This document shows, in pieces, positions 1-49,230 of a stretch of DNA of 49,230 bases. The number at the start of each line of letters is the position of its first letter. Position 1 is the stretch's first letter. This DNA comes from Candidatus Methanomethylicia archaeon (GTDB lineage Archaea; Thermoproteota; Methanomethylicia; CALHIW01): positions 1-49,230 of the forward strand of contig JAWBQF010000020.1 of NCBI GenBank assembly GCA_038845975.1. Reading direction: 5' to 3'. Both the position numbers and the translations under genes were made by a program. The notes under the pieces were generated by a model. That model was given only the letters and a program-made list of their open reading frames with translations, made no database searches and was not told the origin of the DNA.

Positions 1-547
1 GGGTTACGCGTATGTATGGGAAGAAGAAGCGCTACATTAAGATCCACTTCGCAGTAGACGTTAAGACTAAGGAGGTTTTAGCTATGGAGGTAACAACTGA
101 TGACGTTCACGACTCAAAAGCGGCATTAATCAAGGATGCCTCTAGGGAGGGTTTCTGAAGCTGTTATGGATGGAGCTTACGATAATGCTGAAGCCTACAA
201 TCTTCTTAGAAAGATGGGTGTAAAACCCATTATCAAGCCTAGGCATAACGCCAGAGCTGATAAAGGGCCTCCGGAAAGACGTAGAGCGGTTAGGCTTATC
301 GAAAAGGTGGGTGATGAAGAGTGGGCGGGGATGATGGGCTACGGTAGACGTTGGGTTGAAACAACATTCTCAACATTCAAACGCAGTATGGAGAATACTG
401 CATGGCGAAAAACATGGAAAGCATAAAGAAAGAACTAGAAGCCAAAGCATACATATACAACATGCTAATAAACCTATAAAGCAAAATCAAAAAGAAAACA
501 TAAAATCAAAGAAGAGACCTAGACAACAAAGAATTAAGCCACAAAGC
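1..547 (+). mobile_element. IS5-family insertion sequence, right part, with frameshifted transposase pseudogene
   Basis: Frame 3 from nt 3 reads YGKKKRYIKIHFAVDVKTKEVLAMEVTTDDVHDS. Frame 1 continues VMDGAYD...KPIIKPR...YGRRWVETTFSTFKR. A further shift gives EYCMAKNMESIKKELEAKAYIYNMLINL* (stop 477-479). These are IS5 DDE motifs split by at least 2 frameshifts. The end GAATTAAGCCACAAAGC (531-547) resembles IS903-type terminal repeats. Confidence 0.85.
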
Positions 548-1689
548 TAAATTTTTACTAGTGATTCATCTTTAAAAGCTCTTGTATATTTCATGTATAT
601 TCCCTCCGCTAATTTTATGGGACTATCTGTATGTAGAACTTCTTTAAAGAAGTCTATGTAGCCTCCTCTAAAAAGTAAATCTCCCTCAAATCCATGAACA
701 TATATATCAATGTATTTGTATATTTTCTCAGCTACATAAGGAAGATAATAGGCCTGAGTCATTCCAAGTGTAAGTAAGACTGATAAATTAACATATTTTC
801 TTATTTCATCATATTTAAATGGGATATAAATATTTCTATAATTTCCTTTTTTACTTATCAGATAAGCTATTTTGCATTCAAGTGTTTTTAGTTCGCCATA
901 TGTATAGGTCAATATATTGTCTTTAGATGGGAATGCTGAAGCAGTAATCCTCGAATCTAAACCACCACTTAATGAAATTCCAATCTTAAAATAGCCGTAC
1001 CTTTTAAGAAATGATGACACGGCACTACGTAAAGCATTTACAAAAAGATATGCCCATCTATTCTCATCAGTTATTTGGGGATTAAAACAATAGTCCCAGT
1101 AACTACTTATCTTAAAATCTAAGGAATTTAAATCTATACTTAATATTGATGCATTTCCAATATGACTAATACCTGCAATAAGTGTTCTATTTTCCAGCAC
1201 TTCACCAAACCTCAAAAACTCCATTAAGGAATTCTGATCCAAGTAATAATTCTCATTAATAATGCTGAAAAGCAGTGGAGAATTTGAAAACCAGAACTTA
1301 TCATTAGTATAATAGTACCAAAAAGTTCTCAATCCATATTTATCATTAATAAGCTCTAATCGGTTATGAGTATATTTACATATTGAGAAACCGCCGTTTA
1401 AGGTGTTAAGCTTGGCATTACCATATAAATCATACATGTTAAGATATTCGGCAGAATAATTATCTATAAAATATCCTTCAAAGAATAAAAATCCATCAGA
1501 TATTTTTATCTTTCGGTTAATACCGTAGATATCATTTTTACGGTAAAGATGAACAATGATTAGATTCTTATCAATTAAAACATCTTTATAAATAAATGGA
1601 AAATTAAACCTTAAAATCTTTCTAATTAACTCATTAGCTTGCAGCCCATTACAGTTAGATTGCTTGCTGGTTACGAAACCAAATATCAT
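547..1689 (-). pseudogene. Asparagine synthase-related amidotransferase (glycan-modification type), C-terminally truncated by the IS5
   Basis: It has an N-terminal GATase-II-like region (NGGFSI, INDKYGLR) and the SLSGGLDSR PP-loop. It is only 380 aa, and the stop codon coincides with the IS end at 547. Confidence 0.75.
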
Positions 1690-1736
1690 ACTTCTAGTAT
1701 TATGAATACTGATTTAAAAATTACGTCTTATTATTT

Positions 1737-2394
1737 GATGTCGTCAAGTTTTCTGCTCAGTAGCATGTTATATTAAGCTATATAGGTTTTCAGGAAGGCT
1801 CTTAGGCTTTTGATAGTGGAGTTATAGGAAAATTGTATAGAAACACTTTGTCTGGATTTAGGTTTCCAACGTCTATGAAGTTGCGCAGGCCGGAGGTTTG
1901 GTGCCTCCACTTGAGGTCTAAGTTGCAGGACTTGTGGACATCATAGACTCTTATCCACCTATGGGCTTATTAGATAAGATCTTCACTAATTCTCTGCAGG
2001 AACTCTGTGTTAGAATGCTTTCCCTCCAATGGATTCTATAGGTCAAGTTCTTCCTAGTTTGCGAATCCACAGCCGTTAAACATAGAGTTACTAGTTCTTC
2101 AACTTGAGCTTTACTTCATCCACAGCTATAACCCTTCTACGTCCCCACTCAAGTTTAGAAGGATCTCCTTTAACCCTGAACAAAAGCCTAGCCACTTCAT
2201 GGCTGAACTCATCCTCAAAACTTTGGCAACTCATAGGAGAGACCTGAGTAGTAGAAAGAGGCGAAAAGGACCTTAACTTGAGGAGGTCGTTGATTCCAAC
2301 GAAATACTTTGAGCCTCACATATCCACCAAAACTGAAAAGAACTCAACTCAAGTCAATTGAAAGAGAGCCATGCTAACTAAACTTGACAACATC
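1737..2394 (-). mobile_element. Degenerate IS6-family insertion sequence
   Basis: Inverted repeats GATGTCGTCAAGTTT (1737-1751) and AAACTTGACAACATC (2380-2394) match at 14/15. TATTATTT is duplicated at 1729-1736 and 2395-2402. Minus-strand fragments (LTAVDSQTRK, LVKILSNKPI, KWRHQTSGLRNFI) resemble archaeal IS6 transposases, but there is no intact ORF. Confidence 0.85.
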
Positions 2395-2639
2395 TATTAT
2401 TTTATAGCTTATGTTACAAAATCAGATGTTATATATAGATCTGATGGATAGAAATTTGTTTTAAAATATGTTAAAATTAATCCTTAATCTAGTATAAGCA
2501 GAAACTTCCTTCTACAATAGAAGCTACATCTAATCTGCCTCTCTTTAACTTTAGCTTTCTTTATTTTATGATTTAATCTTCCTTTAATATTTTTATATAG
2601 ATCCAAAATATTAAAAACTACTTAAGTATATTTAACTTT

Positions 2640-3987
2640 ATGAGGATTATAGTGGTTGCAAATCCCTTTTTAGAGCTTGGTGGTGGTGCAAGAAGAGCTT
2701 TTGAAGTTGTTACACGTTATACTAATCATAGTGTTGAGCCAATACTATTTATACCATACAATGGATTGTACCGTGCTATACTAGCTAAAAATACGTACTG
2801 GCTTAGTTGATAAGAAAACTATTCTAAATGAATTTAATAAAGTATTTAACTACTTATCCATAATGGGAGTTATTATACCTAATAATGTGTGGAGTGTACT
2901 GGAAGAGATTTTAAGTGTGGTGAAGAATGATCTTAAAAGAAGAATAACAATTCATAGATTATTAGGAACTAAGAGGGTTGAGTATGAAACTTCAAATAAG
3001 TATTTAGAAGATGTTGAAGCATTTAATGTAGACTTTGTATATTCTCTCCATGAAGTTATTGATGCTGTAGTTATGGCAAGCTATATTGCTAGTAAGATTT
3101 CAAAGCCCTTCGGCATTCTACTTCAGTCAAACCCCTACTATGAAGATTTAAAAACTGTATTTCACCTTCTTTCTATGGAGGGGTGGAGTATACCTAGGCT
3201 AAGCATAAAGCATCTCTTAGCCTCATATACTAATACCTATATTAAAAAAATATATTTAAACGATATTGTTAGAAACCCTAAATTAAGATTCATAGTTTCG
3301 GTTTCTGAAGCTCCATTTATGTATTCAGGGTTAAGGAAATACTGTAGATGTACTAGGTCTCTACATCCAGCTAATGCTTATGATAGTGAATTAATTAAGT
3401 ATAGAAATACATCTAATAAAGATGATTATGCTGTATTTTCAGCTAGACTTACATGTGAGAAGGGAATTCTAGAGATACCATATATTTGGCGTAAAGTAGT
3501 ATCAAAGCTTCCAGATGCGAAACTAATTATAACCGGTATTTTCAGTAAGCAAAAGGTAAAGACTGAGTTTGAAAAACTGTTAATTAAGTTAAATCTTAGC
3601 AGGAATGTAGAATATTTAGGATATGTAAGTTGGAACGATAATGCTAAGATTATGTCTAAAGCGAAAGTTCTTGTATATCCATCACATATAGATGCTTTCC
3701 CTCTAATTGTTTTGGAGAGTTTAGCTCTTGGAACAACTGTAGTTGCATATGATATTCCAGCAATAAGATCTATTTATAAGGATGTTAAAGCTGTTCTAAC
3801 TGTTCCGGAGTATGATGTTAACGCTATGGCTTATAAAGTCATTAACATCCTTAAAATGGATTCTAATAGATTAGCTAAACTGCATGAGGATGAGTTAACT
3901 CTAAGATTTCTAAGTACTTATGGATCATGGGATGAAGTTGTAAAGGCTGAGATTAGAATGATTAGTGAAGCTATAAGAACTAGTTAA
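2640..3987 (+). pseudogene. Glycosyltransferase family 4 (GT-B), split by a +1 frameshift near 2787-2791
   Basis: ATG at 2640 gives MRIIVVANPFLELGGGARRAFEV (a GT4 N-terminus) and stops at 2810. Removing one A from the A5 run joins it to ORF 2863-3987, which carries FSARL..EKG and YPSHIDAFPLIVLESLALG. Confidence 0.8.
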
Positions 3988-4632
3988 AATTCCATTAAGA
4001 AATTCATATAAAACTGTTTAGGTCTATAAGGTTTAGGCTATAGTTTAAAGTTTTCTGACAATAGGTTAAGATAATTAAGTCTCTTCTATTTTTTAGGACT
4101 GAAACAAATAACTTGAAGCTGATGATGAGGATTGCAATCCATATTCTTATATGCTAATAACAGATTATAGATGGTAAGTATTTTTCTAATCTACTCTTCC
4201 AAGTTTATTGCTTTAGTTAACTGCTATGGTGTTTATGTATTCTATTTTTCCTTACTAGTTTAGGTCTTCGTGAGCTTTTAAGTCTATGTATTTAGAGTTT
4301 GCAGAGCTTAGGAAATCTAGCTAAATCGTAAATTATAGGGGTGTGGCCGCTTAAGTTCATCCTCTAAGTGTTGTAGATGATATGATAGTTTATGGATAGG
4401 TTCATTCAATTTTTCCCTTATCATCTAGCTTTTTAATTTTAGTTTATGGTTTAGAAAGGTACTGATTATGAACTTGTTAGATAATAGCTCTTAATTAGTT
4501 TTAAGAGCTATGATTGTAGGATTAAAGCTTTCGATTATGATGATTATTTTCTTAGCAGTAAGCTAAATAAGATAATAGGATTAAAATGGAATATGTTAAC
4601 TCGAAATTAGTTGATAGTTTAAGTTATGGAGG

Positions 4633-5136
4633 TTACTGTGATGAATTAGTATGCGAGTAATTTTGTTTTAAGGTTTTAGAAGAATGCAGCTTCTCCATGT
4701 ATTGAATTGGTATCCACATATTTCTATATTTTACTCTTCTCTTAAGGGTTTCTGATAGAAGCCTATTTATTTCCTCTTGATATTCTGTATTTGCATGTAT
4801 TACTATGCCTTCTGTTAATGCGTCGAGAGCTGTCATTCTACCATCAATTATCATCTCTCTAAATTCTTCTGGTGTGTATATATGTGGGTCTAATGGTAAA
4901 CCATCTATTACCTCATATACTAGGCTCCATCTATCCCAGTAATTTTTCGGAATGTATTCTGGAACTATGAGGAGATCTATATCGCTTCCACGTGTATAGT
5001 CACCTCTTGTAAAGCTGTCATAGAGAATAATTAGTAGTGGCTTTAATGTTGGAATTACGTATTGCTTCACGTATTGCTTAACTGCTTCAATAACTCTTTC
5101 ATGTAACTTAGAATTTTCTGAGCCGAGATAAGACAT
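4633..5136 (-). CDS. Minimal nucleotidyltransferase (MNT) antitoxin, possibly degenerate
   Basis: The LYDSFTRGDY...SDIDL motif has the canonical GS changed to DS. The gene overlaps the HEPN gene. Confidence 0.8.
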   Translation of the reverse strand: MSYLGSENSKLHERVIEAVKQYVKQYVIPTLKPLLIILYDSFTRGDYTRGSDIDLLIVPEYIPKNYWDRWSLVYEVIDGLPLDPHIYTPEEFREMIIDGRMTALDALTEGIVIHANTEYQEEINRLLSETLKRRVKYRNMWIPIQYMEKLHSSKTLKQNYSHTNSSQ

Positions 5137-5489
5137 AACTCTGCATCCCTCTTAGTGTAAAGCTCATAAGCTGGAGACTCAACACCTGGATGTAGATTTA
5201 GATATCTTGGTGGAGAATAATGTTTATCAAGAAGTTTTGCATCCTCAATTAACTCCTCCACACTCCTATTATATATCTCATTTAAAACTCTCAACAATCC
5301 TGTTATAGAGTGGCCTTTTGCCTCTATACCTGGAGCATAAAGACAGGCCTTAACAGTCTTCTCACCTGCCTGTTGTGAATGGAAACAGCTTGCTACATAA
5401 TGTGTAGAGGAAATAAGATCCTGAGCAACCTTAAGATCCTCATCAGCATCAGCTATCCATCTTCTAGCTTCAGTAATCCACCTAGACAT
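5067..5489 (-). CDS. HEPN domain protein
   Basis: The A..DL..A, CFHSQQAGEK, GHSI and LDKHY..RY motifs are present, and the gene is paired with an MNT. Confidence 0.9.
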   Translation of the reverse strand: MSRWITEARRWIADADEDLKVAQDLISSTHYVASCFHSQQAGEKTVKACLYAPGIEAKGHSITGLLRVLNEIYNRSVEELIEDAKLLDKHYSPPRYLNLHPGVESPAYELYTKRDAELCLISAQKILSYMKELLKQLSNT

Positions 5490-5988
5490 AATACCACATA
5501 CTAATCATTTAAATACAACAATATAAATCTTTATAATTCTTAAAATCCCTTAATAAAACCTTACAATCCTTTCATGCTTAAATATCATTTCCACTAAAAT
5601 AATATTTTATGGCTATTCTAAGGTTATGTAGACTCAGCATTCCCCATAATTTACACAATGTTACTACGATTTATAAATGACTATACGTATTCCATATAGT
5701 ACTAGAGTATTTTAGTGGTTGTTATGTGTCTCATATTCATCCTAATACATGGTATGTAGTCATCGATGTTTTTATTTCTAAATCTTAACTCTGATATATG
5801 TAATGTTTAAGTTTACAAATCCTAACAGCCATAATGATTTTATTAGAGAATAATTTTGATTTCAAATATAATTTACAATATTTGGAATTCATGATATTTT
5901 TATTTATGGTATGGTTTATCGTTAACTACTGTTAAGATTTATAAAATCTTAGAGTTAGGTTTATATTGTTTATTGGAATATTGACAGG

Positions 5989-6825
5989 ATGAATAGGATT
6001 ATTGAGTTTGCTAGAATGATTAGATGTGTAAACTGTAGTATGGCTGGGTTAGCTGTTATCTTCACTATTTTCGTAGCTGAAAACTATACGGTTAGTAATT
6101 ATACTAATATTGTTATAGGCTTCATTACAGGGTTTCTAGCCTCATCGGCTGCGATGCTTATTAATGATGTGGTTGATTTAGAGGTGGATAAAATCAATAA
6201 GCCCTGGAAGCCACTACCAAGAGGAGTATTTAAACCTGAATCTATAAGGAATGTTAGCCTAATACTCTTAACATTAGGAGTATTAGTAAATGTTTTTATC
6301 TCGTTCATAGCCCTCATAATAGCCCTCATATACTCCATAATAGCCTATATCTATAGCTTCTTGAGAAGAAATCTGTACAGTCAATTTCTAGTTAGCTTAG
6401 CTGTAACAGGTCCATTCATATACGGTTTAACACTAGCTAAAACCGAGAAGACGGTATTTATAGTGTTATTTTCAATAGTGGTTTTCCTAATAAATACTTC
6501 TAGAGAGTTTATTAAAAGCATAGCTGATGTAAATGGGGATTTAAAATACAACTATAAAACAGTAGCAACAGTATATGGTATTAAAAATTCAGCTAAAACA
6601 GCATTTCTACTATCATTAGTAGGAGTTATAATAGCTATAGTAATAGGTTTAACTAAAATAGCAGGATTAATATATACATTAACTCTAGGAGTATGTGGTG
6701 TTCTCTATACTCTACTTACCTTAAAGGTAGTTTTGAATCCAGCAAAAGCTCAAAACGTAAAGAACATGATGATATATTTAATGCTAATAGCACTTATAGG
6801 ATTCCTACTATCAAATATAAGCTAG
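5989..6825 (+). CDS. UbiA-family prenyltransferase, probably digeranylgeranylglyceryl phosphate synthase
   Basis: It has NDVVDLEVDKINKPWKPLPRG and REFIKSIADVNGD motifs and multiple TM helices. Confidence 0.85.
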   Translation: MNRIIEFARMIRCVNCSMAGLAVIFTIFVAENYTVSNYTNIVIGFITGFLASSAAMLINDVVDLEVDKINKPWKPLPRGVFKPESIRNVSLILLTLGVLVNVFISFIALIIALIYSIIAYIYSFLRRNLYSQFLVSLAVTGPFIYGLTLAKTEKTVFIVLFSIVVFLINTSREFIKSIADVNGDLKYNYKTVATVYGIKNSAKTAFLLSLVGVIIAIVIGLTKIAGLIYTLTLGVCGVLYTLLTLKVVLNPAKAQNVKNMMIYLMLIALIGFLLSNIS

Positions 6826-7067
6826 ATTCCTTTAACTATATGGCTACGTTCTAACTATCCTTAAGATATCCACTCCTAGCTAGCCCATATAGATGTATTT
6901 TGATGGAATGATGTTATTGATTTTTATATGGTTACTAATGATGATGTGTTAAGAAGCTTAATCAATACTGTTTAACGGTAAAGTTCCTACAAAAGTTTAC
7001 AGCTATAATAACTGTCTTATTAATGAGGTGGAGGTAAGTTTTTAAAATATTCATCATAGAATACTGT

Positions 7068-7571
7068 ATGTATCAGATACTGTATAAGTTAGAGATTCCA
7101 TATCTACCTACGCCTAGCAATGTTGTTTTAAGAATGCTTGAACTTGCTAAGCCTTTAAGAGGTGAGCTTCTAGTTGATCTTGGATGTGGTGATGGTAGAA
7201 TACTTATTCTTGCTGCTGAGCTGTATGGGTGTAGATGTATAGGTTATGAGATTGATAATAATCTTATTTGTGAAGCAATTAGGGAAATTAGAAGTAGAGG
7301 TATTAGAAATGTTAAGATATTGAGGAAGGATCTTTTTAAAGCTGATATTGGTGATGCAGATATTCTTACATTATACTTAACACCTAAAGCATTAGAGGTT
7401 CTTAGTAAACGTATAGTTAAGGAGATGAAGAGTGGTGCACGTATAGTATCTCACGACTATGAAGTTCCAAAACTGAAACCTTTAAGAGTTGAATGTATCG
7501 ATACTCATGGTATTCATAGCCATAAAATATATTTATATAGAATTCCTGATTCTCTGGCTGCTAGTATTTAG
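7068..7571 (+). CDS. Class I SAM methyltransferase, archaeal protein-lysine methyltransferase (aKMT)-like
   Basis: It has PYLPTP...DLGCGDGRIL, TLYL and GARIVSHDY motifs. Confidence 0.75.
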   Translation: MYQILYKLEIPYLPTPSNVVLRMLELAKPLRGELLVDLGCGDGRILILAAELYGCRCIGYEIDNNLICEAIREIRSRGIRNVKILRKDLFKADIGDADILTLYLTPKALEVLSKRIVKEMKSGARIVSHDYEVPKLKPLRVECIDTHGIHSHKIYLYRIPDSLAASI

Positions 7572-7587
7572 CTGTACTTAGTAAGCT

Positions 7588-8769
7588 ATGATGAGTCTTA
7601 TTGAGTATTCGAAATCTATATTTCTAGATGGTAGGCTTATAGAGAGCCTTAGTAGTGTATTTGGGGATAGATTAAGAGATATTATTGAGGCTTTAAGGAA
7701 GCCTCCAAGTAGATACTATGTTAGGGTTAATACTTTAAAAGCATTTACTGATGATGTTTATGAGGGTTTATTATCTAGAGGTTTTGAGGTTTATAGGGAT
7801 TGCTTAGTTAGGGATACACTCTACTTTAGGGTTAGAGGTCCTAATAAGCTTCCTGTAGCTAGTAGAGTTGTTGTTGCTGATAAGTATGCTTCTGAAAGTG
7901 TTTATCAGGGTGCTGATCTCTATGCTCCTGGTGTTGTGAGAGCTGATGGTGTTTCTAAAGGTGACGAAGTCCTCATTACTACACCCTACGGTGAACCTGT
8001 TGGTTGGGGTATTGCTGTAATTAATGGTGATGAAATGATTAAGCATAAGTATGGGCTTGCAGTTCATGTATTAAAATCTGTTTATGAGGCTCCGAAGATT
8101 CAGGATCTTAAAGAGTATAGAGATGGCCTTATATTTGATCAGAGTCTACCAGCAATAATTACAAGTATTGTTCTAGATCCTAAACCTGGTGAAGTTATTG
8201 TTGATATGTGTGCTGCTCCTGGTGGTAAGACAACACATATAGCTCAGCTTACAGGCAATAATGCCCTGGTTTTAGCTTTCGATAATTCTAATCGTAGAAT
8301 TGATAGGTTAAGAAGAGAGATTTGTAGAGTTAATGCTAGCTGTATTCGTGTTTTTAAGGCTGATTCACGTTATCTAGATATTTACTATCCATGGATTAAG
8401 GCTGATAGGGTTCTTATAGATCCTCCATGCTCAACTATTGGTGTAAGACCTAAGCTTCAAGATATTAAGACATATAGAGACGTTAAGGCTATTGCAGAAT
8501 ATCAGAAGCAGTTTGTTAAGGTAGCTTCTAAGATAGTTAAGAATGGAGGTGTAATTGTGTATTCTACATGTACAGTAACACCTGAGGAAAATGAGCTTAT
8601 TATTGATTATGCTGTTAGAAATCTTAATTTAAAAGTTGATGAGCAGCCTATCTATATTGCTTCAAGAGGCTTAAATATTGTTGAGAATTACAATTTACTA
8701 CAGAGATTTTACCCTGATATTCATGATACATCAGGATATTTCATAGCTAGACTTGTAAAGAAGGCTTAA
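7588..8769 (+). CDS. RsmB/NOP2-family RNA m5C methyltransferase with PUA domain (NSUN6-like)
   Basis: It has a PUA segment (GADLYAPGVV), DMCAAPGGKT, DPPCS and YSTCT. Confidence 0.92.
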   Translation: MMSLIEYSKSIFLDGRLIESLSSVFGDRLRDIIEALRKPPSRYYVRVNTLKAFTDDVYEGLLSRGFEVYRDCLVRDTLYFRVRGPNKLPVASRVVVADKYASESVYQGADLYAPGVVRADGVSKGDEVLITTPYGEPVGWGIAVINGDEMIKHKYGLAVHVLKSVYEAPKIQDLKEYRDGLIFDQSLPAIITSIVLDPKPGEVIVDMCAAPGGKTTHIAQLTGNNALVLAFDNSNRRIDRLRREICRVNASCIRVFKADSRYLDIYYPWIKADRVLIDPPCSTIGVRPKLQDIKTYRDVKAIAEYQKQFVKVASKIVKNGGVIVYSTCTVTPEENELIIDYAVRNLNLKVDEQPIYIASRGLNIVENYNLLQRFYPDIHDTSGYFIARLVKKA

Positions 8770-9733
8770 CCATATTCTGTAGCTGTATTGGAGGGTTAAG
8801 TGCTATAGCTATTGCTCCATACAATACTACATCATCGCCTAGTGGTGTAGGAATTATTTTAGGTATTCTATTTATAGTATATTTACTTATGTTTCTCCTT
8901 ATTATCGGTATTGTAAGATCAATATTTCTAAGAATTACAGCTCCACCTACTGTTATTAGTGTTGGATCATACATGTTTATGATGTTAGCGAAGCCTATAG
9001 CGTTTAATTTACCTATCTCCCTAACTATTCTTAGGGCTAAATAGTCATTCATTCTAGCATTTAGAAATATTGTTTCAGATGTTAGGTTTTCAAGCTGCCT
9101 GTATAGGGGACTTTTTCCAGCTTTCTCCTTACCTATTTTCTTCAATACTAATCTTGCATACTTCGGTATATTTCTACCTGAACAGTATGCTTCCCAATGT
9201 CCTCTTCCACCACATCCACATTTAAGCCTACCTCTTAAATCTATCACCATATGTCCAGCTTCATGAGCGTTTCCATCCTTACCTAATAATAGGCAGCTAT
9301 TAACATATACTCCACATCCAATACCTGTACTAATGGTAACATATACTAGATTATCTATGTTTCTACCAGCTCCAAAAATCTTTTCACCAATAACAGCAGC
9401 AATCCCATCATTGACTAGATATACTGGAATTTTAAACTTATCTATTAGAGGCTCTACGATAACTATTTCTTTAAATGATAGATTTGAAGGCTTAACTATT
9501 ACTCCTCTTCTAATATTGATTGGACCTATTGATCCAATACCTACTCCAACTATTTTCCTAACGAGTTTTTCAGGTATTTTTCTAATTAGCCTAATTATTT
9601 GGTTAGCAATTGCATACTCATCTCCTTGATTGACTGTTCTCTCAAATGTTTTAAATAGGATTCTATTAGAGTCTCCAATAGCAATTCTAATATTGGTTGC
9701 TCCAATATCAACTCCTAAAGCTAAGCCATCCAC
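8747..9733 (-). CDS. ROK-family sugar kinase (glucokinase-like)
   Basis: It has GVDIGAT, ISTGIGCG and EAGH...CGCGGRGHWEAYCSG. Confidence 0.92.
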   Translation of the reverse strand: MDGLALGVDIGATNIRIAIGDSNRILFKTFERTVNQGDEYAIANQIIRLIRKIPEKLVRKIVGVGIGSIGPINIRRGVIVKPSNLSFKEIVIVEPLIDKFKIPVYLVNDGIAAVIGEKIFGAGRNIDNLVYVTISTGIGCGVYVNSCLLLGKDGNAHEAGHMVIDLRGRLKCGCGGRGHWEAYCSGRNIPKYARLVLKKIGKEKAGKSPLYRQLENLTSETIFLNARMNDYLALRIVREIGKLNAIGFANIINMYDPTLITVGGAVILRNIDLTIPIIRRNISKYTINRIPKIIPTPLGDDVVLYGAIAIALNPPIQLQNMVKPSLQV

Positions 9734-9781
9734 AATACTTATAAATTAAACTATTTAAATAGTTTAATGAATAATTGTTAA

Positions 9782-10432
9782 CTATATTTTCTCTTTTATT
9801 GTTATTGGTAGTTGTACTGGTACTTCCGGTAGTTTCTCCTTCATTTTCTGTTCTGCAACTACTGTTGCTTCTCCAAGTATTTTCTGTGCTTCATTTGATG
9901 CTTCTACTTCAAATCCTGTTTGAACAGTAATTCCAGCCTCATTAATCATTGTCTGTAGGCTTTCACTAATTTCTCCAAGTTCACTACCTATTTGAGGCAT
10001 AAATCCTGAAAGCTGACCTCTTAATACTCCTACAACCTTCGATACTGGAGCTACTACTGCTGCAAGGTTTCCGAAGTCACGTATGGTTTCAAGTCTTAAT
10101 GAAACCTGCTCTAGAGCAAGTTGGCTTCTCAGAATCAGTCTTGTAATCTTTCTAAGTTCTACAATCTCATTTGCATATATTCTAGCTCTAAGGTCGTCTT
10201 TTGATGTTAATGCATGAACGCATTTCTCAAATAAATCTTTATCACGTTGTAGGAGCTTATATGATTCCTGTTCAAGCCTTGTTTTTAAGCTATTAATTCT
10301 AAACGTAACCATTAATATTTCCTCACTAAGTAACCGTTTTGATTTGAATAATTCTTTTACTCGTTTAAAAATAGAGTCTTCATTTCCACTCCATTTCCTA
10401 CTAAACTTTTCCGACATGCTCCCTATCAACAT
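9782..10432 (-). CDS. Snf7/ESCRT-III family protein (CdvB paralog)
   Basis: The helical core reads RDKDLFEKCV...RARIYANEIVELRK...LEQVSLRLETIRDFG, and the C-terminus EAQKILGEA...KLPEVP is typical of CdvB1/B2. Confidence 0.88.
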   Translation of the reverse strand: MLIGSMSEKFSRKWSGNEDSIFKRVKELFKSKRLLSEEILMVTFRINSLKTRLEQESYKLLQRDKDLFEKCVHALTSKDDLRARIYANEIVELRKITRLILRSQLALEQVSLRLETIRDFGNLAAVVAPVSKVVGVLRGQLSGFMPQIGSELGEISESLQTMINEAGITVQTGFEVEASNEAQKILGEATVVAEQKMKEKLPEVPVQLPITIKEKI

Positions 10433-10515
10433 ATCCAGTAGAAAATATATAGCTTATCAAACTTAATTCAAAATAATACTAGGTATAAGTAGAATTAGCA
10501 ACTCTAATAAATACT

Positions 10516-11205
10516 CTATATTGCTTTAGAGCATATAATGTTTAGGACGCATTCATTACATTTAGGTTTTCTAGCTTTACATGTATGTTTTGCGAGAAGC
10601 CATAGTAGCCATACAATTCTACTCCACTTCCAGCTTGGAATTCCACTCCAAGGTATAGAGTTTATTAAAGCATTTTGTACTTCATTATATCCTGCATTTC
10701 TACTAGCTATACCTAAACGTTTAGCTAGTCTATTCATATGGGTATCTATAGCTATTACTTCACGTGGACTATATATACTTGATAAAACTACATCAGCTGT
10801 TTTATTGCCTACACCTGGAATCTGTTTAAGTATTTCCCGCGCTTTCTCTCTTGGTAGTTTTAATACTTCATCTAGTTTACCATCTAGTTTTTCAATTATG
10901 TATTTTGATGCTTCCCTAATTCTTTTAGCTTTAACTCTATGTAATCCACCAGTCTTAATAGCTTCAGCTATTTCCTCCTCACTAGTATTCGCTAGAGTTT
11001 TAGGATCTATTAAAATCTTTAAACTTAAACCTCTATATGCTCTATAAGCATTTATGCTTAAAGTATTCTGTGAGAGGATTGTAAAAACTAAATTTTTAAA
11101 TGGATTATGAAATATCCTATTAAACTCTTCCTCCTCTTCTCTACTCCACCAGTATTTACCGTATTTATCTTCAAGCCTATCTATAATCTCTAACGGTATC
11201 TGCAT
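10516..11205 (-). CDS. nth: Endonuclease III (HhH-GPD DNA glycosylase/AP lyase with 4Fe-4S cluster)
   Basis: It has ILSQNT, the HhH IPGVGNKTA, IDTH and CKARKPKCNECVLNIIC. Confidence 0.9.
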   Translation of the reverse strand: MQIPLEIIDRLEDKYGKYWWSREEEEEFNRIFHNPFKNLVFTILSQNTLSINAYRAYRGLSLKILIDPKTLANTSEEEIAEAIKTGGLHRVKAKRIREASKYIIEKLDGKLDEVLKLPREKAREILKQIPGVGNKTADVVLSSIYSPREVIAIDTHMNRLAKRLGIASRNAGYNEVQNALINSIPWSGIPSWKWSRIVWLLWLLAKHTCKARKPKCNECVLNIICSKAI

Positions 11206-11302
11206 ATAGTATACTATATTTCAGTAATAAATTCTTTAATTAAATATGTAAGCTTATAAAAGACTATATAAAGCTTAAATATTGTTTTATAACTGAGCAT
11301 TT

Positions 11303-12130
11303 ATGAAATATTTTGACATTATAGTACAGACTCTATTTCAATGTAGGGATAAGGTTTTAGATTGTATGAAGTATTCAAGCTATAAGCAGCCTATTCGACG
11401 TAATGTTTTCGGTGATGAGATGAAGCTTATAGATCTTGTTGCTGAGAAGTCTATTATTGAATCGTTAAGGAAGTATTTCAGTAATGCTACTGTTGTAAGT
11501 GAGGAGAGTGGAGAAATTATTATTGGATGTGGTGGACCTCCATATATTGTTATTGATCCAATAGATGGTAGTGTTAATGCTGTACGTGGCTATCCATGTT
11601 TTAGTGCTTCAATAGCTATTGCTGATGGAGTTATGTTAAGTAGTATTATTGCTGGTGGTGTAGTAAATATTGTTAGTGGAGATGTATACTATGCTGAAGG
11701 AAATTATGGAGCATATTTAAACGGTAAGTCTATTAGGGTTTCAAGCATTGAGAATATTAGGGAGGCATTAATATCTGCTGATTTAAATGTTAAAGGTAGG
11801 ATTCCAGGCTATATCGCTAGGATTTCATCAATACTTGAAAGGGCTGCACATGTAAGGTTTTTAGGTACAGATGCTCTTGAGGTTTGTCTTGTAGCTTCAG
11901 GTGCTGCTGATGCCTTTATTGATTTAAGAGGTTTTCTTAGAAGTACAGATTTAGCAGCTGCTGTATTTATAGTTAGGAAAGCTGGTGGTATAGTGGTTGA
12001 TGTTGAAGGTAATGATCTTGAAATACCTATCTACCCTCCATCGACAACTCCATTCATAGCTTCAGCTACAAGAGGATTACTTCTTGAAATAATTAGTGAG
12101 TTGAGGCTTAGTGAGAGTTGTAGGTATTGA
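11303..12130 (+). CDS. Inositol monophosphatase / FBPase family
   Basis: It has VSEESG, VIDPIDGS and DLAAA...AGG. Confidence 0.9.
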   Translation: MKYFDIIVQTLFQCRDKVLDCMKYSSYKQPIRRNVFGDEMKLIDLVAEKSIIESLRKYFSNATVVSEESGEIIIGCGGPPYIVIDPIDGSVNAVRGYPCFSASIAIADGVMLSSIIAGGVVNIVSGDVYYAEGNYGAYLNGKSIRVSSIENIREALISADLNVKGRIPGYIARISSILERAAHVRFLGTDALEVCLVASGAADAFIDLRGFLRSTDLAAAVFIVRKAGGIVVDVEGNDLEIPIYPPSTTPFIASATRGLLLEIISELRLSESCRY

Positions 12131-12704
12131 TTTAGCTGGGGTTGAAAGTAGAGATACTGGAATCTGTTTGCTTAGAGGTAGTTATGTTGAAACCTTAATT
12201 GTACGTCGTGATGATGAAATAATATCAACTACTATATCCTTTAATCCCCAGATTGTAGCTATAGATGCTCCATTAGCATTACCTCTAGGTAAAACTTTAA
12301 ACTCTAAGGAATGTATAAGAAGTTGTGATCGTGAGCTTCAACGTATGGGTATAAGGTTTTTCCCAATAAATTTTGCAGGTATGCGGAAGCTTACTGAGAG
12401 AGGTATAAGGCTTAGAACTATACTTGAATCTAGAGGATTAAAGGTTTTTGAAACATATCCTGGAGGTGCTCAAGATATACTTAAACTACCTAGAAGTAAA
12501 TCTGATCCTGAAATGTTAAGATTAATGTTGAAGAATAGATTTAGTCTTTATGGAAGTATTGATTTAAAACTTTCAGTTCATGAACTTGATGCTATTACAT
12601 GTGCGGTTACTGGTAGGCTTTACCTTGAGGGTAAGGCTTTAGAAATAGGGGATCCTAGAGAGATTTTAATGATTCTACCTAGACCTGGTGGTTTAATTGT
12701 ATGA
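12111..12704 (+). CDS. DUF429 family protein (RNase H-like fold, predicted nuclease)
   Basis: It has GIDLAG, AIDAPL, ETYP and HELDAITCA. Confidence 0.85.
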   Translation: MRVVGIDLAGVESRDTGICLLRGSYVETLIVRRDDEIISTTISFNPQIVAIDAPLALPLGKTLNSKECIRSCDRELQRMGIRFFPINFAGMRKLTERGIRLRTILESRGLKVFETYPGGAQDILKLPRSKSDPEMLRLMLKNRFSLYGSIDLKLSVHELDAITCAVTGRLYLEGKALEIGDPREILMILPRPGGLIV

Positions 12705-13170
12705 TTTTAATATTCTGATAGTATTGCTTTTATCTATGATGCCTATAGTTGAAGCTCGTGGAAGTATAGTTTACGGTATAGCTATTGGATTAAATCCACT
12801 TCAAGTATTAGCTATCTCAGTTATTGGAAATCTAGTTATAGCTCCAATATTAATTCCAGTACTTAACCTTGTAGAGAGGGTTTTAAGAAGATTAAATGGT
12901 AGAATTAAACATTTAGTAGCTTTATATCTAAGTCTACTAGACAACATTAGGAGTAGAGGACGTAAATACATCGATAAGTATGGTTTACTAGGATTAACAA
13001 TATTTGTTGCAGTACCTATACCTGGATCCGGTGCATGGACTGGATCCATATTAGCCTACATAGTAGGTTTTAAATATATTAAATCAATAGTAGCAATAAA
13101 TATAGGTGTTTCAGCTACTGCATTGATAGTATGGCTTTCAGCTTTAGGTATAATTCGTGTATTCATCTAG
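12697..13170 (+). CDS. COG2426 small multidrug export-like membrane protein
   Basis: It has PIVEARG and FVAVPIPGSGAWTG. Confidence 0.88.
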   Translation: MYDFNILIVLLLSMMPIVEARGSIVYGIAIGLNPLQVLAISVIGNLVIAPILIPVLNLVERVLRRLNGRIKHLVALYLSLLDNIRSRGRKYIDKYGLLGLTIFVAVPIPGSGAWTGSILAYIVGFKYIKSIVAINIGVSATALIVWLSALGIIRVFI

Positions 13171-13725
13171 AATTCTAAGAACTTCCTCCCTACTTCCCTC
13201 CTCAACATCCATTTCCCTTAAATAGTTAATAAACTCTCTTTTCTTCTCCATATTTACCTTTACAATAACAATTCCCCCCTCACCCCATAGTGGAGGCTGA
13301 CCATAAGCAACCACTGAGTTTTCAGGTGCTAGGATAACTACAGGTATTACAAGTAGATCCTCCTCTCCATCTACTAATACTAGAACATCTCCATTAATCT
13401 TTAAAGCTTCCCTTAAAGTATTCCACGCATTAATACTTATTGTACCCGGATGGTTTTCAACTCTAAAAATACGGTTTGATCTAAAATCATAGTATCTACT
13501 TATACTTCTTAGGGTTTTTCCATCAACTACTACAATATCTATATGGAGTTTAGCTTCATAAAGAGTTGATGAAACAACATCACCAATAGTAACTATCCTT
13601 ACTGGATTAATATTCTCAATGTATTTTTTAGCTTTAAACTCAGCATTAGGTCCAGCTATGAAATAACCTAAAGGCTTTCTTAAAGTCTCCCTTAATCTAC
13701 TAGATACTTTAAAGCAAGTATACAT
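13144..13725 (-). CDS. GTP-dependent dephospho-CoA kinase (DUF359)
   Basis: It has LRKPLG, IGDVVS, VDGKTLR, VDGEEDLL and YGQP. Confidence 0.9.
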   Translation of the reverse strand: MYTCFKVSSRLRETLRKPLGYFIAGPNAEFKAKKYIENINPVRIVTIGDVVSSTLYEAKLHIDIVVVDGKTLRSISRYYDFRSNRIFRVENHPGTISINAWNTLREALKINGDVLVLVDGEEDLLVIPVVILAPENSVVAYGQPPLWGEGGIVIVKVNMEKKREFINYLREMDVEEGSREEVLRILDEYTNYT

Positions 13726-14310
13726 AATAACTATGCCATACCATAATTTAAATACTTAATCATTTATGATAACATTATACAAGTAAGAAAACACTTAAAT
13801 ATGGAGTTAAAAGCTACTGAAATCTTCTAAGATATTAGTAAGAAGCTTTGGAGTCCTTACATGGAATACTATCTATTGAGAATTGTTTTCCTAACTTTAC
13901 TTAATATTAATCTATGTAGTCTACTCCAAATTAAGCTATTAATCAAATTCTAAGATTTCTAACTTGTAAGAAATGATTTTCGTATTGTAAGCTAATTACT
14001 ATCTATTCCCACTCTTTAAGTCTTAATTTAATTATTAAAATCTAGTATAGATATTGTTGTCTATAGACTTAAACCATCTTCTAAATCTAAATTTACAATT
14101 TAACTTCATGAGGGTAATAACTATTTATCCTAATGGATCCACATAATAGTATTAAGCTTCTCTACATCATATCTTCTCAACTCTTAAAGAGCTACTATAC
14201 TTAAGCAAGATACTAAATCCTAACCCCTTAAAGTTTAAGAGTTAAATTTTTAATAGAATGGGAGGCTTGAATTTAAGTAAAGCTTATTAGGTTTTTATAT
14301 AGTATTTTAT

Positions 14311-14475
14311 GTGGCGTCTGAGTTAGAGTTTTCAGGTAAATGTCCACGCTGCAGTTCAGTTTGTGTTAGTTATGGTAGTGTTCTATTAGGTATTGGTAAA
14401 ACTAGAAAGCTAGCTACTACTCTATATGTTTGCGGGAAATGTGAACTTGTATTCTATGAAAAATCTAAACCCTAA
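14311..14475 (+). CDS. Small Zn-ribbon protein (54 aa), absent from the ORF track
   Basis: A GTG start gives MASELEFSGKCPRCSSVCVSYGSVLLGIGKTRKLATTLYVCGKCELVFYEKSKP*, with two CxxC knuckles. The stretch is GC-richer than its flanks. Confidence 0.7.
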   Translation: MASELEFSGKCPRCSSVCVSYGSVLLGIGKTRKLATTLYVCGKCELVFYEKSKP

Positions 14476-14861
14476 CAATTTTTATAAAATGAAGTTTAGA
14501 GTTAGTTTTGGAGTGGATAGATATTACTACTCATGGTGAGACATTCTAAAGATGTTTAAACTCTTAAAAGTAATACATCAAGATACTCTCCACTTGAAAC
14601 CTAGTTATATTGATGATAATCACTTCATCTTGTAGATTTTAGATGTAAAACATTATAATTGATTATTTAGTTTGTGAAGATGATTAAAAGTTAGAAATAT
14701 TTATTAATAGTTAACCTAATGGGGTATGGTTAGAGATTATATATGTTGATTTCGTAGAGCAATTCATTTCAGAACTGAAGCTTTAGGTTTCCCGTTGAGC
14801 CTTATGTAAAGCCTACTTGAAAGAAAGCTTAAATCTATCTTAATCATGAAGATAAAATTGC

Positions 14862-15455
14862 TTAACATCTTACACATTTAATAACTGTTAATTCCTCAAA
14901 AAAGAACTTTCTGGATAATATTCTCTCAACGTTTTTAAATCCTAGTTTTACTAAATGGTTTTTAATATATTTAATTTTTGAAAGGCTTGAAGCTACAATA
15001 TATAGTCTTCCATTTTCTTTAAGAAGTCTCCATGCCTCTCCAACCATTCTATATGTAGCTTCTCTACCTGTTAATCCTCCACTCCATGCTTTATGAATCC
15101 AGCCTCCTTCTTCAACAACTGGTATATATGGTGGGTTACATGCTATAACATCGAATACATAACTTTTTAATGATGACCCGGAGTCACATCTAACTGTATA
15201 TATGTTACTTATATCGTTAAGCTTAGCGTTATATGCTGTAAGCTTTAATGCATTTGGATTTATATCTACAGCAATAACCTCATTAAATCTTTTAGCAAGA
15301 ATTAAGGCTATGAGTCCACATCCACATCCAAGATCTAAAGCTTTCTCCCCCTTTTCCCCCATAATAGCCGATATAAGTAGGTATGTATCCTCTGCAGGCT
15401 CATAGACATCTCTTGAAACTTTAAATTTTAAATCTCCATAACTTCTATACATCAA
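14862..15455 (-). CDS. HemK2/PrmC-like methyltransferase
   Basis: It has VYEPAEDTYLL, DLGCGCG, NPPY and WSGG. Confidence 0.9.
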   Translation of the reverse strand: MMYRSYGDLKFKVSRDVYEPAEDTYLLISAIMGEKGEKALDLGCGCGLIALILAKRFNEVIAVDINPNALKLTAYNAKLNDISNIYTVRCDSGSSLKSYVFDVIACNPPYIPVVEEGGWIHKAWSGGLTGREATYRMVGEAWRLLKENGRLYIVASSLSKIKYIKNHLVKLGFKNVERILSRKFFFEELTVIKCVRC

Positions 15456-16035
15456 TAATATTATCTAGTAGCTTCCTATATTTCTACCTAATAGATTATA
15501 AATATGTTGGCGTAGATGCTTATTGAAACTATAATAGTAGAATGTTTTTCCTTTTACTTTTTTCATCAAATACTTCTATAATACCCTTATTGTTATCAAT
15601 ATTTATCCTCCACCTTCTACCATTATGTCTCTCTATATTTAGCTTAAGCATATTTTTTAGAAGTCTACGAGCATACCTATTAAGATACTTCATTAGGATT
15701 GTTTAATTTTAAAAGCTATAAGTTTTACCATTATGTTAATATTAGCTTCATAATGGTTTGAAATTAGTTTACTAGTATACTTATCTTTAGAATAGGTATT
15801 TGGTTTAATATTTAATTTAATAATGTTCATGATGCTAATGAACCTTAAGCTAGACTATAACTTATCCTCTTCTAATATTCTGAGCATACTTTATTTTAGT
15901 TATTATTTCAAAATGTTAAATATGGATTAAGCAGCAAATATAAAGAGGCTATGAAACATAATTAAGCTATAAATCTAAATTACTGAAGTATTTTTAAGTA
16001 TTTGTAGGTATTTATAGCTATAGGTTGGGTTTGAA

Positions 16036-16629
16036 TTGTCAAGTGATTTGTTTAATAAATTGATTATAAAGGCTAAGGAGTTTATTGAGAAACATGGTAT
16101 TGTAACCTATGATGAAATGGTTAAATGGGCTAATACTGAAAACATATCATCAATCATCCTATCAGTAATTATAGAGGAACTTCTATCTAGAGGAATTGTT
16201 GAGCCTGAAGGTGAATTCTTTACTCCTCCAGAACTATCTTTCCCATTGTTTAAAAAATCAGTTCCTAAAGCTATAAGAGTTAAAGGTTTAGAACCTAGTA
16301 TTACAAAGCCTACTATCAGTATAATTCATCCTGAAGGAGATGTTGCTAAAACTCAAGTAGATACTAGAATTGGAAAAATTAATGTTGATGAGCTTTTAAA
16401 AGATCCTGAAATGCGTAAAGTTATTGAATATTTAAGTGAGCATTGGAGTGTTGGTGATTTAAGGATTATGAATGATCTTGAAAAAATGGGAATACAGAAT
16501 CCTAGAAGACTTATAAGGAAGCTTCTTGATCTTGAACTTATAACATATCATCCAAACGGTGTCTTCGATATTACTGATAGGTTTCCGAGAATTAAGAAGA
16601 AAAAAACTTTAACAGATTTTCTAATTTAA
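16036..16629 (+). CDS. Hypothetical protein with two probable wHTH-like domains and a PIP-like C-terminus
   Basis: Two helical segments end in EELLSRGIV and RKLLDLELI, joined by a Pro-rich linker. The C-terminus is KKKKTLTDFLI. Confidence 0.6.
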   Translation: MSSDLFNKLIIKAKEFIEKHGIVTYDEMVKWANTENISSIILSVIIEELLSRGIVEPEGEFFTPPELSFPLFKKSVPKAIRVKGLEPSITKPTISIIHPEGDVAKTQVDTRIGKINVDELLKDPEMRKVIEYLSEHWSVGDLRIMNDLEKMGIQNPRRLIRKLLDLELITYHPNGVFDITDRFPRIKKKKTLTDFLI

Positions 16630-16694
16630 CCATTCTACTATATTATTAGCTATTTGATTACTGATTTATGCTAGTATTGTTAGATCTATTATTA

Positions 16695-17579
16695 TTAGAC
16701 TTGTGGTTTTGTAGGTACTACTGGAACAAATTCAACACCTGGTCTTCTAGGTCTTATCTCCATCTTATATAGTCTCATTAACGTATATACTTCTTCAGGT
16801 ATTTCTGTTTTAACACATTCTCCTAAAATCTTTTTTATTTCTTCAGGAAATATTGGCTTATCATGCGTATATTTTCCACTTACTAATTCCTCAATAACTT
16901 TTTTAGTCTCCTCATAACCACATTTACCTGAGAGAAGCCATTCTACAAATGTCTTCATCTGATCAATTGCTTTACGCGCCTCTTCAGCTAGTATTAGGGT
17001 TCTATCATCAATATTATTAATATCCTTCTTCTCTAATACTTTAAGTATTGAAGCTGCTGAATATGATCTGTTTTGATCAATGATTTGTGGATCAATGGGT
17101 CCTAAAACAGCATGCGGATCCATTAATATCTCATCTGCTGCTAGAGCTATTAGGGTTCCTCCACTCATAGCGTAATGCGGTATTATAACTGTTTTCCTAC
17201 CTGGATGTGCTTTAAGTGCAGCTGCTATTTGAGCAGCTGCTAAAGCTATTCCACCTGGAGTATGAATTATAAGATCTATTGGCGTATTTGGAGGCGTCAT
17301 TCTTATAGCTCTTAGAATCTCTTCACTATCCTCAATATCAATATATCTAGATATAGGTATTCCTAGAAAGGCTATTGTTTCCTGTCTATGTATTAGCGTT
17401 ATAATTTGTGATCCCCTCTTTCTTGAAAGCTTCATTAAAATATTTTTCCTTGCAGAGTTTAAAGTATACCTTTGAATTATCGGTGTTAAGAAGAAGAATA
17501 GGAATAGTATAATCCATAAATTACTAATAATAAAAGATACTAAATCCATACCTATAGCTTGACTAATAATTTTCATCAT
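16695..17579 (-). CDS. SDH-type ClpP-like serine protease, membrane anchored
   Basis: It has IHRQE, IHTPGG, AMSGGTLIALAADEI and LGPIDPQ. Confidence 0.9.
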   Translation of the reverse strand: MMKIISQAIGMDLVSFIISNLWIILFLFFFLTPIIQRYTLNSARKNILMKLSRKRGSQIITLIHRQETIAFLGIPISRYIDIEDSEEILRAIRMTPPNTPIDLIIHTPGGIALAAAQIAAALKAHPGRKTVIIPHYAMSGGTLIALAADEILMDPHAVLGPIDPQIIDQNRSYSAASILKVLEKKDINNIDDRTLILAEEARKAIDQMKTFVEWLLSGKCGYEETKKVIEELVSGKYTHDKPIFPEEIKKILGECVKTEIPEEVYTLMRLYKMEIRPRRPGVEFVPVVPTKPQV

Positions 17580-17765
17580 ACATAAGGATTTAGAATATAA
17601 ATATATATTTAACGTTAAGCCTCCAATATGGTAGTATAATATTAAGAAGCTATAATTAGATTTACTTAATAATTTCTAGAATTACTAAGCATGGTGGAGA
17701 ATTTTAGTTCTTAAGTGGTTCTACTAGTTTACTATTAGTTTAATACTGAGTTAAAACATAAAATA

Positions 17766-18038
17766 TTAAATAGCTTCTAAAACAATTTCACTAAAATGTT
17801 CTGTTGGAGGTGTTTTTTTAAACTTTACAATAACAGCTCCATTATTACCGTGTGTTCGAACTATCTTACCTAAATACTTCTTTCTCTTAAATATAGCTAT
17901 AGCTCTTCTACCTATTAGCTTCGCTGCTTCACTAGCACTATTACATCCATTAAACTTCACTATACATTCTCTAATTCTACTACTAAGCTTCCTATTACCT
18001 GTACTATAGCCAATCCTTAATATTACTCCACTAACCAT
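17766..18038 (-). CDS. rpl35ae: 50S ribosomal protein L35Ae (divergent)
   Basis: It has the EAAKLIGR...GKIVRTHGNNGAVIVKF..PP signature. Confidence 0.8.
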   Translation of the reverse strand: MVSGVILRIGYSTGNRKLSSRIRECIVKFNGCNSASEAAKLIGRRAIAIFKRKKYLGKIVRTHGNNGAVIVKFKKTPPTEHFSEIVLEAI

Positions 18039-18301
18039 AGTTAGCTAAACTAAAGTTAAAGCTTTAAATTTTACGTTTAACAATTACTTCCACTATGTTG
18101 CTTGTGAACTTAAGCTATCAATACATATATTCTATGAATTCATCTGAAAACTCTTTAAATATTGTTGAGACTTAATTAAGTTAATAAGTTAACCATCAAT
18201 TAATTATGGAGTTTTCAGATAGACTCTATATCTAAGTTCGTATAGTCCACTATGCTATGGGAAAGTATTTTAAGGATTTTTCCTAAATTTATAGGGGGAT
18301 A

Positions 18302-20641
18302 GTGAGGGAGATTTTCTGGCTAGTTGATGTATCAGCTGAACAGGTTAATGGATTTGATGAGATTTGGATATGGGGGCTTACGAGAGATGGTAAAAGATGT
18401 ATTTTTAGATGTTTAAATCAGAAACAGAAATTCTATTTAGTAATAGGTAATGATTCTGATCTAAATAGGGTTTTAAGCATTATTAGGGATTTACCTGGTA
18501 TTATTGAGTGTAAACCTACCGTTAAGAGAAGTTTCGGTGATGAGAAGAACACTATTGAGATTTCATGTATACCTTCAAAAACTGAAGACGTTATTAAAGC
18601 TATTAAGAGTAGAGTATTTAATGGGGAGCTTTTTGAGGATGATATACGTTTCTCTAATAGGTTTCTACTAGATAATGATATTTCCCCCTCATCATGGTAT
18701 GAAGCTGAAGTTGAGGATTCTGATGTTATGTTTAGGGATGGTATAGATAAAGTATACATTCTTAAATCTATACGTAGAATTGAAGTTACTTCTAATCCAG
18801 ACTTGAAAACTGTAGGAGTTGACTTCATATATTACTCTGAGAAAGGTTCACCGAAGCCTGAAAGAAATCCTATTGTAGCTATTTCAATAGCTAAAAGCAA
18901 CGGTGAAAACATACAGTTTTCAGGTAGTGAATATGAAGTTTTAAAGTCCTTTATAGAAGCTATTAAAAGCTTTGATCCCGACGTAATTGTTGGGTTTAAG
19001 TTAAACATGTTTCACTGGGCCTTCCTACTTAAGAGATGTAGTAAGTATGGGTTAAAGCTTGAAATAGGTAAGATCAGTAGTGAACCCCATCAAAGCCTAT
19101 ACGGTCATTTCTCAATAGCTGGTAGGATAAACTTCGACTTGAAGGAATATGCTGATGAGATAGCTGAGCTTGAAAGAGGAACTATTGAAGAGCTTGCTGA
19201 GTATTTAGGTATTAGAGTTGATACTGAACCTATAGATGAATTCTATCATTCAGAATACTGGGCTAATGAGGAGAGGAGAAGTATGCTTTTAAAATACTCT
19301 ATGTGGAGAGCTAAAACATATCTAGCTATTTTCAACATAATATCAGACTACGTATTTAGCCTCTCAGCAATTACAGGTATACCTGCAGATCATGTTTTCA
19401 CGGCGGCTGCAGGCTTTAGGCTTGAAAACTTCTTAATGAGAGAAGCTATTAAACATGGTGAGCTTATACCTAAAGTGAAGGGAAAGGTTTTTCCAAGCTA
19501 TCCAGGTGGAAGAGTACTTACACCTAGAATGGGCATACATGAGTGGGTTGCTGTTGTTGATTTTAAAGCAATGTATCCAAGCCTAATGTTGAAATACAAT
19601 ATATCACCAGATACTGTAAAGCCCCTACCATGCGTAGGGTTTAAAAATGTTATTGAGGTTAAGGATGCTAATACATGCATAATACAGGATAGAAAGGGCT
19701 TCTTCACCTATATTCTGGAAACTACTGTAAGGGAGAGGGAGAGGGTAAGAGTAGAGATGAATAAGTATTCTAAGAATAGTGTAGAGTATAGATTTCTAGA
19801 TTCAGTTCAGAAGATACTGAAGGTTTTAGCTAATGCTATGTATGGATATATGGGGTGGATAGGTGCTAGATGGTATCTTAAGGAGGGGGCTGAAACAGTA
19901 GCAAGTCTAGGTCGTAGGGTAATTTCTGAAACTATAAGGAAGGCATCTGAACTCGGATTAGAAATTATCTATGGAGATACTGATAGCATATTTATAAAGT
20001 ATGATGAGGGGAAAATAGGTAAGCTTCTTGAATGGATTAATAAAGATCTTGGGTTAGAAGCTAAAGTAGATAAGATATATAGTAAAGTAGTATTTACAGA
20101 GGCTAAGAAGAAGTATGCAGGCATAACTATTGATGGTATTCTAGATATTGTAGGATTGGAAGCTGTTAGAGGTGATTGGTGTAGTTATGCTAAAGAAATG
20201 CAGAAAGCTCTTGTGGAAAAACTACTTAAAGGTGAAGGTAAAAACAGCTTAATAGATTTTGTTAGGGATAAAGTAGTTAAGCTAAGAAGTAAGCAGATTA
20301 ATTTATCAAGTCTTATCATATGGAAGCAGCTTGCAAAGAGACTTGAAGAATACGAGGTAAACGCTCCACATGTTATTGTTGCTCATGCTCTTAGAGAGGA
20401 TGGATGGATTGTAGATAAGGGGGATTATATAGGGTTTATAGTAACTAAGGGTACTGGGCCAATATATACGAGAGCTAAACACTATTCAAAAACTTCTCTA
20501 AACGAGGTTGATTTAGAATACTATGTTGAGAAACAGCTAATTCCAGTATGTGCTAGAATACTTGAAGCTATTGGAGTAAAGGAGAAAGATCTTGAGAAGC
20601 TTATTAAGTCTGCTGGTAGAGGTCTTGAATCATTCTTTTAA
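18302..20641 (+). CDS. polB: Family B DNA polymerase (PolB3-type) with degenerate 3'-5' exonuclease motifs
   Basis: Polymerase motifs DFKAMYPS, KVLANAMYGY, YGDTDS and KKKYAG are intact. The exonuclease motifs read DFIYY, MFHWAFL and YSMWR. Confidence 0.93.
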   Translation: MREIFWLVDVSAEQVNGFDEIWIWGLTRDGKRCIFRCLNQKQKFYLVIGNDSDLNRVLSIIRDLPGIIECKPTVKRSFGDEKNTIEISCIPSKTEDVIKAIKSRVFNGELFEDDIRFSNRFLLDNDISPSSWYEAEVEDSDVMFRDGIDKVYILKSIRRIEVTSNPDLKTVGVDFIYYSEKGSPKPERNPIVAISIAKSNGENIQFSGSEYEVLKSFIEAIKSFDPDVIVGFKLNMFHWAFLLKRCSKYGLKLEIGKISSEPHQSLYGHFSIAGRINFDLKEYADEIAELERGTIEELAEYLGIRVDTEPIDEFYHSEYWANEERRSMLLKYSMWRAKTYLAIFNIISDYVFSLSAITGIPADHVFTAAAGFRLENFLMREAIKHGELIPKVKGKVFPSYPGGRVLTPRMGIHEWVAVVDFKAMYPSLMLKYNISPDTVKPLPCVGFKNVIEVKDANTCIIQDRKGFFTYILETTVRERERVRVEMNKYSKNSVEYRFLDSVQKILKVLANAMYGYMGWIGARWYLKEGAETVASLGRRVISETIRKASELGLEIIYGDTDSIFIKYDEGKIGKLLEWINKDLGLEAKVDKIYSKVVFTEAKKKYAGITIDGILDIVGLEAVRGDWCSYAKEMQKALVEKLLKGEGKNSLIDFVRDKVVKLRSKQINLSSLIIWKQLAKRLEEYEVNAPHVIVAHALREDGWIVDKGDYIGFIVTKGTGPIYTRAKHYSKTSLNEVDLEYYVEKQLIPVCARILEAIGVKEKDLEKLIKSAGRGLESFF

Positions 20642-20649
20642 TATATTAA

Positions 20650-21291
20650 TTAACGTATTGAAGATATGGCTTGATTTAAATAATCTATAAATTCATCTAC
20701 ACTACCTATACATCCAGATCCAAACCAGTAAAGTCTATCAACATATTTTAACGTAATATATTTAAGAATTTGCGATGCATTCCAGTTAACATATACTAGA
20801 ATTGTTTTTACATTAGGTTTTAACGTTTTAGCTAGTATAAAATTCATAAATACATTTTTAAGTCTTGGAGCATCAACTTCAACCTTTGCCTCAACTATAA
20901 TAGCCGGCTCTACGTATTTATTGTTTTTAGAACCTATTAATATGTCAAATCTCACAGTATAAGTATAGCTGTTAAGTTTCCATATTGCTACATCTTCATT
21001 CCAGTAAACATCCATACTTCTCGGTATTCTTACTCTCCTTCTGATTAGTTGATATATGTATTCTTCAAGACTGTAAGCTCTAAACTGTCCTATTGTCTGC
21101 AGTAATCTTCCTAAGCCCCTCATAATATCTTCCTTAAACTCATAAATTAAATCTAGAAAATCGTTAAAATCATCTATGCTTAATGTTTCAATCCATCGAC
21201 TATACGATTCTCTAAGTTTCCCACCTAGCTTATAATCGTATTTTGCTATTTGTTCTATGTAGTTTACTGTCTTCTTCCTTCTCAAATTCAA
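20650..21291 (-). CDS. Putative PD-(D/E)XK nuclease-fold protein
   Basis: It shows a LEEY...FDILIG...IVEAKV pattern. Confidence 0.6.
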   Translation of the reverse strand: MNLRRKKTVNYIEQIAKYDYKLGGKLRESYSRWIETLSIDDFNDFLDLIYEFKEDIMRGLGRLLQTIGQFRAYSLEEYIYQLIRRRVRIPRSMDVYWNEDVAIWKLNSYTYTVRFDILIGSKNNKYVEPAIIVEAKVEVDAPRLKNVFMNFILAKTLKPNVKTILVYVNWNASQILKYITLKYVDRLYWFGSGCIGSVDEFIDYLNQAISSIR

Positions 21292-21311
21292 AACCGATGG
21301 ATTCTATACTG

Positions 21312-22055
21312 CTAGTAGCTAGCTACCTTATTAACCGGTATCTCCACTATAGCTTCAAGAACTATTCTTGAAGCTATATCTACATATTTTTTAAGGTTTT
21401 CAGCTACCGGTATCTCCTTCCCGTTTTCCCTAGTTAAATTATTGCTTACAATTAGTAAAGCTCCTGTTTTAATTTTCCTTAATAATCCAATTATGAAGAT
21501 CGCTGCACATTCCATTTCAACTGATATCATCCCTCTTAAAGCCCATCTCCTAACGAATAATGGATCCTCCGCATAGAATGCATCACTACTAAATATTGGT
21601 CCAGCAGTAAATCTTGCATTGAATATTTTAGCTTTCTCTATTAGCTTACCTAGAACTATAGGGTTTGGTACAGCTGCCATGCAGCCATCCGGTATATACA
21701 TGCTTGTAGTATTACCGCCATATGGATATGATGCACCTGTAGGTATTACTATATCTCCTATTTCAAGATCATTAATGAGTGCTCCTGTTGTTCCAAGCCT
21801 AATAATTACCTCAACTCCAAGCATTTTCAACTCCTCAACTACAATAGCTGCTGATGGAGCTCCAACGCCATGTGTTGCTACGGTTACTCTTTCACCCTTA
21901 TAGTATCCTGTATATGTTATATATCCTCTATTACTGTTTACTAGATATGGGTTTTCAAGCATTCCAGCTAATTGCTCAATTCTTGCTGGATCACCTGCAA
22001 TAATAGCTCTTTTCGCTATGTCTTCAGGTTTAGCTATAATATGTACTGGCATCAC
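21312..22055 (-). CDS. Purine nucleoside phosphorylase (DeoD-type hexameric PNP/MTAP family)
   Basis: It has GDPARI, NRGY, HGVGAPS, RLGTTG, SSDAFY and VEME. Confidence 0.92.
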   Translation of the reverse strand: MMPVHIIAKPEDIAKRAIIAGDPARIEQLAGMLENPYLVNSNRGYITYTGYYKGERVTVATHGVGAPSAAIVVEELKMLGVEVIIRLGTTGALINDLEIGDIVIPTGASYPYGGNTTSMYIPDGCMAAVPNPIVLGKLIEKAKIFNARFTAGPIFSSDAFYAEDPLFVRRWALRGMISVEMECAAIFIIGLLRKIKTGALLIVSNNLTRENGKEIPVAENLKKYVDIASRIVLEAIVEIPVNKVASY

Positions 22056-22091
22056 ATATATGCGTAGTTCTACAACTTAAATTTTTCCAGC

Positions 22092-22973
22092 TTAGATATC
22101 TACAGATGATCTTCTTGGAATCCTGTATTCAAGCTCTTTAGGTATTGAGCAGCATGACATTAAGTATTCACTAGCTCTACTAGGTATTACTACTCTATCA
22201 ATAAGTCTGTTTTGTATGAGTTGTTTTTCAAGCTTTACACTATAGCTTCCTCTAGGTCTAGCGCATCCAAGTCCAATTTCAATATTTGGAAGCTTACTTT
22301 TAGCTTGCTGAAATACTTTAACCACATCTATGATGTTTGGACTTGAAGTATGCTCCATTTCTGTACCATGTATTGGTGAGAACACAACAAATATTAGAGT
22401 ATCTAAATCTATATCTTTTAAAAGATCAATAGCTTCGGTTTCCCAATATACTTTACCATAATCTGCTCCAATCATAATATGTGGTGCAATGTATGGTGGA
22501 CCGTAGTCTATAAGGTTTTTAATTGTTTCCTCCATAATTTTTAAATCAACACTTAAACCCATAATGTCTCTAAATACTCTAATACTATTAATAACATTTA
22601 AATCCACTATATCGACACCACAATTTCTCAATATTTCAGCATAATCTCTACTAGCAAAACCAACATGAATACTAATTATAAACTCTAAATCCTTCTTAAT
22701 ATCACGTATAGTCTGTATAAACGGTTTAATAGGTAATACTCCATCCCTACTAAACCCTCCACTAATTAGACAGCCAATAACTCCATTCTCTTTAAGCCTT
22801 CTGCATAAACTGTAAAGCTCATGAGGTGTATTAACTATTAACATGCCTTTAAGAAGCTTCCCCCCGCAATACTTACATTTTAAGCCACACCATTCCCCAG
22901 TTATAGATATTGCTGGAAATAGTGGGAGTGGCATGTAAGCTTTAACCACTAGCTCACCTATTATTACCTCCAC
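22092..22973 (-). CDS. lipS1: Radical SAM protein, LipS1-type archaeal lipoyl synthase component
   Basis: It has CGLKCKYC (CxxxCxxC), LISGG, and the C-terminal GCAR and CC motifs described for Thermococcus LipS1. Confidence 0.7.
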   Translation of the reverse strand: MEVIIGELVVKAYMPLPLFPAISITGEWCGLKCKYCGGKLLKGMLIVNTPHELYSLCRRLKENGVIGCLISGGFSRDGVLPIKPFIQTIRDIKKDLEFIISIHVGFASRDYAEILRNCGVDIVDLNVINSIRVFRDIMGLSVDLKIMEETIKNLIDYGPPYIAPHIMIGADYGKVYWETEAIDLLKDIDLDTLIFVVFSPIHGTEMEHTSSPNIIDVVKVFQQAKSKLPNIEIGLGCARPRGSYSVKLEKQLIQNRLIDRVVIPSRASEYLMSCCSIPKELEYRIPRRSSVDI

Positions 22974-23246
22974 GTTGTAAGGAATAGATATTATTTAAGC
23001 TTTAATAAATTATCTAGTTCTATAAGTCTTAGATATAGGATATATGTGATTATGGCTTAAGCTCATAGCAATTCATCTAGCTATGAATTTTAAATATGTG
23101 TTTGATTGTTTAAATTTGTAAGGTATTCATCCATATTAAAACCATAAGTCTCTACGTGGACTTATTTAATCTAATATTCTTTATTCCACCTAGCTTTATA
23201 CTGTAGTTTAAGCTGGGAAATCTAGTTTAAATTATAATGGAAGTAT

Positions 23247-23945
23247 CTATTGTTTTTTAAATTTCCCTATTACTATTAATCCTCCACCCATAATCTTCTC
23301 CTTAAATATTATTACTTTATAGAGTGTTTTAAGAAGCTTCTTTAACTGGTTGTTTTTAGGTAGTTTAAGATATGTTTCACTTAAAGCTATGTATTTCCTC
23401 CATTTCCTCCTAGCTATTATTATAGCTATTATTGGAACTATATATCTCCAGTAAATGTATAGTATGAAGCTTAAAATATGGTTTTCCGGTTTTCCCATTT
23501 CAATTATTAGTATGTATCCATTAGGTTTTAGTTTTTCAGTTAACATTTTAGTTGCTTTAACAATGTTTCTAGCATCTCTAAGAGAGAATGAGCATCCTAT
23601 AATGTTGAATATATCTCTTCTAAACGGCGGGTATTCAAATACACCTATAACATTATGCATGTTTCTACAGTTTTTTATTCTTCTTCTAGCTTCTATATGC
23701 ATTTCAATTAATGGGTCAAGAAGTACTGATTCTGAAATTCCTATTTTAAAAGCTATTAATGTCAGTATTCCTGGACCGCTACCTGCATCAAGCATTAGTT
23801 CTCCACCTCTTACAATCATTTTTAACCCTTCAACTCTATACTTAACATCTCTATTAAGCGATATTATTTTATTCATTAAATCATAGTATGGAATTACTTC
23901 CCTTAGGCTTTTGATAATGTTAATCCATGAATTGTTAGCGTTCAG
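23247..23945 (-). CDS. UbiE/MenG-family methyltransferase
   Basis: It has LDAGSGPG and SFSLRD. The frame stays open upstream of the annotated Met (WINIIKSLREVIPYYDLMN) to a CTG at 23945, which is preceded by AGGTGA. Confidence 0.8.
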   Translation of the reverse strand: MNANNSWINIIKSLREVIPYYDLMNKIISLNRDVKYRVEGLKMIVRGGELMLDAGSGPGILTLIAFKIGISESVLLDPLIEMHIEARRRIKNCRNMHNVIGVFEYPPFRRDIFNIIGCSFSLRDARNIVKATKMLTEKLKPNGYILIIEMGKPENHILSFILYIYWRYIVPIIAIIIARRKWRKYIALSETYLKLPKNNQLKKLLKTLYKVIIFKEKIMGGGLIVIGKFKKQ

Positions 23946-24015
23946 TATTGTTCACCTAGTGTTGTTTGACTTGAATTATGGGTTAAGTATTTAAATTGTT
24001 TTAGCTTGGTACTGT

Positions 24016-25215
24016 ATGGTTTCAGTAGCTGTTATTGGTTCTGGTCCTAGTGGCGCCTTGTTTTCACTATTAGCTGTAAAGCTAGGTTTTGACGTATTGG
24101 TTGTTGAACGTAAGGCTAAACCTAGCTCACATATTGTATGCGGAGAGTTTCTATTAACACCTAATGAAACTAGGAGGCTTTACATAGATAGCGGAATTAT
24201 ACGTGATAGTAAATATGTTGATGAATCCTATAAGTATATTGTAGGGGGGAATATTGTAGAGAATAAGATATCTCTTATAGAGATTTATCTAGATGGTGGA
24301 AAGCTACTTTTAGATATTAAGCTTGATGGTTACGTTATACGTAAGGATTTAATGATTCAGCAGATAGTTGATGAAGCTGAGAGGAATGGTGTAAAGCTGG
24401 TTAACTTTGCATTCTTTATGGATGCTAGATATAGAGATGGAATAATCGTATTTAAGGCTAGAAGGGGATGTAGTGAGTTAAGCTTTAATGCTGACTATCT
24501 TATTGGTGCTGACTCTATCCCGTCAAGAGTTGCTCAAGTATTCGGTATTGATAGTGGATATAGTGATAAAGATATTGCTTTATGTATTAATCAGAGGTTT
24601 TCAGGTCTTAAAATTGATGAAGATAAGGTTTATGTGTTTATATCGCCACGCTATGCTCCTGGAGGGTTTGGATGGATAATACCTAAGGGTAATGGTAGAG
24701 CCAATATAGGGCTTGGAATTAGAATGCATTTAGTTAAGAAAGGTTTAAGGATAATTGAATGTTTTAAAAAGTTTCTAAGTGATGTTGAACCTACCTTCCT
24801 TAAGGGAGCTAGACCTAGTGAGCTTTTCTACTTGAAAACTGTACCTGTAGGTGGAATTGTAAGCAATGTTGAAGGTAGGAATGTAATGCTTATAGGGGAT
24901 GCTGCTGGAACATGTGAACCTATTAATGGTGCTGGAATAGTTAATGCTATGGTTTCAGGATGTATTGCATGTAACTGTTTAAAATCGATTGTTAATGGTG
25001 GAGGATTAAGCTATAGTTTAGAGCTTTATAGAATACTTGGAAAGGTTGTTGGAAACGGCTTATTATATAGGAAGACAGGTGACCTATTAATGTATAATGA
25101 GAAACTTATAAGATTAGGAGCTTTATTTCTTGGGAGGGAAACGTTAGCAAAAGTATTAAAAGCTGAAAACACACCCCATCTATTGCTTGCTAGGATTTTA
25201 AGTATGTTTACCTAG
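24016..25215 (+). CDS. Geranylgeranyl reductase-family FAD oxidoreductase
   Basis: It has GSGPSG, CGE, IGADS, PGGFGWIIPK and IGDAAG..EPINGAGI. Confidence 0.88.
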   Translation: MVSVAVIGSGPSGALFSLLAVKLGFDVLVVERKAKPSSHIVCGEFLLTPNETRRLYIDSGIIRDSKYVDESYKYIVGGNIVENKISLIEIYLDGGKLLLDIKLDGYVIRKDLMIQQIVDEAERNGVKLVNFAFFMDARYRDGIIVFKARRGCSELSFNADYLIGADSIPSRVAQVFGIDSGYSDKDIALCINQRFSGLKIDEDKVYVFISPRYAPGGFGWIIPKGNGRANIGLGIRMHLVKKGLRIIECFKKFLSDVEPTFLKGARPSELFYLKTVPVGGIVSNVEGRNVMLIGDAAGTCEPINGAGIVNAMVSGCIACNCLKSIVNGGGLSYSLELYRILGKVVGNGLLYRKTGDLLMYNEKLIRLGALFLGRETLAKVLKAENTPHLLLARILSMFT

Positions 25216-26951
25216 ATTATGCGTAGGTATTTGAGCATTAATGTTAATCCACCTCTAACCCACTTCACCCTAGCTATCGGTACGCTTTTCAATTCCTCTC
25301 TTGGACATAGGATACTATACATCTCCCTTACATATTCTCTTAAACTCTCTAAACTACTGTTTTTAGCTATAAGTTCATCTATTCTTCTAGTAATGCTCTC
25401 TACGAAATCTATTCTCATTCTAATTGTTTCATAATGGTTTTTATCAATTATACCGTATTTAAATCTAATATCATTCATTGCTCTAGCAGCATTATATGTT
25501 GAATCTATAATTTGATTTCTACTCATCCATGCTGTTTCATAGTTTAAATAGTGTTTCCAGCTTGGTTTTTCAAGTGCTTCTCTATGTTCATTAAAGGTTT
25601 TAAACATGATTCTATACCCTACAGTATCCGGATTCTCAAATGCTATGCTTCCAGGATCAAGAAATGGTGCTAGTGGCGCTATGAATGTATGCAGTCTTCC
25701 ATCACTATGTTTTGATAATAGTCTATCGCAGTAATTAATAGTTTCAGTAACTGATTTAGGCGTTTGTTTTGGTAGTCCTATCATGAAGAATACATCAAAC
25801 TTTACACATCCATGGTTTAAGCTATTCTCAATCATTCTCTCAAGTTCCTCATTACTATAGAGTCTTCCCTGAGCTCCTCTTACATCTTCATCATGGCTTT
25901 CAGGAGATATTTCAATACTGAATTCACTACATGTCCGTTCAATCTCTACAATTTTCCCCATATCTATTGGTTTAAAAAGCTCAAATGTTATTGGATTATC
26001 TATACCCTCCCTTCTTATTAGCTTTAGTATTTTTAAGCCATGTTCATCACCATACTGCCAAATATCCCCGAGGAGGAATATTGGAGATTTAAAGTAGCTT
26101 TGAATAATTTTCATCTCATCTACAAGTACTTCAGGGCTTTTCAAAGCTATTTTCTCTCTACCATATATTTTACTAAAGCTATATGCTGATCCTCCACATG
26201 TAATACAGTTTTGACTACATCCCTTACATGTTATAAGAGCACAGTACGGATAACTAAGCCAGTCTCCATATGGTAAATAATCTTCAATATTTAAATGTCT
26301 AACAACATTTCTAACAGCATACTCATAGTTGATAGTATACTTATCGATTGATTCTGGAACATATGTTAATGGGTTTTCATGAATCTTTCCATTCTCTCCT
26401 CTCCACGTAATATTTGGAACATCTATTGGATGCTTATTATCCTCAATACACTCCATGAGTTTAAGTAGAGGATACTCTCCACTATCTCCTCTAACGATGT
26501 AATCTATCTCCAAGTAGTTTCTAATGATTTCTCTATGGAAATACGTTGATGAAAGCCCACCAATTATAACTGGTCTATTCGGCTTGTTTTTCTTCAATAT
26601 TTTTGCAACCTCAATTCCGCCATGAGAATGGACAAGCCAGTGAATATCTATACCATATGCCTTAGCCTCTATTTTTGAAAGATAATCTTCAGGATTGAAG
26701 CCTCTTCTTCTAAGCATTTTAACAGCTAGATTAACGATATGTACATGGAATCCATTATATTCAAGATATCCCATTAAACTAATAAATCCAAGAGGATACA
26801 TTTCAAAAATAGGAGTTGAGGGTATAACATCGCTAATAGGGCCGTAAAGTATGGTTTTCTCTCTGAAATCATATATACTTGGTGGATGAATAAGCACTAA
26901 GTCAGGTTTACCCAAGACGATCATCTCAGTAATAGCGCTAAACCTAAACAT
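25212..26951 (-). CDS. B12-binding domain / radical SAM protein (TIGR04190-like)
   Basis: It has DLVLIHPPSIYDFR...GPISDVIPSTPIFEMYP, HWLVHSHG, GCSQNCITC and PLAPFLDPGS. Confidence 0.88.
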   Translation of the reverse strand: MFRFSAITEMIVLGKPDLVLIHPPSIYDFREKTILYGPISDVIPSTPIFEMYPLGFISLMGYLEYNGFHVHIVNLAVKMLRRRGFNPEDYLSKIEAKAYGIDIHWLVHSHGGIEVAKILKKNKPNRPVIIGGLSSTYFHREIIRNYLEIDYIVRGDSGEYPLLKLMECIEDNKHPIDVPNITWRGENGKIHENPLTYVPESIDKYTINYEYAVRNVVRHLNIEDYLPYGDWLSYPYCALITCKGCSQNCITCGGSAYSFSKIYGREKIALKSPEVLVDEMKIIQSYFKSPIFLLGDIWQYGDEHGLKILKLIRREGIDNPITFELFKPIDMGKIVEIERTCSEFSIEISPESHDEDVRGAQGRLYSNEELERMIENSLNHGCVKFDVFFMIGLPKQTPKSVTETINYCDRLLSKHSDGRLHTFIAPLAPFLDPGSIAFENPDTVGYRIMFKTFNEHREALEKPSWKHYLNYETAWMSRNQIIDSTYNAARAMNDIRFKYGIIDKNHYETIRMRIDFVESITRRIDELIAKNSSLESLREYVREMYSILCPREELKSVPIARVKWVRGGLTLMLKYLRII

Positions 26952-27516
26952 TCAAATACTTTATAAAACTACCGCAGTTTAAACAGTTATTATTATGATC
27001 ATGGTGTATAGACAATGTTGAAAGCTTCCCTATTAAAAATGAATTCCATCAGCTTTAGATGTTAGATATGATGCTCTATATGTATTAGTATTTACAGAAT
27101 TCATAGCTTAACTGTATTCTACATAAACCCAATCATAACCTGTTCTAATTTGTATTGAGTACTTTGAAGTTATAGAGCTAAAATGATTTAAAGCATGGGT
27201 GAATAAACCATCTATGATTATGGAGAGATAGAATATATCCAAATAATTTAGGATATATATGTAATATTATGAATATGTAAGTATATTCATAATAAACTCA
27301 ACATTATACCAATACGTTGATTATGACTATAGGAATTTGTTAAACATAAATATTTAGCTGATTGTCTACATTTATACTAGTTTAAGCTAAGCGTTAAATA
27401 ACATTATACATACCTCTAAGTATTAAATCTACTTATTTACTTAATTATTAATAATTTAACAGATAAACTTAACCGCTCCAATATTTTCTAGTGAAACTGC
27501 ATAATGTAAGGTATTT

Positions 27517-28284
27517 ATGTTTCTAGCTGTATTTATATGTATGGTTAGTAGGAGAAGTTTCCTTACTGTATTGTTTACAGTTTTAGTATCGTTCCTATCA
27601 TCAATTCTATATGGTGCTATAGGTATTAGGTTTAGGAATTCTAGAGTTGAAAAACATGCAGAAACATTAAATCTGAATATTCTTAAGCTTCCTAAGCCTA
27701 AAACTATTGGAAAGGTTAGTGTTGAAGAGGCTATTGCTAAGAGGAGATCTATTAGGGAGTACAGGGGTGAACCCTTAACTATTGAAGAACTATCCCAAAT
27801 ACTTTGGGCTGCTCAGGGAGTTACTGATCCAATAAATATGTTTAGAGCTGCTCCAAGTGCTGGTGCTCTTTATCCTCTTGAAGTATACGTTGTTGTGAAG
27901 AGTAATGGAGTTATAGGTCTTAATCCAGGTATCTATAAGTATAATTCTCTAAATCATGAAATTACTAAGATCCGTGAAGGCGACTTCAGCTATGACTTGT
28001 TTAAAGCCTGTCTATCTCAGGAATGGGTTAAAAATGCTCAAGTAAATATTGTTATTACAGCTATATATGGTAGAACTACTTGGCGTTATGGTGATAGAGG
28101 TAGGGAGAGATATGTTCACATGGAGGTTGGACATGTAGGTGAAAACATATATTTACAATGTGTAGCTTTAGGTCTTGGAACTGTTGCTGTAGGTGCATTT
28201 ATTGATGATCAGGTTTGGAGTGTTCTCGGTAATCCTAAAGATGAAGCTCCACTATATGTAATGCCCATAGGTAGAGTGTTATGA
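27517..28284 (+). CDS. SagB/ThcOx-family nitroreductase with N-terminal Tat-like signal
   Basis: SRRSFL is followed by a hydrophobic stretch. The core has RRSIREY, QILWAAQG, APSAGALYPLE and EVGHVGENIYL. Confidence 0.9.
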   Translation: MFLAVFICMVSRRSFLTVLFTVLVSFLSSILYGAIGIRFRNSRVEKHAETLNLNILKLPKPKTIGKVSVEEAIAKRRSIREYRGEPLTIEELSQILWAAQGVTDPINMFRAAPSAGALYPLEVYVVVKSNGVIGLNPGIYKYNSLNHEITKIREGDFSYDLFKACLSQEWVKNAQVNIVITAIYGRTTWRYGDRGRERYVHMEVGHVGENIYLQCVALGLGTVAVGAFIDDQVWSVLGNPKDEAPLYVMPIGRVL

Positions 28285-28487
28285 TTGAGTTTTCCATTAT
28301 ACACTGTAAGTTAGCTGATGTAGCTGTTATTCATGGAGTATTAACATTACTAACAGGTCTTCTACTGGCAGCTATGAGGATAAGAAGAATAGGGAAGCAT
28401 ATCAGTAATGTAAGGACATTACATATAATACTAGGATTACTAACATCGTTTTACGCAGCTATTTTATACTTCTCCATGGTAAGTTAG
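28281..28487 (+). CDS. Small two-TM membrane protein with a His in each helix
   Basis: It overlaps the upstream gene by 4 bp and reads IHGVLTLL and LHIILGLL. Confidence 0.6.
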   Translation: MIEFSIIHCKLADVAVIHGVLTLLTGLLLAAMRIRRIGKHISNVRTLHIILGLLTSFYAAILYFSMVS

Positions 28488-28549
28488 ATATTAGACGTAG
28501 CTTATATTTAAATTAGTTAAACTTAGGCTTAATTACTTCATTAATAATT

Positions 28550-28838
28550 ATGCTTGATAATAGAAGAGCATATGTAACTATTCTACTTTTAGGCGTTGTT
28601 AATTTAATAGGTGATGTTGTCTATGAAGTTCAAGAGGGGTTATACTTGGCTATCTATATTTTCTTGGAGCTTCAGCATTTATTGTTGGATTTATTAGTGA
28701 TCTAGGTGATTTTTAGGTTTCTCAGTTAGGCTTATTAATGGTTTTCTTGCTGATACCACTAAAGCCTATTGGCTCTTTGTTTTCTAGGTTATGACTTAAT
28801 TATAGCTATTCATCTACTTGCATTTGCTAATTCATGGA
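28550..28838 (+). pseudogene. MFS transporter remnant (N-terminal part, frameshifted)
   Basis: Across frames it reads RAYVTILLLGVVNLIGDVVYE / SRGVILGYLYFLGASAFIVGFISDLGD / VRLINGFLADTTKAYW. It has several indels and is truncated. Confidence 0.8.
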
Positions 28839-28968
28839 ATGAAGGTTACTGATTTAATCGATGCTGAAAACTTCAAGTTTACATAGGTAAACCTAGACTT
28901 CAGTAACATGTACTTACATTATTGCTAACATAATGTTTTTATAGCTTCCTCTATTCTACACTAACATT

Positions 28969-29223
28969 ATGGTTGGAAATACAGCTTTATTTATGTTTAA
29001 AGATGACCGGGAAAATCTTAAAGAACATAAATCCATATATGTTCAAGATAGATTTCTGAGATTGATAGATAATTTAAATATAGCTGAATATGGTTCTGAA
29101 GGTATTGTATTTATATCTGAATACTATAAAGAATACTGTAAAAACCATGCTGTAAGTATGGAGTATTATCCACATATAAGTATATTACTAAGAGTTTATT
29201 CAGATTATTCTAGGGGTTTATAA
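28969..29223 (+). CDS. Hypothetical protein
   Basis: This 84-aa ORF ends 6 bp before the radical SAM gene and has no recognisable motif. Confidence 0.35.
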   Translation: MVGNTALFMFKDDRENLKEHKSIYVQDRFLRLIDNLNIAEYGSEGIVFISEYYKEYCKNHAVSMEYYPHISILLRVYSDYSRGL

Positions 29224-29229
29224 TTAGTT

Positions 29230-30351
29230 ATGGAGCTAGATCCATCATCTATTCTGGATTATATAAATCTCTTACTTAAATCCAGCTTTGAAATAGGTCC
29301 AATAAGGCCTCCTAATGAGGGAGGAGGGAACTCATTACTTATAAGGGTTACTAGGAACTGTCCCTGGAGTCAATGTACATTCTGTTATGGTACACCATAC
29401 GATAGGAAGAGATTTCAGCTAAGAAGCATATATGAGGTTAAAGTAGATATTGATACTGTAAAAATGATTACTGAGTGGTTATCTATGGCTTCATATGAAT
29501 TAGGATTTCAAGGCGAAATTACATCTAGATTCATACATGTTTTATTCTCATATTATCCAATACTTAAATACAACTATTCCCTAATATGTACTGCTAACTG
29601 GCTTCTATCAGGCTCTAAGACAGTTTTCATTCAGGATGCTGATAGCTTAATAATGCCTACAAGTGATTTAGTTGAGGTAATTAGATATTTAAGGAAGGTA
29701 TTTCCAAGTATTGTTAGAGTAACATCCTATGCTAGAATGAAAACTTTAAATATTAAGAGTATTGAGGATTTGAAGGAGATACGTAGATCTGGATTAAATA
29801 GACTTCATGTAGGGCTGGAAAGTGGAGATGATTTAGTACTGAGAAGTATACATAAGGGAGTTACTTCCTCTGAACATATTGAAGGTGGACGTAAGGCTAT
29901 TGAGGCTGGTTTTGAATTATCCTTATACGTTATGCCTGGTCTTGGAGGTAAATCTAGATATAAGGAACATGCATTAAATACTGCTAAAATTCTAAATGAA
30001 ATAAATCCACACTACATTAGGGTAAGAACGCTTGTTCCAAGACCTGGAACACCACTACATAATGACTATGTTAATGGGGTTTTTAAGCTTCTTTCACCAC
30101 ATGAATTATTGGAGGAAATTAAAATTCTTGTTGAAAATCTTAATGTTGAGAGTAGGTTATGCTTTGATCATTTCATAAATCCATCATATAAAGTTGATGG
30201 AGGTATTAAGCCATTGTTTAGACAGGATTATGAGGGATATAAGCTACCTGATGAAAAGAATGAAGTTTTAGATACTATAAGATATGGATTAACAATAAAT
30301 GAAGCTAAATTCATACATGTTAAAGAACTTATAAATCTTCCTTCAATATAA
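29230..30351 (+). CDS. Radical SAM protein of unknown function
   Basis: It has GPIRPPNE, RNCPWSQCTFC, QDADSL, HVGLESG and YVMPGLGG. Confidence 0.9.
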   Translation: MELDPSSILDYINLLLKSSFEIGPIRPPNEGGGNSLLIRVTRNCPWSQCTFCYGTPYDRKRFQLRSIYEVKVDIDTVKMITEWLSMASYELGFQGEITSRFIHVLFSYYPILKYNYSLICTANWLLSGSKTVFIQDADSLIMPTSDLVEVIRYLRKVFPSIVRVTSYARMKTLNIKSIEDLKEIRRSGLNRLHVGLESGDDLVLRSIHKGVTSSEHIEGGRKAIEAGFELSLYVMPGLGGKSRYKEHALNTAKILNEINPHYIRVRTLVPRPGTPLHNDYVNGVFKLLSPHELLEEIKILVENLNVESRLCFDHFINPSYKVDGGIKPLFRQDYEGYKLPDEKNEVLDTIRYGLTINEAKFIHVKELINLPSI

Positions 30352-30622
30352 TGAGTATTTCGAGAAATATATTTTCTAGATGATGGAATGTGAATCTTAT
30401 CTTCTCTACTAATTCCTCCTCTAATATTGTTCTCATAGCTAATTTAATGCTTTCTCCAACTATAATCTTGATGTTCTATGAAGTATATAAACATTAATAA
30501 ATTTATCTAAAATTGTTTTTAGGCTTTATGTATGAAAGACATGTTATTGATAGTTTAAGTTTACAATGTGCTGAAACTATTGTTGAACCTAATAGCTTAA
30601 GAAGGAAGCTACAATATGTTAA

Positions 30623-30712
30623 GTTGCCACGTCATTATCTTCTAACCCTAGTTCTTAGACACCCTTTAAAAGTCCAGCGAAAAGGTTGCCACGTCATTAT
30701 CTTCTAACCCTA
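30623..30712. repeat. Perfect 28-bp direct repeat pair separated by 34 bp
   Basis: GTTGCCACGTCATTATCTTCTAACCCTA occurs at 30623-30650 and 30685-30712. Confidence 0.9.
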
Positions 30713-30762
30713 AATATTTATATAGGTTAGGTATTTAATGCCTGGAGCTATGGTGGGTTTAC

Positions 30763-31671
30763 TTGAACTTTATTGAATATTGGAAGATGATGAAGGATAG
30801 ATTTGATAAATACTTGCTTGATGAACTATCTACTCTACCTTTTAATGATGAGTTTAAAACATATTTTGATGGTGGTAAGAGGCTTAGACCAATACTTACA
30901 ATTCTAGTATGTCAGTCTCTAGGAGGTAAATTTGAGAATGCTATTGATTTCGCATTAGCTGTTGAACTTGTCCATAATTCAATGCTTATTCATGATGATT
31001 TCATTGATAGTCATACTCATAGACGTGGTCATGAATCCTTATGGAGAAAGCTTAATCCCAGAAGAGCTGTTTTAGTAGCTGATATGATTTTAAGCTATGC
31101 TCAAAGAAAAATTGCTAAGATCTCCGCTATAGGTTATACTACTCTCGCTAAGGCAATATATGATGTTACACTTGGAGCTGCTATGGAACCATTCAATATT
31201 AGTTACTTTATAGAAAGCTTTAAGGAGGGATCTATAAATACTAGATTCTATAGATTTCTTATAAGGCTTAAAACAGCTGCTTTATTTGCTGCTTCAGCTA
31301 AGCTTGGAGCTATAGCTGCGAAGAAGGATAGGAATATACGTAGTAAAGCCTACATGTATGGATTATATATTGGTGAAGCATTTCAGGTAGCTGATGATCT
31401 TGTAGATGTTTATAAGTTAAGAAATGGCGGGTTTGATGATGCAGTTCTTATAAGGCTTATTCCAGCATACGTATACTTCAGTAATTCGGTAAGTCTAGAT
31501 GTTAATAATCTAGATAATGATGTTATTATAGATGGGATGAAGAAGCTTATAAATGAAGCTATAGAGAATGCATTAAAACAGCTTAAAAACTGGCCTAATA
31601 ATGAATATACTTCAATACTTGCTGAAGCTCCTAAAACAATAACTGAGCTAATGCTTCAGGAATCCAGCTAG
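30763..31671 (+). CDS. Polyprenyl diphosphate synthase (GGPP synthase-like)
   Basis: It has GGKRLRP, HDDFID...RRG, KTAALF and FQVADDLVD. Confidence 0.92.
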   Translation: MNFIEYWKMMKDRFDKYLLDELSTLPFNDEFKTYFDGGKRLRPILTILVCQSLGGKFENAIDFALAVELVHNSMLIHDDFIDSHTHRRGHESLWRKLNPRRAVLVADMILSYAQRKIAKISAIGYTTLAKAIYDVTLGAAMEPFNISYFIESFKEGSINTRFYRFLIRLKTAALFAASAKLGAIAAKKDRNIRSKAYMYGLYIGEAFQVADDLVDVYKLRNGGFDDAVLIRLIPAYVYFSNSVSLDVNNLDNDVIIDGMKKLINEAIENALKQLKNWPNNEYTSILAEAPKTITELMLQESS

Positions 31672-31714
31672 TTTATGTTTGCTCTCAGTTTCCTGGATAT
31701 TGCTGGATTTATTG

Positions 31715-32509
31715 TTAACTTAATAGTTTTAAGACTTTATCTCTACTTATCCTTATGTAGTCCCTATCTATTGAATGGATTTCAAGAGTTAACGTATTAC
31801 TGTATCCTATTTTGGAGATTGACTTGAAAAACCGATTCCACTCTATTCTTCCAGCTCCTATTGGGAGATGTAGATCCTCCCTACCCATATTATCATGTAC
31901 ATGTATATGTTTTACTTTCTGTTTTAAATCGTTGATTATTTGATCAATATACTCCATACTACCTCTACTTATGTATGCATGGCCAGCATCTAATGTAAAC
32001 CATAATCCATCAATATCTTCAAATATTTCTTTAAGCTCCTTAAGAGTCATAGATTTATCATCTAGGTTTTCCAGACATATTGTAACCCCGTATTTCATTG
32101 AGTTTTTAACGAGTTCAGCTATGTTTTCCCTGAATTTTCTTATCATTCTCCATCTTAAGGCATTATAGTATATTGATGGAATTCCTTCAACAGGCTCAAC
32201 GTGAACTGTAAGTTTTGAAGCATTCAGTATATATGTTAACTCTAATACCTTTAAGAACTCCCTCATAAATGCTTTACTAACCGATTTATATGGATGTGCA
32301 AGATGGAAGAACCATGGTGCATGTGTTATTAAACTCATATTGTATGACGATAATAGATTAACTATTTCATTTTTATCTTTAACTATCTGGTTCGGAGTTG
32401 CTTTAGGATATTCTACTGTTAACTCTATGAAATCCAGCTTCATTTCACCGAAGAGTTTAATCTCATTAACTACTGGAAGTGCAGGATTATTCATTGATCC
32501 AATCCTCAT
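31715..32509 (-). CDS. Sugar phosphate isomerase/epimerase (xylose isomerase-like TIM barrel)
   Basis: It has LEN, TLDAGHA, HIHVHDN, DLHLPIGAG and LEI. Confidence 0.88.
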   Translation of the reverse strand: MRIGSMNNPALPVVNEIKLFGEMKLDFIELTVEYPKATPNQIVKDKNEIVNLLSSYNMSLITHAPWFFHLAHPYKSVSKAFMREFLKVLELTYILNASKLTVHVEPVEGIPSIYYNALRWRMIRKFRENIAELVKNSMKYGVTICLENLDDKSMTLKELKEIFEDIDGLWFTLDAGHAYISRGSMEYIDQIINDLKQKVKHIHVHDNMGREDLHLPIGAGRIEWNRFFKSISKIGYSNTLTLEIHSIDRDYIRISRDKVLKLLS

Positions 32510-32521
32510 AAACTCACCATT

Positions 32522-34408
32522 CTAGCTAATACTCTTCATTCTACTTCTAACTTTATTAAGTGCTTTATCAACATCTTCTAGATCTAGTTTCTTCAGGATT
32601 TCTGATTTCGGTATTCCATATTCATCCCATCCAATAGCTTCATAGTATTCCCTAACTGCTTTCCTAGTATTTTCTCTATTAAGAGACTTCCCTCTACTTG
32701 GTCCTGAAGGTAACGGTTCATAGAATCTTTCAGGGTTATCATCATCTACTATTGGACTCCAATATATGTCTGGTCCTCCGAGAAGTAGTGTTGCTCTCTG
32801 TATTTGTAGTATTCTTAGAGCTATTTCTTCATACCATTGATTCCTCGATATATTCCATCCAGTTACTGAATTCATGAATTCAAAAAGTAAACTTAAACTC
32901 CAAACATTAAAAGCACAGACAACTCCTGAATCCGCCGCTATCATTGACAATTCAGTATTCCATAGTGGTCCATCTAATGGTAGTCCAGCTATTGATGTAT
33001 GGTCTCCCCCCTGAACTGAGCATGCATACGATACTTGTTGTGGATAGTCAAGTCCACTTCTAACTCCATGTGCTCCTATAGCTATACCCTTAGATTGAAT
33101 AGCATAACTTAATAGATTCATGTTTTTAATTCTACCTAGTATTAAAGCTGCTCTATATGTTCCCTCAGCCAGTACATTACCTATTCCCTTTCTTCTCGCA
33201 ATATCCTCTGCAAGCTTTACAAATACTTTAGGATTACCCCACTCCAGTTTTAACCCGTTAAGATCTTTCTCGGTTAGTATTCCTCTCTGATACAGTTCAC
33301 CAGCAAATCCTAGAACGTTTCCACACTGTATTCCACATAGTCCTAGATCATCTATAGCTGATGAAATATAGACGTTTCCTTCAGGTGTAAATACTCCAAG
33401 ATTTGTTCCTAGATATGCTTGAAGTTCATAGTCCGGATTATCTGTTATAGCTCCTTTAAAGGGTCCGCTTTTAACTACTGCTATTTTTAAGCATGAAGTT
33501 GGGCATCCATAATCTGCCCAGTATCGTTTAACCCATAGTCTTCTTTCAAATTTATCAACTCCATATTCTACATTGTCATGCCATTCCTCTTGCCAGTTTC
33601 TTATCGGTTCACTACTTGTATCAGCTCCATAGCTATATCCTCCATAACCTGTTCCCCATCTACGCCATTCATCATTAGCATATGATAGCTTAGCAACTTT
33701 ATCCATTAACTCTAAAACCCTATTCCTATCAGCTACTGGTGGTAGGGGTTTGGTTCCCTTAACAGCTATTGCCTTCAGATTTTTTGAACCCATTACAGCT
33801 CCATAACCCCCATAGCCTGCACCATGAGTCCACTTACTCATTACAGCAGAGATCCTAACCTTGTTCTCACCTGCTGGTCCTATGTATATTAATCCAGGCT
33901 CCCTCCATAAACCTACTCTCGGCCATAGTTTTGAAAGCTCTTCTCTAACCTCTTTATTTATTTTCATAACTGTTTTCTTACCATCTAAACCCCAAATATG
34001 ACTTGAATCTCTAATTTCAACATTATCATCCTTTATAAATATGTAAACTGGGCTTGAAGCTCTTCCAGTAACTATTATTCCATCCCATCCTGCACATTTA
34101 AGCTCTAATGCAAATTCTCCGCCGATAGTTGAGCCAACAATACCATTACTCTGCGGGCTCTTACCGGAAATACATACTCTAGCTCCAGGATAATATCCTG
34201 TTAATGGTCCTGTTAAAGCTAGGAAAATGTTTTCTAACCCTAATGGATCTATTTCCTCCCATTTATTTCCAAGCCTATCCCATAGGATCTTTACAGCTAA
34301 TCCTCTTCCACCAATAAATCTTTTTAAAACCTCTTCTTCAAGCTTAATCTCCTCTATCTTCTCTCTTGTAAGATCTACTTCAAGTATTTTACCGTTATAT
34401 CCAAACAT
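32522..34408 (-). CDS. Tungsten aldehyde:ferredoxin oxidoreductase family, WOR5-type large subunit
   Basis: It has GGRGL, GPLTG, GAVMGSKNLKA, SSEPIRNWQEE, YWADYGCP, PDYELQAY and QGGDHTS. Confidence 0.9.
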   Translation of the reverse strand: MFGYNGKILEVDLTREKIEEIKLEEEVLKRFIGGRGLAVKILWDRLGNKWEEIDPLGLENIFLALTGPLTGYYPGARVCISGKSPQSNGIVGSTIGGEFALELKCAGWDGIIVTGRASSPVYIFIKDDNVEIRDSSHIWGLDGKKTVMKINKEVREELSKLWPRVGLWREPGLIYIGPAGENKVRISAVMSKWTHGAGYGGYGAVMGSKNLKAIAVKGTKPLPPVADRNRVLELMDKVAKLSYANDEWRRWGTGYGGYSYGADTSSEPIRNWQEEWHDNVEYGVDKFERRLWVKRYWADYGCPTSCLKIAVVKSGPFKGAITDNPDYELQAYLGTNLGVFTPEGNVYISSAIDDLGLCGIQCGNVLGFAGELYQRGILTEKDLNGLKLEWGNPKVFVKLAEDIARRKGIGNVLAEGTYRAALILGRIKNMNLLSYAIQSKGIAIGAHGVRSGLDYPQQVSYACSVQGGDHTSIAGLPLDGPLWNTELSMIAADSGVVCAFNVWSLSLLFEFMNSVTGWNISRNQWYEEIALRILQIQRATLLLGGPDIYWSPIVDDDNPERFYEPLPSGPSRGKSLNRENTRKAVREYYEAIGWDEYGIPKSEILKKLDLEDVDKALNKVRSRMKSIS

Positions 34409-34410
34409 AT

Positions 34411-34935
34411 CTACACCTCTACCTCAATTAGGTCTCCATAGAGATTAAACGCTAAATCCCTAGTCATTTCCTCAGGTTTTCTTGCATACAGTTTAAATGT
34501 GTTCTTGAAGAATTCCTTCTTCGTAATCCATAATGCATTCCATCCTCCTTCACGACATATTTTAACACATTGCGGATCTCCACCACATAAATCACATATA
34601 ACCACATATTTCCCTCTTGGATGTAGATGTGGTATTTCTCCTGGACAGCTTTTAATACAGTTTCCACAGCCACTACACTTCTCCTTATCAACTACAACAG
34701 CTCCTGTTTCCTCGTTAATACTTAAAGCTAAGGTTGGACATGATTTAACACATGGATATTCTGGGCATTGAGTACATAAATGAATAACTTCTAATCCAGG
34801 TATAAGCATGAAAATTCTAATTCTAGATGCTTCAGGCCATATTTCCCCCTCATGATGTAGAGAGCATACTATTTCACATCTTCTACAGCCACTACATTTT
34901 AAATAGTCTCTTGCAATCCATATTTTCCCAGACAT
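34411..34935 (-). CDS. 4Fe-4S polyferredoxin small subunit of the oxidoreductase
   Basis: It has four Cys clusters (CSGCRRCEIVC, CTQCPEYPCVKSCP, CSGCGNCIKSCP, CDLCGGDPQC). The likely start is MSGKIW at 34935. Confidence 0.9.
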   Translation of the reverse strand: MSGKIWIARDYLKCSGCRRCEIVCSLHHEGEIWPEASRIRIFMLIPGLEVIHLCTQCPEYPCVKSCPTLALSINEETGAVVVDKEKCSGCGNCIKSCPGEIPHLHPRGKYVVICDLCGGDPQCVKICREGGWNALWITKKEFFKNTFKLYARKPEEMTRDLAFNLYGDLIEVEV

Positions 34936-34955
34936 ATAAAACACCAATACTCCAT

Positions 34956-36311
34956 TCAGAAACACTTATAAATTTTCGTCTTTAAGCTTTTAAATGGCTT
35001 AATATATAGCCTTAAAGCCTCCAATATTTTTTCAGGTGATAATACTACATGTATTAGTGTTGATGTTAAAACATATATTGATGGTGTAAGTATTAATACA
35101 TAGAAACTATACATTGTCTTATTCCCAGCAAAGTATACTAGAAGATATCCTGTAAATATTGTTGTAAACCATAATGGCGAAATTAAGTATTCTCTTGCTT
35201 TAATTGATAGATATGGTGTAAATATTAGCGATATTAAGGCTATTATATATATTGCTGGATTTACTGATGCTGATAGGTCAGGATTGTAGTGGAGTGGAAA
35301 TGGATTTTCATTAATAAACCATCCCCAAGGAGTTGATGTTGGCGGCCCTTCCGGTCTAGGAGTTAAATGCCACTTCATCCCTCCCTCAATAGATTGTATC
35401 CACTGTTGAATGCCCATGTAGGCTATGAATGGTGTATTGATGAATATCCATACAATTATTGGAATATATATTGATATAAGTATGGCTTTTGATGGATGTT
35501 CCCCCTTCAGAATCATGTAGATTAGCAATGCCGGAATAGAGAATACGCCTGTTAACTTGGATGCTGCAGCTAAACCTATAGCTATAGCTGATAAGCAGTA
35601 TTTCTCCTTTAACGTGAGAATCATAGATAAAGCTGTAAAAAACGTAGTGTATATTTCAAGCATAGCGATAGACGATAAACCTTTAAATATAGGGTCTAGA
35701 AATGCAAACATGAAGACAGTAAACCCTATAAATGGATTAGTAAGCTTAGCCACTATTAAGTATACTATAAATATTGTTAATGAGCCTAATAAAATACTTG
35801 GAATCCTCCAGCTTAAAGGCTTATCTCCTAATAGAAGCATTAATAAACCAATTACGTATTTGACAAGTGGTGGATGTTCAGTATTCAGGTAGTTCTCAAT
35901 AACTTCATGATCACTATACATGTATCCTCTCTGAATAAACTTTACTTCTTCAATTCCCTTCAGCTCTAAAGGTTTTAAGGTTTTAACAGCTAAAGCTGGA
36001 ACTTTACTATACTCATAAACAATAACTCCATCAATTTCCCGAATAACCTTATCTCTACTATAATCTCTATCGTTAAAGGATTTGAAGAATATTGTATAGT
36101 ATATGTATCCTTCATCGTCAATATATAATGGCTGAACATTAAAAACCTCTCTTAAAATATTACGTGCAGAGTTAACATACCATGTTTCATCAGAAACATA
36201 GCTAAGAGTTCCCTTAACATCTAGAGCTATTTTAAAACATGTATAACTAAATATTAACGTTAAAGTTAAAGCTGTGATTAAGCATGCAATTTTAATTCTT
36301 CTAAAATCCAT
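34956..36311 (-). CDS. Dolichyl-phosphate-mannose:protein mannosyltransferase-like (GT39/PMT)
   Basis: It has YVSDETWY, NTEHPPLVKY, WRIPS and AMLEI, with multiple TM helices. Confidence 0.85.
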   Translation of the reverse strand: MDFRRIKIACLITALTLTLIFSYTCFKIALDVKGTLSYVSDETWYVNSARNILREVFNVQPLYIDDEGYIYYTIFFKSFNDRDYSRDKVIREIDGVIVYEYSKVPALAVKTLKPLELKGIEEVKFIQRGYMYSDHEVIENYLNTEHPPLVKYVIGLLMLLLGDKPLSWRIPSILLGSLTIFIVYLIVAKLTNPFIGFTVFMFAFLDPIFKGLSSIAMLEIYTTFFTALSMILTLKEKYCLSAIAIGLAAASKLTGVFSIPALLIYMILKGEHPSKAILISIYIPIIVWIFINTPFIAYMGIQQWIQSIEGGMKWHLTPRPEGPPTSTPWGWFINENPFPLHYNPDLSASVNPAIYIIALISLIFTPYLSIKAREYLISPLWFTTIFTGYLLVYFAGNKTMYSFYVLILTPSIYVLTSTLIHVVLSPEKILEALRLYIKPFKSLKTKIYKCF

Positions 36312-36785
36312 AAGTAAAAGGCCATATTAAACTTTTAAATTTAACCATATTGTACTAGCTGTTAAACAGCTCTATAATGCTATTCAGCTACCCTATGATT
36401 AAACCCCCCATGGGTACTGTAGAAATATTCTTTCTTTGCTATTATGTTAATGATATTCAAAGTAAAAGTATAGGAAGTTTAGAAAGGTTATGGAACCTAT
36501 TAATGATAGCTATAAGGGAGTTTATGTGAATAACCTACTTTATTGGGAGAGTAGAAAATAGAATAAAATCGGAAGAGTGAAGATTAAACAGTAGTATAAA
36601 ATGTATGGAAGGCATAAAACTGGATAATAAACACAATTAGAATTTTCTAATCTAGCAACTTAATAGAGAAGTTACAATATGTTAAGCTGCCATGTTTCTC
36701 TATGGATAAAGTTTTTATATTGGGTTTTACTATGGTTTACGGTGGATTGGTTATTTCAAACGTTTCAATAATGTATTGGAGTTGA

Positions 36786-38657
36786 TTGTTCTTGAGAATC
36801 TTACTTATCCATGCTGATAGCTTTAGCTATGAGGTTAAGGAGAAAGCAATATCTCAGCCTGAACCATTAACAAACGATAGGGTTAAAGGATTTTTCGAGG
36901 AGGTTCTTGTAGTTTTTATTTCTGTTGAGGAGGATGATGGGTTTAACGTTGAGGAAATTGTTGATTCTGCTTCAAAATCCATTATTGATGTTGCTGAGAA
37001 GATAGGTGTTAAAAACATAGTTCTCTACCCGTATGCTCATCTATCCTCAAATCTTGCTCCTCCTAAAGTAGCTATTAACATACTGGTAAGACTTGAAGAG
37101 AATCTTAGAGGAATTGGAGTTAACGTTCATAGAAGCCCGTTTGGATGGTATAAACGGTTTGAAATTAAATGCAAGGGACATCCATTAAGTGAGCTTTCAA
37201 GATCAATAGTAGCTAAAGAAAGGATTGAACATGAGGAAACCAAACTAGTTGAATCTAAACCAAGTAAATTCATAGTTTTAGGTCTTAATGGTGTTGAATA
37301 CCCCATTACTAAATCCAGTATTGAGGATTTAATAATTGTTAAGGATTATCCACTACTTAAACAGTTTATTCTAAGTGAGTTTACTGGTGGAGCTCCAGGT
37401 AAGACTCCTACTCATATTAAGCTTATGAGGAAACTTGAACTTGTAGACTATGAGCCTGCATCTGATATTGGTCATTTCAGATTCTATCCTAAGGGAGCCT
37501 TACTGAAGAGGCTTCTTGAAGAATTTGCATTTCAAGTTGCTGTAAATATTAATGCCATGATTATTGAGACACCGGTTATGTATAGACTTGACGAGAAAGA
37601 TATTTCTGAGCAGGCTTCAAGGTTTCTTGAGAAAGATTATAGGTTTGAAGCTGATGGTAAAAAGCTTGTTTTAAGATTTGCAGGTGATTTTGGACTCTTT
37701 AAAATGATGAGTAATGCTGTATTTAGCTATCGTCAACTTCCAATAAGGATATTTGAGCTTTCCCCATCATATAGGCTTGAAAAAAGCGGTGAATGTGTAG
37801 GTTTAAGACGTTTAAGAGCTTTTACAATGCCGGATATTCACTGTTTCTGTAGAGATCTTAAGCAGGGTATGGATGAGTATAAGCTCATATTTAAAAACTA
37901 TACTAAGCTCGCCGATTCTATGGGTATAGACTATATTGTAGTCTTCCGTGTAGTAGAATCATTCTACAATGAGAATAAGGAGTGGTTTAAAAGCCTTATA
38001 GAAATAGCTGGTAAACCAGCATTTATAGAGTTACTTCCTGAAATGAAGCATTACTGGATTGTTAAACATGAATATCAATTCATAGATTCTGTAGGTGGAA
38101 GTGCTCAGCTATGTACTGTTCAGCTAGATATTGAGGATAGTGAGAGATATGGAATTATGTATGTTGATGAAGATGGAAGCAAGAAAGGATGTATAATAGT
38201 TCATAGCAGTATGGGTTCAATAGAGAGATGGATTTATGCAGTATTGGAGCAAGCTGCAAAAGCAATGAGTGAAGGCAAAACGCCAACAATACCTATATGG
38301 TTAAGCCCAATACAGGTAAGAATAATACCTGTAAGCCATGACCAGATGGATTATGCGTTAAAGCTAGCTTCAAGAATTGAATTTGAAAACATAAGAGTAG
38401 ATGTAGATGATAGAGAGGGAACAGTATCATCAAAAATTAGGGATGCTGAGAAGGAATGGATACCTTACATAGTAGTTGTTGGGAAAAAGGAGGTTGAAGG
38501 AAAGCTACTACCTGTAAGGGTTAGAGGTGAAGGAATACATAACCTTACAGTAGATCAGCTAATAGAGAATATAAAGAGTAAAGTTAGAGATAAGCCGTAT
38601 AAGCCATTAACACTACCAAAACTTCTATCACTTAGACCGAAATTCATAGCTACATAA
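36786..38657 (+). CDS. thrS: Threonyl-tRNA synthetase with archaeal editing domain
   Basis: It has LLIHAD, YPYAHLS, PFGWYK, RLRAFTMPDIH, GSIER and a C-terminal anticodon-binding domain. Confidence 0.95.
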   Translation: MFLRILLIHADSFSYEVKEKAISQPEPLTNDRVKGFFEEVLVVFISVEEDDGFNVEEIVDSASKSIIDVAEKIGVKNIVLYPYAHLSSNLAPPKVAINILVRLEENLRGIGVNVHRSPFGWYKRFEIKCKGHPLSELSRSIVAKERIEHEETKLVESKPSKFIVLGLNGVEYPITKSSIEDLIIVKDYPLLKQFILSEFTGGAPGKTPTHIKLMRKLELVDYEPASDIGHFRFYPKGALLKRLLEEFAFQVAVNINAMIIETPVMYRLDEKDISEQASRFLEKDYRFEADGKKLVLRFAGDFGLFKMMSNAVFSYRQLPIRIFELSPSYRLEKSGECVGLRRLRAFTMPDIHCFCRDLKQGMDEYKLIFKNYTKLADSMGIDYIVVFRVVESFYNENKEWFKSLIEIAGKPAFIELLPEMKHYWIVKHEYQFIDSVGGSAQLCTVQLDIEDSERYGIMYVDEDGSKKGCIIVHSSMGSIERWIYAVLEQAAKAMSEGKTPTIPIWLSPIQVRIIPVSHDQMDYALKLASRIEFENIRVDVDDREGTVSSKIRDAEKEWIPYIVVVGKKEVEGKLLPVRVRGEGIHNLTVDQLIENIKSKVRDKPYKPLTLPKLLSLRPKFIAT

Positions 38658-38709
38658 CCTACATGTCGATATATAGCAATTCTAGATAGTTTTAATTCTA
38701 ATATAAAAT

Positions 38710-39474
38710 CTATTTAAGCTTTAATGTTTTAATCGGGTTCTCATAGGATATTTTTAAAGCTTCCTTAGCTAAATCCATTCTCTTAAGAGTATTTACTGCT
38801 TCAAATACTGCAAGTGGATTACTGGGGTCTCTTCCAGCATCACTATTTAAAATTATGTTTTCACATCCGTGCTGAGCTATTATATCAATTACGTCCTTAA
38901 TGTTTAGCTTATCTTCTTGAATTGTTAATCCAGCTTTAAATCCCTCCGATATTATTACTTCAACAGTTTCTCTTGAGGCATGATCTATAATAGTAAGTTC
39001 AGGATTAACCCTACTCTTTTTAGCTATATTTATAATTTTATTGGTTGCTTGAAGTTTAAGACTTCTTGGAGTATGTATTATAACTGGCTTATCAAGTCTA
39101 GATGCTATTTTCAGCTGTTCTTGAAGTATTTCAAACTCTAATGTTGAACAGTTTTCAACTCCAATTTCTCCAAGAGTTAATGCATTATTGGTTGAGAGAT
39201 ATTCCTCAACGATTTTAAGTGTTTCTTCAAGCTTTCTTTTTGGAATACATCTTGGATGAATACCAACACCACTATAAGCTTTTAAACCAGCTCTTGCAAA
39301 TCTTTCAGTTTCAGCTTCACAAAGCCATTTAAACATATCGTTAAATGTATCTGGACCACTAGGTCTAACTGGGATATAGGCAAGATTTAAAACGCCAATA
39401 CATCCCGAATTCCTTAAAGACTCAAGAGTATTAAAACCGCTAAATTGATGATGTGTATGTGGATCAAACCACAT
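38710..39474 (-). CDS. TatD-family metal-dependent hydrolase
   Basis: It has DPHTH, GIHPR, LGEIG, IHTPR, IDH and NSD. Confidence 0.9.
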   Translation of the reverse strand: MWFDPHTHHQFSGFNTLESLRNSGCIGVLNLAYIPVRPSGPDTFNDMFKWLCEAETERFARAGLKAYSGVGIHPRCIPKRKLEETLKIVEEYLSTNNALTLGEIGVENCSTLEFEILQEQLKIASRLDKPVIIHTPRSLKLQATNKIINIAKKSRVNPELTIIDHASRETVEVIISEGFKAGLTIQEDKLNIKDVIDIIAQHGCENIILNSDAGRDPSNPLAVFEAVNTLKRMDLAKEALKISYENPIKTLKLK

Positions 39475-39542
39475 AATCTAAACATAAACGCTAATTTTTA
39501 AATTTTCAGATACATCTAGCCTATTTAATATAGTATAAGCTA

Positions 39543-39968
39543 TTAGGCTGTATTGTTTAGATTGATTATTTCATCATTTACATCGTGAACTGGAAAGGCT
39601 GGAACTATAGATCTCCCTATTCTAGCTCTAGCTGGTGATAGGATAACTAGCTTAATTCCTCTTACTACACATAATCCCTTAAGTATACCTACTATTCTTC
39701 TAGCTATGTTTAGTGCGAGACCATTGCTTAGTGATGTAAACCCCTGGAGATCTATAACTATGTAGTTAATGTTTTGGGGTATTATTAAATCTATGTTTTT
39801 CTCCAGTATTAATGGATTATCATATATGTGTATTAAATCATGTTCATGAGATGATATTTCTGCAAGCTTAAAGTCTGAGGTTATTAATAGTTTTGGAGTT
39901 AGTTTTTTAATAGCATCTATAATCCTACATTTACTACCATACATTAGTATTGCTCTAATCATCTTCAA
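39543..39968 (-). CDS. Hypothetical protein, possible degenerate RecA-fold
   Basis: It has AILMYG with no P-loop, a Walker-B-like YIVID, and LKGLCVVRGIKLVILS. It overlaps the SWIM gene. Confidence 0.55.
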   Translation of the reverse strand: MKMIRAILMYGSKCRIIDAIKKLTPKLLITSDFKLAEISSHEHDLIHIYDNPLILEKNIDLIIPQNINYIVIDLQGFTSLSNGLALNIARRIVGILKGLCVVRGIKLVILSPARARIGRSIVPAFPVHDVNDEIINLNNTA

Positions 39969-40299
39969 ATCTTCTCTGTTTATGAAGCTCTAAAAGTCTT
40001 AAAAGTATTACAGCTCCAACATGTGTACATACTTCTCTTCTTCTCCTATTAGACCATTGTTTTAATGGATTATAACAGCTACATTCATATCTTCTATTTT
40101 CCTCATCATATTTCACGATGTATATTTGGTCGTAGTCACCCATTCCAGGTCTTCCACGAATAAGCCATGTATTCATGTTTTTAGAGCTTTTCCTTACATC
40201 TCTCAATCTAGCTTTACATCTCATAAAGAATGATTTACTCTTCCTGGAGTATAGTTTTTCTAGATGTTTAATAGCTTCTTCAATTATTTTTCTATTCAT
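39955..40299 (-). CDS. SWIM zinc-finger protein
   Basis: YECSC...VCTHVGAV gives CxC-xn-CxH, and the protein is strongly basic. Confidence 0.85.
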   Translation of the reverse strand: MNRKIIEEAIKHLEKLYSRKSKSFFMRCKARLRDVRKSSKNMNTWLIRGRPGMGDYDQIYIVKYDEENRRYECSCYNPLKQWSNRRRREVCTHVGAVILLRLLELHKQRRFEDD

Positions 40300-40304
40300 A
40301 ATTG

Positions 40305-41252
40305 TTAAATTACTCCCTCAACTACTACCTTGAATCTACAGCTTCTCGGCGGTAGTGATGGGCTATCTATTACTTCAGCTCTTCCCTCCTGTTCTTTAGA
40401 TATTCTATGTAGCCATATTCTATGAGTTGTTCCATGAGCTAATATATGTCCTCCCGTCGGTAGGTCTGATCCTCCCCATGGAGTTGGTGATGCTTGAACC
40501 TCGTTTGTTACTGCTATGTATGCTTTAAATATTTTCGCTATTCTTAAAAGCATATCAAGCATGTAGTTTAGAAGCTGCTGTCTCTCTGCTAGCTTCTCCC
40601 TACCAGTAAGCTGTGATCTAGCTTTAGCTATTATTGAATCTACAACTACTAGCTTAACGTTTTGATACGCACATATTTCAGCTATATCGTTTACCGCTAG
40701 TATCTGTTCTTCAAACGTTATTGGCTTCTTTACGATTATAGCGTCAAGTACTGATTCAATATCACATTCAAATCTTCCAGCTATAGCTTCAATTCTATCA
40801 GGTCTAAATGTTTCCTCAGTATCTATGTATACAGCTATCTTAGACTGCCCTCCACTCCATAGTGTTTTAAATGCTGTAACACATAGTTGATGACATATCT
40901 GTGTTTTACCTGCTTTTGCAGGTCCAGTAAATTCATAGATCGCTCTAGGCTCTAATCCCCCATCAAGCATTAAGTCTAAGCTATAACATCCAGTTGTAAG
41001 TCTTTTAGCTTCAACCATTATTTTCCTTAACTCCTTAGCAGTATATGTTGTATGTAGCCCAACAAATTCTTTAGCATTATAGATTATTTGTCTAGCTTCA
41101 GATTCACCAAATCCCTTATCTACTAATTCAAACGTATTCATTAATGCAAGAATATACGGTGATCTTATACCTACTTCAATAAGCTTCTCTGCTTTAGCTT
41201 CTCCTACTCCACGTATCTTCATAAGCTCTCTCCTTACATTATCCAAATCCAT
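40305..41252 (-). CDS. RadA/Rad51-family recombinase paralog, full length with HhH N-terminal domain
   Basis: It has IRGVGEAKAEKL, TTGC..LD.MLDGG, GPAKAGKTQICHQL, YIDTEETFRPDRI, VVDS, LAERQQLL and GGHILAH. Confidence 0.9.
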   Translation of the reverse strand: MDLDNVRRELMKIRGVGEAKAEKLIEVGIRSPYILALMNTFELVDKGFGESEARQIIYNAKEFVGLHTTYTAKELRKIMVEAKRLTTGCYSLDLMLDGGLEPRAIYEFTGPAKAGKTQICHQLCVTAFKTLWSGGQSKIAVYIDTEETFRPDRIEAIAGRFECDIESVLDAIIVKKPITFEEQILAVNDIAEICAYQNVKLVVVDSIIAKARSQLTGREKLAERQQLLNYMLDMLLRIAKIFKAYIAVTNEVQASPTPWGGSDLPTGGHILAHGTTHRIWLHRISKEQEGRAEVIDSPSLPPRSCRFKVVVEGVI

Positions 41253-41255
41253 TAT

Positions 41256-41612
41256 TCATCCCTCTTTAAGCCTCATAATTATAAGCTCTAAATCTGCCTT
41301 TACAGCTCCAAGCTTTGATAAAGCCCATAATATAGGTTTACTTTGTTGCTCCTGTGTTGCTCTAATAATACAGTTAACTGTTGCCTCAGCAAACTCCCTC
41401 CACTTCTCAGCAGATATATCTGCTTCAAAAATTGTTTTCCTCAACTCTAATGATCTTTTAGGAGTTAATACTATTGATATCCTAACGTTGCCTTTAAACA
41501 CTGAGAAAAATAGATGGATCCATCCCTTCTCAATAGGTTTTAACGGTATACTTACTTTTAAAGGTCCATGATACTTAACGTCTCCAATAGATTTACCTAC
41601 GTTAAAAGCCAT
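41256..41612 (-). CDS. Hypothetical protein
   Basis: This 118-aa ORF has 3-4 bp spacing to both neighbours and an SD-like GGGGTGA upstream. Confidence 0.7.
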   Translation of the reverse strand: MAFNVGKSIGDVKYHGPLKVSIPLKPIEKGWIHLFFSVFKGNVRISIVLTPKRSLELRKTIFEADISAEKWREFAEATVNCIIRATQEQQSKPILWALSKLGAVKADLELIIMRLKEG

Positions 41613-41616
41613 ATCT

Positions 41617-42849
41617 TCACCCCCTCCTATCTGAACCGTCTACCAAGTCTCTAGGTGGAGTAGATTTATAATCGTCAAGCAATTTAAAACCGGAAGACGT
41701 AATTCTATAGTAGTATCTATAGTCTTTCCCAATTTCGTTTTTAATTAGATTATAGGCTGAAAGCTTCTCGATAAGTTTTACAGCTTCATCACTTCTCAAT
41801 CCCCTATCATACATTATAAATGTTATTAGTGAATCTCTAGTTAATGCTCCATTACTTAATACTTCAAGAACTGCAATAGCATCTCCAGTTCTCTCTCCAA
41901 ACAGTCTTGAAATTGCTGTAGTATGTTCCTCTATAGTTTCTTTAGGCAGTGGTCCAATCACATCTTCAACATTAAGTTTTTCAATAACTATTCTAGATAT
42001 GTTTTTCAAGTTGATACTATATAGGCTTCCACTATTGAATTTAACATCAACTACTGAAACTTCTTCTCCACTAGTTAATTTAATGTTTTCCCTATCTACT
42101 CCAAGCTCTTCAAGAAATCTTAGGGTTTCAGAGTTTATATTTGATATTAATATTTCCTTAAAGTCCTCAATTATGTATTTAGCAGTTTTAATGCTTGATG
42201 ATGATAATACAATATTTCTCTCTTGAATTCTACTTCTAAATTCACTTTTAAAGTAGGGGTTTACAAGTATTGGTTCCAGTAGGGATGAATCATCAACAAC
42301 TATAGCTTCTCTAAATCTTCTCATTAGAGATAGGAGTACTAGTATCTTATGGCTGATTGATGGTAGTAGGGATAAATCTATAAGATTAAAACATGTTTTA
42401 GGTATGTTCTCTTTATTTAAGGCTTTACCTGTAATCCCTATTCTTAATGAGTTTAGGAATGATAATAGTAGATTTATTCGTATTCCTCCAGTGGTTGCTC
42501 CCCCATATTCTGTAATGTTGTCAATTATTGACTGTATATCTATGTTATTTCTAGTATATGACTGGTATAGTGCTTCATGTAAAGCTTTAAACTCTAAATC
42601 TCCAATATTTAATGCTAGCTTGAAATCTAAAGCTAAACTATAACATTCATCAATGTTTTCAACCCTAAATATGTTTATTGAAGCATTATGTCCAAGTCTT
42701 AGAAGCCTTAAATCCATGTTGTATCTATGTAGAGTGTAGAGTTTTCCATTAAGATCTATGATTGAATAGCTATCTAGATTCTTTAATATATGCCATATAA
42801 TACTTAAACGTTCCTCTAATCCTCCAATACAGAGGATAATGTTCTCCAT
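41617..42849 (-). CDS. HerA/VirB4 (DUF87)-like protein with degenerate Walker A and C-terminal wHTH
   Basis: NIILCIGGLEER lacks GKT. It also has IIDLNGK, INIF, LIDLS, IVVDD and a C-terminal KLSAYNLIK...YYRITSSG. Confidence 0.6.
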   Translation of the reverse strand: MENIILCIGGLEERLSIIWHILKNLDSYSIIDLNGKLYTLHRYNMDLRLLRLGHNASINIFRVENIDECYSLALDFKLALNIGDLEFKALHEALYQSYTRNNIDIQSIIDNITEYGGATTGGIRINLLLSFLNSLRIGITGKALNKENIPKTCFNLIDLSLLPSISHKILVLLSLMRRFREAIVVDDSSLLEPILVNPYFKSEFRSRIQERNIVLSSSSIKTAKYIIEDFKEILISNINSETLRFLEELGVDRENIKLTSGEEVSVVDVKFNSGSLYSINLKNISRIVIEKLNVEDVIGPLPKETIEEHTTAISRLFGERTGDAIAVLEVLSNGALTRDSLITFIMYDRGLRSDEAVKLIEKLSAYNLIKNEIGKDYRYYYRITSSGFKLLDDYKSTPPRDLVDGSDRRG

Positions 42850-43457
42850 TATGTAAACACCTCTTTAAAGAGTATAGGGATTTCGGAAGCTTTAAGGATC
42901 TTAAATCCTGAATTAAACGATGATGTAATTCCTAATCCAGCAGCAACCTCGCTTACAACCTCATCGATAGTTTTACGTTTCAACAATCCACATGGTAAAG
43001 TATCTCTTGAACTTTTAACAATATTGAAAATCTTTAACTCATTACTTTCCGGATTTGTTGAAATTATAATTTGTCCTCTAATACTCATTCTTAACATATC
43101 ATTAATTAAAGCCCCAATATGATCTAATCTATCTCTAGGTAATTGAAGCATTAAAACGCCAATACCTACAATATTAAAGAAGCCATATCTAATAACTACA
43201 TACGGTAAATCCTTACTTACACCTATAAATTCAAGCCTAGCATTATCGATAATGTTTAATCTATTAATATCTATATGCTTTAAAATAGGAATTATAAGCT
43301 TTGAAGATTTATTTTTAGAACTCCGCCATTTAATTCTAGGAATTCTCTTAATTACTACATATACTACATATGGTAGTATAAGTATTATACCTACCCATCT
43401 AAGCATAAGGATTAGTGTAATGATTAGGATTAGCATTATAATATTCATTGCTCTCAA
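42849..43457 (-). CDS. Hypothetical membrane protein
   Basis: An N-terminal hydrophobic hairpin is followed by a basic stretch. The gene overlaps the next one by 1 bp. Confidence 0.7.
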   Translation of the reverse strand: MRAMNIIMLILIITLILMLRWVGIILILPYVVYVVIKRIPRIKWRSSKNKSSKLIIPILKHIDINRLNIIDNARLEFIGVSKDLPYVVIRYGFFNIVGIGVLMLQLPRDRLDHIGALINDMLRMSIRGQIIISTNPESNELKIFNIVKSSRDTLPCGLLKRKTIDEVVSEVAAGLGITSSFNSGFKILKASEIPILFKEVFT

Positions 43458-43475
43458 GGGATTAGATTAAAGCTC

Positions 43476-43573
43476 TCATAAAGCCCTTTCTGAAACAATT
43501 ACTCCTAAATAATGAAACTTCTAGATTAAAATATTGAAACTAAAGGTTTCATGTAGTGGTTTTCAATGTTTTC
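43476..43573 (-). promoter_or_regulatory. Putative promoter/operator array of the RadA-paralog operon
   Basis: TGAAAC occurs at 43491, 43513 and 43535 (22-bp period), and TGAAAC-N5-GTTTCA forms a palindrome at 43535-43551. On the minus strand, GAAAGGGC-TTTATGA is a candidate BRE/TATA. Confidence 0.55.
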
Positions 43574-43903
43574 TAGGACGTAACAACTTCAAACTTTATG
43601 AAAACCTTACTGTTTAGGTCAACCATCAAATCCACTAAAGTTTCAGATAGGTTAATAGAGCCTTATGAATTTAATCATGTTACTATTTCCTAAAGTCTCA
43701 ACTTAAGATTTAAGTCAACAGTTACTTGTAAATACTAGATCTATTCTAGCTGCTAATTATGAACCTATCATTAACCCAATGTTTTCATATCTAAAGTTGT
43801 TAAATCAGTTTCTGAATAGACTAGGTTTTATAGATTTTTACTTCAATATGATTGATACTTGAAGCTGCTAGTAATGCTGTAGCCTTTAAGAGTTAAATAT
43901 CAA

Positions 43904-44650
43904 CTATACACTCCATATTTGCTTAAGCCAGGAGTCTATGATATTGATTGTTTCATGATGTATTCTTAGTTTATGTGTTGCATTAGGTATTATCTTTAGC
44001 TTCTTAGGCTCCCCCGCCTTCCTGAATAGTGTTATAGCATGTTTTACTGGAATTAATTCATCTTTTCCACCATGAATTATTAGTAGTGGTCTAGGCGAAA
44101 TCTTATCAATCCATTTTATAGGCTCCATTTCTCTTAGCTTTTCAATTAAGCTATTCATATCCATATTTTCAATTCCCCTTAATGTTCCATGTTTCCTTGC
44201 ATGTTCAAATATGCTTCTAAATAGAGTATTATTGATTATTGCTGGGCATGCTCCTAGAATTAATGCCTTAATTCTACCATCATGAACTGCATGGTTGAGA
44301 GCAATTATAGCTCCACCACTAAATCCTACTATGCATAGCTTACTTGTATCAGTAAAGTTTTGGCTATATGTGAAGTCTACAATTCCCTTTAAGTCATTCA
44401 GCCATAAGCTATAGTTAAATTTACCTCCACTTTCACCTACACCCCTAAAGTTAAAGAAAATGGATGCATATCCTCTAATTGATAGATTCTCAACAATTTC
44501 AACATATCCTCTATCTCCAGGAGTTCTAGGGCCTGCAGGTATACCATGACAAATAATTATCGTAGGGTATTTACCGTTTCTCCTAGGTAATGCTATGTAG
44601 GCTGCTATATCTACATCTAGTCTTAAAATATGTTTTTCAATGATAGCCAT
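43904..44650 (-). CDS. Alpha/beta hydrolase
   Basis: It has HG, FNFRGVGESGG, the GFSGG nucleophile elbow, HGGKDELI and ATH. Confidence 0.9.
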   Translation of the reverse strand: MAIIEKHILRLDVDIAAYIALPRRNGKYPTIIICHGIPAGPRTPGDRGYVEIVENLSIRGYASIFFNFRGVGESGGKFNYSLWLNDLKGIVDFTYSQNFTDTSKLCIVGFSGGAIIALNHAVHDGRIKALILGACPAIINNTLFRSIFEHARKHGTLRGIENMDMNSLIEKLREMEPIKWIDKISPRPLLIIHGGKDELIPVKHAITLFRKAGEPKKLKIIPNATHKLRIHHETINIIDSWLKQIWSV

Positions 44651-44716
44651 AGTAAACCTAATTAATACGAATATAAATACTAGCCGGTAGAGTTATGTTG
44701 TAATACTGGTGGTGAT

Positions 44717-45286
44717 GTGTTTAAATATGAGGAATACGTAATTAACATAGTAGGTATTAAATGTAAACCCTTCCAATCAGTTGATGAAATAAATTCTCTC
44801 CTATCAAATATTGAGAAGATATCTACAAGTAGAAACGTTACTGTTCAGCTGCTTGATGCACATTATGTTGCAGGTCGAAAACATGCTCTTTTCTCAGTAT
44901 TATTTGCATTAGATACATTAAGACACGGTAGAAAACATACTGAAAAGCTAGGTATGGAGATACTAGTTTATGCTTCGATACAGAAGCAGATAAGTACAGC
45001 TATAAGAACAGTAGGAGTTAAGGTAGGTATATCTGAAATCATAGCTATACTTATTGGTAAAGATGAAGAAAGCGTTAATACTGTTCTAAGTCAAACCATG
45101 ATGATGCTTAGCGGTGTTCAAGATGATAGTGTATTAGAGGTTAGTGAGAGTAAGGTTATGGAGTTAATAAGCATCTATAATGTAAGCCTTAAAGAGTATG
45201 AAATTGTAAAGTCAATAAGTAGGGATCCTGAGGATGCTTTAGTAAAGATATTGATAAATAGAATGGCTCTACTACCATATACTTAA
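44717..45286 (+). CDS. cgi121: KEOPS complex subunit Cgi121
   Basis: It has QLLDA..VAG..H and MEILVYAS.QKQIS.AI..VGVK. Confidence 0.88.
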   Translation: MFKYEEYVINIVGIKCKPFQSVDEINSLLSNIEKISTSRNVTVQLLDAHYVAGRKHALFSVLFALDTLRHGRKHTEKLGMEILVYASIQKQISTAIRTVGVKVGISEIIAILIGKDEESVNTVLSQTMMMLSGVQDDSVLEVSESKVMELISIYNVSLKEYEIVKSISRDPEDALVKILINRMALLPYT

Positions 45287-45455
45287 TTTCAATATAGAGC
45301 AATACTTCATCGTATATAGAATCTAGAATTTTAGTTTGAAGTTTACGAGTAACTAGATAGTTTATCTACTTATCTTCATTTTAACTCGTAGACTATGTAG
45401 CGTAAAATTCTTAGCTATGGAATTTAATGCTTAGCGTATATTGTAAGGTGGAAGT

Positions 45456-46949
45456 TTGGCTAGAAATGGAATTAGGCTTCGATATTCAGGCTTCATTATA
45501 TTTATAGCTAGATTGTTAAGTCTAGCTACTGGCTTAATCTTCCAGTACATGGTGGCTAGAGGAACAACCAGTCATGATTATGGTGTATGGTTTAACATGA
45601 ATGATGTCTTAGCTTATTTTACAATGTTTGCTGGGGTTTTGCCATTCTGGATTATGCGTTTTACAGCAAGAGCTGAAAGAGGAGCTGGGAAAACAGGTAT
45701 ATTAGCAAATTTACTGATATCTATAGTTGCATTCATTATTTACATTGTATCTACTCCATTTATAACGTTGAGGCTCGGTGTTTCTGAATATATTCATCTA
45801 TACATGCTTATCTCTATTCAGATCGTGGAGTTCCATCTACTTAATGTATTTGAAGCATGTCTAAGAGCTAAGAAACCTCAAGCATTAGGATATGGATTAC
45901 TTATCGGGGAGATTTTTAAGGTGGTTTTAGGATTTATACTTATAGTTATTCTTCAAAAATCTCTTGAAGGAGTTATAGTAAGCCTAACTATAGCTATAGC
46001 TGCTCAGTGTATTTACTATTTTAAGCTACTTATAGATGACTTAAGACAGGAGCTTAACTGGATTTACGTAAGGGAATGGATGAAAGCTTCAATTGTAAAC
46101 ATCTATAGTATTATAGGTAACCAAGTAGCATCATACATATTTATAATGCTATTTACATATGGTGGTGAAGTTGCTAGAGGATATTATGGTGCAGCTGCTC
46201 AAATAGCAAACATAATAACTTACTCTTCATTTCTAGCTTTCGCTCTATATCCGAAGCTAATTTCTGGAGGAGGATATGAGGATATAGTAGTATCGTTGAA
46301 AACTGTTTTAATGTTTGCAATACCTATGACTGTAGGAGCATTAACACTTCCAGATCTATACATTACAATTTTAAAGCCTGAGTATAGAGATGGATTTATA
46401 GTACTTATTGTATTAGCTATTGACGCTCTTATAGCAACCTTATCCACTCTTTTCACCTCCATACTTTATGGGCTTGAAAAACTTGATGAAAAGGCGAAAA
46501 TACCATTTAAAGAACTTATTAGAAGCCGGGTCTTTACTGTTTTCTCCCTACCATATATCCATTCAGCTATAGCTTTACCAGTAGCCTTTTACCTCCTAAC
46601 CTATACCCGGAATAATCCCTTACAATCAGCACTCTATATAAGCATGGTTAATTTAGCTGCTCGTATTGTTACATTTCTTATACTGTATGTTTTAACTTGT
46701 AAAATGATTAGGATTGTAACCCCATGGAAAAATATAGTAAAATATGTTTTCACATCGATTACTATGGCTTTCCTTCTTCATTTAATCCGTGAAATATTGA
46801 ATCCAAGTAGAGTTTATGCTATTATTAGCATATCAATACTTGGCGGAGTATTCTACCTCATAATGCTAGCAGTAATAGATATTGAAGTGAGAGAACTAGC
46901 TGAATCAGCATGGAGGATAATAAAATCCAACTTTAAATTTGAGGTTTAA
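45456..46949 (+). CDS. MOP-superfamily flippase / polysaccharide export membrane protein
   Basis: It has many TM segments and GYYGAA, ALYPKL and MFAIP motifs. Confidence 0.75.
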   Translation: MARNGIRLRYSGFIIFIARLLSLATGLIFQYMVARGTTSHDYGVWFNMNDVLAYFTMFAGVLPFWIMRFTARAERGAGKTGILANLLISIVAFIIYIVSTPFITLRLGVSEYIHLYMLISIQIVEFHLLNVFEACLRAKKPQALGYGLLIGEIFKVVLGFILIVILQKSLEGVIVSLTIAIAAQCIYYFKLLIDDLRQELNWIYVREWMKASIVNIYSIIGNQVASYIFIMLFTYGGEVARGYYGAAAQIANIITYSSFLAFALYPKLISGGGYEDIVVSLKTVLMFAIPMTVGALTLPDLYITILKPEYRDGFIVLIVLAIDALIATLSTLFTSILYGLEKLDEKAKIPFKELIRSRVFTVFSLPYIHSAIALPVAFYLLTYTRNNPLQSALYISMVNLAARIVTFLILYVLTCKMIRIVTPWKNIVKYVFTSITMAFLLHLIREILNPSRVYAIISISILGGVFYLIMLAVIDIEVRELAESAWRIIKSNFKFEV

Positions 46950-47657
46950 ATGTTTTCTCATGATGAAGCTATAAACATTAACTCCTATGTCTCGGCTTTG
47001 TGAACTTTAGATATGAAAAGTACATGTAATTGATAGCTTAAATTCACAATGCGAATACTTCATAAGTTATCCTTAACAGCTATAATTTACATTGTAAATT
47101 TGAGTAATAGGCCTATTTCAAGCTAGTACATAATCTTATTTATATTTGCTGAGTAATCCTCATGAAATAGAATCTTCAAATTTAGATTTATGAGAACTAG
47201 TTTATGCTATTGATTCTATTAATAATTTTAAATTGTTGGCTATGTAAACTTTAGATTAGAGTGTATTTAATGGTTTAGTTAACAAGGCGTGATGTTACTG
47301 ATTTAAGTATTTAGTAATTGAATTACCATTTATTCCGAGATTACTTTAAAGTAGCTTCACGTAGACTTTAATTTCCATTACGTAGTTTAAAGATGGATTT
47401 AATGCTTGATGGATACTAAATGAGCTTAAACATTGTTGATCTTTGAAGGAGTATAGGATAATAAAAATCAAGGTTGATGATACTAGTATAGAAAATGTTG
47501 AAGGAGAATATCTACTAATAACTGTATATTCTAGAATTATAGGATATAGCTTCCAAAGTCTAGATTAACTGGTACTCTATTAACATGTGAGTTAATGTAT
47601 AGCTAATCTAATTAGTTAGCTTAAAATTTATTAGGTTAATCCACTATAATTACTTGT

Positions 47658-47882
47658 ATGTGGGAGAGGCTGTTTACAGTTACTGGCATAATTTTCATAG
47701 TGATCGGTATTACTTTAATAATTACTCCATTAATTGCTAAATCCATTCCATCAGCTAAACTTGAAAGTATTCCATGGTTTATACTCTATATTTATCGTAG
47801 TGATGGTTTCTTCTTCGCTACATCGCCAATACTGGTAGTATTTGCTATTATATACTTAGCTATTACTATTTTAAGGCATTAA
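47658..47882 (+). CDS. Small membrane protein
   Basis: It has two hydrophobic helices and FFATSPIL, with a TATA-like TTTTATTA upstream. Confidence 0.65.
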   Translation: MWERLFTVTGIIFIVIGITLIITPLIAKSIPSAKLESIPWFILYIYRSDGFFFATSPILVVFAIIYLAITILRH

Positions 47883-47892
47883 TTAAAATATA

Positions 47893-48684
47893 TTATACTG
47901 TTACATAGTCTTCTACATAGTATCCCTTAGGAAATGCTTTCGGATATGCTGTTTTAGATGTTTGTACTAGTATTCCATAGTATAGAGTTGGATATCTATA
48001 TCCAACTTCATGAAGCTTCTTTAAACCCTCAATTAAATCATTGATCTTATTTATTGGTATTGAAAATACGATCTCATCAAATTGGCTATGTCCAAATCTT
48101 CTATCCCCATAGCATGGCAGGGTTATATGGGCTTTCCCCGTTATTATAGGGTAAGCTATATAGTCTGCACATGCATACTCGCCGATGGATGAGAATTCCA
48201 GTCTTTCACCATTTCCCCATGTTAATGAATGAATTAAGCGGTTTATTTGAGCACTATTTCCATAGATTAATATTATGTCTGGATCAAAGTATAGCTCATG
48301 GATTGGTCCCGCTTCAAAACCCTCATATCTATCCTTAACCCTATACATGTTTTTAAAAGCTTTCTCTCCTGCCTCCATTGTTTTATAGGCTCCCCCCTCA
48401 TACGCTACTTTCCCATTCTTAATATCAGATGGAGGATCTATTAGTCCAAGAGCTATAGCTCCATATATGCACGTCATATCACTTATGGAGGCAACTATAT
48501 TCCAGCCATAAATACGTGATAATCCTATAACTTGACATACCGATAGCTTAACTCTAGGTTTTCTAATTCTAACATCTTCTTTAATCTCCCTTATACTCCT
48601 TAAAAGCTTAACCCCAACGGGATATGTTGAAAGTTTCAAATATTCATTTAGGGATTTATAAATATCATTCCACATAATCATCAT
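47893..48684 (-). CDS. DUF169 family protein
   Basis: It has PVGVKL, CQ...R..G, C..GA.ALG and PCYGDR. Confidence 0.9.
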   Translation of the reverse strand: MMIMWNDIYKSLNEYLKLSTYPVGVKLLRSIREIKEDVRIRKPRVKLSVCQVIGLSRIYGWNIVASISDMTCIYGAIALGLIDPPSDIKNGKVAYEGGAYKTMEAGEKAFKNMYRVKDRYEGFEAGPIHELYFDPDIILIYGNSAQINRLIHSLTWGNGERLEFSSIGEYACADYIAYPIITGKAHITLPCYGDRRFGHSQFDEIVFSIPINKINDLIEGLKKLHEVGYRYPTLYYGILVQTSKTAYPKAFPKGYYVEDYVTV

Positions 48685-49122
48685 CTAGTCATTAGTCCAG
48701 TTTCTTTTATATTTTCTGTTCGCTCTTTAATAAGATTTTTATGGTTAGTTTTCTGATGTTTTCTTATGGTATTCTTAATTTTCTTTCAAGTGGAAAGATT
48801 ATAGATTGTTTAGGAGTGTTAGACAGGTTAATGATGTTTGTTATCCTAAATGGATTTCTTTTACATACTTCATTAAGAGGCGAAATTAATGAATATATTC
48901 TCTTCTTAATAAATCTAATAACCATACTGACACCATAAATAAGGAGGGAAATAAAGTAAAACTGAAGCTCGCAAACCTCTAGTAATAGAAAAATTAATAA
49001 CTAGAAATTAGAATATTGGTTAGGGTGAAGTGTCTGATTTGAAGTATACTTTGATTTATAGTTGTGTGAGATTTCTGAGTAAAGTTTATAAGCTTAGGTA
49101 AAATTGCCTATTAGTGATGTTT

Positions 49123-49230
49123 ATGCAATCTATTAAAAAACCCTGTAGGATTGGTTTGATTGAGGTTTATACTGGTGAGGGTAGAGGTAAAACTACAGCT
49201 GCTTTCGGTTTAGCTCTTCGCGCGGTTGGA
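49123..49230 (+). CDS. cobO: Cob(I)alamin adenosyltransferase CobO/BtuR, N-terminus only (runs off the window)
   Basis: It reads MQSIKKPCRIGLIEVYTGEGRGKTTAAFGLALRAVG. Confidence 0.88.
   Translation, partial: MQSIKKPCRIGLIEVYTGEGRGKTTAAFGLALRAVG

Follow-up and report, generated by a model that had tools for sequence, protein, structure and literature searches.

A SWIM-type zinc-finger gene, a divergent radA paralog and the gene of a predicted P-loop-less RecA-like protein in a conserved cluster of Methanomethylicia

Does an archaeal locus in which a zinc-finger gene overlaps a short gene beside a recombinase gene encode a counterpart of the eukaryotic Shu complexes? The question was raised by an earlier note on a contig of a hot-spring Candidatus Methanomethylicia archaeon (hereafter, the window, meaning the whole stretch of 49,230 nucleotides), which proposed that a SWIM protein and a degenerate RecA-fold protein form a Shu-like pair encoded next to its client recombinase. 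Rad51-paralog complexes, and the Shu complexes especially, have been treated as regulators of eukaryotic recombination, and their working is still debated. The Shu complexes comprise Shu2-Shu1-Psy3-Csm2 in yeast, SWS1-SWSAP1 in humans, and SWS-1/RIP-1/RFS-1 in worms, and passages of two papers describe them as assemblies of a SWIM protein and Rad51 paralogs (PMC5727457, PMC6316741). In one of these passages, Shu1 is a minimal Rad51 core of four strands, to which the SWIM domain of Shu2 is bound (PMC5727457). A single sentence of the same paper, citing other work, describes orthologues of Shu2 as conserved 'from archaea to humans' (PMC5727457), and archaea appear only in passing or in a reference in passages of PMC3084681 and PMC6551702. 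Full-text searches of the literature returned no paper on a SWIM gene next to a radA paralog in archaea; such linkage may have been mentioned earlier by Godin et al. (2015, 2016), Martin et al. (2006), or Makarova et al. (2002).

Organization and conservation of the gene cluster

The overlap of the CxC...CxH gene with a 141-aa ORF, as described in the earlier note, was confirmed, and both genes were located on the same strand (Table 1). The two coding regions share 14 nt when ORF141 is read from its TTG codon and 8 nt (ATGATTAG) when it is read from a conserved ATG at 39962. This ATG aligned with the start Met of the other six members of the ORF141 family and is likely the true start, which would give a protein of 139 aa. 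The two genes do not make up a stand-alone unit: they are the end of a conserved six-gene cluster, in which six ORFs follow in succession on the minus strand with gaps of 3–5 nt or overlaps, and the internal starts are preceded by purine-rich Shine-Dalgarno-like stretches. The 4.2-kb stretch recurred, free of indels and with at most four substitutions, in contigs of four public metagenome runs on hot springs, drawn from as many studies; some of these runs are perhaps related to the window's source. A single contig spanned the entire stretch in three of the four runs, and in the remaining one it was covered by four contigs, leaving about 60 bases uncovered. The six-gene arrangement is thus not an assembly accident of the record.

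Table 1. Genes of the cluster in the window, listed from the first to the last
Gene or product	Position	Strand	Remarks
ORF202	42849..43457	(-)	First gene of the cluster; small, with a hydrophobic N-terminus
ORF410	41617..42849	(-)	Conserved family of ~440 aa; C-terminal winged helix
ORF118	41256..41612	(-)	Conserved protein of ~120 aa; always directly upstream of the RadA paralog
RadA paralog, full-length, 315 aa	40305..41252	(-)	HhH N-domain and ATPase core; Pfam Rad51, 1.5e-56
SWIM-type zinc-finger protein, 114 aa	39955..40299	(-)	CxC…CxH; presumed Zn ligands C73, C75, C91, and H93
ORF141, predicted minimal RecA-fold protein without Walker A	39543..39968	(-)	141 aa from TTG; fold from AF2 model

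The three genes upstream of the RadA paralog gave few database matches. ORF202 had no family in Pfam or NCBIfam; its product is probably membrane-bound, and a similar ORF of about 200 aa begins the cluster in relatives. For ORF410, the C-terminal winged helix matched Pfam HTH_45 with an E value of 3.6e-4, below the cut-off, and the family has a conserved LGxNAS motif. A Walker A motif was found in none of the 15 rows of the alignment of this ~440-aa family, and a search of PDB sequences with the family profile gave nothing significant. The feature neighbours of ORF410 in the ESM Atlas included DUF87/HerA/TrwB-like clusters (0.87–0.90), and a HerA/FtsK-like origin of this protein is only a lead. 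ORF118 had no family in Pfam or NCBIfam and nothing in the ESM Atlas, and its synteny was seen in loci L006–L014 and L018–L034. PADLOC revealed no significant defence system, with the best match being mad8 (E value of 1e-3) on the RadA paralog. Scanning of viral contigs with SWIM patterns yielded no relative.

Among named relatives, the family occurred in metagenome-assembled genomes of Methanomethylicia/Culexarchaeia and other Thermoproteota. The SWIM gene was present in 23 of the 41 sampled genomes of the Methanomethylicia class, and coordinate comparison placed a Rad51-family gene immediately upstream of it, on the same strand, in all 23; the genomes are kin, and counts over them are therefore not independent. 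Genes of the ORF141 type, detected using a family profile of 21 rows (A6), were found in 16 of the 41 genomes, in single copy and always directly downstream of the SWIM gene, with the pair being divided by a contig end in one genome (G003). In families f5 and f7, which account for seven of the 23 genomes with a SWIM gene, this profile found no such partner, and the RecA-core subunit is therefore not obligatory. Neither a SWIM gene nor an ORF141-type gene was found in the 13 genomes of family f4.

The full six-gene order was visible in 13 of 19 loci (L018, L020–L023, L025, and L028–L034), with the downstream core gene being unclear in L023. Seven loci (L018, L020, L021, L022, L025, L029, and L030) had common flanking genes of housekeeping appearance, which favours a stable chromosomal operon, and the cluster was in single copy in the class. 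In one genome (G131), the SWIM and ORF141-like domains were contained in one ORF of 265 aa. The C-terminal half of this fusion aligned with profile A6 over 131 collinear columns in hhalign (E value of 1.6e-4, probability of 50%). Gene fusion is classic indirect evidence for interaction; this one is a single case from a draft metagenome-assembled genome and could be an assembly indel.

Predicted structures of ORF141 and the SWIM protein

The AF2 model of ORF141, which was built from an alignment of only seven similar sequences, had a mean pLDDT of 86.5 and a pTM of 0.84. The pLDDT values of the five models were 86.5, 81.0, 77.2, 76.9, and 39.8. The model opens with four strand-helix repeats; next come a long helix and a further strand, and three short strands form the C-terminus. 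Foldseek returned 30 matches against the PDB at E <= 0.001, and those among the matches listed were RecA, RAD51, DMC1, RAD51-paralog complexes, or the RecA-like Sak4. The comparison by Foldseek that the earlier note had called for thus gave RecA/Rad51-family proteins as the best matches of the predicted model, in line with its claim of a RecA-like protein.

A Foldseek-independent search over 48,161 chains was carried out with VIA-align, in which Z values under 8 can reflect a common arrangement. Ranks 1–9 were all occupied by RecA-family proteins, with Z values of 10.2–11.7 and 124–139 of the 141 residues aligned. The best match was XRCC3 in the RAD51-XRCC3-RAD51C complex (9omy_X; Z 11.7, 137 residues aligned, rmsd 2.6), and the others included DX2-CX3-RAD51 (9q25_D; Z 11.0), BCDX2 (8faz_X; Z 10.8), DMC1, Rad51, and RAD51C-XRCC3 (8gja_A; Z 10.7 each), RecA (Z 10.6), and Sak4 and RadB (2cvf; Z 10.2 each). 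Shu1 and Psy3-Csm2 matched with Z values of 8.0 and 7.8, respectively. Of the 24 rows listed at Z >= 8.0, at least 21 were RecA-superfamily proteins by title, and the clear non-RecA folds among the 24 were those of CobU (Z 9.7) and of thymidine kinase (Z 8.3). ORF141 is thus predicted from the model to be a RecA/Rad51-like alpha/beta core lacking a P-loop.

No Walker A motif of the form [GA]xxxxGK[ST] follows strand 1 of ORF141, as had been read from the letters, and none was present at the P-loop position in any of the 21 rows of the family; the pattern did occur in two of the rows, but at residues 94–101, far from that position. The YIVID stretch, which had been taken for a hydrophobic strand ending in Asp, was predicted as a strand at residues 69–73, and D73 was invariant in the seven-member subfamily; the column, a candidate Walker B position, was not conserved in the wider 21-row alignment. 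The proposed helix-strand element, LKGLCVVRGIKLVILS, was likewise recovered as a predicted helix at residues 82–103 followed by a strand at 106–110, in the order of the RecA core. With the structural matches, the missing Walker A motif, and the YIVID strand, the earlier structural guess about ORF141 was borne out on the predicted model.

At the sequence level, relatives of ORF141 were few. There was no Pfam match or relevant NCBIfam match at E <= 1. Comparison of profile A6 with the RadA alignment by hhalign gave a probability of 0.1%, with no homology detected, and no homologue of A6 was found among PDB chain sequences. The subfamily profile retrieved only itself and two weak, unrelated-looking matches from 1.84 billion representatives. 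When 40 other genomes were searched with ORF141 as a single query, no true relative emerged; profile A6 did find relatives. Among 5.8 billion proteins, the subfamily consisted of seven protein clusters with 56–70% identity and 56 invariant columns. The 141 aa of the window's protein is the shortest length in the family, and its relatives have 146–215 aa. In hhalign, the subfamily aligned with the longer downstream ORFs of relatives over 133 collinear columns (probability of 41.8%, E value of 2.7e-4). The profile comparison thus suggests a weak link between the subfamily and these longer ORFs, which their position supports.

The 114-aa protein was accepted as a SWIM-type zinc finger, as the earlier note had identified it. 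The CxC-x15-CxH motif was invariant in all 13 aligned homologues, down to 35% identity, and was followed by xG[A/S]V. The third residue after the His was Ala in seven of the 13 and Ser in six; the window's protein has Ala. Generic SWIM domains often share an Ala at this place, and the CxHxxA motif therefore does not discriminate Shu2/SWS1. The form given for Shu2/SWS1 in a passage of PMC6316741, CXC…Xn…CXHXXA, is present in the window's protein.

In the AF2 model of the SWIM protein (pLDDT 87.8), two N-terminal helices precede a small sheet running up to the CxC, and the CxH marks the start of a long helix at the C-terminus. VIA-align gave weak matches to this model: among the 48,161 chains, ZSWIM8 ranked first (Z 5.5, 19% identity) and Shu2 (6dex_B) fifth, with a weak Z of 3.8, 89 residues aligned, and 22% identity. 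Foldseek gave no match at E <= 0.001, and the SWIM-family profile retrieved no SWIM protein, Shu2 included, from all PDB chain sequences at E <= 10. The likeness of the window's protein to Shu2/SWS1 is accordingly treated as resemblance. The protein had no Pfam match at E <= 10 and nothing useful in NCBIfam, and one of 13 relatives matched the Pfam SWIM family, with an E value of 0.25. A homologue from a Pyrobaculum-like genome scored 17.5 bits (E value of 0.003) against PF04434, below the gathering cut-off of 19.6 bits, and was recovered by the SWIM-family profile at an E value of about 1e-28. Absent from the Pfam model is a conserved N-terminal part of two helices (KS.SW..RC..RL.D) that is peculiar to the family. 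When the 5.8-billion-protein set was searched for longer, fused forms of the SWIM family, a single 281-aa HNH-bearing protein was all that was retrieved; absence from this search is weak evidence.

The RadA paralog and SWIM homologues outside the class

The recombinase gene adjacent to the SWIM gene had been taken for the client RadA. It encodes instead a divergent, full-length paralog. The genome encodes its canonical RadA on another contig (C7); that protein scored 341 bits, versus 192.9 bits for the 315-aa protein of the window. The 315-aa protein passed the cut-off of NCBIfam PRK04301 (276.8 versus 259) and failed that of TIGR02236 (251.9 versus 361.15). A canonical RadA was found in all 41 sampled genomes of the class, with scores of about 300–343 bits, and the SWIM-adjacent copies scored 184–270 bits. 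When 36 sequences were placed in a quick maximum-likelihood tree (LG+G4, SH-aLRT support only), 17 canonical-type RadAs formed a clade with an SH-aLRT value of 97, which takes in the RadAs of two Thermoproteales-like genomes, and all 13 SWIM-adjacent copies fell outside it. The exact place of the window's paralog in the tree is unsure because of its long branch (1.08).

The paralogs retain Walker A, which is present in all 11 rows of the RadA alignment A5, as well as Walker B, the N-terminal HhH domain, and conserved residues of the L1 and L2 regions. The window's paralog is apparently competent for ATP and DNA binding. In the stretch corresponding to the FxxA motif of the canonical protein, the Phe was replaced in all 10 aligned paralogs. 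The Phe of this motif drives self-polymerisation. The paralog represents a new class of archaeal RadA paralog, which has the full length and the HhH domain and invariably occurs together with a SWIM protein.

The SWIM family was present in 51 of 301 sampled genomes of the phylum. Outside the class, it occurred in GC-rich genomes resembling Pyrobaculum, Thermoproteus, and Thermofilum, often in multiple copies (up to nine, some with in-frame stops) of 190–245 aa with an extra C-terminal domain. SWIM copies that had a Rad51-family gene on their strand at a distance of 1–4 kb made up five of six in G057, three of four in G266, two of four in G202, one of two in G141, and zero of nine in G232, with G057, G266, and G202 being Pyrobaculum-like. 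One Pyrobaculum-like cassette consisted of an AAA/TrwB-like ATPase gene, a SWIM gene, an ORF of 140 aa, and a Rad51-family gene; comparison of profile A6 with the 140-aa ORF by hhalign gave nothing useful. Another SWIM copy adjoined the gene of a family-B DNA polymerase. Since SWIM copies often lie near Rad51-family genes in Thermoproteales-like genomes, the association of SWIM and RecA-family genes is wider than the operon of the window and is not universal. Given the multi-copy cassettes, an element-borne function is also conceivable.

Candidate functions and related systems

By analogy with Shu and Rad51-paralog complexes, we propose that the RadA paralog, the SWIM protein, and ORF141, as a catalytically dead minimal RecA core, may form a heteromeric accessory complex of recombination acting on canonical RadA filaments, and we give this reading about an even chance. 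It builds on the predicted folds, the motifs, the operon, the co-conservation, and the one fusion described above. Physical binding, to which the overlap, the co-conservation, and the fusion lend indirect support, any action on RadA, and the roles of the three upstream genes are inferred. Translational coupling would lead to production of the three proteins in a fixed proportion, and they would associate through SWIM-core and RecA-type interfaces, with the SWIM protein bridging or stabilising the RecA-fold subunits. Through the paralog, the complex would bind ssDNA or the end of a RadA filament, and it would assist the canonical RadA, whose gene lies elsewhere in the genome, by loading, stabilising, or remodelling its filaments. 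As for the archaeal Shu-like pair of the earlier note, the RecA-like core (as a prediction), the conserved SWIM motif, and the overlapping, co-conserved genes held up, whereas the neighbouring recombinase turned out to be a paralog and the unit to comprise six genes.

Several observations count against a Shu-like reading. The membrane protein, the ~440-aa protein, and ORF118 have no Shu counterpart. None of the nine SWIM copies of G232 lies near a Rad51-family gene, and one of them stands beside PolB. No sequence homology was detected between ORF141 or its family and RadA or any PDB chain, or between the SWIM family and Shu2 or any PDB chain. The SWIM fold matches are weak, and the ORF141 model derives from seven sequences, with one of the five models at a pLDDT of 39.8.

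The retention of HhH, Walker A and B, and L1-/L2-like residues by the paralog would also fit a self-contained second recombinase system, which we consider possible but rather unlikely. In such a system, the paralog would be the strand-exchange enzyme, SWIM and ORF141 would serve as its dedicated loader or cap, and the canonical RadA would not be assisted; the membrane and HerA/FtsK-like proteins would tie the system to a special DNA transaction, such as import/export or an element-borne process. The opening of the cluster by a hydrophobic ~200-aa protein and a ~440-aa protein with DUF87/HerA/TrwB-like neighbours (a lead only) is consistent with this, as is the presence in Pyrobaculum-like genomes of several cassettes of ATPase, SWIM, 140-aa ORF, and Rad51-family genes, some with in-frame stops. 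However, the cluster is single copy in the class and seven loci share housekeeping-looking flanks, the ~440-aa family lacks Walker A in all 15 rows, and neither a significant PADLOC system nor a relative in the viral-contig scan was obtained. The replacement of the FxxA Phe in all 10 aligned paralogs also argues against an independent strand-exchange enzyme, given the role of this motif.

Less probable still is that the RecA likeness of ORF141 is that of a generic three-layer alpha/beta (P-loop-NTPase-like) fold and that SWIM and ORF141 are unrelated to recombination, acting for example in DNA or protein binding in regulation, with the paralog as a mere neighbour. The lack of sequence homology between ORF141 and any RecA family and the presence of CobU (Z 9.7) and thymidine kinase (Z 8.3) among its top structural matches would agree with this explanation, and so would the occurrence of SWIM domains in many unrelated contexts, with ZSWIM8 as the best match and one relative beside PolB. 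It is disfavoured because recombinases dominate the structural matches, accounting together with their paralogs for ranks 1–9 and with the RecA superfamily for at least 21 of the 24 rows listed at Z >= 8.0, and because adjacency to Rad51-family genes is strict in the class (23 of 23), with the association recurring in another order. That ORF141 is a chance ORF over the end of the SWIM gene is hardly conceivable: although it is short, has TTG as its first start, and matches no family, it is represented by seven protein clusters with 56 invariant columns, has a syntenic homologue in 16 genomes and a confident fold prediction, and is identical in frame in independent assemblies.

If the accessory-complex reading is true, the archaeal version would be compact, and thermostable proteins of 114, 141, and 315 residues from one operon would make a simple starting point for biochemical and structural work. 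Whether SWIM proteins and degenerate RecA folds came together before eukaryotes or on two separate occasions is a question that it would also touch. In a bolder picture, which we regard as improbable, the SWIM and RecA-paralog pairing of TACK archaea would be the forerunner of the eukaryotic Shu complex, and its archaeal form would be a six-protein membrane-tethered machine (membrane protein, inactivated HerA/FtsK-like winged-helix protein, ORF118, RadA paralog, SWIM protein, and dead RecA core) that couples a membrane DNA-handling step to recombination.

The Shu complexes resemble the archaeal proteins in combining a small SWIM protein with RecA/Rad51-fold paralogs, some of which are minimal cores without a working ATP site (Shu1), and in the motif form CxC…CxHxx[A/S]. 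They differ in that the archaeal proteins have no detectable sequence homology to them and are encoded in a prokaryotic operon with translational coupling, and in that the archaeal cluster adds a full-length HhH RadA paralog, a membrane protein, a Walker-A-less ~440-aa protein, and ORF118. RadB of Euryarchaeota and aRadC/Ral of Sulfolobales are likewise RecA-fold accessory proteins of archaeal recombination, and RadB was among the best matches of ORF141. Both RadB and aRadC are proteins of about 220–260 aa in which Walker A and B are retained, and to our knowledge they have not been described with a SWIM partner. ORF141, in contrast, has 141 aa and no Walker A, and the 315-aa paralog of the window keeps HhH, unlike RadB and aRadC.

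The vertebrate RAD51 paralog complexes BCDX2 and CX3 provided the best structural matches of ORF141 and share with the proposed complex the idea of a RecA-fold hetero-oligomer acting on a recombinase filament. Their paralogs, however, are ATPases of about 280–350 aa without a SWIM subunit, and no sequence relation to ORF141 was detected. With generic SWIM proteins (PF04434; ZSWIM8 and the MuDR/FAR1 type), the protein of the window shares the 15-residue CxC…CxH spacing and a beta sheet followed by the CxH helix; it differs from them in lacking a Pfam match and in carrying its own N-terminal two-helix part.

Genes flanking the core of the cluster

The family of ORF410, another gene of the cluster, resembles, as a lead only, a HerA/FtsK-type protein in which Walker A has been lost. 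Walker A was found in 0 of the 15 rows of the family, and an hhhhDE-like strand is retained in many members. At the same tentative level, the C-terminal winged helix of the family would be a gain relative to the HerA/FtsK-type protein. In the window, a TatD-family hydrolase gene lies 68 nt downstream of ORF141, the RecA-core gene, on the same strand. Because this position is not conserved in relatives, the gene probably lies outside the cluster.

Variant clusters and other SWIM loci

In some relatives, the cluster is followed by a seventh gene, a C2H2-like zinc-finger ORF (…CPICGKTFSK…H…H…). In another variant, found at three loci, a 265-aa KaiC/RadA-like protein with the P-loop GMPGTGKT is encoded before the SWIM gene in place of the full-length RadA paralog, and none of the three has a core gene downstream of the SWIM gene.

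Pyrobaculum-like genomes carry several copies each of a cassette with SWIM and Rad51-family genes, encoding an AAA/TrwB-like ATPase (305 aa), a SWIM protein (194 aa) that bears an additional domain at its C-terminus, the product of a 140-aa ORF, and a Rad51-family protein (328 aa; 74.7 bits). Some of the SWIM copies contain in-frame stops, and the cassette may be element-borne or an expanding gene family. In Thermofilum-like genomes, a gene for a family-B DNA polymerase of 646–694 aa directly adjoins a SWIM-family gene.

Coordinates of the features
Feature	Location	Remarks
ORF410	window 41617-42849 (-)	
TatD-family gene	window 38710-39474 (-)	Pfam TatD_DNase 5.3e-17
C2H2-like ORF	L032:4296-4793	
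C2H2-like ORF	L033:3680-4177	
C2H2-like ORF	L034:4234-4602	
C2H2-like ORF	L024:3754-4101	immediately after SWIM gene
KaiC/RadA-like variant	L057:3194-4332 (G303)	also L026, L027
Cassette	L050:2295-5338 (G266)	comparable places in G057, G202
SWIM-family gene + polymerase	L053:3020-5487 (G232)	Pfam DNA_pol_B 1.2e-27
SWIM-family gene + polymerase	L054:891-3416 (G113)	
f4 RadA paralog	G004:C1:407444-408157	L068
f4 RadA paralog	G007:C1:275772-276485	L069

Other RadA genes in the class

The SWIM gene was found in 0 of the 13 genomes of the class family f4. This family possesses a divergent RadA paralog of its own, full-length and scoring about 230 bits, and these paralogs form a separate clade (SH-aLRT 100). 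Besides the SWIM-adjacent paralog, several class genomes (G012, G021, G023, G030, and G032) have two RadA genes that each score at canonical strength (about 300–336 bits).
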